IMG/VR virus record: IMGVR_UViG_3300029156_000007
Span: 1 to 40,597 of that record
Source: a virus
Lineage: Duplodnaviria > Caudoviricetes
Length of the DNA: 40,597 bases
Reading direction: 5' to 3' (one strand)
Position 1 is the first letter of the stretch; the number at the start of each line of letters is the position of its first letter. Made by a program: the position numbers and the translations under genes. This document shows, one piece after another, positions 1-40,597 of this stretch. The notes under the pieces are model-generated. The model made no database searches. It was given only the letters and a program-made list of their open reading frames with translations, and was not told the DNA's origin.

Positions 1-603
1 GCTGTTGTAAAAGTCATCCAGTTCGGTAGACGAGAAAAGCCCGTCCGTGCGCATCATGAACTGGTCTATCTGCCCGTCGCAATAGTTGCCCGTCTGGATA
101 GAGCCAAGCTGAAAATCGTCTGTTGCCGTGGCTATCGCGCCGCCGCTGGTGGTAAGCGTCTGAGGTGATCCGCTGTTGTTTATGTCGATGAATATTTCAG
201 TGTTGTCATGGTCATAGCCAACACTGAGCATGTACCACGTACCCGATGACAACGTTGTGGTATGGTCGAGTATCCTGTTGGTGCCTCCGGCCATCACTCG
301 GAAGCGTACCTTGTTCGTAGATATAATATGACAGTGATAGGTGGACGTTGCTTGCCCCATGATGCCATGATTCCTATCTATCGCATCGAGGTAAATCCAC
401 GCCACCATGTGAAACGAAAAGCCTGTAAGCCCCTGGAAAAAGGTGTCGCTATTGTCGAGGCGTTGATTGGTGCCGTTCAGGGTCAGGGCATCACCTACTT
501 TCCCGCTCGTAAACGTTGCGCTGTTTACGTTTGAGAATGCTGATATTAGCGTATCGAACTCGGTTAAGTCCTCAAGGCTAAACCGTACGGTTTCCTCTGC
601 CAT
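1..603 (-). CDS. LamG/concanavalin A-like jelly-roll domain protein (runs off window start; likely closes at 40586-40597 if circular)
   Basis: Manual translation from ATG at 603 (absent from the ORF track): MAEETVRFSLED…GKVGDALTLNGTNQRL…VAWIYL…GTWYMLSVGYD…FIDIN…FQLGS…CDGQIDQFMM…FSSTELDDFYNS; motif order typical of LamG-like domains; open to position 1. Confidence 0.8.
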   Translation of the reverse strand, partial: MAEETVRFSLEDLTEFDTLISAFSNVNSATFTSGKVGDALTLNGTNQRLDNSDTFFQGLTGFSFHMVAWIYLDAIDRNHGIMGQATSTYHCHIISTNKVRFRVMAGGTNRILDHTTTLSSGTWYMLSVGYDHDNTEIFIDINNSGSPQTLTTSGGAIATATDDFQLGSIQTGNYCDGQIDQFMMRTDGLFSSTELDDFYNS

Positions 604-762
604 GCCCTAGATATGCCAGCCGCCCCACCTGCTAAGGTCGATGGGCGAAATGATTGCCCGGAACCGGGCTAAAGAGGTGCGCTACGGGGATGCGCGGGAG
701 GTCGGTAAGGGGCGAGAATGGGAGTAGACCCGCCCCTTACCTTTGGAGTAATCTTGTACCCC

Positions 763-793
763 TAATATAGCGATTTAAACCCAATAGTTCCAA
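763..793 (-). promoter_or_regulatory. Conserved leftward promoter-like motif, copy 1
   Basis: Minus strand TTGGAACTA-N15-TATATTA; similar motif at three other sites upstream of minus-strand genes. Confidence 0.6.
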
Positions 794-828
794 TTACTTA
801 GGCGCATGGATCGCCGAACCGTTAGGGT

Positions 829-866
829 AAAAGAAAAAGGGCACCACCATTCGATGACACCCCTTT
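829..866 (-). terminator. Intrinsic terminator
   Basis: Minus strand hairpin AAGGGGTGTCATC-GAAT-GGTGGTGCCCTT (G-U rich) followed by TTTCTTTT. Confidence 0.55.
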
Positions 867-955
867 AAAAGACATTGGGACATGGCCCGCAGCCTAAGCG
901 CAATAGTACGCCTTTTGCAGTTCTATTAACTTAGTCTACAAACCACAGTTCCGGC

Positions 956-993
956 AAAAGAAAAGCCCCGGCATCCCACCCAGGACCGGGGCT
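956..993 (-). terminator. Intrinsic terminator
   Basis: Minus strand AGCCCCGG…CCGGGGCT stem followed by TTTCTTTT. Confidence 0.65.
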
Positions 994-1173
994 GTGGCTG
1001 CTCTTCATCAGCCTGCTCTTTATTATCTGATGTGCCGTGTTGGATGTGCTGTATGAGATTTGCCTTCAGTAGCCGGTTTACGCTCCCGGCTGCGTTAATA
1101 GTACGGAGTATATTCCTGTATAACTATGTAGTCACAAAAAGAACATGTACAGAACATATATTCGCAACATGTG

Positions 1174-1827
1174 CTAAAGCTCAAGATTTGTAAACATGGG
1201 CACCCCTGTATCCTTGGCATGTTTGTTAAATACTACCTGCCCTGTATCATCCGTCCTCCAAACCTTGATTTCATCAATATCACTACCCGTACACATGAAA
1301 GCTGGCTTGAGTGTCGTAATAGGAATAGCATAGAACGATGCTGCACCGTGTTTGCGATTCCTCTTATACATGCCTATGCTATCGAGGCCGCCCATATTCT
1401 CGACGAGCAGCTTGTACTTTAGCACGTTAAGTATGGCCCACTTCTCAAACCCCATCATATTCGCGGATGCCCACCCGTAGAAATAGAGATCTGCCGACAA
1501 GTGAAACCATTCACCATGCCTTTCATGCTCCGTCCCGCAGGCATTCAGATATTCCTGCGTAAAGTCAGGGACCGACGGATCGACGCGCCATTTCTTAGTA
1601 TGCAGAAACTCGTTTCGCCTGTACTTCTCCTGGACAGTAAGCGTGCCGCCGCTTGGCAATATGATCTGCGTATCTATTCCGAAGTACTGATCTAACTCAT
1701 GTACATCCTTATCACCATCAGGGCGCAGGTTCTCTACCTTACACCCTGGAAAAACACGCTGGTATATACGCTCCGCTTTGGGCCTCATTAGCTCACTAAA
1801 GCCGATGTCACTGCGAAAATTAGCCAT
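1174..1827 (-). CDS. Putative PD-(D/E)xK-type nuclease
   Basis: 217 aa; GID-x12-QEK motif resembling the restriction-endonuclease-like catalytic signature; overlaps the upstream MTase stop by 8 nt. Confidence 0.5.
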   Translation of the reverse strand: MANFRSDIGFSELMRPKAERIYQRVFPGCKVENLRPDGDKDVHELDQYFGIDTQIILPSGGTLTVQEKYRRNEFLHTKKWRVDPSVPDFTQEYLNACGTEHERHGEWFHLSADLYFYGWASANMMGFEKWAILNVLKYKLLVENMGGLDSIGMYKRNRKHGAASFYAIPITTLKPAFMCTGSDIDEIKVWRTDDTGQVVFNKHAKDTGVPMFTNLEL

Positions 1828-3157
1828 AAGCCGCTAACCTCCGCTCCGCTATCGTTTTGTACTCATCACTGATCTCTATGCCGTGAAATCTACGCCCAAG
1901 TTTCGACGCGGCAATACCCGTAGTACCAGATCCCATGAACGGATCAGCAACAAGCTCGCCCGGATGCGTTGATGCGTTAATGAGCCATCTCATTACACTA
2001 ACAGACTTTTGAGCCGGATGCTGCTTGCGCTCTGAATCGTTAAAGTTTGACTGAGGAACTGCAGCGACATGGCAATCGAAATCATTAAGCCCATCACCCC
2101 ACTCGCCTGCACCCACCGCTATTTCGCGCTCAGATCCAATACGGCGATAAAAATAAACCGGCTCCCAAGTCTGTTTAAACATACGGCGCGACTGAGGACC
2201 CTTGTTATTAGGGTAATGCCAAACCAGCGTTTGTGTAAACTCGTAGTTGTTTAGCTCCTCATCAAGCCACACGCGGCCATCGTACAAATACCGCTGGCTC
2301 CAGAACACCAGAAACAGATCAGCACCGGATTCATTCCAGCGACCCACCCAATCCCGCGTAAAGTCCTCCAGGCGCTCCGGCTCCCACGGCTCGTTCAGTA
2401 TACCATAAGGCGGATCGGTTATAACGGCATCACACTCGATCACGTCCTGATCGCTTGTAACATGCCACAGGCGATCAAGTGTAATTATTCTAGATGCGGC
2501 AATCTCCTTTTCTATCTGCTTCTCCCTCCGCTGCTCCGCTTTTTGTTTTCTGATCTCCTTTGCCCGCTTTAGGATCTCATCCTCTCCGCGTGCTACCACC
2601 TCCGCCTGTTCGTTCTGTGGTAGTTCAGCAAGATCCGCCGCCGCCCGGATAGATGCTATCCCGGTATCCATAGCGTCCACCAGCTCCGGCGAACCTTGCT
2701 CGACTACCTTCTTGGTGTTTCTGTATTGAGACGTGCTAGAAAAACCGGCTTGTTTTGCTGCAATATCTCTTGTCTTTTCCCCTTTTAAATGTGGCACATG
2801 TGCCACATTTTCACCGGGACGCCCTCTCCTCTCTGGTGACAACCTCTCTATCTTAGCGGCTATCGCTTCCCGTTCACTCGGCGTAAACTGTTTACGCATT
2901 TCGTTCTCATCGTGCTCACCTTTTACCAGCGAATCAAGATCGACGATACGGGTCGGGATATGCGTCTTGCCCAAACTCTTAAACGCCTCCAACCGGCGTT
3001 CACCGAAAACAAGTTCGTTGTCAGATGTGATTCCAATCGGCTGCAAAAGGCCGATACCAGAGATACTGCTTGCCAGGGCTTCCACGTCACCCAAATCCTT
3101 TCTGTGACGGTCGCCCACAACTATCTCACTGATAGCTGCCAGTTTTACTAATTCCAT
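1820..3157 (-). CDS. ParB N-terminal domain-HTH-N4/N6 DNA methyltransferase fusion
   Basis: N-term ParB/Srx motifs (SI…GLLQPI…LVFGERRLEA), central HTH (TRDIAAKQAGFSS), C-term DPPY…HPAQKS…DPFMGSGTT (beta-class order). Confidence 0.88.
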   Translation of the reverse strand: MELVKLAAISEIVVGDRHRKDLGDVEALASSISGIGLLQPIGITSDNELVFGERRLEAFKSLGKTHIPTRIVDLDSLVKGEHDENEMRKQFTPSEREAIAAKIERLSPERRGRPGENVAHVPHLKGEKTRDIAAKQAGFSSTSQYRNTKKVVEQGSPELVDAMDTGIASIRAAADLAELPQNEQAEVVARGEDEILKRAKEIRKQKAEQRREKQIEKEIAASRIITLDRLWHVTSDQDVIECDAVITDPPYGILNEPWEPERLEDFTRDWVGRWNESGADLFLVFWSQRYLYDGRVWLDEELNNYEFTQTLVWHYPNNKGPQSRRMFKQTWEPVYFYRRIGSEREIAVGAGEWGDGLNDFDCHVAAVPQSNFNDSERKQHPAQKSVSVMRWLINASTHPGELVADPFMGSGTTGIAASKLGRRFHGIEISDEYKTIAERRLAAYG

Positions 3158-3294
3158 ACCGGGAAATGTCCTTTGTTTGATTTGCTAAAGATGGCGCTGT
3201 GGTGGTTGGCCGGATATGATATTGGGCCACGCCAGATTCGCGTCGAAAGATGCGCTAAGTCAATATAAACAAAAGACTTGAACCGACCAAACGT

Positions 3295-3324
3295 AAGAAA
3301 GCCGCCCCGTCTCCGGTAACGGCT
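3295..3324 (-). terminator. Intrinsic terminator-like hairpin
   Basis: Minus strand AGCCGTTACCG-GAGA-CGGGGCGGCT then TTCTT. Confidence 0.5.
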
Positions 3325-3406
3325 GTCAGCATCCCCTAAACAGGGCATTTAAAAAGCCGTATACCCCCGTTCAGGTGCGTGCGGCCACTCTTAAGCAATT
3401 TCTAAC

Positions 3407-3435
3407 TTGTGGAAACGGACGCTCGTCCGTATAAT
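3407..3435 (+). promoter_or_regulatory. Sigma70-like promoter with palindromic spacer
   Basis: TTGTGG-17 nt-TATAAT; spacer region carries the inverted repeat ACGGACG-CT-CGTCCGT (3415-3430). Confidence 0.55.
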
Positions 3436-3475
3436 TGTCGCCCTGACTCTGTGCCTACCCCCTCTCACGCACAAC

Positions 3476-3515
3476 AAACCGCATAAGGGGTGGATAATCA
3501 CCCTGCGTGCGGCTT
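3476..3515. terminator. Possibly bidirectional terminator hairpin
   Basis: AAACCGCA…GGGTG-GATAAT-CACCC…TGCGGCTT, just beyond the stop of ORF 3520-3780. Confidence 0.45.
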
Positions 3516-3519
3516 AGGC

Positions 3520-3780
3520 TCACTCCTTACGGGGTGGGCCTTCGTCTTTGATTGGGGCTAGTAAGTCGGGCTCGGTGCCGTGCTCCACTCTCTCTCCTAT
3601 TGCCGTTACGGTAAAGTACCACAACTCCTCCTCCACCTCTACCGGGAACCGAAATGTAAACGCCTCTGCCCTGGCTTTGCTTGCCCTTAGCGTAGGTGTG
3701 CTCATAAGGCGACTCCGTATCATAGGTTCAAGCAGCTTCATTACTAGGTCCAACCTATCAATATCGCCAATCACTTCCAC
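3520..3780 (-). CDS. Hypothetical protein
   Basis: 86 aa ORF starting 6 nt downstream of the wHTH gene in the same operon. Confidence 0.55.
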   Translation of the reverse strand: MEVIGDIDRLDLVMKLLEPMIRSRLMSTPTLRASKARAEAFTFRFPVEVEEELWYFTVTAIGERVEHGTEPDLLAPIKDEGPPRKE

Positions 3781-3786
3781 GGCAAT

Positions 3787-4095
3787 TCAGCCCTCTTTGC
3801 TATAGGTTATTTCGCCCACCTTTTCAGGGGGATTTACCTGAACATCATATCGCACATCATGCGTTCGCGTGACATCAGACACATCAACAGCCCCCAACTG
3901 TGACCCACTCTCTGGCAACTCATAAACACCATATTTCGGTTGCGTCAATTCTCCCATATGCTTCATAAGACGAACCGTGGTACGCACCGTTTCCGGTCCA
4001 ATGCCCGTAATACTGGCTATTTCCTTAGGTTTGAGAGCTTCCCCCCGCCCCTTTATAGCGTCTATGATCTTTTGCTTGTTGCTCCTATTGTCCAT
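3787..4095 (-). CDS. Winged HTH DNA-binding protein (repressor position)
   Basis: KQKIIDAIKGRGEALKPKEIASITGIGPETVRTTVRLMKHMGELTQPKYGVYEL is a wHTH pattern; divergent from the early operon; no S24 peptidase domain seen. Confidence 0.65.
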   Translation of the reverse strand: MDNRSNKQKIIDAIKGRGEALKPKEIASITGIGPETVRTTVRLMKHMGELTQPKYGVYELPESGSQLGAVDVSDVTRTHDVRYDVQVNPPEKVGEITYSKEG

Positions 4096-4116
4096 AGTCT
4101 CCGCCGACAATAAACT

Positions 4117-4194
4117 ACTGTTGTCAACTTTTTAGCATTTATTTTGCTAAAGGTGTTGACAACAGTGAGTCATTATCGTATCTTACTGTTGTCA
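4117..4194 (+). promoter_or_regulatory. Early rightward promoter with operator inverted repeats
   Basis: TTGACA(4156-4161)-17 nt-TATCTT(4179-4184); inverted repeat ACTGTTGTCAAC(4117-4128)/GTTGACAACAGT(4155-4166); third half-site ACTGTTGTCA at 4185-4194. Confidence 0.75.
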
Positions 4195-4221
4195 TTACGA
4201 ACTAAACACAAGCAATTAACG

Positions 4222-4407
4222 ATGAAAACCGACCTTCTACAAGTAAGGATGTCGAAAGATTTAAAGGAGAAGCTGCAAAAGGCGGCTGACTCTCGCGGTA
4301 TTACGATGAGCGCTTACGTAGTAGATCGGATACAGGATCATATACGTGCAGACCTTAGCGACCTTCGCAAACTACTCAAGGAGGATGGGGAATACGCCAC
4401 TGCATAG
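4222..4407 (+). CDS. Ribbon-helix-helix (Arc/CopG-like) regulator in Cro position
   Basis: MKTDLLQVRMSKDLKEKLQKAADSRGITMSAYV: alternating beta-strand then helix-G-x-S/T-helix RHH pattern. Confidence 0.75.
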   Translation: MKTDLLQVRMSKDLKEKLQKAADSRGITMSAYVVDRIQDHIRADLSDLRKLLKEDGEYATA

Positions 4408-4426
4408 TGGGTCACTCATAAACGCA

Positions 4427-4464
4427 GAAAGCCAGCCCGTTCGCTAAAACAATGGCTGGCTTTC
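4427..4464 (+). terminator. Hairpin, possible early terminator
   Basis: GAAAGCCAGCC…GGCTGGCTTTC 11-bp inverted repeat after the RHH gene. Confidence 0.45.
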
Positions 4465-4485
4465 AGATCAAAATCTAGAGAGATC

Positions 4486-4782
4486 ATGATGAAAGAATAT
4501 ACGAACTGTACACCTGAAGTTTCAATAGCCCCTCAAACCGGCCCTCTGCGTCGGTTCGATCTGAAGCAAGGCGACGGGACCGCACGGCCCGTAGTGCTTC
4601 GCAATCATGTCTGGAAGTTTAGAGGCATCACTTACGATGCATTTGAAGTGGTAGGGACCACCAAGACCGTAAGCCATGCGCAGGTATTGCGCGATGTGAA
4701 AGACGGCACTCTGATCCCCGCAGATCCCGACACACTTGAGCGCTATGAACGCTATATGCCAGTTCTGGCAATGGTTGCGTAG
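4486..4782 (+). CDS. Hypothetical protein
   Basis: 98 aa ORF in early operon orientation. Confidence 0.55.
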   Translation: MMKEYTNCTPEVSIAPQTGPLRRFDLKQGDGTARPVVLRNHVWKFRGITYDAFEVVGTTKTVSHAQVLRDVKDGTLIPADPDTLERYERYMPVLAMVA

Positions 4783-4821
4783 CCTGTTCTTTTAACACAT
4801 TGCCCCTCGGTTCGCAGAACC

Positions 4822-5238
4822 ATGCAACACATCCAATTCATAACCCTTGCCACCTTACTGCCATTCATCAGCGTGCTCACCGCTACGCTCGTTCTGGTAC
4901 TACGGAGCATCGGTACATCCAAAGCCAGTATGGACCCTTACACACAGTTTTACAACCGCGACAAGGAGCACGAACGTTCACGCCTCAGAGATGAAGCCTA
5001 TCACTGGCTAGAAGGCCACGAAAAGGTATGCCCTAAGACAATGGGCGGCATGACCAAAGAGGACGGGATCACGACAGTTCACCGCATCTGCCCCGTCTGT
5101 GCAGAAGCACAGCAAAACGTGTGGGGCATCAAGCCCATACGGACGCCCGAGATGGTTATGCCGGACTTCGTAGATCCTCGCAAGGCTGCTAAGGAGGTGT
5201 TTGCACGCATCCCGATAAGCCGGGAGCAGGCAGCATGA
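4822..5238 (+). CDS. Hypothetical protein with N-terminal TM helix and Cys motif
   Basis: Hydrophobic N-terminus; CPK…CPVC; ATGA overlap with the next gene. Confidence 0.6.
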   Translation: MQHIQFITLATLLPFISVLTATLVLVLRSIGTSKASMDPYTQFYNRDKEHERSRLRDEAYHWLEGHEKVCPKTMGGMTKEDGITTVHRICPVCAEAQQNVWGIKPIRTPEMVMPDFVDPRKAAKEVFARIPISREQAA

Positions 5239-5354
5239 CCGGCGGCAAATTTCCACCCGATGCAGTCAAGCCGCCTAAGGCGCTGATGTACACGGTACTG
5301 GCCCTTGTCGTCCTGCTGACACTCTACATGCATTTACATGGGCAGGCCGGGTGA
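5235..5354 (+). CDS. 39-aa single-TM micropeptide
   Basis: MTGGKFPPDAVKPPKALMYTVLALVVLLTLYMHLHGQAG; ATGA-coupled to the upstream gene. Confidence 0.5.
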   Translation: MTGGKFPPDAVKPPKALMYTVLALVVLLTLYMHLHGQAG

Positions 5355-5494
5355 AGACGAGGTAACAGCAAAGTCTAGCGGATACACCGCACCCCCGGCC
5401 CTGCCCTCCTTTTTACTGCACCAGGAGGGGCGAGCAGGAAATAAGGCCCCCTTGCTCGCCCCATCTGCCCCTCAAATTATAAACGGATACATAG

Positions 5495-5758
5495 ATGACT
5501 TCAGTTAAAGAATTACTCGCAAAAGAAAACTTACGCCAAGCACAACGCGCCCTGAAGCTGGCAGAGATGGACAAGGCACGCCTACAGGAGGCCCTTAGCC
5601 GCGTCACGTCGCTGGTAGAGGAACAGGCCCCAATCCTGTACGAACGGATTGCAGATGGCTTGTTAAGCGACCTGACGCAAACCACGGAGGCATGGCTGAT
5701 ACAGGAGGTCGAGCCGATGAACCCGCTGCACCGCTCAGTAAGGAATATGGCAGACTGA
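5495..5758 (+). CDS. Hypothetical coiled-coil protein
   Basis: 87 aa; TGATG overlap with the next gene. Confidence 0.6.
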   Translation: MTSVKELLAKENLRQAQRALKLAEMDKARLQEALSRVTSLVEEQAPILYERIADGLLSDLTQTTEAWLIQEVEPMNPLHRSVRNMAD

Positions 5759-6009
5759 TGATAGATCCTGAGTTCATGCAGCTCCTAAAGGGCATAGTAG
5801 CCATTGTGGGCCTTGCAGCACTCTTAGGACTGCTTGCAAATGTTTGGCTGCATCGAAACGACAATGATCCGCCCCTGCCCCCTTCAGGCGGGGATAAGAT
5901 TGTCCAGGATTACGACCAGCTCCTTGCAATGCTCAAAAGGGAGTACATGCGAGGCAAGGCAGCAGGTTTTGTAGAGGGCCTCAAAGAAAGACGAAAAAGC
6001 TACTCATGA
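5758..6009 (+). CDS. Hypothetical single-TM protein
   Basis: Start reassigned to the TGATG overlap; LLKGIVAIVGLAALLGLLANVWL hydrophobic helix. Confidence 0.6.
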   Translation: MIDPEFMQLLKGIVAIVGLAALLGLLANVWLHRNDNDPPLPPSGGDKIVQDYDQLLAMLKREYMRGKAAGFVEGLKERRKSYS

Positions 6010-6401
6010 CACACGAAGACCTTAACGACAGAACAACCGCCATGCTAGGAACCGACGTTGACCAGCTTATAGAGCAGGTGCGCGTGTTAGGGACCGCATA
6101 CGGCAAGCGTAAGGCACGCGTGAAGTACATGGAGAACGTCCGCAAGACCTGCTTACACGGCATCATAGAGGATCGTAGGGCGGAGTTCAGCGAGGCAGGC
6201 GAGAAGATCACAGAATCGCGTCTAGAGTCGATTGCAAGGGCATCCAAAGCCTACAAGGACTTTCTGGAAACCCAATACAAGGAAGAGATCGCCCTGGCAG
6301 AGCTAGAGGCTGAATACTTCGCAGAGCGTAACCGGCTGGACTCCACGCTGGAAAAGATGAAGCTGCTCAGATCAGAGCAATACTTTCACTCAAAAAATTA
6401 A
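6006..6401 (+). CDS. Helical protein next to the recombinase (possibly UvsY-like accessory factor)
   Basis: 131 aa, mostly helical, KITESRLESIA motif; adjacent to the Sak gene; family is an inference. Confidence 0.45.
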   Translation: MTHEDLNDRTTAMLGTDVDQLIEQVRVLGTAYGKRKARVKYMENVRKTCLHGIIEDRRAEFSEAGEKITESRLESIARASKAYKDFLETQYKEEIALAELEAEYFAERNRLDSTLEKMKLLRSEQYFHSKN

Positions 6402-6407
6402 GGGACA

Positions 6408-6842
6408 ATGCAAGCTCCTACAGACAGGCCACCAAAGGCCAACAATGACACGCCAAAGGACAAACCTATAGCCCGACCCTTGCAGGATATCGTTGCCGAT
6501 CTGCACCTACCTGTGCCGAAACGTGTCCTCAAAAACAAGAAGCTCGGAGGGAATAACATCACGTTTATCCCTTGGTATCGGGTCGCTAAGATGATGGACT
6601 TTTACGCCCCTGGATGGGAGTACGAGATCACAGATAAGACGATCACGGCAAGCCATGTGATGATGACCGTAAGGGTCTACATCAACGCCAAGGAAGGCCG
6701 GTTCTACCGCGAGGCTACGGGCATCGAAACCCTCAATGTAAAGGGCTTCGGAGACCCCACAAGCAACGCCGAAAGTATGGCCTTTCGCCGGGCCTGTGCC
6801 AAGTGGGGATTGGGTATTGATCTATACGAAAAGGAAGACTAA
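6408..6842 (+). CDS. Rad52/Rad22-family (Sak-like) single-strand annealing protein
   Basis: ITFIPW…GWEYEI…REATG…NAESMAFRRACAKWGLGIDLY. Confidence 0.85.
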   Translation: MQAPTDRPPKANNDTPKDKPIARPLQDIVADLHLPVPKRVLKNKKLGGNNITFIPWYRVAKMMDFYAPGWEYEITDKTITASHVMMTVRVYINAKEGRFYREATGIETLNVKGFGDPTSNAESMAFRRACAKWGLGIDLYEKED

Positions 6843-6856
6843 AACGAGGCGATTAA

Positions 6857-7801
6857 GTGAGCGAAAAACCCTTTGATATCCGTACTCCATCGGCTCTGTT
6901 ACTGGCTTCATTCAAGCCTTTGACAAAGCTGGTATGGATAGCGGTTAGGAGTTATCAGGGTCAGGGCAAGTACTGCAAAGCAAGCCTCGAAACCATAGGC
7001 AAGCGCGTGATAAATCAGAAAGGAAATCCAACCGATAAAAGCCGCATTTCGGGCGCTATAAAGGAGCTTGAAAAGGCTGGATGGATAGAGGATATGGGGC
7101 GATTAAAACTACGCTGTTTAGTGCCTGAGAAAGTTGCGAAAACCGCAACAAACCCCGGTAACAGGAAGTTGCGAAAACCGCAACAAGTTGTTGCGAATCC
7201 AGCAACAAGTGACAAAACCCAAAGTTGCGAATCTAGCAACGGAAAGTTGCGAATCCAGCAACAGAAAGTTGCGAAATTCGCAACGCGTACTGAAAACCTA
7301 CTTCTAAAACCTACTTCTAAAACAAAAGATGGTGCTGCCCCTTTACTACAGAGTTTTAATCCTGATGAGGAGAGCGTTGAAAAACAACCTCAGAAATACG
7401 GCACCTCCCACCTCCATTTCTTAGCGGAAAAAGAAAGAGTTTACGAGCCATCAATTCTGGCAGCTCTCAAAGCCTATCCCCCGGACTTTATCCAGCAAGC
7501 ATTCATTGCCTTGATGAAGGGTAGTCACAGGGGCACGACGCCAACCGAATCACTACTTGCTCTCCGCGAAAAGCATGGGCACGTCAAGCTGATGGCGGCG
7601 CTGGTTCTCGGTGGCAACGAAGGCATCCGAGGCAACTCAAGCCTGAAGTTTCTGGCAGGGATTCTCAACACATGGGCGAAGGCGAAAGTTCAGCCCGGCA
7701 AATCAACTCCGACTTCTCAAAACCAGAACCAGACCTGGCAACCGGCAAAGCTCGATGACATGAGCTTTCTGGATGAACCAATTCAAACCCCGGCGAGGTA
7801 G
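6857..7801 (+). CDS. Replication initiator protein
   Basis: N-terminal wHTH (SLETIG…RISGAIKELEKAGWI), internal iteron array, C-terminal KFLAGILNTW DnaD-like motif. Confidence 0.8.
   Translation: MSEKPFDIRTPSALLLASFKPLTKLVWIAVRSYQGQGKYCKASLETIGKRVINQKGNPTDKSRISGAIKELEKAGWIEDMGRLKLRCLVPEKVAKTATNPGNRKLRKPQQVVANPATSDKTQSCESSNGKLRIQQQKVAKFATRTENLLLKPTSKTKDGAAPLLQSFNPDEESVEKQPQKYGTSHLHFLAEKERVYEPSILAALKAYPPDFIQQAFIALMKGSHRGTTPTESLLALREKHGHVKLMAALVLGGNEGIRGNSSLKFLAGILNTWAKAKVQPGKSTPTSQNQNQTWQPAKLDDMSFLDEPIQTPAR
7133..7328 (+). repeat. Replication origin: six palindromic iterons plus AT-rich direct repeat
   Basis: GTTGCGAA-N4-GCAAC at 7133, 7168, 7190, 7224, 7246, 7268, followed by AAAACCTACTTCT x2. 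Confidence 0.85.
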
Positions 7802-7806
7802 CCCCG

Positions 7807-8208
7807 ATGGAAGCAAGAAAACTAAACACGCAGTCGATAAGCGCAACGCTGCCAAGGGACCTTGAAGAACTTACAGCCGAGTTCACCAAGCACACCGTTG
7901 GCGAGTGGCACGAAGAGTTCAAGCGCAGGCTTGTTGACGATATCGAACGCGGAAGGCTGAACCCTGACAAGTGGTTCCTGCTTAGTCAGATCAACGGGCT
8001 TGCCATGCGCTACGGCTTCGCGGCAGAAGACGATTTGCAAATCGGGAAGGTGTCGGTGAAGGTGATGCAAAGTCAACACAACCTTGAGTTGAAAGCCGAT
8101 CCCGCGAATGGACCTGCAAGGAGCATGATTGCGGTTCGACTCAACCCGGACAAGTACGGGCACCTTGCCAGCATCTACGGCAGCAAGCGCATGAGGAAGC
8201 TGGTATGA
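7807..8208 (+). CDS. Hypothetical protein
   Basis: 133 aa directly after the initiator; ATGA-coupled downstream. Confidence 0.6.
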   Translation: MEARKLNTQSISATLPRDLEELTAEFTKHTVGEWHEEFKRRLVDDIERGRLNPDKWFLLSQINGLAMRYGFAAEDDLQIGKVSVKVMQSQHNLELKADPANGPARSMIAVRLNPDKYGHLASIYGSKRMRKLV

Positions 8209-8468
8209 GCACCCCTGCCCCATACAGCGCCGGTATCTGGCACAAAGCCCGGCTCGATCTAGCGGGGTTCATGCGATGCGAAGGCCGGATGATACCGGAG
8301 GACGTGAAGCAGTTCGCCCGGTGGCTGTACGGGACTGAGTACCTTTGCAAGCACCATAGCCCGCCGTGGTCAACGAAGGCCCCGGAGTACGTGCAAGACA
8401 TTTACCGCTTCCTGGCTCAGGCCGGGGCGATGTTAGAACAACCAACTGAACAACGGAAAGCAGCATGA
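8205..8468 (+). CDS. Hypothetical protein
   Basis: ATGA-coupled on both sides. Confidence 0.6.
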   Translation: MSTPAPYSAGIWHKARLDLAGFMRCEGRMIPEDVKQFARWLYGTEYLCKHHSPPWSTKAPEYVQDIYRFLAQAGAMLEQPTEQRKAA

Positions 8469-8827
8469 GAACACAAGTTTTAATCAACCCCGGATCTGGA
8501 CCCCTGACAGAAGGCACGCTGGAACAGGCGTGGGTTTTGGCTAAAGATTGGCTTGCCATGATGGAAGCTCACCACGTACACGACGTGCAAATCGTTGGGG
8601 AGCCGGAGTATGACGGTAAAGGCCGATGGGCGTTTGTTTTCGAGCACAAGATCACCGGAGTTCACAAGATTCTCGAAACACACGGACTGACTGACGAGCA
8701 GGCAAAGGAATACATGTTCTACCCCCGGACGTATTGGGATGGATCATCGACCGGCACACCTGACCCGGAGACATTCCTAGCCCCTGGCTATCGGCTTCAG
8801 ATCGTGAAAGACGAGGAGGCAGCATGA
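8465..8827 (+). CDS. Hypothetical protein
   Basis: ATGA-coupled on both sides. Confidence 0.65.
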   Translation: MRTQVLINPGSGPLTEGTLEQAWVLAKDWLAMMEAHHVHDVQIVGEPEYDGKGRWAFVFEHKITGVHKILETHGLTDEQAKEYMFYPRTYWDGSSTGTPDPETFLAPGYRLQIVKDEEAA

Positions 8828-9138
8828 CAAGCACACAGCTAAGAGCAGCAACCCGAAGGAATGCAAACAAGAAGGCGGCAGCGGATGCCCGACGCGCCGA
8901 AAACGTGAGCATGGCCGAAGCGATGAATATCACCTTCGTACGGGATCGGCGCAGCATTTGGCCCTTCCGTCTCGACAATGGCCGCGTGGTGCATTTCTAC
9001 CCAAGGCAAAACGAATGGATCATGAGCCGGGGCAAAGGGCAGCCTACCAACTGGCAGCGGTGGCACGGTGACTTTCTCGCCTTCACTGCCTGGATGGATC
9101 TTGCCAACGCGGTACATGCCAAGACAGAGGCGATATGA
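8824..9138 (+). CDS. Hypothetical protein
   Basis: GGAGG RBS; ATGA-coupled. Confidence 0.6.
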   Translation: MTSTQLRAATRRNANKKAAADARRAENVSMAEAMNITFVRDRRSIWPFRLDNGRVVHFYPRQNEWIMSRGKGQPTNWQRWHGDFLAFTAWMDLANAVHAKTEAI

Positions 9139-9452
9139 GCAAGACGCAAACATACCGGCTTTACATACACGGCGAACCGCAGCCCGATTACGCCCCGTTC
9201 ACGGCACGCGGCGCGAAGCTGGCTAACGAGGTGAACAACCAGCCGGGAAACTGGCAGGGCTACGAGTGGCGACGTGAAGACCGCAAGCACACAAGGCAGT
9301 TCGACGTGCAGAGCGTGAACGGCACCCGGCAGACGTTCGCCAGCTTCGCCGCCTTCAATGCGCACCTGGAAGCTGGAGGGCTGGCCGATGGCAGGCGCCA
9401 GTCGGTCGAATACATCAATTCACAATCTAAGCCAGTGAGGTTAGCAGCGTGA
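9135..9452 (+). CDS. Hypothetical protein
   Basis: GAGG RBS; ATGA-coupled. Confidence 0.6.
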   Translation: MSKTQTYRLYIHGEPQPDYAPFTARGAKLANEVNNQPGNWQGYEWRREDRKHTRQFDVQSVNGTRQTFASFAAFNAHLEAGGLADGRRQSVEYINSQSKPVRLAA

Positions 9453-10063
9453 TACAGCAAGACTTATTCCCGGTAGCCCCGAAGGGCGTGCCAAAGAACC
9501 GCAAATACGATCACGTTAAGCCGATTTTGCTTCAGTTGCGACGTGACAACAGAGACCTATCAGCGCCAAAGCTGATAGCCATCATGCAAAAAATGGGTGT
9601 CTCGCCCTTACCGGTGACACAAACCATTTCCGTCTGGTGCAGAGAGGCGGGTATGCCAATAACTCATAATCCAAGCATATTCCCCAAGGAACTCAAGGAG
9701 CGGGTCATATCGCTTCGCCTTTCCGGGCTCAGTCACGGCGAGGTGTGCGCAATACTCGAAAAGGATCTTGACAACTGCCCCCCTAGAAACTGGATCACTG
9801 GCGTTTACTCGGTCTACACGAGAAAACAAAGGCAGATGCGCCCGGTGAAGCTGCCAGCAGCCAAGCAGGTGGAAAACCTGCTGCGCAAAGGCGTGATCGG
9901 AATCAACGAAGCCTGGGACGCCCTGACGGAACGCGGCATGGATGAGGATAAAGCCCTTGCATGGGTCATGAAGCGCTTTACCGGCGGGGATGGCAAGATC
10001 ATGAACGAATCGGTCGGCTCCGGCAAAACCTTTGACATTGCACAGCGGAGGTGGGCAGCATGA
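9449..10063 (+). CDS. Multi-HTH DNA-binding protein
   Basis: HTH-like segments LSAPKLIAIM…TQTISVW and FPKELKERVISLRLSGLSHGEVCAIL. Confidence 0.55.
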   Translation: MIQQDLFPVAPKGVPKNRKYDHVKPILLQLRRDNRDLSAPKLIAIMQKMGVSPLPVTQTISVWCREAGMPITHNPSIFPKELKERVISLRLSGLSHGEVCAILEKDLDNCPPRNWITGVYSVYTRKQRQMRPVKLPAAKQVENLLRKGVIGINEAWDALTERGMDEDKALAWVMKRFTGGDGKIMNESVGSGKTFDIAQRRWAA

Positions 10064-10284
10064 GACGACCCGACCGCAGATACTGGCAGCATCGCCGTGC
10101 GGCTATGTACGTGCTGCACGATAGCGGCAGATACACGCAACAGGATATCGCCGATCTGGTGGGGCTAGACCGCACGACGGTAGCCTACCATCTGAACCGG
10201 CGCACATTTGCACCGCGTCAGGTGCTCTTTGGCGTGCCGTCACGGATCAACGCGGATATGCAAGTATGGAGGGTAGCGGCATGA
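10060..10284 (+). CDS. Small HTH protein
   Basis: GRYTQQDIADLVGLDRTTVAYHL classic HTH; start placed at the ATGA overlap. Confidence 0.7.
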   Translation: MRRPDRRYWQHRRAAMYVLHDSGRYTQQDIADLVGLDRTTVAYHLNRRTFAPRQVLFGVPSRINADMQVWRVAA

Positions 10285-10379
10285 GTGATCTGATAATCCC
10301 CGGCATATTCGGCGTGCTGGTTCTCCTCGTGCTAGGGTTCATCGTTGACGAATGGATCAAGAGCCGGAGGCAGTCATGA
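10281..10379 (+). CDS. 32-aa single-TM micropeptide
   Basis: MSDLIIPGIFGVLVLLVLGFIVDEWIKSRRQS; ATGA-coupled at both ends. Confidence 0.6.
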   Translation: MSDLIIPGIFGVLVLLVLGFIVDEWIKSRRQS

Positions 10380-11206
10380 GCGCAAATCCTACACGCCCGG
10401 TTATGAGATACTTCGGCGGCAAATGGCGCATAGCCCCCTGGATCATTTCGCACTTTCCGCCCCACCGGGTTTACACGGAGGTTTTTGGCGGTGCCGCATC
10501 GGTGCTCATGCGCAAGCAACGAAGTGAGGTTGAGGTTTACAACGACCTGGATCAGCAGGTCGTCAACCTGTTTCGGGTACTACGAGATGATAGTACCGAA
10601 CTTGAACGGTTATTAGGATACACCCCCTACAGTCGGGACGAGTACGTGCTTTCACAAGTTCCTGCGAATGATCCGATTGAGCAAGCCCGGCGTACGCTTG
10701 TAGCCTATTGGTTTTCAATGTCTACAGATTCCTCAAAAAACCCACCAGGTTCTATTGGTGGGTTTCGGTCATACTCCGGCCGCAATCTGGCAAAAGAATG
10801 GGTAGGTGTTTTGGATACAATTACACACATATCCGAGAGGCTAAGGCTAGTTTACATAGAAAACGATGATGCGGTCTCTGTGCTCCTTCGCAATGATTAC
10901 CCGGACGCGCTTCACTACGTAGACCCGCCATATGCACCAAGCACACGAAGCTCAGGCGGATACCGGCACGACATGCAGGAATCAGAACACGAAGCACTAG
11001 CCGCCGCACTTCATCAGCTCGAGGGGATGGTGATCCTTAGCGGGTACGATTGCCCGATGTACGCGGAGCTTTTCCCCGATTGGCACCGGGTAGACCTTCA
11101 AACCATCGCCGATAGCAGGCGAGGACGTACGGAATCGCTCTGGCTTAACCCGGCTGCACAGGCGAAGCAGCCGCAGCCGGATTTGTTCGCGGAGGTGCAG
11201 TCATGA
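10376..11206 (+). CDS. Dam-like (D12 class) DNA adenine methyltransferase
   Basis: YFGGK…YTEVFGGAASV…YNDLD…YVDPPY; start reassigned to 10376 (GGAGG RBS, ATGA overlap). Confidence 0.9.
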   Translation: MSANPTRPVMRYFGGKWRIAPWIISHFPPHRVYTEVFGGAASVLMRKQRSEVEVYNDLDQQVVNLFRVLRDDSTELERLLGYTPYSRDEYVLSQVPANDPIEQARRTLVAYWFSMSTDSSKNPPGSIGGFRSYSGRNLAKEWVGVLDTITHISERLRLVYIENDDAVSVLLRNDYPDALHYVDPPYAPSTRSSGGYRHDMQESEHEALAAALHQLEGMVILSGYDCPMYAELFPDWHRVDLQTIADSRRGRTESLWLNPAAQAKQPQPDLFAEVQS

Positions 11207-11460
11207 GCGGATGGACAAGCGCACAGTTCGCCGAATCCGGGCATGTGGATGAGAGTACTGCACATGTTTTTAACACTAAAACATATGTGCAAGTCCTTGT
11301 TTTTTTGTATCTTACGGGTGCACATACGTGCCCCGCGTGGAACCGGGTAATCAGGTATAGTATTTACTCGAATGCCCTTGTCGGCATGTCGTGGCAGGTG
11401 GGTTCCCTGAACCCCGTTCCAACTGTTACGGTGTCGGCAAGGGCATTTCCATTTTACAAA

Positions 11461-11931
11461 ATGGCAACTCTCAAGAGAACACATCTGGCGCTGTATGGTG
11501 GCGTCGCACTTGTACGGGGATTCTGCCCCGAATGCGAAACAACAGCAATCGTGATTGATGGTCGGCTAAAGTGTTGCGGCCTCCCGTTCAGTAAAGAGCC
11601 AAAGGAAATCAAACGGATCTGCACCCCTGATGGAAGCCGCAGGCTTTCGGCCAAGGTCAAGAAGGAAATCCTTCAACAACAAGACTACCGATGCGCCTAT
11701 TGCTGGAAGCCTTTTGGTGACTACGTGAAGCGAAAGGGAAGGATGGTTAAGCTGGTGGTTCATTTCGATCATCAAATCCCATTTTCCTACGTGCGAGAAA
11801 CCAAAGCTCACAACATCTTGGCGGCCTGCCATGTGTGCAATGGCCTGAAGTCAGATCACATCTTTCAAACCCTCGATGACGTGAGGATTTTCCTCATCGA
11901 CAGACGAGCAGAAAAAGGCTACGACTTCTGA
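11461..11931 (+). CDS. HNH endonuclease with zinc ribbon
   Basis: CPEC…CC, CAYC…DHQIP…NILAACHVCNGLK; the upstream in-frame part (11203-11460) looks like promoter/structured leader. Confidence 0.8.
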   Translation: MATLKRTHLALYGGVALVRGFCPECETTAIVIDGRLKCCGLPFSKEPKEIKRICTPDGSRRLSAKVKKEILQQQDYRCAYCWKPFGDYVKRKGRMVKLVVHFDHQIPFSYVRETKAHNILAACHVCNGLKSDHIFQTLDDVRIFLIDRRAEKGYDF

Positions 11932-12512
11932 TGGAATCATGGAAGCTAAACGATCTACCTGCGCACATCAAAGCGCAGGTAGATCAACAACTAAATGGAA
12001 AATCAAATATTTCGCAGGGCGCGAGAGCGATGGGTGATTCAATGAAGTTTACTGATGAACACCCTTGCGCCCCGTACAGCGAACGTCAGGCGGCAATAAC
12101 GAGGCGTGAACAGTATCTGCAAGACCAGCAGCGCACGCAAGTTCTCATCATACCGGATATCGGCCCCTCGCTGAACGAGTACGACAGAATGCACCAGTAC
12201 AAGCGGGCAAGCCTTCACAAGCGCTGGCATTCGATGGTGAAACGTGAGGCGAAGGAGCAGGGAATCAGGGCTGTCCAGCAGTACCCGGCGCTGGTGTCTG
12301 TGGAGTGTTATTTCGGCCCCGGTCGGACGCGCTTCGATTGGGATAACCTCTCCCCTACGGCGAAGATGATTCAGGACGGGCTGGTGCATGCTGGTATCCT
12401 GAAAAACGACTCGCCAAAGTACACGCAAGGCGACGGCATGAAGTCATTTAGGACGGATAAGCCGAGCTACACACTTTTTACGATTCAAGAACAACTCAAC
12501 CCCGACAGGTAA
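11931..12512 (+). CDS. RusA-like Holliday junction resolvase
   Basis: PSLNEY…DWDNL…KMIQDGLVHAGILKNDS. Confidence 0.8.
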   Translation: MESWKLNDLPAHIKAQVDQQLNGKSNISQGARAMGDSMKFTDEHPCAPYSERQAAITRREQYLQDQQRTQVLIIPDIGPSLNEYDRMHQYKRASLHKRWHSMVKREAKEQGIRAVQQYPALVSVECYFGPGRTRFDWDNLSPTAKMIQDGLVHAGILKNDSPKYTQGDGMKSFRTDKPSYTLFTIQEQLNPDR

Positions 12513-12516
12513 CAGG

Positions 12517-13392
12517 ATGGAAGTCTTAGTCAAAAAATCACCTAAAAAGCAATCTCAAAAAATCGTAACTAACTCAGGTATTGAGTGGTTAGGCCCAAAG
12601 GAAGCAGCAAAAATGTTGTCCCAAAAATCGGGCACAGGAATACACCAAAGGCCATTATCAGATGCCAATGTCAACCTATTGTCCGATCAGATGGAGAAGG
12701 GTAAGTGGTCATTGCAATATGAGCCAATTATCGTATCGGAATTTGGGTTTGTAATGGATGGTCAGCATAGGCTTCAGGCGATTATAAAATCAAATACAAC
12801 CCAACAGTTCTTGGTGGTCAGAAACGCAGAGGAATCAGTGATGCCAAAAATAGGAATTGGCTCGAAGCGGAAAAGCTCTGATGTCCTTGCGATGAATGGC
12901 TATTTGAACTCCAAGTGCCTTTCTGCGGTGCTGACAATTATTTGGAAGTACTACACCAAGGGTGGGTTGCTCGGTCGTACTGGTGCGAAGCAGGAAAGGC
13001 CAAGAGAGTATGAATACCTTGAACTAGCAGATGAGTACAAAGGTGCTATTCAGGCCACATCGTATGCCGTTGGTCATAAGTGTCCATTCCTGCCACAGTC
13101 AGAGGTTGGGGCACTATGGTACATAACAGGAGAGGTAGATAAGGACTGTCGCAACGTCTTCTTTGCTAAGCTCATATCAGGTATCAACCTAGTCGCGGAC
13201 GACCCCGTCCATTTGCTGAGAGAGAAACTCATAAAGATACAGCTACAAAAAAAACAGAGAGGCTTATATACTGCATACAAGCGTGCAGATCGGATGGCGC
13301 TGGTAATTAAGGCATGGAATGCAATGAGGTCAGGCAGAACCATCAAGACGCTGTACTTCCGTAGTGGCGAGAAGTATCCAGAAGCCATTTAG
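12517..13392 (+). CDS. ParB-like DGQHR-domain protein
   Basis: QRPLS…M…GKW…EPII…MDGQHRLQAI. Confidence 0.75.
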   Translation: MEVLVKKSPKKQSQKIVTNSGIEWLGPKEAAKMLSQKSGTGIHQRPLSDANVNLLSDQMEKGKWSLQYEPIIVSEFGFVMDGQHRLQAIIKSNTTQQFLVVRNAEESVMPKIGIGSKRKSSDVLAMNGYLNSKCLSAVLTIIWKYYTKGGLLGRTGAKQERPREYEYLELADEYKGAIQATSYAVGHKCPFLPQSEVGALWYITGEVDKDCRNVFFAKLISGINLVADDPVHLLREKLIKIQLQKKQRGLYTAYKRADRMALVIKAWNAMRSGRTIKTLYFRSGEKYPEAI

Positions 13393-13458
13393 CGGCAAGC
13401 GGCCTAACACAACCAACCGGGCGGCATCCGTGGGGGTGCCGCCGCTAATGAGGGAGAT

Positions 13459-13686
13459 ATGAGAGACCTATTCGGCACAGTAATCAATCAATTCTACTTC
13501 ATCGCTCCGGGGTGGGACTTCTGCGTCCTGGTGGAGACGACGGGCAACGAGTTCGACGCGATAAAGGCAACCGCTGATATCCTGCCCCCGAAAGCAGCGC
13601 CGTACGAGAACCTGGAGTGCAAGACCCTGAAGGGCAAGCGGGTTATTTCAATTGAGCAATTCAAAGTGATGGAGGCAGCGCAATGA
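13459..13686 (+). CDS. Hypothetical protein
   Basis: GGGAG RBS, 75 aa. Confidence 0.55.
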   Translation: MRDLFGTVINQFYFIAPGWDFCVLVETTGNEFDAIKATADILPPKAAPYENLECKTLKGKRVISIEQFKVMEAAQ

Positions 13687-13755
13687 ACGAAGTAATCGTG
13701 ATGCGCGATGATGACGACGATGATATCGACCGGGGGCCGGGAGAATAACGGATAG

Positions 13756-14031
13756 GTGGAGTATGTAACCGTACATAGCGACCTTTTGCGCGATCTAATA
13801 AGGAAGATCGACGACTTGCAGACAAACGTAAATGCTCTGCATAAACGCCTCGGCACGTCCGTACTTAGCCGCAAGCAGTTCGCCGAGGAACTTGGCAAAT
13901 CCCCGCGCACCATCTCCAGGTGGATTGCAGATGGTAAGGTGTTTCCCATAAATTCAACGGGCCGCCCGCAGTTCGATATCGACGAGCTGAACCGGGTAAA
14001 GGGAAAGCTAAAAATGGAAATTGACCTATGA
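13756..14031 (+). CDS. Excisionase-like HTH protein
   Basis: LSRKQFAEELGKSPRTISRWIADGK…RPQFDIDEL; ATGA-coupled to the integrase. Confidence 0.75.
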   Translation: MEYVTVHSDLLRDLIRKIDDLQTNVNALHKRLGTSVLSRKQFAEELGKSPRTISRWIADGKVFPINSTGRPQFDIDELNRVKGKLKMEIDL

Positions 14032-15311
14032 AGGGACTGCGTGAACACCCGCCGGGATCAGGGCAATGGGAACTATCATTTTACGACAAGACGAAAAAGC
14101 CCACCCGGAAGTACATCCGATTCAAGGCACCAGACGAGACCGCTGCCATCCTAAAGGCTGCTGATTACGTAAAGTCTTACCAGATAGGCAACTTCGATCC
14201 GTGGAGTAGCGCCATTGATGACATCGAACATGCGACAATGGCATATCTCAAAGCCCATAGGCACCAGCGGCCAAACACCATCAAGAATAAGGTTAGCCTA
14301 CTACGCCGCTTTGTCGGCTTTCTCACTGATAGGTCATTCAGGAATATTAATACAGACACAATAGCTAGATTCATGGCAACGGGGCGTAAGGCGAGCACGC
14401 AGGATGTGCAGTCGATGGCCCTGAATGGATTCTTTAAATGGTGCATAGACGAGGGGTATACCAAAAAGAACCCCGTTGCCGAATGGCGCAAGCGTTCAGG
14501 GATCAGCGGCAAGAGGCAAAGCGATAAAGAAGGATTAACGATTGAGCAAGCTGTGCAAATGATTGGTGTCTGCTCCGGCATGGAAAACTATTTCCCTGCT
14601 CTCCTGGAACTGGCATTCTGTACCGGACTTCGTAAAAGTGAGTTGATATCGCTTAATATCAGGGACGTACAACTAAACGGGCGGGGCGGCTCGATCCACA
14701 TACGCGAATGGGTACATCCGCAAACAGGCAAGCATTACGTACCAAAGTCAACGCCCCGCGTCGTTCCGCTTGTGCCGCGTGCCTCTGCCCTACTCTCTCG
14801 CCTGATTGACGACCTGGCTACAGATGACCCCTGGCAGCGGCTATTTGGTGCCGCATCAGACAGCAGACTGGAAGTACCAGAGAACAGTCCGTCAAATTAC
14901 TTTAGGGATCACCGCCCGCTTATTGGCCTTGGGCCATCTTACACGTTCCACAGCACGCGACACAGCTTCCTTACGTGGCTTATCATGTGCAGCGTTGACC
15001 CGTACGCCGTGCAGGACATCGCAGGACATGCTGACCTGACGACGCAGCAAAGGTACGTACACTTCTCCCGCGTCATGCTATCAGGCGGCGCATCAAAGGC
15101 CCGCCGTGATATTGTGGCGTTCCTCTGCCCCGGCGCTAGCCCTGAAGCGTTATCGGTTGCATTCCCTGATTCGTCTAGCTGGTACGGATCTGCCGTGAGC
15201 GGTTCGCGGCTTGACATCCTGGATATACTCTTTGGCGGCCTGCTCTATGACGAGGAACTGCTACAGGCATTTAAACGGGCAGACATGCGCCGTAGTGCTG
15301 ACAGGAATTAG
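14028..15311 (+). CDS. Tyrosine recombinase (integrase)
   Basis: TGLRKSEL, PKS…R, FHSTRH, AGHADLTTQQRY catalytic residues. Confidence 0.92.
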   Translation: MKGLREHPPGSGQWELSFYDKTKKPTRKYIRFKAPDETAAILKAADYVKSYQIGNFDPWSSAIDDIEHATMAYLKAHRHQRPNTIKNKVSLLRRFVGFLTDRSFRNINTDTIARFMATGRKASTQDVQSMALNGFFKWCIDEGYTKKNPVAEWRKRSGISGKRQSDKEGLTIEQAVQMIGVCSGMENYFPALLELAFCTGLRKSELISLNIRDVQLNGRGGSIHIREWVHPQTGKHYVPKSTPRVVPLVPRASALLSRLIDDLATDDPWQRLFGAASDSRLEVPENSPSNYFRDHRPLIGLGPSYTFHSTRHSFLTWLIMCSVDPYAVQDIAGHADLTTQQRYVHFSRVMLSGGASKARRDIVAFLCPGASPEALSVAFPDSSSWYGSAVSGSRLDILDILFGGLLYDEELLQAFKRADMRRSADRN

Positions 15312-15349
15312 TCGTTATAAATTTATTTCAATTATTTTAGCTCTACCCC

Positions 15350-15378
15350 TTGACTTTCGCCTGTCAATGTAATATATT
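15350..15378 (+). promoter_or_regulatory. Sigma70-like promoter with TTGAC-N8-GTCAA palindrome
   Basis: TTGACT-17 nt-TATATT in an AT-rich gap after the integrase. Confidence 0.65.
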
Positions 15379-15392
15379 TATTACAGACGATA

Positions 15393-15674
15393 ATGAAACG
15401 CAAAACGGATAAAACGATGACGATTACTAAAAGCGAAATTACTTTTCACAAAGAAAAAGCTGCTGGTTACATCTTGGCATTCACTCTGGAAAATGGCAAA
15501 GATGTTAAAATATGGAAGTCGTATGTAACCGGATTCTTTACCGTTTATTATGGCCGCGATGCTAAGTGGGGCAAGACTTTTAGAAACCCTGATGAAATGA
15601 TGAGACACTACAAGTCCCTGCGGTCGGTCATGTATTTAGCCCTTCAAGAAATCAACTCAGTAATCGTAGCATGA
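15393..15674 (+). CDS. Hypothetical protein (AT-rich, own promoter)
   Basis: 93 aa directly after the promoter; ATGA-coupled downstream. Confidence 0.6.
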   Translation: MKRKTDKTMTITKSEITFHKEKAAGYILAFTLENGKDVKIWKSYVTGFFTVYYGRDAKWGKTFRNPDEMMRHYKSLRSVMYLALQEINSVIVA

Positions 15675-15904
15675 AAACAACCGACCTATACAACGCCGCC
15701 GGATGCAACGCTGTACAGTATGCAGTGGACTCCGGGGCGTACCCCTCGGTTCAGGCATGGGAGACGGCAAAGACGCGGGATTCTGATATCCCGGCTGATC
15801 GGCTGAGTATGATGCTCGATAAGATGATAGAGCACCGGGACCGGCTTAACGTGCTGATACGCAAGACACGAAAAGTTTGTGGTAAGAATAGCGGCAAGGA
15901 TTAG
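15671..15904 (+). CDS. Hypothetical protein
   Basis: 77 aa, coupled to the upstream gene. Confidence 0.55.
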   Translation: MKTTDLYNAAGCNAVQYAVDSGAYPSVQAWETAKTRDSDIPADRLSMMLDKMIEHRDRLNVLIRKTRKVCGKNSGKD

Positions 15905-16133
15905 CATAAACGGCCTATACGATCAGGAAACGCGGCTTTTGCGTCGTTTACATATTTCGCATTAAAATCGGCTATATGTGCGCCGATCTGCTTAAACCGC
16001 CCTTCTGATAGTCTAAAGGCCATTTCTTCAACTTTATGTGTCCACATGTGCAGGACAAAGACAGACGTTTTATGTGGTGCATTTGTGGTAAGGCATATCA
16101 AAACCGCCCCACGGGGCAAGCGAGGTAAGGAGT

Positions 16134-16397
16134 ATGATGTACGACGTTCAGTTATTAGGGAACATGCATCACGGAGGCCGCCCCGGATACAGGCAGGAGG
16201 TTCGCACTATGCTTGGTGATGAGCATATGGGCAGTCAGTTTACGACGGTGGTTCCGGGTGATGGGCCGGACGCATGTAATCACCTGGTACTATCTCGCAC
16301 GGTTAATGCTGATACGGCATCCGGGGCTATGCGGAAATTCCGGCAGTGGCAAGAGGAAGGTCTGCCAGAATCATTTCTGACCAGCGTGCCAGCATGA
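16134..16397 (+). CDS. Hypothetical protein
   Basis: TAAGGAG RBS. Confidence 0.6.
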   Translation: MMYDVQLLGNMHHGGRPGYRQEVRTMLGDEHMGSQFTTVVPGDGPDACNHLVLSRTVNADTASGAMRKFRQWQEEGLPESFLTSVPA

Positions 16398-16603
16398 TCC
16401 CCATCCCCCACGACATATGGGACTACAACACAGCGTACGCCGCCGCTGAAGCCGCCGGAACTGAGATCGACGTTTACATGCGCGGTGGTGGCATGGGCGT
16501 CCGGGTGCTGGATGACGACAAGCTACAGGCATGGGTTGACGAGTACGTGAGCCGGTGCATTGACAAGATTAAAGGCGAAGGCCCGGAGGTAATGGAAGGA
16601 TGA
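16394..16603 (+). CDS. Hypothetical protein
   Basis: Start reassigned to the ATGA overlap (MIPIPHDIWDY). Confidence 0.55.
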   Translation: MIPIPHDIWDYNTAYAAAEAAGTEIDVYMRGGGMGVRVLDDDKLQAWVDEYVSRCIDKIKGEGPEVMEG

Positions 16604-16842
16604 ATATAGACTTTGATAGGCTGAGAGAAATTATCGAGTGGACAGAGAGAGAATACCTGTGCACCAGCAGGGTTGCTAAACGGGCTGCGCTGGACTTTTG
16701 CCGCAACCCAGATGATACGGAAAAGCGATACGAAGCCATTGCCGCCAATAAGGAGTCGATTGTGTGGCAAGGTGTATGGGAAGCACTTGAGGCGCTATAT
16801 CCACAATCAACAACCGCCAGCGGCGGGGAGCGTGAAGGATGA
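16600..16842 (+). CDS. Hypothetical protein
   Basis: ATGA-coupled. Confidence 0.55.
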   Translation: MNIDFDRLREIIEWTEREYLCTSRVAKRAALDFCRNPDDTEKRYEAIAANKESIVWQGVWEALEALYPQSTTASGGEREG

Positions 16843-17201
16843 ACGTACACAGCATGTACTCCTACTTGCACAGCATCATTTTCAATCATACGCCAGCCGA
16901 AAAGTTGAATGAAGCATTAAGCGTGCTCAACAAGGCCAAGGCAGCGCACATGGACGCCCTGCAACCCTCCCCCGCCCCGGCGTGGCAGCCTATTGCGACG
17001 GCTCCGAAGGATGGGACTATTCTTGGCTTCACGGATATGGGTTGGGTCGTGGCTTGTCGATGGCGAGATGATGACGAATGGAGCGGCGGCGGCGTATGGA
17101 TCGCCGCACACGGACACGTGACGCTCACCCACTGGCAACCCCTGCCAGCCCCGCCAGCGGATGAGGTGGACACCGGCAAGGCTGCGGAGGTGACGGGATG
17201 A
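16839..17201 (+). CDS. DUF551-like phage protein
   Basis: WQPIATAPKDGT…THWQPLPAPP. Confidence 0.75.
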   Translation: MNVHSMYSYLHSIIFNHTPAEKLNEALSVLNKAKAAHMDALQPSPAPAWQPIATAPKDGTILGFTDMGWVVACRWRDDDEWSGGGVWIAAHGHVTLTHWQPLPAPPADEVDTGKAAEVTG

Positions 17202-17500
17202 TACACTTTGGAGATATTGACGCATACACAGCACGCATCGAAGCCGAAGCCAGATCCACCCTCCTTGTCGATGTGCTGGCTGTGGTGGATGGGCTGAGTG
17301 ATGAGGCACAGCACGACGGGAGGCTTGACAGTCGAGACAAGGAGGCTATCCTGTATCTACTCAAGGGGCTACGCACCCGCCTTGCCGCGCTTAACCAAAA
17401 GGACAAGCCAAAACCAGAAGGTGAAACCGTGAACGAATATGCAGAAGGTAACATCGTGGTCACAGAGGACCCGGACGAGGATAAGGCGCTGAAACGATAA
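17198..17500 (+). CDS. Hypothetical protein
   Basis: GGAGG RBS; ATGA-coupled. Confidence 0.55.
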   Translation: MIHFGDIDAYTARIEAEARSTLLVDVLAVVDGLSDEAQHDGRLDSRDKEAILYLLKGLRTRLAALNQKDKPKPEGETVNEYAEGNIVVTEDPDEDKALKR

Positions 17501-17557
17501 CCACTCCCCCGCCCTCCGACATGGCTGGTGTGGGGGTTGAACTTGAGAGGTGAAACG

Positions 17558-17920
17558 ATGGGTACCAATTACTACATCAGAACAAAAGTGCCGCCACCCT
17601 GCGAATGCTGCAAGCGCCCATACGAGGCGGCTGAACTGCATATCGGCAAGTCATCGGCGGGATGGAAGTTTAACTTTCGCGGCTATGATGGCCGGGACGC
17701 CGACGACTTGCCGTGCGGCATTATTAGCACAGCTAAAAGGTGGAGAGAGATAACAAGCCAGTTCCAGATCGCAGACGAGTACGATAGGATCGTGCCACAT
17801 GACAAGTTCTGGAAAATGGTCGAATCGAAGCAAGATGGATTTAGCGTGAGCGAAGCGGAACCGGCATACTTTGAAAAGGACCTTGATGGATATGAGTTTT
17901 CATTCCGTGAGTTCAGCTAA
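17558..17920 (+). CDS. Conserved phage hypothetical protein with Cys motif
   Basis: MGTNYY…CECC…LHIGKSSAGWKFNF…EFS; GAGG RBS. Confidence 0.7.
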   Translation: MGTNYYIRTKVPPPCECCKRPYEAAELHIGKSSAGWKFNFRGYDGRDADDLPCGIISTAKRWREITSQFQIADEYDRIVPHDKFWKMVESKQDGFSVSEAEPAYFEKDLDGYEFSFREFS

Positions 17921-17923
17921 GAC

Positions 17924-17960
17924 AAAAACAGCCGCCCCACCCCGGAGGATGAAGCGGCTT
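17924..17960. terminator. Terminator between convergent early and late arms
   Basis: AAAAACAGCCGC…GCGGCTT. Confidence 0.55.
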
Positions 17961-17963
17961 GAT

Positions 17964-18182
17964 TCAGGCTTTGGCCTTTTGGCGTTTCCTGCGCTCTCGG
18001 TTCCTAACCCTTGCGCCGTGCGTGTCATTGAGGTACATCTTTCCCGCCATCCTGTCTTCTGCTGGTATCTCCTCATTACACCCGCACTGGCAATGCGTGT
18101 AAACCTTCCCCCTCTTCTTTCGCCTTTTGGCTTGCGGCTTACGCGGTTTCTCTACCAGAGTCGAAACCGTCTGCGCTGTGCT
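17964..18182 (-). CDS. Start-less -1-frame extension of the 4-TM protein: basic CxCGC domain
   Basis: STAQTVSTLVEKPRKPQAKRRKKRGKVYTHCQCGCNEEIPAEDRMAGKMYLNDTHGARVRNRERRKRQKAKA*; entered at A-AAA-AAA (18188-18182). Confidence 0.6.
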   Translation of the reverse strand, partial: STAQTVSTLVEKPRKPQAKRRKKRGKVYTHCQCGCNEEIPAEDRMAGKMYLNDTHGARVRNRERRKRQKAKA

Positions 18183-19123
18183 TTTTTTACCGGCTCTGCT
18201 TTTCGTGCCGTGCTCTTGGATCGCTTTTTCTTCCCCCCGCTTTCGTAGCTCTGGATGTGCGTACCAAGTTCCTCGTGCTTATCCCCTGCCAGTGCCCACG
18301 CCTGTTGGAGCGTGATGCTCCAGCCGCGTACAACAGAGAAAATAGCAGTTAGCACGCTCAACTTGGTACGTGCCGCCCACGCAGCGAAGGCACCCATCTT
18401 CTCTGCTCTTGCTTCTGCCTTTGCCTTGCGCTCAGGCAATCGAACTTCCCGCAGTGCCTTGTTATGCTCCGTCCTGGTATTCAATGCGTTTAGTTTTCGG
18501 CTCCGCATTTCGTCCGGCTTCATAAGAACGAGTATCATCGTTGCAAGGAAGTACACGCCAAGGCAGATAGGCCCAATGAACTTTATATAGAAGATCGCTA
18601 GATCCGTATCAAACTTGGCTGGCATCGCCGTTACTTCTTCCCATGTGATGAGCAGAAGCATTGCTATTGCTAGGAACTTAGAGAAGCCGATAAACGCCCC
18701 TGCCCTAAGCCCCTTAAATAGCTTGTTAGCGAAGAACAACCCGTAGCACATACTTGCAACCGTACCGGCTCCAAGTATAAAGTTTACCAGGTCGTTCTCT
18801 ACCACTCGTGTAGTAAGTGTGATCTGCAAGCCGAAGCCAACCGATATAAGGCCGATCAACCATAGGCCCCACGTCTTCAGGCTCACGAAGCCCTCAAACA
18901 TAGTATTGATCTCTCCCCTGCTGGACTCGGAGAAGCTCCGCGCCGTATCGTGAACGGTTACGGGTTCGGCCTTGACCGGCTCTGGTTTCCTTGAGCTTGC
19001 TGTTACGGGCTTCTGGGGTTTGCCTGCAACCTGGTTGGCTAAAACTTTGTGCCGGGGAACGATACGGGGTGCTTGGTCGCTGGCCGTAGCAGCGCCATCC
19101 CCGCTGACGTTTCGGTGTGACAT
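18152..19123 (-). CDS. Four-TM membrane protein with basic C-terminus
   Basis: Four hydrophobic helices in the middle; GAGG RBS 6 nt before the ATG at 19123. Confidence 0.75.
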   Translation of the reverse strand: MSHRNVSGDGAATASDQAPRIVPRHKVLANQVAGKPQKPVTASSRKPEPVKAEPVTVHDTARSFSESSRGEINTMFEGFVSLKTWGLWLIGLISVGFGLQITLTTRVVENDLVNFILGAGTVASMCYGLFFANKLFKGLRAGAFIGFSKFLAIAMLLLITWEEVTAMPAKFDTDLAIFYIKFIGPICLGVYFLATMILVLMKPDEMRSRKLNALNTRTEHNKALREVRLPERKAKAEARAEKMGAFAAWAARTKLSVLTAIFSVVRGWSITLQQAWALAGDKHEELGTHIQSYESGGKKKRSKSTARKAEPVKKAQRRRFRLW

Positions 19124-19306
19124 AAAAAACCTCACTAGAGATTCCCGCCCCCGTGACCCGTGCCGCTAAGGAAAGCGCTGAACCGTATCCCGGTAGCTTG
19201 CCGGGTAGAGGGTGCAGAAGATCAACGAGATGCGGGAAGTTCTTAGATTCGTATAGTTACGGGGTGCGTTATCCCATCGTAACCATTTCCTTTTTGCACG
19301 AATCCT

Positions 19307-19336
19307 TAAGATAAGGCTAAATGCAGCTAGTTCAAA
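19307..19336 (-). promoter_or_regulatory. Conserved leftward promoter-like motif, copy 2
   Basis: Minus strand TTTGAACTA-N14-TATCTTA. Confidence 0.55.
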
Positions 19337-19460
19337 CTCGTATCGGTCTCGTATCGCTGGCAGGTGTAGACCGTATCGCAAAACAAGCGCCAACCCGCCC
19401 CACATTTCTTGGGGGTCTGACTTCCCGATCCGTGCAGAGCAGGCGGCTCAATACGTTACG

Positions 19461-19721
19461 CTATAGCATCCGGGCGAACAGCAACAAAGCTGTAACAAGT
19501 ACAGCGATGATGAGCGACCAGCCGAGAAAGAATAGATCGCTATTACGTTGGCTCATAATAGTAGGCTGTTGCGTCCTCACGTAACGGGCGTATCTCTGCC
19601 GGGCATAGTGAACCGATACGCGCTGCCTTCCGGCTGGCGTTACCTCGTGGCACTCGTTGCCGCGTATCTCGTAGCGTGTGTGGGTGCCGATAGTGAGTGT
19701 GATGTGGTCGCCATGTGTCAA
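19461..19721 (-). CDS. Hypothetical protein with C-terminal TM helix
   Basis: LFFLGWSLIIAVLVTALLLF; TTG start. Confidence 0.5.
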   Translation of the reverse strand: MTHGDHITLTIGTHTRYEIRGNECHEVTPAGRQRVSVHYARQRYARYVRTQQPTIMSQRNSDLFFLGWSLIIAVLVTALLLFARML

Positions 19722-19756
19722 GGGTCGGTACGCTTGTTAGGGCGCGTTGGTGGTAC

Positions 19757-20737
19757 TTATGCGGCTTGTGCGAAAATGTCTAACTGATTCTTGAGGCAAT
19801 AGGGGCTAAACCAGATGCATTCACGTTTTGCGTTCTCTCTGCCTTCGCCGTCCGATTGCGACCCGTATCCGCCAGCCGTTTTCCATCTGTAGCATTCCCA
19901 TGAGTCCGGCATATCAACCGCACCGATGTAGCCACAGAAGGCAATACGCATCGCGGGGTTAGATCCGTTCTCTATAGCCCACGCCGCAACGTCCTGGGCT
20001 ATGTCCGTGTCGTTGCCTCCGGCGCTGTAGTTCATCGCACCTTCGCCATAGGGTGGATCAAGGAAGATCCCGGTAAGGCCGTGTCGGTGCGTCACTGACG
20101 GAGTGAGCACGCGGGACCAATCGCCGCAGGCAATACGCACATCACGAAGCCGGTTCGATAGCGCATCCATATACTCACGTATGTATCGCCCCCTGCCATT
20201 GTCCCCAAGGTGGGGGAGCTTCCGGTTAAGCCCCCTGCCATTGTTCCCAAGGTGGGGGAGCTTCCGGTTAAGCCCCCTGCCATTGTTCCCAAGGTGGGGG
20301 AGCTGCTCTGATGGGTTTGCACACCACCCGCCACCGATCCACGAGCACGCGCCCCAAACCCACCAGCCTGCAATCTTTACATCGTAGAAGCCGGGATTTT
20401 GGCGCATCTTGTCCTTTAGCGCCATCCCTTCAGATAAAAGCCAGTCATGCCGGGAAAGAATGTCTATCTCTGACACCGGGTAATCGGCGTGCATGGCTAC
20501 GGCTTCCGGGTCATGCCTGACGGCACGCCAGAAGTTTGACAGGTAGCAGTCCAGATCGTTTACGGTCTCGGTGTTGTGCATTGACGGGCGCGACAGAAGC
20601 ACGGCAAGCGAACCGGCAAGCGGCTCCACGTAGTTTTTCACATCGCCAAGACGCGCCCACACTTCAGATGCAACGCGGCTTTTTCCGCCGAAATAGGGGA
20701 ATGGTGCCTTTAGATATTTTCGATCTATCGCTTGCAT
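19757..20737 (-). CDS. Dam-like DNA adenine methyltransferase with internal tandem repeats
   Basis: PFPYFGGK…YVEP…GSLAV…NDLD…FLDPPY; (LPHLGNNGRGLNRK)n insert. Confidence 0.88.
   Translation of the reverse strand: MQAIDRKYLKAPFPYFGGKSRVASEVWARLGDVKNYVEPLAGSLAVLLSRPSMHNTETVNDLDCYLSNFWRAVRHDPEAVAMHADYPVSEIDILSRHDWLLSEGMALKDKMRQNPGFYDVKIAGWWVWGACSWIGGGWCANPSEQLPHLGNNGRGLNRKLPHLGNNGRGLNRKLPHLGDNGRGRYIREYMDALSNRLRDVRIACGDWSRVLTPSVTHRHGLTGIFLDPPYGEGAMNYSAGGNDTDIAQDVAAWAIENGSNPAMRIAFCGYIGAVDMPDSWECYRWKTAGGYGSQSDGEGRENAKRECIWFSPYCLKNQLDIFAQAA
20188..20304. repeat. In-frame 42-bp tandem repeat, about 2.8 copies
   Basis: GCCCCCTGCCATTGT(C/T)CCCAAGGTGGGGGAGCTTCCGGTTAA units starting at 20188, 20230, 20272. 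Confidence 0.95.
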
Positions 20738-20844
20738 CAGTCGTGTATATGCGGCTCTGCCTTTTTCAGTAGGTGCCAGAATGCGGCAATGGCTGCAATC
20801 AGTAGCAGCCAGCTAGTAACGATATATATCCAGAGTCCAGTCAT
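20737..20844 (-). CDS. 35-aa single-TM micropeptide
   Basis: MTGLWIYIVTSWLLLIAAIAAFWHLLKKAEPHIHD; TGATG-coupled at both ends. Confidence 0.6.
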   Translation of the reverse strand: MTGLWIYIVTSWLLLIAAIAAFWHLLKKAEPHIHD

Positions 20845-20954
20845 CAGGGGGAGGGTTTAGTGTTCTTAATTTGCCATAGTAGCCCCAGGATGGCGGCTGC
20901 TAGCATTGGGATTGAGAGGAAGGCCGCTACAGCCTCTAGATCGTTCGGATTCAT
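20844..20954 (-). CDS. 36-aa single-TM micropeptide
   Basis: MNPNDLEAVAAFLSIPMLAAAILGLLWQIKNTKPSP; TGATG-coupled downstream. Confidence 0.55.
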   Translation of the reverse strand: MNPNDLEAVAAFLSIPMLAAAILGLLWQIKNTKPSP

Positions 20955-21143
20955 TTATCAGGTGTAGGTTGGTGGCAGCCCAACCGAAACAGACAAACAG
21001 GAACCCGGTGATAAGCATCTTTAGTAGCAGATATTCAGGCATGAGAGTTGCAGTATGTATGGTCAGACGCGATGTTAGAAAGGGCGGCCCCGTCCCTGAC
21101 TTTTGCCCAACGGACGCCGCTGGTAGGGCAGGGGCCGTTTTGT

Positions 21144-21446
21144 CTACTGTGTAGAATCTGGCAGGGGCTTGTAATTCATCATTAGATGAGCCTCCAATAC
21201 AGCCACCTTGACCTCTAGCTCCTGTATCCTGTCGCGTGCCGTGGTGTGCGCGTCAAGGCTTTCATGCTGTATCAGACGCTCTTCCAAGCTCGATAGCTCG
21301 TTGTCAATCAGGATGGGAAAAAACACAAATGCAGCCACAGACAGAACAGTGAATAACACAACGCCAACAACGATAGAGTTATAAGTCATTGTTTGCGCCG
21401 TCTTGGATGAACTACCGTTTGGGTGATCTTTAAGCATCTTTTTCAT
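21144..21446 (-). CDS. Single-TM coiled-coil protein (lysis/spanin-like candidate)
   Basis: One TM helix followed by a coiled coil; overlaps the upstream holin-like gene. Confidence 0.5.
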   Translation of the reverse strand: MKKMLKDHPNGSSSKTAQTMTYNSIVVGVVLFTVLSVAAFVFFPILIDNELSSLEERLIQHESLDAHTTARDRIQELEVKVAVLEAHLMMNYKPLPDSTQ

Positions 21447-21741
21447 GTTTCTTGCCTAGTGCTATTTCGCGCCAGTACTTGGCGTCGTCTAGCGCTTCCT
21501 TTAGCTGATTATCCTGCAAGTCCTCAAGTCGCTTTTCCTTTCGCTGTAGATAGCGAACGAGAAACCACACCGTAACCACAGCGAATGCAAGCGCACCCAA
21601 TGGGCCTAGTATTTGAGACAGCAAGCCTTCATTGACGGACTGCGGCATTGATATCCTCAGCAGGGCGACAAACGCCCCGGACATGAATACCAGCACCGCC
21701 ATTGAGACTTGTATTGCGGATGTTACTACCGTATGAACCAT
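21430..21741 (-). CDS. Holin-like membrane protein
   Basis: Two hydrophobic helices and a charged C-terminus. Confidence 0.5.
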   Translation of the reverse strand: MVHTVVTSAIQVSMAVLVFMSGAFVALLRISMPQSVNEGLLSQILGPLGALAFAVVTVWFLVRYLQRKEKRLEDLQDNQLKEALDDAKYWREIALGKKHEKDA

Positions 21742-21777
21742 TTAGCCAGAGTTGTAGGGGTACTGTGTCAGACGTTT

Positions 21778-21799
21778 AAGAAAGCCCCAAATAGGGGCC
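21778..21799 (-). terminator. Intrinsic terminator
   Basis: Minus strand GGCCCC-TATTT-GGGGCT-TTCTT after the beta-helix gene. Confidence 0.55.
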
Positions 21800-21810
21800 G
21801 GGGTCGGTTG

Positions 21811-23274
21811 TTAAACCTTTGTTACTGATTCGATGTGATTGCCGTGATTCATCCAGCCATAGAAGCCTACAGGTTTTGCGCCTTTCGCTATGGCATCGTG
21901 AATGCGATTTGCCGGGAATGTCTCCAGGTAGAAGTCTTTAGTGAAGCTGCGGCCTGTCATGACCGTGAATCGGTTGTTTAGCGAAGCCCCCCGATTTTCA
22001 TGCACCTTGAACAGAAACGCGTTGTAGCAGCCTTCAGCGTGCATCGTGTCAAACGTGTTGTTGTGAACGGACGCCTGCCAGACAATACCATCTTGCCGCG
22101 TGTTGGTCTGCATCGGGACGGGGTAGGGGCGAACGCCCTCGACCCTGATATTCTTGGCAATGCCATCATAAAAGCCAAGCTCGAACATGACGCCAGCGGC
22201 TAGGGCGTCTTTAACCAGCACGCCATCAACATCAGCACCCCGGTTGTTGATATCGAACCACAGGCCGGGGCCGTTGTCGTGTTCGCTCGTGTAGTCCCGT
22301 ACTGTCAGGTTCACGCCGCCTTTGCCTTCACCCCATGCGTTGACGATCTTCGTTCCACCGGCTTCCCATGCCGCGTTGAAGCCTTTACGGTTGCCGTAGC
22401 GGGACGTGCATCCGATGAAATACATGTCCGTGTACTGCCTGATAAGGTAGTTTAGCTGCCCGTTGCCTTCGCCTAAACAATCCTCAACGATTACATCTTT
22501 GCCCGTCAGCTCAAAGCCCGGCCCGGCTGAGTATTTGCAGGCAACGTTCTTTAGTTGCCAGCCGTCATTGGTCAGGATCGCGCCAGCTTTGCCGGTAGAT
22601 GCGGCGCCTAAGAACTCGATGCCCTCCACGGTTACATTCTTGCCCTTGCCATATAGCAAACGGGGATGGTGCGCATACGAGACCGATTCAACCGGCCCTT
22701 CATGCGCCATCAGGTACACGGCTACCGGCTTATCCGATGGGCCTTCCACGTAGAACTTGCCGGGGCCTACGTCCTCACGCCTGTACACCGGCTGCAACAT
22801 CTTGCCGTTGGCTATGAACTGCTCCGGGCGCATACGGTCACGGTGCCCTTGCCACGGCCCCTCATGCGTTGCGGGGTGGCGGGGGAGGTCGCGTGTGTAC
22901 GGCATGACGGTAACGCCGCTTTCAATGCGCGGGGCCGTCGTCAGCCGCTTGAATGCCTGTGATAAAACCTTGTGACCCGGCATAGCCTTTATGGTCACGT
23001 CATCCACATCACATACGATCTCACCACACTGCATTTCGCTTAGGGCGTACGTATATCCTTGCTGCCAGGCATCAGGTGCCGGGATCTGGTCCGGGCTGCT
23101 TATCATGATGACGCGATCCCCGATAGGGGGTAGAGGCTCCACAGGCGGCAACGGCTCCGGGATAGGCTCCGGCAATGGCTGCTGTGCCTCTAGCGCCTCG
23201 ATGCGCTTTGATAGCGACCCTGTAAGATCCATCAGGGCGTTGTATTCTGCTACTGTTGGGACTTGTTGCGGCAT
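21811..23274 (-). CDS. Right-handed beta-helix (pectin lyase-like) protein, candidate tailspike/depolymerase
   Basis: N-terminal coiled coil plus PEP linker; NVTVEGIEF, NGQL, WEAGGTKI, HDNGPGLWFDINN, AGVMFE repeats. Confidence 0.75.
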   Translation of the reverse strand: MPQQVPTVAEYNALMDLTGSLSKRIEALEAQQPLPEPIPEPLPPVEPLPPIGDRVIMISSPDQIPAPDAWQQGYTYALSEMQCGEIVCDVDDVTIKAMPGHKVLSQAFKRLTTAPRIESGVTVMPYTRDLPRHPATHEGPWQGHRDRMRPEQFIANGKMLQPVYRREDVGPGKFYVEGPSDKPVAVYLMAHEGPVESVSYAHHPRLLYGKGKNVTVEGIEFLGAASTGKAGAILTNDGWQLKNVACKYSAGPGFELTGKDVIVEDCLGEGNGQLNYLIRQYTDMYFIGCTSRYGNRKGFNAAWEAGGTKIVNAWGEGKGGVNLTVRDYTSEHDNGPGLWFDINNRGADVDGVLVKDALAAGVMFELGFYDGIAKNIRVEGVRPYPVPMQTNTRQDGIVWQASVHNNTFDTMHAEGCYNAFLFKVHENRGASLNNRFTVMTGRSFTKDFYLETFPANRIHDAIAKGAKPVGFYGWMNHGNHIESVTKV

Positions 23275-23410
23275 GTACGATCACCGTTGGATTTGCACCC
23301 TTAAGATAAGCAATTACAAGTACTTATAGAAATAACCCGCCGCCCTGAGATGCGTTGATGAAAGCCCCCGAAATCACACAAACACAGTCGGGGCGGCGGA
23401 TAGTCGTTGT

Positions 23411-23833
23411 CTACATGTCAGGCAAGGTATTGTCCAGATCAACGCCCATAACAGACGCCTTGTATTTCAGCTTTTCCTCTCTGGCTTCGTATTCAAGACC
23501 CTGCTTCGCATCCTTTGCACCCATGCCCACGAGTGACATGATGATAGCAATAAGACCGCCTAAGCGCTGCCAGAAGTGGATGCCGGTATCCTTGGCGTAT
23601 TCCACCGTCTCCTTGCCCGTCTCGATAAGCTCTTTGCCCTTGTCGATGATGACTACCGACGAGTCTAACCCTTCCTGGTACAGCTCCTGACCCGTCTCCA
23701 CGGCGTCAATAGCGCCTTGCTGCGCGTCGGGGCCGATCACACCCAAGAGGGAGAGGGCACCTAGTAGGGTTATGAAGTGGAGCTTCGTTGAGCGCTCCTG
23801 TAACCTATCCTTGATCCAATTGAGTACTTGCAT
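23411..23833 (-). CDS. Holin-like two-TM protein
   Basis: WIKDRLQERST…ITLLGALSLLG and a second TM; follows the tail genes. Confidence 0.55.
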   Translation of the reverse strand: MQVLNWIKDRLQERSTKLHFITLLGALSLLGVIGPDAQQGAIDAVETGQELYQEGLDSSVVIIDKGKELIETGKETVEYAKDTGIHFWQRLGGLIAIIMSLVGMGAKDAKQGLEYEAREEKLKYKASVMGVDLDNTLPDM

Positions 23834-23867
23834 GATTCAAGCCCGGTAGGGCGGTTGGTTAGAAAAG

Positions 23868-26852
23868 CTACGCATCCAGGTCTATATGTTGGATGTCCGA
23901 TCCTGACAGGGAATCGTCTATGACCGTCCGTTCCCCGGTGCCGTCGTAGTTGTACTCTTTGATGGTGTTGTTCGTGGTGCCTGCGTAGATTTTCTGGTAC
24001 ACCCTGTCACCGGCCAATCCTAGCTCTGTAGTCCCGGCTGTGGTGATAACCGAGCTAAACGAACCGCCGCCCGGCGTAGGCCATGTACGTATCTCATCCG
24101 CCCCGGACCATTCAAAGAAAACGCTGCCGTAGTCGTCATCCATAAAGGCATGTGCCCCAAGTTCCACGCTTGCGCCGCTCGTCTCTATGTCCGTATTCGC
24201 ATTCCCTGCATAATCGTATTTCTGCACGCGCTTCGTGCCGCCGCCGAACGTCTGGTAAACGGCGTATGTGCCATCTTCGGATACCGCCGGGGCACCGATG
24301 GAGGTGGTATCCCGGATGAACGATGCGGATTGAATCAGTACGCCATCATAGCTGTACACGCTGACCTTATCGCCTGACGTGAAGTTTGTTATTACGGCGA
24401 TAATGCGCCGATTCAGCTTGTCAAGGCAGATGCGAACGGTAGGGGGGAAGCCGCTATCAATGGCCGTGATGGTTACGAGCGTGCTAGGCAAGCCGCCAAC
24501 CAGGTCGGATCGCTTGATGTAGCGGTTACTATCGCCTGACTCGGCAACGGACGTGAAGATATATCCCGCCGCGCCATCAACGAACATATCTACCAGCGTG
24601 AGCGATGATGACGTTCGTATCGTCGTAGCGCTCCAACTGCCAGAGATCCTATCTATCGTAGCTTTCTTGATCTCCTTGCTGCTGTTGCTGTAATAGAGCG
24701 TTGTGGGCACACTTGGCGGCACGAACGGATCTGTGCTATCACACACAAGGCCCTGATCTACGTCAATGCCAGCAAGCAAGGCCGTATTGGGCTTGATATC
24801 CACGACACATATCTGATCCCCGTTAGCCCCGCGCTGATACTCTATGAATGTGCCCGATAGGATTTGATCGTGATTAACCGGGCGGTAGCTCAGTTCCTGC
24901 CATGTGTAGTCCTGCTCCGCCGTGTTATTCGGGTTCGCCAGCACGAAGTACTGATGCGGCTTAGGCGGGTTTGTGCCTTCTTTGGTGTAGAAGGTGGTTA
25001 TGATCTCCTTGTTTGTTTGCCGGAACTCCTTCAACATCTCGTTAGCCCAAAACTGATCGAGGCTTACCCCAGATATAAAGGGAGCAGGTAGCCAATTCCA
25101 ATCGCTTGTTATGTCGCGCTCTGTATCGGTAGAGTCCAGCACGGTTAACCGCGTGGGGTGCCCGGTCGTTGGCCCGTCGCCTATGATCTGCGTAGGCGTC
25201 TCTGGACTAGAACGGTTCGTGTTGCCATCGTAGGTAATAAGCGTACGCGTCGCCGCGTTCAGCTCAACGTTATCATCATCAAGGATCTTGTAGCTCACAT
25301 TATCAAACACGACTTGATCCACCTGTGCCGTGTTGCTTGCCCCACCATTCTTATCCTCTGTAGCGTTGTAAATCTTGCAGTAAATGTCGCCGGTAACATC
25401 TACACTTGCAACGCTCATTTCCTCCGTCGTGAATGTAAGCGTCTGAACCGTTCCGGGCAGAATAGCCCGCTCAAAGTGTAGCTTTTCCTCGTCGGTTGGT
25501 GGGCTCGTGCTCCACTGGTAGGCCCCTATATGACTCGTTTGATGCAGCTTGTAGCTACCGACATGCCATTCAACAAAGAAATACACACGCCCCGCCGCCG
25601 GGTCTACAGATGCCGATGCTGGAGTCATGGTCACATCAATGCTTACTTGCATCTTGCGCCCCGGTGCGCCTTCTATCGGCCCTGAACTCGTTTGCTCAAC
25701 GTAATCATTAAGATTCGTTATTGGGTCGGCTGGTATCGAGGTAAACCCTGTGGTGCTTTCATAGATGATATCCATGTACAGCGCCTGCGTTGATACATCA
25801 AGGCCAGCGCCTGATATACCAGGAGATGCAACAACCGGGGTGGGAGTAGTGCCTCCTACGCGCCAGTTACCGACGCCGCTACCGCCTGAAGTCTGTATGG
25901 CGGATTCAAAGCCTGCATTACCAAGCGCACCGGCTCCGGGTGTCTTGTGGTAATAAGTGCTTGCAACGCTGCCATAGGGCTTTGTACCAGATACCGTAGC
26001 GCGTCCGATGATCTGTTGATTGGCTCCGGTTGTTGCTACCTCAACCCGCGCCGTGTGGTTTAGCGTGGCATTCGTGCCATCAGGCGTAGCATCTGCATCG
26101 TACTGATAGACTTTGTAATTACCACCGCTAATCTCTTTGCGCCTGTGCTGGATAAACCAACGCTTTTCGCTCTGCATGATCTGGAGCTGAAAGCGGCGTA
26201 GGATCTGATCCAGAACGGTGAACTTAGAATACGGGAAGCCATCAGCATCCACGAACTCACTTTGATCCGCCAACAAACGCTCTAAGGGGTCGTCGTCTGT
26301 GTCTAGTTCGTTCGTGCCGAGGTGCGGAAACCAGTTGCAATGTGTTGAGAGTCCGATATCAAGGCCGGTAGAATCCAGGCATTGCGTCAAGATCGTTAGG
26401 AGGTCTTCACGTCCCGTATAGAGCACGCCGCCGCCCTGAGAGTAGGGGATCTCCTTCAGGTCCTGAATCCGATCCGTTGCGCTGATACTGCTTACGGTTT
26501 TGCCGTATAGATCATACTTATAGCTATCGGTCAGAATGAAGCCTAACCATTCATCGCTTGAATCACCTTCAACGCGCAAGCGGTAACGCTCGTCGTCAGC
26601 GCCAACAAGCTCGGATAATACTCCAGTTTCATCGTCGATGAACTCCACGGTACAGGTAGATGTAAATATGTTCGGGTGGCCTGTGTCGGCGTAGAATCCT
26701 AAAGGGTAGTATTGAATATCAACCATCACATCACCGGCCTTTAGCTCAGTGATATCATCGCTGTCTAGCTCCCTGTCTTCGATATACGCGTTCCAGACGT
26801 GCCCGGTCTGAGACTGCTTGGAAATGATCTTGTATGCTGTGGCGTATGGCAT
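23868..26852 (-). CDS. Tail tip/hub protein with C-terminal beta-propeller-like region
   Basis: 994 aa immediately after the TMP; WLGFI…SISATD…LKEIPY N-terminus; C-terminal repeats LYYS…IKKA, IKRSDLVG, IKEYNYDGTGERTVI. Confidence 0.7.
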   Translation of the reverse strand: MPYATAYKIISKQSQTGHVWNAYIEDRELDSDDITELKAGDVMVDIQYYPLGFYADTGHPNIFTSTCTVEFIDDETGVLSELVGADDERYRLRVEGDSSDEWLGFILTDSYKYDLYGKTVSSISATDRIQDLKEIPYSQGGGVLYTGREDLLTILTQCLDSTGLDIGLSTHCNWFPHLGTNELDTDDDPLERLLADQSEFVDADGFPYSKFTVLDQILRRFQLQIMQSEKRWFIQHRRKEISGGNYKVYQYDADATPDGTNATLNHTARVEVATTGANQQIIGRATVSGTKPYGSVASTYYHKTPGAGALGNAGFESAIQTSGGSGVGNWRVGGTTPTPVVASPGISGAGLDVSTQALYMDIIYESTTGFTSIPADPITNLNDYVEQTSSGPIEGAPGRKMQVSIDVTMTPASASVDPAAGRVYFFVEWHVGSYKLHQTSHIGAYQWSTSPPTDEEKLHFERAILPGTVQTLTFTTEEMSVASVDVTGDIYCKIYNATEDKNGGASNTAQVDQVVFDNVSYKILDDDNVELNAATRTLITYDGNTNRSSPETPTQIIGDGPTTGHPTRLTVLDSTDTERDITSDWNWLPAPFISGVSLDQFWANEMLKEFRQTNKEIITTFYTKEGTNPPKPHQYFVLANPNNTAEQDYTWQELSYRPVNHDQILSGTFIEYQRGANGDQICVVDIKPNTALLAGIDVDQGLVCDSTDPFVPPSVPTTLYYSNSSKEIKKATIDRISGSWSATTIRTSSSLTLVDMFVDGAAGYIFTSVAESGDSNRYIKRSDLVGGLPSTLVTITAIDSGFPPTVRICLDKLNRRIIAVITNFTSGDKVSVYSYDGVLIQSASFIRDTTSIGAPAVSEDGTYAVYQTFGGGTKRVQKYDYAGNANTDIETSGASVELGAHAFMDDDYGSVFFEWSGADEIRTWPTPGGGSFSSVITTAGTTELGLAGDRVYQKIYAGTTNNTIKEYNYDGTGERTVIDDSLSGSDIQHIDLDA

Positions 26853-28453
26853 TATTTAAGGCTTATAGCGCCTCCGCCGCGACTGTTTTGAGCTTTTTGC
26901 AGCGTTAGGAGGAGATCGCCACCGGAGACTCGAAGGGCTTGGACTTGGATGGGAATGGGCTGTGACTTTAGACCTGACGATGCACCGCTTGCACTTGGAA
27001 CTGCTGCTGCTGATGTGGTAGATACCGGCAAGCCAACCGCAGCCGCAAGACCTTGCCCGAATGATATGGGGTTTCCTGTCAGGGCTCCGATGCCAACATT
27101 GAGACCAGCATTTAAAAGGGTGTTAAATAGCTGCTGCCCAATGCCGCGAAGCGTATTCCTGAGCTTCGCCGCCTTGCTGTTTGCCTCCTCGAACTTGAAT
27201 ATCAGACTGGACAATACGCCAAGGCCAATCGTACCTATCAGCTTCAGGGCTACAGCACCGCCATTAATCTCCGTGGTGGTCTGCTTCATGCTCTCTCGAA
27301 TCTCACCAAGGCGACCATTCAGAAATGAGAACTGCGCTGTATTCTGTTCGCCTCTTGACTGTAAATTGAGGAGTTCGGCTTGTAAAAGGCTAGCTTCCTG
27401 TCTCATTCCCTGTTGTGCAGGGATGACGCCGTTATTTATAGCGTTTTGCAGGTTCGTGAGTTTAACAATGAAGTTGTCAGGCAACAGATTGGGTAGCTTC
27501 AGGTCCTTGGTCCTATCAAGAACGGTATCTTTAACCCCGTTGGCCTGAACCCCAAACCCTTGTAAGCCTGAAAGGTTAGCGCGTGGGCTTTGCCTGCCTG
27601 GTGCCCTATTAAGCCCCTTGCCCGCTAGTTCATTTTCTACGCGGTTTATCTCGTCAAGCGTTTTTAGTTGGTCACTATAAACCTTTAACTTGGCTTCTGC
27701 CGATGCAAGTTGTGATAGTAACGCATCGTTCTGTAGCGTCTCCAGTCTTAGGTTTTGATTTACAACACCCCCGAGCTTCTTGGCCGCGTCGATAGCACCA
27801 ACGAAAATAGATTTAAAAACCCCGGTTACACCGCCCGACTGCGTGATAACCCCGCGCCCCTCCAGTTCATCTCTTAATCGACCGACCTCATCCTTTGCGC
27901 CTCTGGATAGATTTACTAGCTGATCCCTATTCTGCACCTCGAAAGGGGAGCCGCTAGGCAATTTGAAATTTACGAGTGTACCCAATGCGCTTTGAAAAAC
28001 TTGCTTTGCCGCTTCAGCAGCACGCGCCCCTTTTTCCCAGACATCAGCCAAAGCCACGCCAATAGCTGAAAGGGTGGTCTGTATACCAAGTGCAGCAATT
28101 CCCTTAAGGGCTTTACCTATGCCCTTGATTGCAAGCGAACCGGTATCGCCGCCACTTTTCAGGCCCCTGAAACCAGAGGTAAGCCTGGAGAAGAAGGAAC
28201 CGGAATCGGCTTCAGCCTTTTTTATAGACTCCCTAGCTCGATCAACAGATGCCCTGGCACGTTCAATAGATGCGGTTGCGCCCGTCTCGTCGAATATCTT
28301 ACGTGCCTTTCCGCGTGCCGTGGAAATCTTATCGAGTTTCTTCTGTGCCTCTTCAGCAGCAGCACCCAATCCTTTTAAGACCTTCTTGGCTTCATCAACG
28401 GCTTTCTTTAGCGCTGACGGATCGCCACTAATATCAACTCTTACTTCAGACAT
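26852..28453 (-). CDS. Tape measure protein
   Basis: MSEVRVDISGDPSALKKA N-terminus, Ala/Gly-rich helical sequence, position after the tail chaperones. Confidence 0.8.
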   Translation of the reverse strand: MSEVRVDISGDPSALKKAVDEAKKVLKGLGAAAEEAQKKLDKISTARGKARKIFDETGATASIERARASVDRARESIKKAEADSGSFFSRLTSGFRGLKSGGDTGSLAIKGIGKALKGIAALGIQTTLSAIGVALADVWEKGARAAEAAKQVFQSALGTLVNFKLPSGSPFEVQNRDQLVNLSRGAKDEVGRLRDELEGRGVITQSGGVTGVFKSIFVGAIDAAKKLGGVVNQNLRLETLQNDALLSQLASAEAKLKVYSDQLKTLDEINRVENELAGKGLNRAPGRQSPRANLSGLQGFGVQANGVKDTVLDRTKDLKLPNLLPDNFIVKLTNLQNAINNGVIPAQQGMRQEASLLQAELLNLQSRGEQNTAQFSFLNGRLGEIRESMKQTTTEINGGAVALKLIGTIGLGVLSSLIFKFEEANSKAAKLRNTLRGIGQQLFNTLLNAGLNVGIGALTGNPISFGQGLAAAVGLPVSTTSAAAVPSASGASSGLKSQPIPIQVQALRVSGGDLLLTLQKAQNSRGGGAISLK

Positions 28454-28774
28454 ATGAAAACCTCTATCAACGCCGCAAAAGTCATTTCTTACTTCCTGAT
28501 TGTCGGTGCGCTGTTTTCGTTCATTGGCGGTATCACGTCAGCTATCCCCGGAGACCCAGAAAGCACACAATATGTATGGTTTGGCCTTGCCGGATTCTTT
28601 CTTATGATCGCTTCGGCGTCCGTGCTTTCAATGATTGCTGGAATTGCCAAATCATCTATGAGCATGGCCGCAGATATGAAGGAGATGAGTGAGGTGTTTA
28701 AGGCGATGAATCAGCATCGCGCTTCTTCCGCTTCGCAGCCTCCCGCACCAGCCTCGCCTCGTGCCGTGCATTAG
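28454..28774 (+). CDS. Antisense two-TM membrane protein (superinfection-exclusion candidate)
   Basis: Two hydrophobic helices; fills a gap with no clear minus-strand ORF between chaperone and TMP. Confidence 0.6.
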   Translation: MKTSINAAKVISYFLIVGALFSFIGGITSAIPGDPESTQYVWFGLAGFFLMIASASVLSMIAGIAKSSMSMAADMKEMSEVFKAMNQHRASSASQPPAPASPRAVH

Positions 28775-29102
28775 CTCTTGCAAGCCTTTGCTTGGCACTC
28801 TCTACGTCAGTCTCTCTGCCTAACCATGCATCAAGAAAGCGGCTTGGCTGCAAGGGCGGCTTAGGATCTCCGAATGCATTCAGTAGCTCGGAAACCTGAA
28901 CAGCTGCCACCTGAAAGTGTAGCTGCCGTTCGTAATCTCTTCGCCTATTGAAGCCATCGAGATACCGCTGGAACTCACGCAGGGACATATCCCAAAACGC
29001 ATCCTCTGGCAAGCCTATCTCATTCGCAAAAACCAAGTAGTCATCCCACGTAGGCGGGGTGGCTGTGCCTGGTTCTATGTGATGTGATTGACTTGTCTTT
29101 GG
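28698..29102 (-). CDS. Tail assembly chaperone, frameshifted C-terminal part (gpGT-like)
   Basis: -1 frame from T-TTT-TTC: PKTSQ…WDDYLVFANEIGLPEDAFWDMSLREF. Confidence 0.8.
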   Translation of the reverse strand, partial: PKTSQSHHIEPGTATPPTWDDYLVFANEIGLPEDAFWDMSLREFQRYLDGFNRRRDYERQLHFQVAAVQVSELLNAFGDPKPPLQPSRFLDAWLGRETDVESAKQRLARANARHEARLVREAAKRKKRDADSSP

Positions 29103-29374
29103 AAAAAAAGGGCGTAGGCTTCAGTAGTGGCATCAACAATCGCTTCAAAATGAGTATCCATCATTTCACCCGCTGCATTGATGCTGTCAATCTGCCCACG
29201 CGCCGATGCAAAGAACAATGCACGCACGGTACTAAAGCCGAGGTTATCCATATCGAACAGGCTACCAACACCGGAAAGCGACTCAGCCACTGCCAGAGAG
29301 TTAGCGGTTAGTTTCAATATGTACTCCTTGCCATCAATCGAAAGGCTTACTTCGCCCTTTTCCTTGTTTGCCAT
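29075..29374 (-). CDS. Tail assembly chaperone (gpG-like)
   Basis: MANKEKGEVSLSIDGKEYILKLT…; slippery site near the 3' end. Confidence 0.8.
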   Translation of the reverse strand: MANKEKGEVSLSIDGKEYILKLTANSLAVAESLSGVGSLFDMDNLGFSTVRALFFASARGQIDSINAAGEMMDTHFEAIVDATTEAYALFFQRQVNHIT

Positions 29375-29395
29375 CTTTGTCGGGGATTAGATGTG

Positions 29396-29680
29396 TTAGT
29401 CTGACCAGATTACCTTCTGGTCTTTGTCGAGTAGCTCCCATGTGGTGCGGTCCCGGCCCATGCGAACACGGCCAAAATCAGCGCCATCGGAAAGGGTTAC
29501 AGTCAGGGTATCGACGGCCACCCACTTGTTTTCCTTGACGTCCCAATTGCACGGCTTTTTATCAGCCTTGCCTTTGTCGGTGAAGCGGATCGCTACGGCC
29601 TTTTTGATATCGGCATCAGTAGCGCCCATCTTGGCGCAGTCGCCAAGGAAATAATCGAAGTCTATGTCTCGTATTACCAT
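29396..29680 (-). CDS. Hypothetical tail-region protein
   Basis: 94 aa between tail tube and chaperone genes. Confidence 0.6.
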   Translation of the reverse strand: MVIRDIDFDYFLGDCAKMGATDADIKKAVAIRFTDKGKADKKPCNWDVKENKWVAVDTLTVTLSDGADFGRVRMGRDRTTWELLDKDQKVIWSD

Positions 29681-29684
29681 TGGA

Positions 29685-30143
29685 TTATGCGTCTACGGCT
29701 TCTTTGGTGTAGTCACCATCACCAGCCAGTTCAAAAGATGCGGTCATGATCTCGTTGTTAGGGCTTCCTAGCTCCCAACTGATTGCATTGCCAGCACCGC
29801 GAAATTGTATATCACTTGTCACATCAGACGTGCAAAGGAAGTACAGCTTCTTATTAGCTGCTGTGGTCGTCTTGACAGCATCCCAGACAATTTCCTGCCC
29901 GGCGTCGCTATCGTGCCCCCATTCCACTTCGCCGGTAAGCGTGAAGCTCTGATCGCCGGAGAGGGTAGTGGTACGACTCCCATTGTCCTTGTTGGAGCTG
30001 GTCAGCCGTTCGCTCGTGTCGCTGAAGGTAAAGGTGCGAAGCAGCCCGACCTTTGTGTAGTTCAATATCTCGTCGGGCGTTGCTGGCTCTGATGTCGCAT
30101 TGACATAGAGCAAGTACTCTTTCCCGTTAACAATATTTGCCAT
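29685..30143 (-). CDS. Major tail tube protein
   Basis: NGKEYLLYV…SSNKD…SFTLTGE…FRGAG…MTASFELAGDG, TP901-1-like pattern. Confidence 0.85.
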   Translation of the reverse strand: MANIVNGKEYLLYVNATSEPATPDEILNYTKVGLLRTFTFSDTSERLTSSNKDNGSRTTTLSGDQSFTLTGEVEWGHDSDAGQEIVWDAVKTTTAANKKLYFLCTSDVTSDIQFRGAGNAISWELGSPNNEIMTASFELAGDGDYTKEAVDA

Positions 30144-30166
30144 GATGTTCTAAGAGTTGCGACGCC

Positions 30167-30586
30167 TTACGCGCCTGTATGGCTTATGAAATACCGCACC
30201 CTGATAAGCGAGTGGTATATGAACCCCTCCGGGCGCGGCTCTTTTGTAGTGTCGTTGGCCTCAAGCTCTCGCCGTACCTCGTAGAAGCTGGCACCTAAGC
30301 TGAATGCCGTAGCATTCGGCCCTATGGCCTGCAATACGCTGTTAGCGATCTCCTTTGATTGCACAAGGCTCGCAGTATGCACATAGACGTTGTGTGCAAT
30401 GCTGGATCTGATCTGGTCGCGGTTCTCATCCTCCGCCGTTTCGCTATCCTCACCGATCACCACAAGCGGCATTGACGCGCCCTGTGTAGGGTTCGTCGTT
30501 ACCTCCGCCGTGATCGCGTCCGTGGCAAGCTGCGCGATAATCGCGTCGCCTAACACGTCCTGTAATGCGAGTGATGCGCTAATCAT
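30167..30586 (-). CDS. Tail completion/terminator protein (DUF3168-like)
   Basis: SLALQ…PLVVIGED…KEIANSV; synteny. Confidence 0.75.
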   Translation of the reverse strand: MISASLALQDVLGDAIIAQLATDAITAEVTTNPTQGASMPLVVIGEDSETAEDENRDQIRSSIAHNVYVHTASLVQSKEIANSVLQAIGPNATAFSLGASFYEVRRELEANDTTKEPRPEGFIYHSLIRVRYFISHTGA

Positions 30587-31008
30587 TTCAGCAGCCCGTT
30601 AAGATCCTCGATAAGCTGTTTCAGGGCACGTTCAGCGCCCGGTATGATGTGCGGCCTTGCCGGTCTGTTCATCTGCCTTGTATGAGCCCTGACCGCGTGT
30701 GACTTGCCGTCTCTGGTCCTGGAATGCGAACCCACCTGCACAACCCCATCAAAGCCAAGCTCAAGCACGGAAGCATACTTAGCCGCTGCGGTTAGCGATG
30801 TAGACAAGAATGGCGCTGCCGGATCGTGCCGGATGTTGCGACGGTGAAAGCCTAGCTTTACAGGGGCCTTTGCCTTCGCATAGGTCTCCATGCGTGCCCC
30901 GGCCACCTTGAACTTCCGATCAGCCTGCACAAGCAAGGCATCAACATCAGCCTGAACGCCTTTGATAGCGTCGTTTAGCCCTTCAATCTTGATGCTTACC
31001 GATGCCAT
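30583..31008 (-). CDS. HK97 gp10-like neck protein
   Basis: IKIEGL…AKAKAPV…YASVLELG…PARPHIIP. Confidence 0.8.
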   Translation of the reverse strand: MASVSIKIEGLNDAIKGVQADVDALLVQADRKFKVAGARMETYAKAKAPVKLGFHRRNIRHDPAAPFLSTSLTAAAKYASVLELGFDGVVQVGSHSRTRDGKSHAVRAHTRQMNRPARPHIIPGAERALKQLIEDLNGLLK

Positions 31009-31352
31009 TAGACCTGATTGTCTTGCTCATAAACAGCGGTGATGTCCAAGGCCCTGCGCCTCATGCCCCGGTCCGTCACGCTTACCACATCGTAGTATCG
31101 GGTTTCCCCGCAGTACACATGCTTAAGGCGATTCTTAACCGTCACGTCCGTACGATACCTGATAGTGATAAGTAGCCGCTGCTGCGTCTCTAACCGATCC
31201 GCTGTCACCTGTTCGGTTGCAGGTATAGGTCCGACAGCAGCGGGCACCGTTGCCACATCCGCCCAGGCTTCGCTTTGCTCGTGGTACTGATCCGTGGTAA
31301 GCGTCTTCACCTGTATGGTGACGTGCTCCCGTAGCGTTCCAGTTCTCAGCAT
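31008..31352 (-). CDS. Head closure protein (SPP1 gp16-like)
   Basis: GTLREHVTIQ…WADVATVPA…ITIRYRTDVTVKNRL. Confidence 0.85.
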   Translation of the reverse strand: MLRTGTLREHVTIQVKTLTTDQYHEQSEAWADVATVPAAVGPIPATEQVTADRLETQQRLLITIRYRTDVTVKNRLKHVYCGETRYYDVVSVTDRGMRRRALDITAVYEQDNQV

Positions 31353-31888
31353 AGCAGCCTGTATTGATCCAGGTAAGTCTTTGAGACATCGGGTAGCATT
31401 GCCACCGATGATCCCACAACAAAGTCTTCCCTGTGCTCAAATAGCGTTGCCAAACCCTTCAGCATCCCGACCTTTACCGCGTCCGGCGTCTTGGTAGACA
31501 ATCCGGCAACGTAGGTAATCAGAATGCCGCCATAGTCGCGTTGCACGTCCGGGGTGGTAGTAAATACCAGTCGGTCGTTGTCGACCATGTAGTAGGTTGA
31601 ACTGGCTATCGTTGTCGCTACGTCATCCTCATCAAGCGTCTCAATTGACGTGATCGACGTGACCGGGCCGCGTGGCAATGTGAGAACATCGTCGCCGCCT
31701 ATCATGTCCAGCTTATAGGTGATTGTCCGCGTGGTGAACGAGCGCCCACAATACGCTTCCGCCTTCTCCTGAATGCCGCGCATTAGCAGCATTAGTTCGG
31801 CTTCGTTTAGATCCAGGTTCAGGAAGTCTTTTGCCTCCTGTGGATCTAATAGCAGTGTAGGGGTGGTCGTTACCTCAACTTGAATCAC
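31346..31888 (-). CDS. Head-tail connector (gp6-like)
   Basis: EAKDFL…AEAYCGRSF…LPRGPVTSI…ITYVAG…LFEHRE. Confidence 0.85.
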   Translation of the reverse strand: MIQVEVTTTPTLLLDPQEAKDFLNLDLNEAELMLLMRGIQEKAEAYCGRSFTTRTITYKLDMIGGDDVLTLPRGPVTSITSIETLDEDDVATTIASSTYYMVDNDRLVFTTTPDVQRDYGGILITYVAGLSTKTPDAVKVGMLKGLATLFEHREDFVVGSSVAMLPDVSKTYLDQYRLLC

Positions 31889-32059
31889 TTACTTGCTCGT
31901 CGTCTTCTTTGCCGGTGCCTTCTTCGCTGCCTTTGCTGGCTTAACCGCTTCCACCAATCCGCCGAGGCTTTTCACCTCATCGGCTGGCAAATCGTAGGTT
32001 TCACCCTCAACACAGCTCCGTGACTCGCTGGCAAAGCTCTTTAGTGCTAATACGATCAT
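31889..32059 (-). CDS. Small post-capsid protein (56 aa)
   Basis: MIVLALKSFASESRSCVEGETYDLPADEVKSLGGLVEAVKPAKAAKKAPAKKTTSK; AAGGA RBS; fills the gap between capsid and connector. Confidence 0.7.
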   Translation of the reverse strand: MIVLALKSFASESRSCVEGETYDLPADEVKSLGGLVEAVKPAKAAKKAPAKKTTSK

Positions 32060-32122
32060 TGTCCTTTGATCTGTAGGAGCAGGGAAGGGCCGGAGCCCCT
32101 CCCGTTACCTGTCAGTTTGAGC

Positions 32123-34246
32123 TTACGCCTGTGTGCCGTACCCTACAGCTTCGGCCTGGAGTACACCGTACACCGTGCGGAAGTAGTAGTGAAGGCGAAG
32201 CTGCCCGGTTGTGCTTGCGGAGTATGGGTCACGCAGTACGCGGAACTCAGGCTCGTTGCGAACACCTACATAGTTGAAGTTGCCAAAGAGGACGGACTTC
32301 AAGCCAGTAGTGGCAGCAGGAACAGCGTTGGAGAAGTACACAGGGTACTGAAGCAATGAGCGCTGTCCACGGCTTGAGCCTTGCGGCGTATCGTCGTAGA
32401 TGAAATCATTGCCTTGCAGCTTGGCTACGAGGCCATAAGTAGCAGGGCGTGTAACCCAACCTACGTTTCCTGTGTCGTCGAGGTAGAAAGCCAGGTCGTT
32501 GTTGTAAACGATGTCCTGAACTTCTCCAGCGGCGATAGCAGCAGCGCCAGCAAAGGTCTTGAAGTTGGTACCGTTTGTGGTAACTTCAGTGACCAAAAGG
32601 CTGTTGTGCGTTTTCGCCATGCCACGACCTACAAAGTTCTCCAGGAACTCAAGCAGGCGGGAGTCTTCATCCTGCATCAACTCATCAGACAGCTCAATGC
32701 GTTTGGTGTATTTGCCAAGCGTCATTGCTTTTGTGCCGATGGCTGGCGCGTCACGATCATTTGCAGCGCCTTCAGCAGTTGAGATGAATTCACCGTCTCC
32801 CTCGTTGTCGAGAGGAACGTTTACCGTGGTGCCTTTGCCGGGGATGTTGCGAACGCCTAAGCGTGTAGCAAGCATCGCTTCATCACGACGGGCAATGATG
32901 TTCTGGAAGTGGCCCGTAGGGACAGCGTTTCCACCATCAGCAGCGGTACCGACGTTCATATCGGTATCGTTAGATGCCTTGATAGCGATTGATTGAGGAC
33001 CTGAAACGGTTCCCCATCCATCAGCGCCTTCGGCTTTCATGTGGCTTACGCCGCCCATGTCGCCAGTACGCACCCAATGCGCTACCGCCTTGGCTTCTGT
33101 GTCGCCCAAGCCGGTCTTGAAGTTCACGTTGGCAGCAGAGACATCGTGAGCGGCCTTGACGACGCGCTGAGGCTCTGGTGCGCCTGCCTTGGCCTGCACT
33201 TCAAGGCTCTTGTACTGATCGTACTCGGCCTTAGTGATCGTCAGCACTTCAGTAGGCTTGACGATCTCGGATTTGACTTCCGGTGCAGCTTCCTGTACTA
33301 CAGGCTCCTGCGCTGGAGTTTTTTCTACGTTTTCCATTGTTGCGGTTTGAGTTGTATCGGGATCGGATTTGACCCCGACAGGTTCAGCCGCTTCGCTTTC
33401 TGCATCTACGGGCACGACTACGGATTGCACATCCGTCTCTGCGTGGTCCGTCTCTTGAGCTTTTAGCTCCGCGATATGATTGAGATAAACTGTTTTCTTT
33501 TCGATCCACTCACGTTTCTCCTGCACCTCTGTCCATTCCCCTGTAGTGGAGAACATGACGCTATCACCATCGCGTGTGTATGGTATCCGGTAGTACTTGT
33601 CGCCAACCCTGGCAATCACGTCCGTATCGAATACCTCAGACACCCACGAGTCACAGTCAAGCCGCCCGTATGTATTCCAAAAGGCAGTATGAACGGTGTC
33701 TATTAGGCGTGTTAGGCTTTCGGCCTTCAGCTCCGCCAGATATGATTTAAGGGGTATAGCCTTGGTGCGCGGTTCGCACGGTGTAGGGGTGAGACTGGCA
33801 TCAAGGCCGAGCGGCCATGATTTGATGTGCCAGGATTTACCGACCGCCTCACGCTCTACAAGATGCGCCGCCGTTCCAGATGACCAGCCGAGTTTCCCCT
33901 GCTTTGCCATCTCGAATATTGCTTTCTCGTATTCATCACGTAGATCCATCTGCCCTTCAAGCCACACGCCTACGTCATCGGTGGACAAACTGCCCATGCC
34001 GAGCCTACGGCCCTTGATGGCGCTGTCCTGCCCATGATGGTAGAGCACCGGGCTTACCTTGACCGGGCCGAAGTCGGTTTCAGGCGTGAAGAAGTCGCCA
34101 GCGAGGTCGGGATCTTTCGCCGTGCTAAAGCGGACGAGATACCCGCCAACCTTGCCTTCTTCGTCTAACGCCTTGACTTCCCCGCCGAAAAAGACGACGG
34201 TTTCGCTTGCTAATGGGGCTTGTGACTCTTGTTCGTGATTTTCCAT
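32123..34246 (-). CDS. Prohead protease-scaffold-major capsid (HK97 fold) fusion
   Basis: N-terminal protease (VGGY…DLAGDFF…LYHHG…WSSG…SLTPTP), acidic linker, capsid ADGGNAVP…LSDELMQD…LFGNF…LRDPY. Confidence 0.9.
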   Translation of the reverse strand: MENHEQESQAPLASETVVFFGGEVKALDEEGKVGGYLVRFSTAKDPDLAGDFFTPETDFGPVKVSPVLYHHGQDSAIKGRRLGMGSLSTDDVGVWLEGQMDLRDEYEKAIFEMAKQGKLGWSSGTAAHLVEREAVGKSWHIKSWPLGLDASLTPTPCEPRTKAIPLKSYLAELKAESLTRLIDTVHTAFWNTYGRLDCDSWVSEVFDTDVIARVGDKYYRIPYTRDGDSVMFSTTGEWTEVQEKREWIEKKTVYLNHIAELKAQETDHAETDVQSVVVPVDAESEAAEPVGVKSDPDTTQTATMENVEKTPAQEPVVQEAAPEVKSEIVKPTEVLTITKAEYDQYKSLEVQAKAGAPEPQRVVKAAHDVSAANVNFKTGLGDTEAKAVAHWVRTGDMGGVSHMKAEGADGWGTVSGPQSIAIKASNDTDMNVGTAADGGNAVPTGHFQNIIARRDEAMLATRLGVRNIPGKGTTVNVPLDNEGDGEFISTAEGAANDRDAPAIGTKAMTLGKYTKRIELSDELMQDEDSRLLEFLENFVGRGMAKTHNSLLVTEVTTNGTNFKTFAGAAAIAAGEVQDIVYNNDLAFYLDDTGNVGWVTRPATYGLVAKLQGNDFIYDDTPQGSSRGQRSLLQYPVYFSNAVPAATTGLKSVLFGNFNYVGVRNEPEFRVLRDPYSASTTGQLRLHYYFRTVYGVLQAEAVGYGTQA

Positions 34247-34250
34247 AAAC

Positions 34251-34290
34251 GAGAAAAGGAGCGGCCTACCTTGCGGTAAACTGCTCCTTT
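34251..34290 (-). terminator. Terminator-like hairpin just upstream of the capsid start
   Basis: Minus strand GGAGCAGTTTACC-GCAA-GGTAGGCCGCTCC-TTTTCTC. Confidence 0.5.
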
Positions 34291-34336
34291 GGGAGTTTCT
34301 TAATTCTTGGGTCGTCAGGCGATGCCTAACATGCTG

Positions 34337-34366
34337 TAATATAAGGATTTAGGGTATTAGTTCCAA
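34337..34366 (-). promoter_or_regulatory. Conserved leftward promoter-like motif, copy 3
   Basis: Minus strand TTGGAACTA-N14-TATATTA. Confidence 0.6.
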
Positions 34367-34696
34367 CTATACACTAACCAGCCTACGAGCTTCAAGGACT
34401 AGCCTTCTTTGTACCAACTCCTCTGTTAATACATTGTATATCGCCTCAGCGTACGTATCGCTGGAAACAGTGTACTCATTGACATGAAGTTCTACCTTCC
34501 TGTTGTAGCTACCTGACTTTACAAAAACGTTTAACTTGTAGTCGCTACTGTCTTTGATTCTCTGTACCCAATAGGAAGTATCGTACTCAGGAAACCGGTT
34601 TGCTAGCTTTCGCAGTTTAGGTGTTAATGCCTCAAGCGAAAAAGATAGGTCATCTACCAACACATCAGCCTTTTTGCAGTCATAAACCACACTCAT
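34367..34696 (-). CDS. Hypothetical protein
   Basis: 109 aa, AT-richer, ATGA-coupled. Confidence 0.55.
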   Translation of the reverse strand: MSVVYDCKKADVLVDDLSFSLEALTPKLRKLANRFPEYDTSYWVQRIKDSSDYKLNVFVKSGSYNRKVELHVNEYTVSSDTYAEAIYNVLTEELVQRRLVLEARRLVSV

Positions 34697-34938
34697 GCCG
34701 CCTTCGCCTTGTCTAGGTGAACGATATGCAATGCACGCCCCCCGCCAACGGTAGGGGATGCCAGCATGTAGCCGCGCTGCGTGCGCTTGATCGCCCTTAA
34801 TATAGTGATTGCCTGTTGCAATTCATGCTGCGTCAGCTCGTCCGGCTGCTCGTAGACGAGATCCTGGTTGCCGGTTGACGCCATGCCCTGAAGGGCTGGC
34901 AGGCTTACTATCTTGTTTTCGGTTTCGGTCATATGCAT
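34693..34938 (-). CDS. Hypothetical protein
   Basis: 81 aa, coupled on both sides. Confidence 0.55.
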   Translation of the reverse strand: MHMTETENKIVSLPALQGMASTGNQDLVYEQPDELTQHELQQAITILRAIKRTQRGYMLASPTVGGGRALHIVHLDKAKAA

Positions 34939-35462
34939 TAAAAGAGGCTTAATTGCCGCGACTTATGCTCTGATAGTGAATACAACATCTGCATCCTCTT
35001 AATCACGGTGTGCAAGGATGAGATGTGCCAAATAGCATCATCTCGCCTTTTAATCCACACAGTATATGTAGGGAAATTGCGCCTATTAAGCTCATTGACT
35101 TGTTGCTCTAGTGTTCTATACCCGCCAGACTGTAGTTCCGAGATAATAGGCTTCATTAGAAATGCCCATAAATCAGCTCCGAGCATATTCTTCACCGCTA
35201 ACTTCTTGCCGTTTATTCCGGGTTTCCATCCTGTAGCCCTTTTCTTTTCTATTCCAGCCTTAGTTGCTTCTGAATGACCAATCCAAGTATGAGCCGGTAG
35301 CATATGACAGCGCGCATGGCACTTTACGCATAGCGGAATTGTCACATCGTACCCATCCCTGAACTTTGGATCGGGATGATGTTCGTGTTCAGCCTCGACG
35401 CCACATAGCAAACACATCCCGTCAAGTATTCTTCTGGCTTTTTCTTTCTTGCTAATCATCAA
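34938..35462 (-). CDS. HNH-like zinc domain fused to serine-recombinase-type DNA-binding region
   Basis: CLLCG…HEHH…TIPLCVKCHARCH then SEATKAGIEKKRATGWKPG and GYRTLEQQVNELNRRNFPT…WHISSL. Confidence 0.6.
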   Translation of the reverse strand: MMISKKEKARRILDGMCLLCGVEAEHEHHPDPKFRDGYDVTIPLCVKCHARCHMLPAHTWIGHSEATKAGIEKKRATGWKPGINGKKLAVKNMLGADLWAFLMKPIISELQSGGYRTLEQQVNELNRRNFPTYTVWIKRRDDAIWHISSLHTVIKRMQMLYSLSEHKSRQLSLF

Positions 35463-36294
35463 TCAAGGGGGTTAGCGTACATCGACAGTTAATTACCTGA
35501 CCCGGAGGCCCTTCGGGATCGCCCGGATGCTGCAAGGGGCTGCCGCCAACCATGAAAGGTAGACTAATCTCTATCGGCTCGGCAAGTTCGGGATGCTGGC
35601 GCGTGTCATGGTCAGACCGTACACGACCATCAGCCGTTGAAAGCCATGCCTTCTTGTTGATCCCGTTCTCCATCCACGCCTCAAGCGTACCCGATTCAAA
35701 CGCGCCAACCACGACCGTATTCGTGATCCGGTCAACGCGGTACTCCCGGTAGCCCTCGAACAATTGATGCATTGACGCCTGCATTTCGTTCTGCGTGGCG
35801 TTCTCCGCTATCATGTCCGTGAGTAGCCGTATTACCTGCCGTTCCGTCGCCTGGTTAACCAGTTCACTACGCGTGACCTGCCGGGCGATGATATCCCACG
35901 CGATAGGGCGATCCGGTATGGTGTCCGATTCAAGGCCGATGCGAAGCAATCCGGCGAGTTTACCGTCTCGTATAATCTCCGTGATCTGCCCGGTTAACCG
36001 CCCGATGAACTCCCGCGCCCATTTGCGGAAGTCGAAGAAGTCGGCAAGGCTGAATGTCTTGGTAGATCGCTTTGCAATCTCGGCTATGATCTCGGCTTCC
36101 TGATCGTCAAAGAACTGCCGCACGATGGCCGCTACAGGCCCCCGGTGTACGTCCCGCATACGGTCAACGGCTAACCACTCGGCACGCCGCTGCTCGTCGT
36201 CCTGAGCCTTTAAGGATGCCCTATGGCGTCCCGCCCGTTCCAGCGTCCGTAACGCCCCTGCATACCCTGGATAGTGCTTTGCAGGAGCGGCTAA
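35452..36294 (-). CDS. MuF/SPP1 gp7-like minor head protein (frame open to the portal slippery site; first ATG at 36159)
   Basis: KKAWLSTADGRVRSDH…PFMVGG…HPGDP…INCRCTL. Confidence 0.85.
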   Translation of the reverse strand, partial: LAAPAKHYPGYAGALRTLERAGRHRASLKAQDDEQRRAEWLAVDRMRDVHRGPVAAIVRQFFDDQEAEIIAEIAKRSTKTFSLADFFDFRKWAREFIGRLTGQITEIIRDGKLAGLLRIGLESDTIPDRPIAWDIIARQVTRSELVNQATERQVIRLLTDMIAENATQNEMQASMHQLFEGYREYRVDRITNTVVVGAFESGTLEAWMENGINKKAWLSTADGRVRSDHDTRQHPELAEPIEISLPFMVGGSPLQHPGDPEGPPGQVINCRCTLTPLIDD

Positions 36295-37769
36295 AAACCC
36301 ACGAAAGGGGGTGCAAACACGGCATCAAGCTCCTCACCATCATCAAGGCGTTGGCGAATGATCGCCGCCTCGTATTCGCTCAGGTGGTCCGGGCTAAACT
36401 TAACGCTCCGGTCTTTCTTGGCGATCTTGCGACGCCAAGCCGTTATATCCTGCTCCTTGCCGGTGTCAGACTTCCATTCGGCTTCCACGGCTACCGGCTG
36501 CACCTTCAGCGCTTCAAGCTGCTCCTGGATGCTCTGAAGCAATACCTTCACATCCGCTGTCGATTCGTCTGCACCTTCCTCTGTAGCCGCCGCAAGCTGC
36601 CGGGGCTGTGCTTCCTCTTCTCTGGCATCTACGACGATTTCACGTGATCCCAGAGGCTCGTAGCCTAGCAATTCGCGCCCCTCATCCATCGTAAGGACGG
36701 GGCCACCTGTAATCTGTACCACCTTTTGCGCTTTGTCCAGTTCATATCGCTGTATCACTTCAAGCTGCTCCGGGTGGAACGTGAAGCGGTAGCCCATCTC
36801 GCTAAATAGCTGCCGGTTAAGCTGCCGCTGCAAGAATTTAGCCTGTGGTACGACCGTAAACACGTAGTAGTTGATGTGGTCAAGCTCCGCCGTAGCGAAG
36901 TTAGATGCATTACTCATCACGAGGCTGAACGGGATGCCAAGAGCGGCGCATACGGCTTCCCGCTGTTCGCTGGTTAAATCGCTATCAGAGAGATCGGATA
37001 AGCCCTCACCGATCACTTCCGGCTTTACCTTCGAGTTAAACACCTCATTCTTGCCGCCATTGAACCAGCCGGTGAGCATCTTATTCCACTTCGTCTTCAG
37101 GTTTTGAATCTGATCCGGGTGGATGTTCTCGCCGCCTTCAACCGTTAAGATCGTTGCCTTGATTGCGCCTTTGTCAAGGAAGTTAGCCAGGAAGCCATCC
37201 AGGGCGCGTAGCACCTGAACGTTCTTCTTTCCAGCCATTGCGCCCGATACACCGGGGCCGTTCTCGATGAACGGATCAAGGCCATGTATGGCTATCATGT
37301 CCTCAACATCGTACGTCTCCTGCCCGCTGTTCACGTTTCGCTTATACCCAACGACGCCCCGCGCTGGTGTCTTAATCGGTTCTATCTTCGTGGGGGATAG
37401 GTAGAACAGGTTCGATATGCCGCGCCCATCGTTCTCCTTAAGCGTGTATGCGCTGCCAACGGTGACAAGGGATGCTTCCCATTGATACAGAAGACCGGGC
37501 AGGTTGTCCAGCACCTTGAGCTGCTCCGGCAATTCCGGGGCGTCGCTATCCCATACAACAGTATCGCTGCCGGTTGCTGTAATGCTCCACGGCATCGACT
37601 GAATGGACTTCGCCCGCAGGTCCACACAGCGATGGAACCACCCCTGCTGATGGAATAGCGTCTGTATGGATACGTTGGTCTTCTTGTCCTCGCTGAACCA
37701 GCCGAGGATCGTATTCAGTGACGTGTTTTTAATGGGGCTTCGTGTGTCGAGAATTGCTACGCCTGCCAT
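36291..37769 (-). CDS. Portal protein
   Basis: RCVDLRAKSIQSMPW…GSAY…VCAALGIP…NFATA…TVVP…LTMDEGRELLGYEPL. Confidence 0.9.
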   Translation of the reverse strand: MAGVAILDTRSPIKNTSLNTILGWFSEDKKTNVSIQTLFHQQGWFHRCVDLRAKSIQSMPWSITATGSDTVVWDSDAPELPEQLKVLDNLPGLLYQWEASLVTVGSAYTLKENDGRGISNLFYLSPTKIEPIKTPARGVVGYKRNVNSGQETYDVEDMIAIHGLDPFIENGPGVSGAMAGKKNVQVLRALDGFLANFLDKGAIKATILTVEGGENIHPDQIQNLKTKWNKMLTGWFNGGKNEVFNSKVKPEVIGEGLSDLSDSDLTSEQREAVCAALGIPFSLVMSNASNFATAELDHINYYVFTVVPQAKFLQRQLNRQLFSEMGYRFTFHPEQLEVIQRYELDKAQKVVQITGGPVLTMDEGRELLGYEPLGSREIVVDAREEEAQPRQLAAATEEGADESTADVKVLLQSIQEQLEALKVQPVAVEAEWKSDTGKEQDITAWRRKIAKKDRSVKFSPDHLSEYEAAIIRQRLDDGEELDAVFAPPFVGF

Positions 37770-37778
37770 TTCTTTTCC

Positions 37779-39026
37779 TTATGATACCAGCCAGCCTACA
37801 GGCTTGGCGAAATGCGAAAATACGGGATACCTGACGGCGTCGGGGCAGTCGTCATCTAGTTTAACAGGTTCATCAAGTATAGTGCCATCGGGCAACTTGC
37901 GCCAGCGGTAGTCCTGATGTTGCTGCTTGCCTCTGTAGCTCCTTTTCGTGAAGCACAGCTTGTATGATTTAACAATATTGATACCGGCATACACGGACCC
38001 CTTGCTCTTGTCTGCCCCCTCTATCCAATACCCTGCACGCTTGATCTCCTCAATAGCTTCCGGCCTTGATCCATCCGCTACAATCTTCTTATGCCGATCA
38101 ATGCCGATATCATTCATCTTATCAATCAGATCGGCAATCGTTAAGTATGATTCGTGTATGATCTCGTCAACATGAAGCTCCGGCTTCGGGTCAATGTCCC
38201 GTATACCAACCTCTACCATGACCATCGGGTGATTATACCCGAAGTCCAGCCCGTACACCGTCTCGCCGTCCGGCAAGCCGGGGGAGTCGTACACGTAGGG
38301 GTAGATGGCTTCCGATGGCGAACCGCGCCGCCCCAGGCCGTAAACGCTCCACCAATACGGATCGCCTTTGATGAGCTGCCCGGTGCCGGTGTAGGTTAGA
38401 TCCCAATCAATGAACTTTGTCCCGTCCGCTTCTTCGTAGACGGGAACCATGATCTCTATCTCGCGCCGATTTGCATCCGTAAGGAACGCATTCACCTTGT
38501 ACGTGCTGTGGATGTGTTCGCAGTCGTCGCGGGTCAGCACCTCGTCATAGATCCATGAACGCATCATAGACGGGTTATAATCAATCAGGATTTGATCTTT
38601 GGTACGCATTGCAAGCTGCCGGTAATCCTCGTAATGCAATTCATTGCCCTCATTGAGCCATAGTACGTCACGGCGCGGCCCGCGTGCTTTCTGCTCGTTA
38701 TCAAGGGCAAAGAACTCTATCACGGTTCCGCTCTGCTTGTTGGTAAACTTGAAGTCTGTCTTGTTCTCATTGAATGCGCTGTAACACCCTGCCAGGTTAA
38801 GGGCTTCCTTAAAGTCCTTCAGCGCCCCGCGCTTCATCGCTGGCATGGTCTTACGCACTACAGAGAACGTCTTGTTGCTTTCACTGAACGAACGCACAAT
38901 GAGATACTGAGCAAGGGAAAACGTCTTGCTTGAACTACTCGAACCCTCATGCACGATGATCTTTGCGTCACTGGCAAGGGTGCGCTCTAGCAGTTCGGTG
39001 CCGGATATGTCAAGGCTTTTTGGCAC
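37779..39026 (-). CDS. Terminase large subunit (PBSX-like)
   Basis: HEGSSSSSKT Walker A variant, VVRKT, WLNE, IDYNP, YGLDFGY, DDCPDAVRY. Confidence 0.92.
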   Translation of the reverse strand: MPKSLDISGTELLERTLASDAKIIVHEGSSSSSKTFSLAQYLIVRSFSESNKTFSVVRKTMPAMKRGALKDFKEALNLAGCYSAFNENKTDFKFTNKQSGTVIEFFALDNEQKARGPRRDVLWLNEGNELHYEDYRQLAMRTKDQILIDYNPSMMRSWIYDEVLTRDDCEHIHSTYKVNAFLTDANRREIEIMVPVYEEADGTKFIDWDLTYTGTGQLIKGDPYWWSVYGLGRRGSPSEAIYPYVYDSPGLPDGETVYGLDFGYNHPMVMVEVGIRDIDPKPELHVDEIIHESYLTIADLIDKMNDIGIDRHKKIVADGSRPEAIEEIKRAGYWIEGADKSKGSVYAGINIVKSYKLCFTKRSYRGKQQHQDYRWRKLPDGTILDEPVKLDDDCPDAVRYPVFSHFAKPVGWLVS

Positions 39027-39402
39027 TTACGATACTTACATTGATCGTCTCAAATGATTCGCCGCCGGTGGTGTGGTCTATGCGCTCCGTAAAGTCCGCC
39101 TGCGACTTGCCAAGGATCTCGGACGCCTTGAGCCTGTCCTTCATATCCGCCTGATCGTTGCGCATAACCTCGGACCAAAAGCGCTGCCTTTCCTCACGAT
39201 CAGCAACCAGTGGATCGGATTCCTGACGTTCTTTGATGGCTTCTGATATGTTAGCATTTGTTAGCAGCCGAGAACCAGCGTTTCTAAGCGTCGCATCACT
39301 ACCCGAATAGCCAGCAATACGCGCTGCTTCCGTGGCGTTCCCTTTGGCGGGACCCATGAAAGCCTCGACGAACTTACGCTGCTTTTCGGTCAGTTTAGCC
39401 AT
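39010..39402 (-). CDS. Terminase small subunit
   Basis: LTEKQRKFVE…NATEAARIAGYS…GSRLL…DRLKASEILGK. Confidence 0.92.
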   Translation of the reverse strand: MAKLTEKQRKFVEAFMGPAKGNATEAARIAGYSGSDATLRNAGSRLLTNANISEAIKERQESDPLVADREERQRFWSEVMRNDQADMKDRLKASEILGKSQADFTERIDHTTGGESFETINVSIVSAKKP

Positions 39403-39436
39403 AAGCCCTACACCTCCGGCTGTGGTTGATTGTGCA

Positions 39437-39724
39437 TCACGCAGGCTGCCCCGCCTTCCAGCTCGTGAACTCGTTGAGGCTCGGACCTTCCACGGTCAGC
39501 CGCTCCAACGTCACCTTGTCAGGGGCGGCAATCGTCTTGTGGTGCTTGTAGTACATCGTGATCTTGCGGCACAGGGTATGCGTCAGCTCACAGACGCGCT
39601 CCGCGTCCTCTTTCGTGGCAAACATGCCTTGCTGCGCCCGGTTATGGATCGCTTCGGCTATCTGCTGAATGTACTCGGCGTCGCGTTCTTTCTCGCTAAC
39701 GGGGTCTAGTAATGGAGAGGGCAT
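39437..39724 (-). CDS. Hypothetical protein
   Basis: 95 aa; TAATG overlap. Confidence 0.55.
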   Translation of the reverse strand: MPSPLLDPVSEKERDAEYIQQIAEAIHNRAQQGMFATKEDAERVCELTHTLCRKITMYYKHHKTIAAPDKVTLERLTVEGPSLNEFTSWKAGQPA

Positions 39725-39972
39725 TAGGCAAAGAGTTGTAGTTTCTTATCAATGATCCGGCTCATGATATCGCGTACCTGCTCCAGGGACAGCTTTACGC
39801 GCTTATCCCTGCCGCTGTACATCTCCAGGATCGTGTAATCGGAGTCACTAGGGCAGACGTAGTACCCTTCGACGCGGTAGAAGTCGGTATCGGTCTCTAT
39901 CTGCTGCGCCCCGAACGCTGTCTCGACTGTGCCGCCTGAGATGATGATGCGCGGCGTGTCTTGATCTGCCAT
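39724..39972 (-). CDS. Hypothetical protein
   Basis: 82 aa, first gene after promoter motif copy 4. Confidence 0.55.
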   Translation of the reverse strand: MADQDTPRIIISGGTVETAFGAQQIETDTDFYRVEGYYVCPSDSDYTILEMYSGRDKRVKLSLEQVRDIMSRIIDKKLQLFA

Positions 39973-40006
39973 TTGTTAGGCTAACTAAATTTGTGATTAG
40001 CTATCC

Positions 40007-40038
40007 TAATATACTGAAAATAAAGCACTTAGTTCAAA
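40007..40038 (-). promoter_or_regulatory. Conserved leftward promoter-like motif, copy 4
   Basis: Minus strand TTTGAACTA-N16-TATATTA. Confidence 0.55.
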
Positions 40039-40579
40039 TCGCCCGCACCGCCATCGGCCTCAGCCCTAGCACATCCACCATCCCCATGCCATCAGCTACG
40101 ATCCGTAGCCCGTACATGCGCCGAAACGCCTCCATGTCAACCATCAGGCCGGGGCAGGTCTTCGTCACGCCTCTTACCTCACGATGCCCAAGCAGGGCAG
40201 CGGAGCCGAGCCGGGCCACCTCCGGGTAACGCCTGCGGATGCTGGCTGCCAGCGTAAAGAAGGCGTCGTACTGCTCCGGGGTGAAGTCGCTCTGATCGCC
40301 GTGCCCGGTGAAACACACGCCGATACTTTGGCGGTTCATTGATCCGTTCCTGCAATGGCTCCCAGGCTCATCCTCGTGCCGCCCGGATGCTGTGACGCCG
40401 TCCTGCTGAATGAGGTAGTGATATCCGAATGATGTTAGCTCCGGGTTGTGCTGGTCTCGCCAGTATGGGAGCCGTGTGAATCCGCGTTCCCGGTGCCAGC
40501 GGTCGATCTCGGCTATATCCACCTCCGGGGTGAATGCCGCTGTGTGCGCTATGATGTAGCGCGGTTTGTTGAGTTGCAT
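40034..40579 (-). CDS. N-acetylmuramoyl-L-alanine amidase endolysin (T7 lysozyme-like)
   Basis: IIAHTA…IDRWHRERGF…GYHYLI…GSHC…SIGVC…GHREV…KTCPG. Confidence 0.9.
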   Translation of the reverse strand: MQLNKPRYIIAHTAAFTPEVDIAEIDRWHRERGFTRLPYWRDQHNPELTSFGYHYLIQQDGVTASGRHEDEPGSHCRNGSMNRQSIGVCFTGHGDQSDFTPEQYDAFFTLAASIRRRYPEVARLGSAALLGHREVRGVTKTCPGLMVDMEAFRRMYGLRIVADGMGMVDVLGLRPMAVRAI

Positions 40580-40597
40580 ACTGCCTTACGTGATTTG

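Follow-up and report, generated by a model that had tools for sequence, protein, structure and literature searches.

The window, that is, the whole stretch of DNA that was analysed (40,597 nucleotides), is a 40.6-kb linear virus record in which an integrase is encoded. The genes of the terminase small and large subunits, portal, MuF, major capsid protein, neck and tail are located on the minus strand. The ORF right after the portal was assigned to MuF by this position and by its profile matches, namely, phrog_2468 (E=2.5e-28) and PF04233 (E=2e-4, under the Pfam cut-off); PF04233 is present in most close MuF homologues. On the portal-MuF fusion profile phrog_2662, the MuF ORF matches positions 494-707 and is collinear with the portal. 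No convincing match to a solved structure was obtained with the MuF profile, and the top match was a designed repeat protein. The major capsid ORF (34246-32123, minus strand, 707 aa) has a capsid domain that begins near residue 340-450, and its N-terminal part is probably a fused protease/scaffold. A Shine-Dalgarno (SD) sequence is missing from most late genes in the window, hinting at a low-SD host, e.g. Bacteroidota. The features of the portal-MuF junction, together with a separate site in the tail genes, are as follows.

37769-36291, minus strand: portal gene, 492 aa, C-terminus ...PPFVGF-stop (PF04860, E=2.7e-35; phrog_2662 positions 58-468)
36327-36325, minus strand: TGA closing the -1 frame upstream, whereby entry is confined to the last 11 portal codons
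36309-36303, minus strand: further heptamer in register, C CCT TTC, at 13 nt from the stem; in several sister-lineage fusions this motif forms the boundary site
36300-36294, minus strand: putative slippery site G GGT TTT in X XXY YYZ register, with the invariant core T TTT adjoining the stop (portal end ...G GGT TTT TAG)
36293-36291, minus strand: portal stop TAG, directly 3' of the putative slippery site
36294-36160, minus strand: 45-codon linker in the -1 frame without ATG, GTG or TTG, protein-coding by its similarity to the P0052 N-terminus and its conserved EWxA[VI][DE] motif
36289-36280, minus strand: 5' arm of stem 1, starting 4 nt past the heptamer (sequence, folding)
36271-36267, minus strand: loop pentamer TCCAG, shared unchanged with L003 and L008; candidate for pseudoknot stem 2
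36262-36253, minus strand: 3' arm of stem 1 (sequence, folding)
36243-36239, minus strand: CTGGA, candidate pairing partner of the loop pentamer by complementarity; its CTG is also a possible non-canonical start
36159-35452, minus strand: MuF (SPP1 gp7-like) ORF as the gene caller reads it, 235 aa from ATG 36159, of the short type without a C-terminal extension (profile matches; P0037)
29108-29102, minus strand: canonical -1 site T TTT TTC of the tail assembly chaperone (ORFs 29374-29075 and 29036-28698; -1 frame open for 136 codons; G-T-like motif)

The earlier note had proposed a -1 frameshift at this junction, and every element that it named was found in place. The -1 frame is closed by the upstream TGA and then runs through 45 start-free codons into the MuF ORF, as described there, and the expected products, a 492-aa portal and a fusion of about 772 aa, agree with the 492+280 = 772 aa that a -1 slip at the second heptamer, G GGT TTT, would give. 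In-frame X XXY YYZ heptamers are rare in this genome (only 10 in 19 minus-strand ORFs with 5905 codons in total), and the last 5 portal codons contain 2 of them. Stem 1 comprises 10 bp, including one G-U pair, and is G+C-rich. The hairpin has a predicted energy of -19.2 kcal/mol (z=-3.55; 0/200 shuffles equally stable in the 41-nt stem window) and is among the top 0.4% of the 761 windows of its own portal-MuF region; longer fold windows around it are weaker (z -1.25 to -2.14). Four unpaired nucleotides separate stem 1 from the candidate stem 2, and the 5-bp loop pairing by itself is not above chance (p=0.21).

A portal protein search returned 36 proteins, of which the 15 closest (40-94% identity) all have a PF-x-[GN]F or PY-x-GF tail with terminal Phe. 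Scans of viral, metagenome and genome contigs yielded at least 292 loci; the best 80 matches were used in the MuF scans of the viral and metagenome collections, and the counts are samples. The 292 listed loci include 118 split ones (53 distinct junctions), 78 in-frame fusions (70 distinct), 59 with MuF but no recognised portal, and 37 without MuF. Eleven of 37 pattern matches, having neither portal nor MuF, were set aside as chance. Portal-alignment scans of the metagenome and genome collections gave no relative. No cultured phage fell in the clade of the window, and the best portal matches among cultured phages were about 20-32% identical. In the record of Salinibacter phage 5_12, a MuF-like gene is annotated separately and is preceded by a small ORF.

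Among the matches listed, 21 distinct junctions have a portal with 33% identity or more to that of the window, and in all of them MuF lies in the -1 frame, open across the portal end; the -1 phase expected at homologous junctions is thus kept. These junctions form 7 clusters at 70-80% identity, and one of them is identical to the window. The remaining split junctions listed have portals that are at most 24% identical to the portal of the window or unalignable. Before de-duplication, 82 of the 84 listed loci with this portal tail type have MuF in -1. Both exceptions are one contig (L051 = L152), in which a G-run 53 nt past the stop is longer by one G and a second break comes later; we provisionally read this as a homopolymer assembly error. 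The -1 junction group is a single clade (SH-like 96; SH-aLRT 100 for nine representatives).

Several junctions on more distant portals were also recorded. L157 (2219) and L169 (1527) have G TAT TTT or G GAT TTT, one codon, the stop, a strong stem and MuF in -1; they carry the same signal on a distant portal with a long branch and were kept outside the 21, and their site is either convergent or deeply related. In L193 (1952), MuF is in -1 with no start for 107 nt, and the portal end has no canonical heptamer. Runs of 9-10 A stand shortly before the portal stop in L171, L179, L283, L392, L404 and L407, with MuF in -1 and mostly no close start; these A-run ends are probable independent shift sites. 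L283 comes from a Halanaerobiales MAG.

At the portal end, the final Phe codon is TTT and the preceding codon is GGT or GAT in 21/21 clade junctions among the matches listed. The base ahead of these codons is G in 13 junctions and a pyrimidine in 8, all 8 in one cluster, leaving the 5' G in 6/7 clusters. The share of TTT among Phe codons of the same genes ranges from 1/15 to 13/18, and the neighbouring Phe codon of the PPF motif alternates between TTC and TTT; the chance product for the synonymous T's, reckoned by hand with the 7 clusters taken as independent, is ~4e-7. The stop adjoins the putative slippery site in 20/21 junctions and follows one codon later in L010. In L011, L033, L036 and L041, a -1 TGA stands directly ahead of the last codon, so a shift there is possible only on T TTT. 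An in-frame motif of the X XXY YYZ or Z ZZN form is accordingly present. Two heptamers had been put forward for this end, and it is the second, G GGT TTT, that is conserved, with T TTT as its core. A slip at the first, C CCT TTC, would enter the same frame in this genome; it is not kept in L003, L008 and L012 and was rejected as a conserved site.

The available text of a survey of E. coli motifs (PMC4066793) describes C CCT TTC as efficient and U_UU.U as modestly shift-prone when a pseudoknot lies 5 nt downstream; G_GG.U_UU.U is absent from its high-efficiency motifs. By that ranking, the shift efficiency in the window may be low. We would expect a stop-assisted shift of low-to-moderate efficiency.

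A stem-loop begins 4-5 nt past the site in 14/14 representatives, close to the usual distance of about 5 nt, and its sequence differs between clusters. The stem is strong in 6/7 clusters. In 10/14 representatives, including the 2 distant ones (L157 and L169), it is in the top 0.4-4.3% of windows of its own gene; it is weak in L030, L032, L039 and L045, where 14-29% of windows are as stable. The covariation sought in the stem was found in one cluster of 8 sequences, in which two compensatory pairs occur and 100% of 104 cells are paired; these pairs are a single evolutionary event among related sequences and also alter -1 frame residues. The H-type pseudoknot suggested for this RNA fared unequally: stem 1 is supported, whereas the second stem is suggestive. 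Loop-to-3' pairing reaches 5-6 bp in 9/14 representatives, each with p 0.10-0.33, and 3-4 bp in four; the 5 pairs of candidate stem 2 are invariant in the alignable cluster and hence give no covariation signal. With loop pairing near chance and no covariation, the pseudoknot was not accepted as established. No SD-like stimulator, an optional element in bacteria, was detected upstream of the site, where the anti-SD duplex is no better than -2.2 kcal/mol in 14/14 representatives.

Over 38 aa, the start-free linker shares 47% identity with the called N-terminus of P0052 (pairwise E=8e-8); its length varies by whole codons between relatives, and MuF behind it is intact and conserved. By hhalign, the site of the window falls at the portal-to-linker passage of single-ORF relatives, a homologous position. 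The first ATG, GTG or TTG appears 32-83 codons past the site, and frames 0 and +1 are shut within 64 codons (10/10 representatives). The position of ATG 36159 is ATG in L003 and L011 and reads CTA, CGG, CGC and ATA in L008, L010, L021 and L131; the ATG is absent from 4/7 representatives with the EWxA[VI][DE] motif, which does not bear out MuF initiation at 36159 only. The -1 frame is therefore conserved as coding sequence without a common start, with L051/L152 as the one exception. Outgroup split junctions mostly carry their own start, overlapping or beside the portal stop. Most late genes have no SD, so its absence ahead of ATG 36159 carries no information, and this argument against the ATG was dropped. 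An additional free MuF initiated at ATG 36159 is possible.

Since the phase, the U-rich site at the stop and the downstream stem are kept and no MuF start is conserved, we consider it very probable, on the comparison of sequences, that a programmed -1 ribosomal frameshift at G GGT TTT gives both the 492-aa portal and the 772-aa portal-MuF fusion. A minority of ribosomes would enter the MuF frame at this heptamer, presumably while pausing at the stem and the stop codon. The tRNA-Phe would move from one UUU to the next, overlapping UUU and re-pair there, by itself while the stop occupies the A site or together with tRNA-Gly/Asp in a tandem slip; in the one lineage with Y GAT TTT, a slip of Phe alone is what the sequence would permit. 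Long and short subunits would then co-assemble in the portal ring, thereby placing few MuF domains, not twelve, inside the head. By analogy with SPP1 gp7, MuF may be sub-stoichiometric in each portal ring. The canonical tail-chaperone -1 site T TTT TTC of the same phage provides supporting context.

MuF might instead be made separately, from ATG 36159, from the near-cognate CTG 36243 or by re-initiation past the portal stop, with the junction motif serving another role. ATG is frequent at this position among homologues, and the CTG, codon 18 of the linker, is shared by the window, L003 and L008. Outgroups commonly have separate MuF genes, each with its own start, and the little SD use by the phage makes starts hard to exclude. 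However, besides the absence of the ATG described above, no candidate start is common to the clusters, and separate initiation leaves the fixed -1 phase, the fixed synonymous T's and the 4-5 nt spacer unexplained; we regard it as improbable. The same fusion would also arise without a ribosomal shift if RNA polymerase slipped on the T-run and added one U, and the invariant core is indeed a run of 4-5 T in which one extra U yields the same frame. Such a run is short for polymerase slippage, the stem has the spacing of a ribosomal site, and most clusters retain the 5' G of the heptamer, so that we give this route a very low probability.

The junction would need no programmed signal at all if it were a sequencing error or the decay of a formerly fused gene. 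In-frame fusion is the commonest form among MuF relatives (78/292 listed loci), and one contig (L051 = L152) does carry probable indel errors, but the break has the identical position in 21 listed junctions down to 33% identity, MuF remains intact and conserved, and independent contigs agree. The check for an indel that the proposal called for was made on contigs from two other studies (runs X3, X4 and X6), which cross the junction without an indel; the one pair of indels that they do have, at 36418/36422, is compensating. A contig attests presence only, and rare variants drop out of it. L002 agrees over 7304 nt and is possibly from the same source as the window. Error or decay is largely refuted and, in our estimate, extremely improbable. 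The programmed frameshift remains the preferred reading.

Sister lineages of the same portal family were collected in two more scans. With 36 duplicates, 21 cut portals and 15 loci lacking MuF left out, these contained 33 distinct fused ORFs and 52 split junctions, of which 36 are in +1, 14 in -1 and 2 in 0. In 24/33 apparent in-frame fusions (10/17 clusters), the boundary carries C CCT TTY or T TTT TTT, and the -1 frame leads to Tyr-Pro-stop within 2-16 codons (L297, L305-L314, L318, L319, L321, L322, L325, L331-L333, L342, L345, L351, L430, L433). As a control, none of 56 PF/FF dipeptides of the portal body leads to Tyr-Pro-stop, and 10 show the heptamer form. The Tyr-Pro tail is the natural C-terminus of split portals in the same lineages. 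No strong hairpin was found 3' of the boundary sites of the sister fusions, and 6/33 have no site. The pattern suggests that these sister fusions are likely frameshift genes of opposite polarity, in which a -1 shift out of MuF would yield the short portal. In-frame portal-MuF fusions had been cited beforehand as known; such ORFs do exist, but many of the closest ones look like frameshift genes of this opposite kind. In the -1 frame of the window itself, a sense codon comes after His-Tyr-Pro, which may be a relic of the sister-lineage tail.

A further class comprises Tyr-Pro-stop portals with MuF in +1 (L295, L304, L315, L316, L344, L348, L353, L366, L368, L373, L443 and others). TTT C stands shortly before the stop in 24/25 Tyr-Pro-ending portals with a +1-overlapping MuF (background 7%). 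A start codon lies in the overlap in 23/25, all but L316 and L366, which leaves the class ambiguous between a +1 shift and separate initiation. On the tree, the fusion and +1 split types interleave, and the clade of the window is nested among them (support 97). Many 50%-cluster representatives of the portal family (P0056-P0201) end PPF-x-x-F-like or Tyr-Pro, suggesting that both arrangements are far commoner than the DNA loci obtained. In the 70 distant in-frame fusions among the matches listed, linker heptamers are not enriched (13 in 8040 codons vs 51 in 25666), so a sub-stoichiometric ratio would not be universal. We see about an even chance that one portal family makes a short portal and a portal-MuF protein from a single gene, with the polarity switched repeatedly: -1 into MuF in the clade of the window, -1 out to Tyr-Pro-stop in sister lineages, and perhaps a +1 entry into MuF at CCC TTT C. 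Mixed rings with a MuF number set by recoding would then be general in these phages, though not annotated.

If the frameshift is real, the portal ring is a mixed oligomer, and a short RNA signal sets the MuF copy number, a question that dates back to SPP1 gp7. Mutating the signal could leave no long subunits, a few or only long ones, making MuF function directly testable. Gene callers would truncate MuF in the clade, with the first start 32-83 codons late, and miss the short portal in the sister lineages. Many MuF proteins carry effector domains into the host, according to the accessible text of PMC5576092 and PMC5512222, and recoding could therefore set a cargo dose, with the MuF of the window being of the short type.

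No frameshift in a portal gene was found in the literature searched, outside which lay subscription journals and the PRFect data tables; the earlier note likewise knew of no described case of a portal-MuF frameshift. The word "portal" is absent from the first 300,000 of 449,034 characters of PMC5009743, from the PRFect text and from one 3-kb PRFect supplement. The available part of the PRFect paper (PMC10885494) speculates broadly that genes fused in one place could rely on frameshifting elsewhere and names VIP2 and MuF-like genes, not portal. In Microbacterium phages EA3/EA5/EA8 and EB, portal-MuF is described as one gene, with no frameshift in the consulted portion of PMC7302621. Such single-ORF fusions, phrog_2662 included, have the same domain order as the product proposed here and differ in that no frameshift is described for them.

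Like the -1 shift of the tail chaperones (lambda G-T; SPP1 17.5/17.5* with a putative UUUUUUC, as the available text of PMC6316719 gives it), the proposed shift would use a U-rich heptamer close to where a late gene ends and give short and C-terminally extended products at a set ratio. It differs from the G/GT chaperone shift in that the gene is a portal, the extension is MuF and the site adjoins the stop with a stem 3' of it, and its products would be virion components; moreover, the site does not lie in a gene pair upstream of the tape measure gene, and the chaperone site of the phage is separate. T7 10A/10B and the capsid extensions of Listeria and Lactobacillus phages are frameshift-extended virion proteins. 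As in these, a shift at or near the stop would extend some of an oligomer's subunits by a domain; whereas their domains face outward on capsid or tail, the portal would gain a head-internal MuF domain. The SPP1 tail tube proteins gp17.1/17.1* arise by a +1 shift at CCCUAA in a 3:1 ratio, by the part of PMC6316719 available.

For pea enation mosaic virus, the consulted text of PMC5009743 gives G_GAU_UUU with a stop one codon later that is required for shifting. The heptamer and stop geometry are the same as in L010 and L169, but that site belongs to a plant RNA virus, eukaryotic ribosomes and a replicase product. In SPP1, gp7 (MuF) binds the gp6 portal at 1-2 copies per capsid and supports infection, and only about 25% of the virions without gp7 are infectious, according to the available text of PMC6316719 and PMC5576092, which agrees with the low-copy portal binding cited in the earlier note. 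The arrangement in the window is like that of SPP1 gp6-gp7 in that muf directly follows portal; unlike the predicted fusion, gp7 is a separate protein bound non-covalently.
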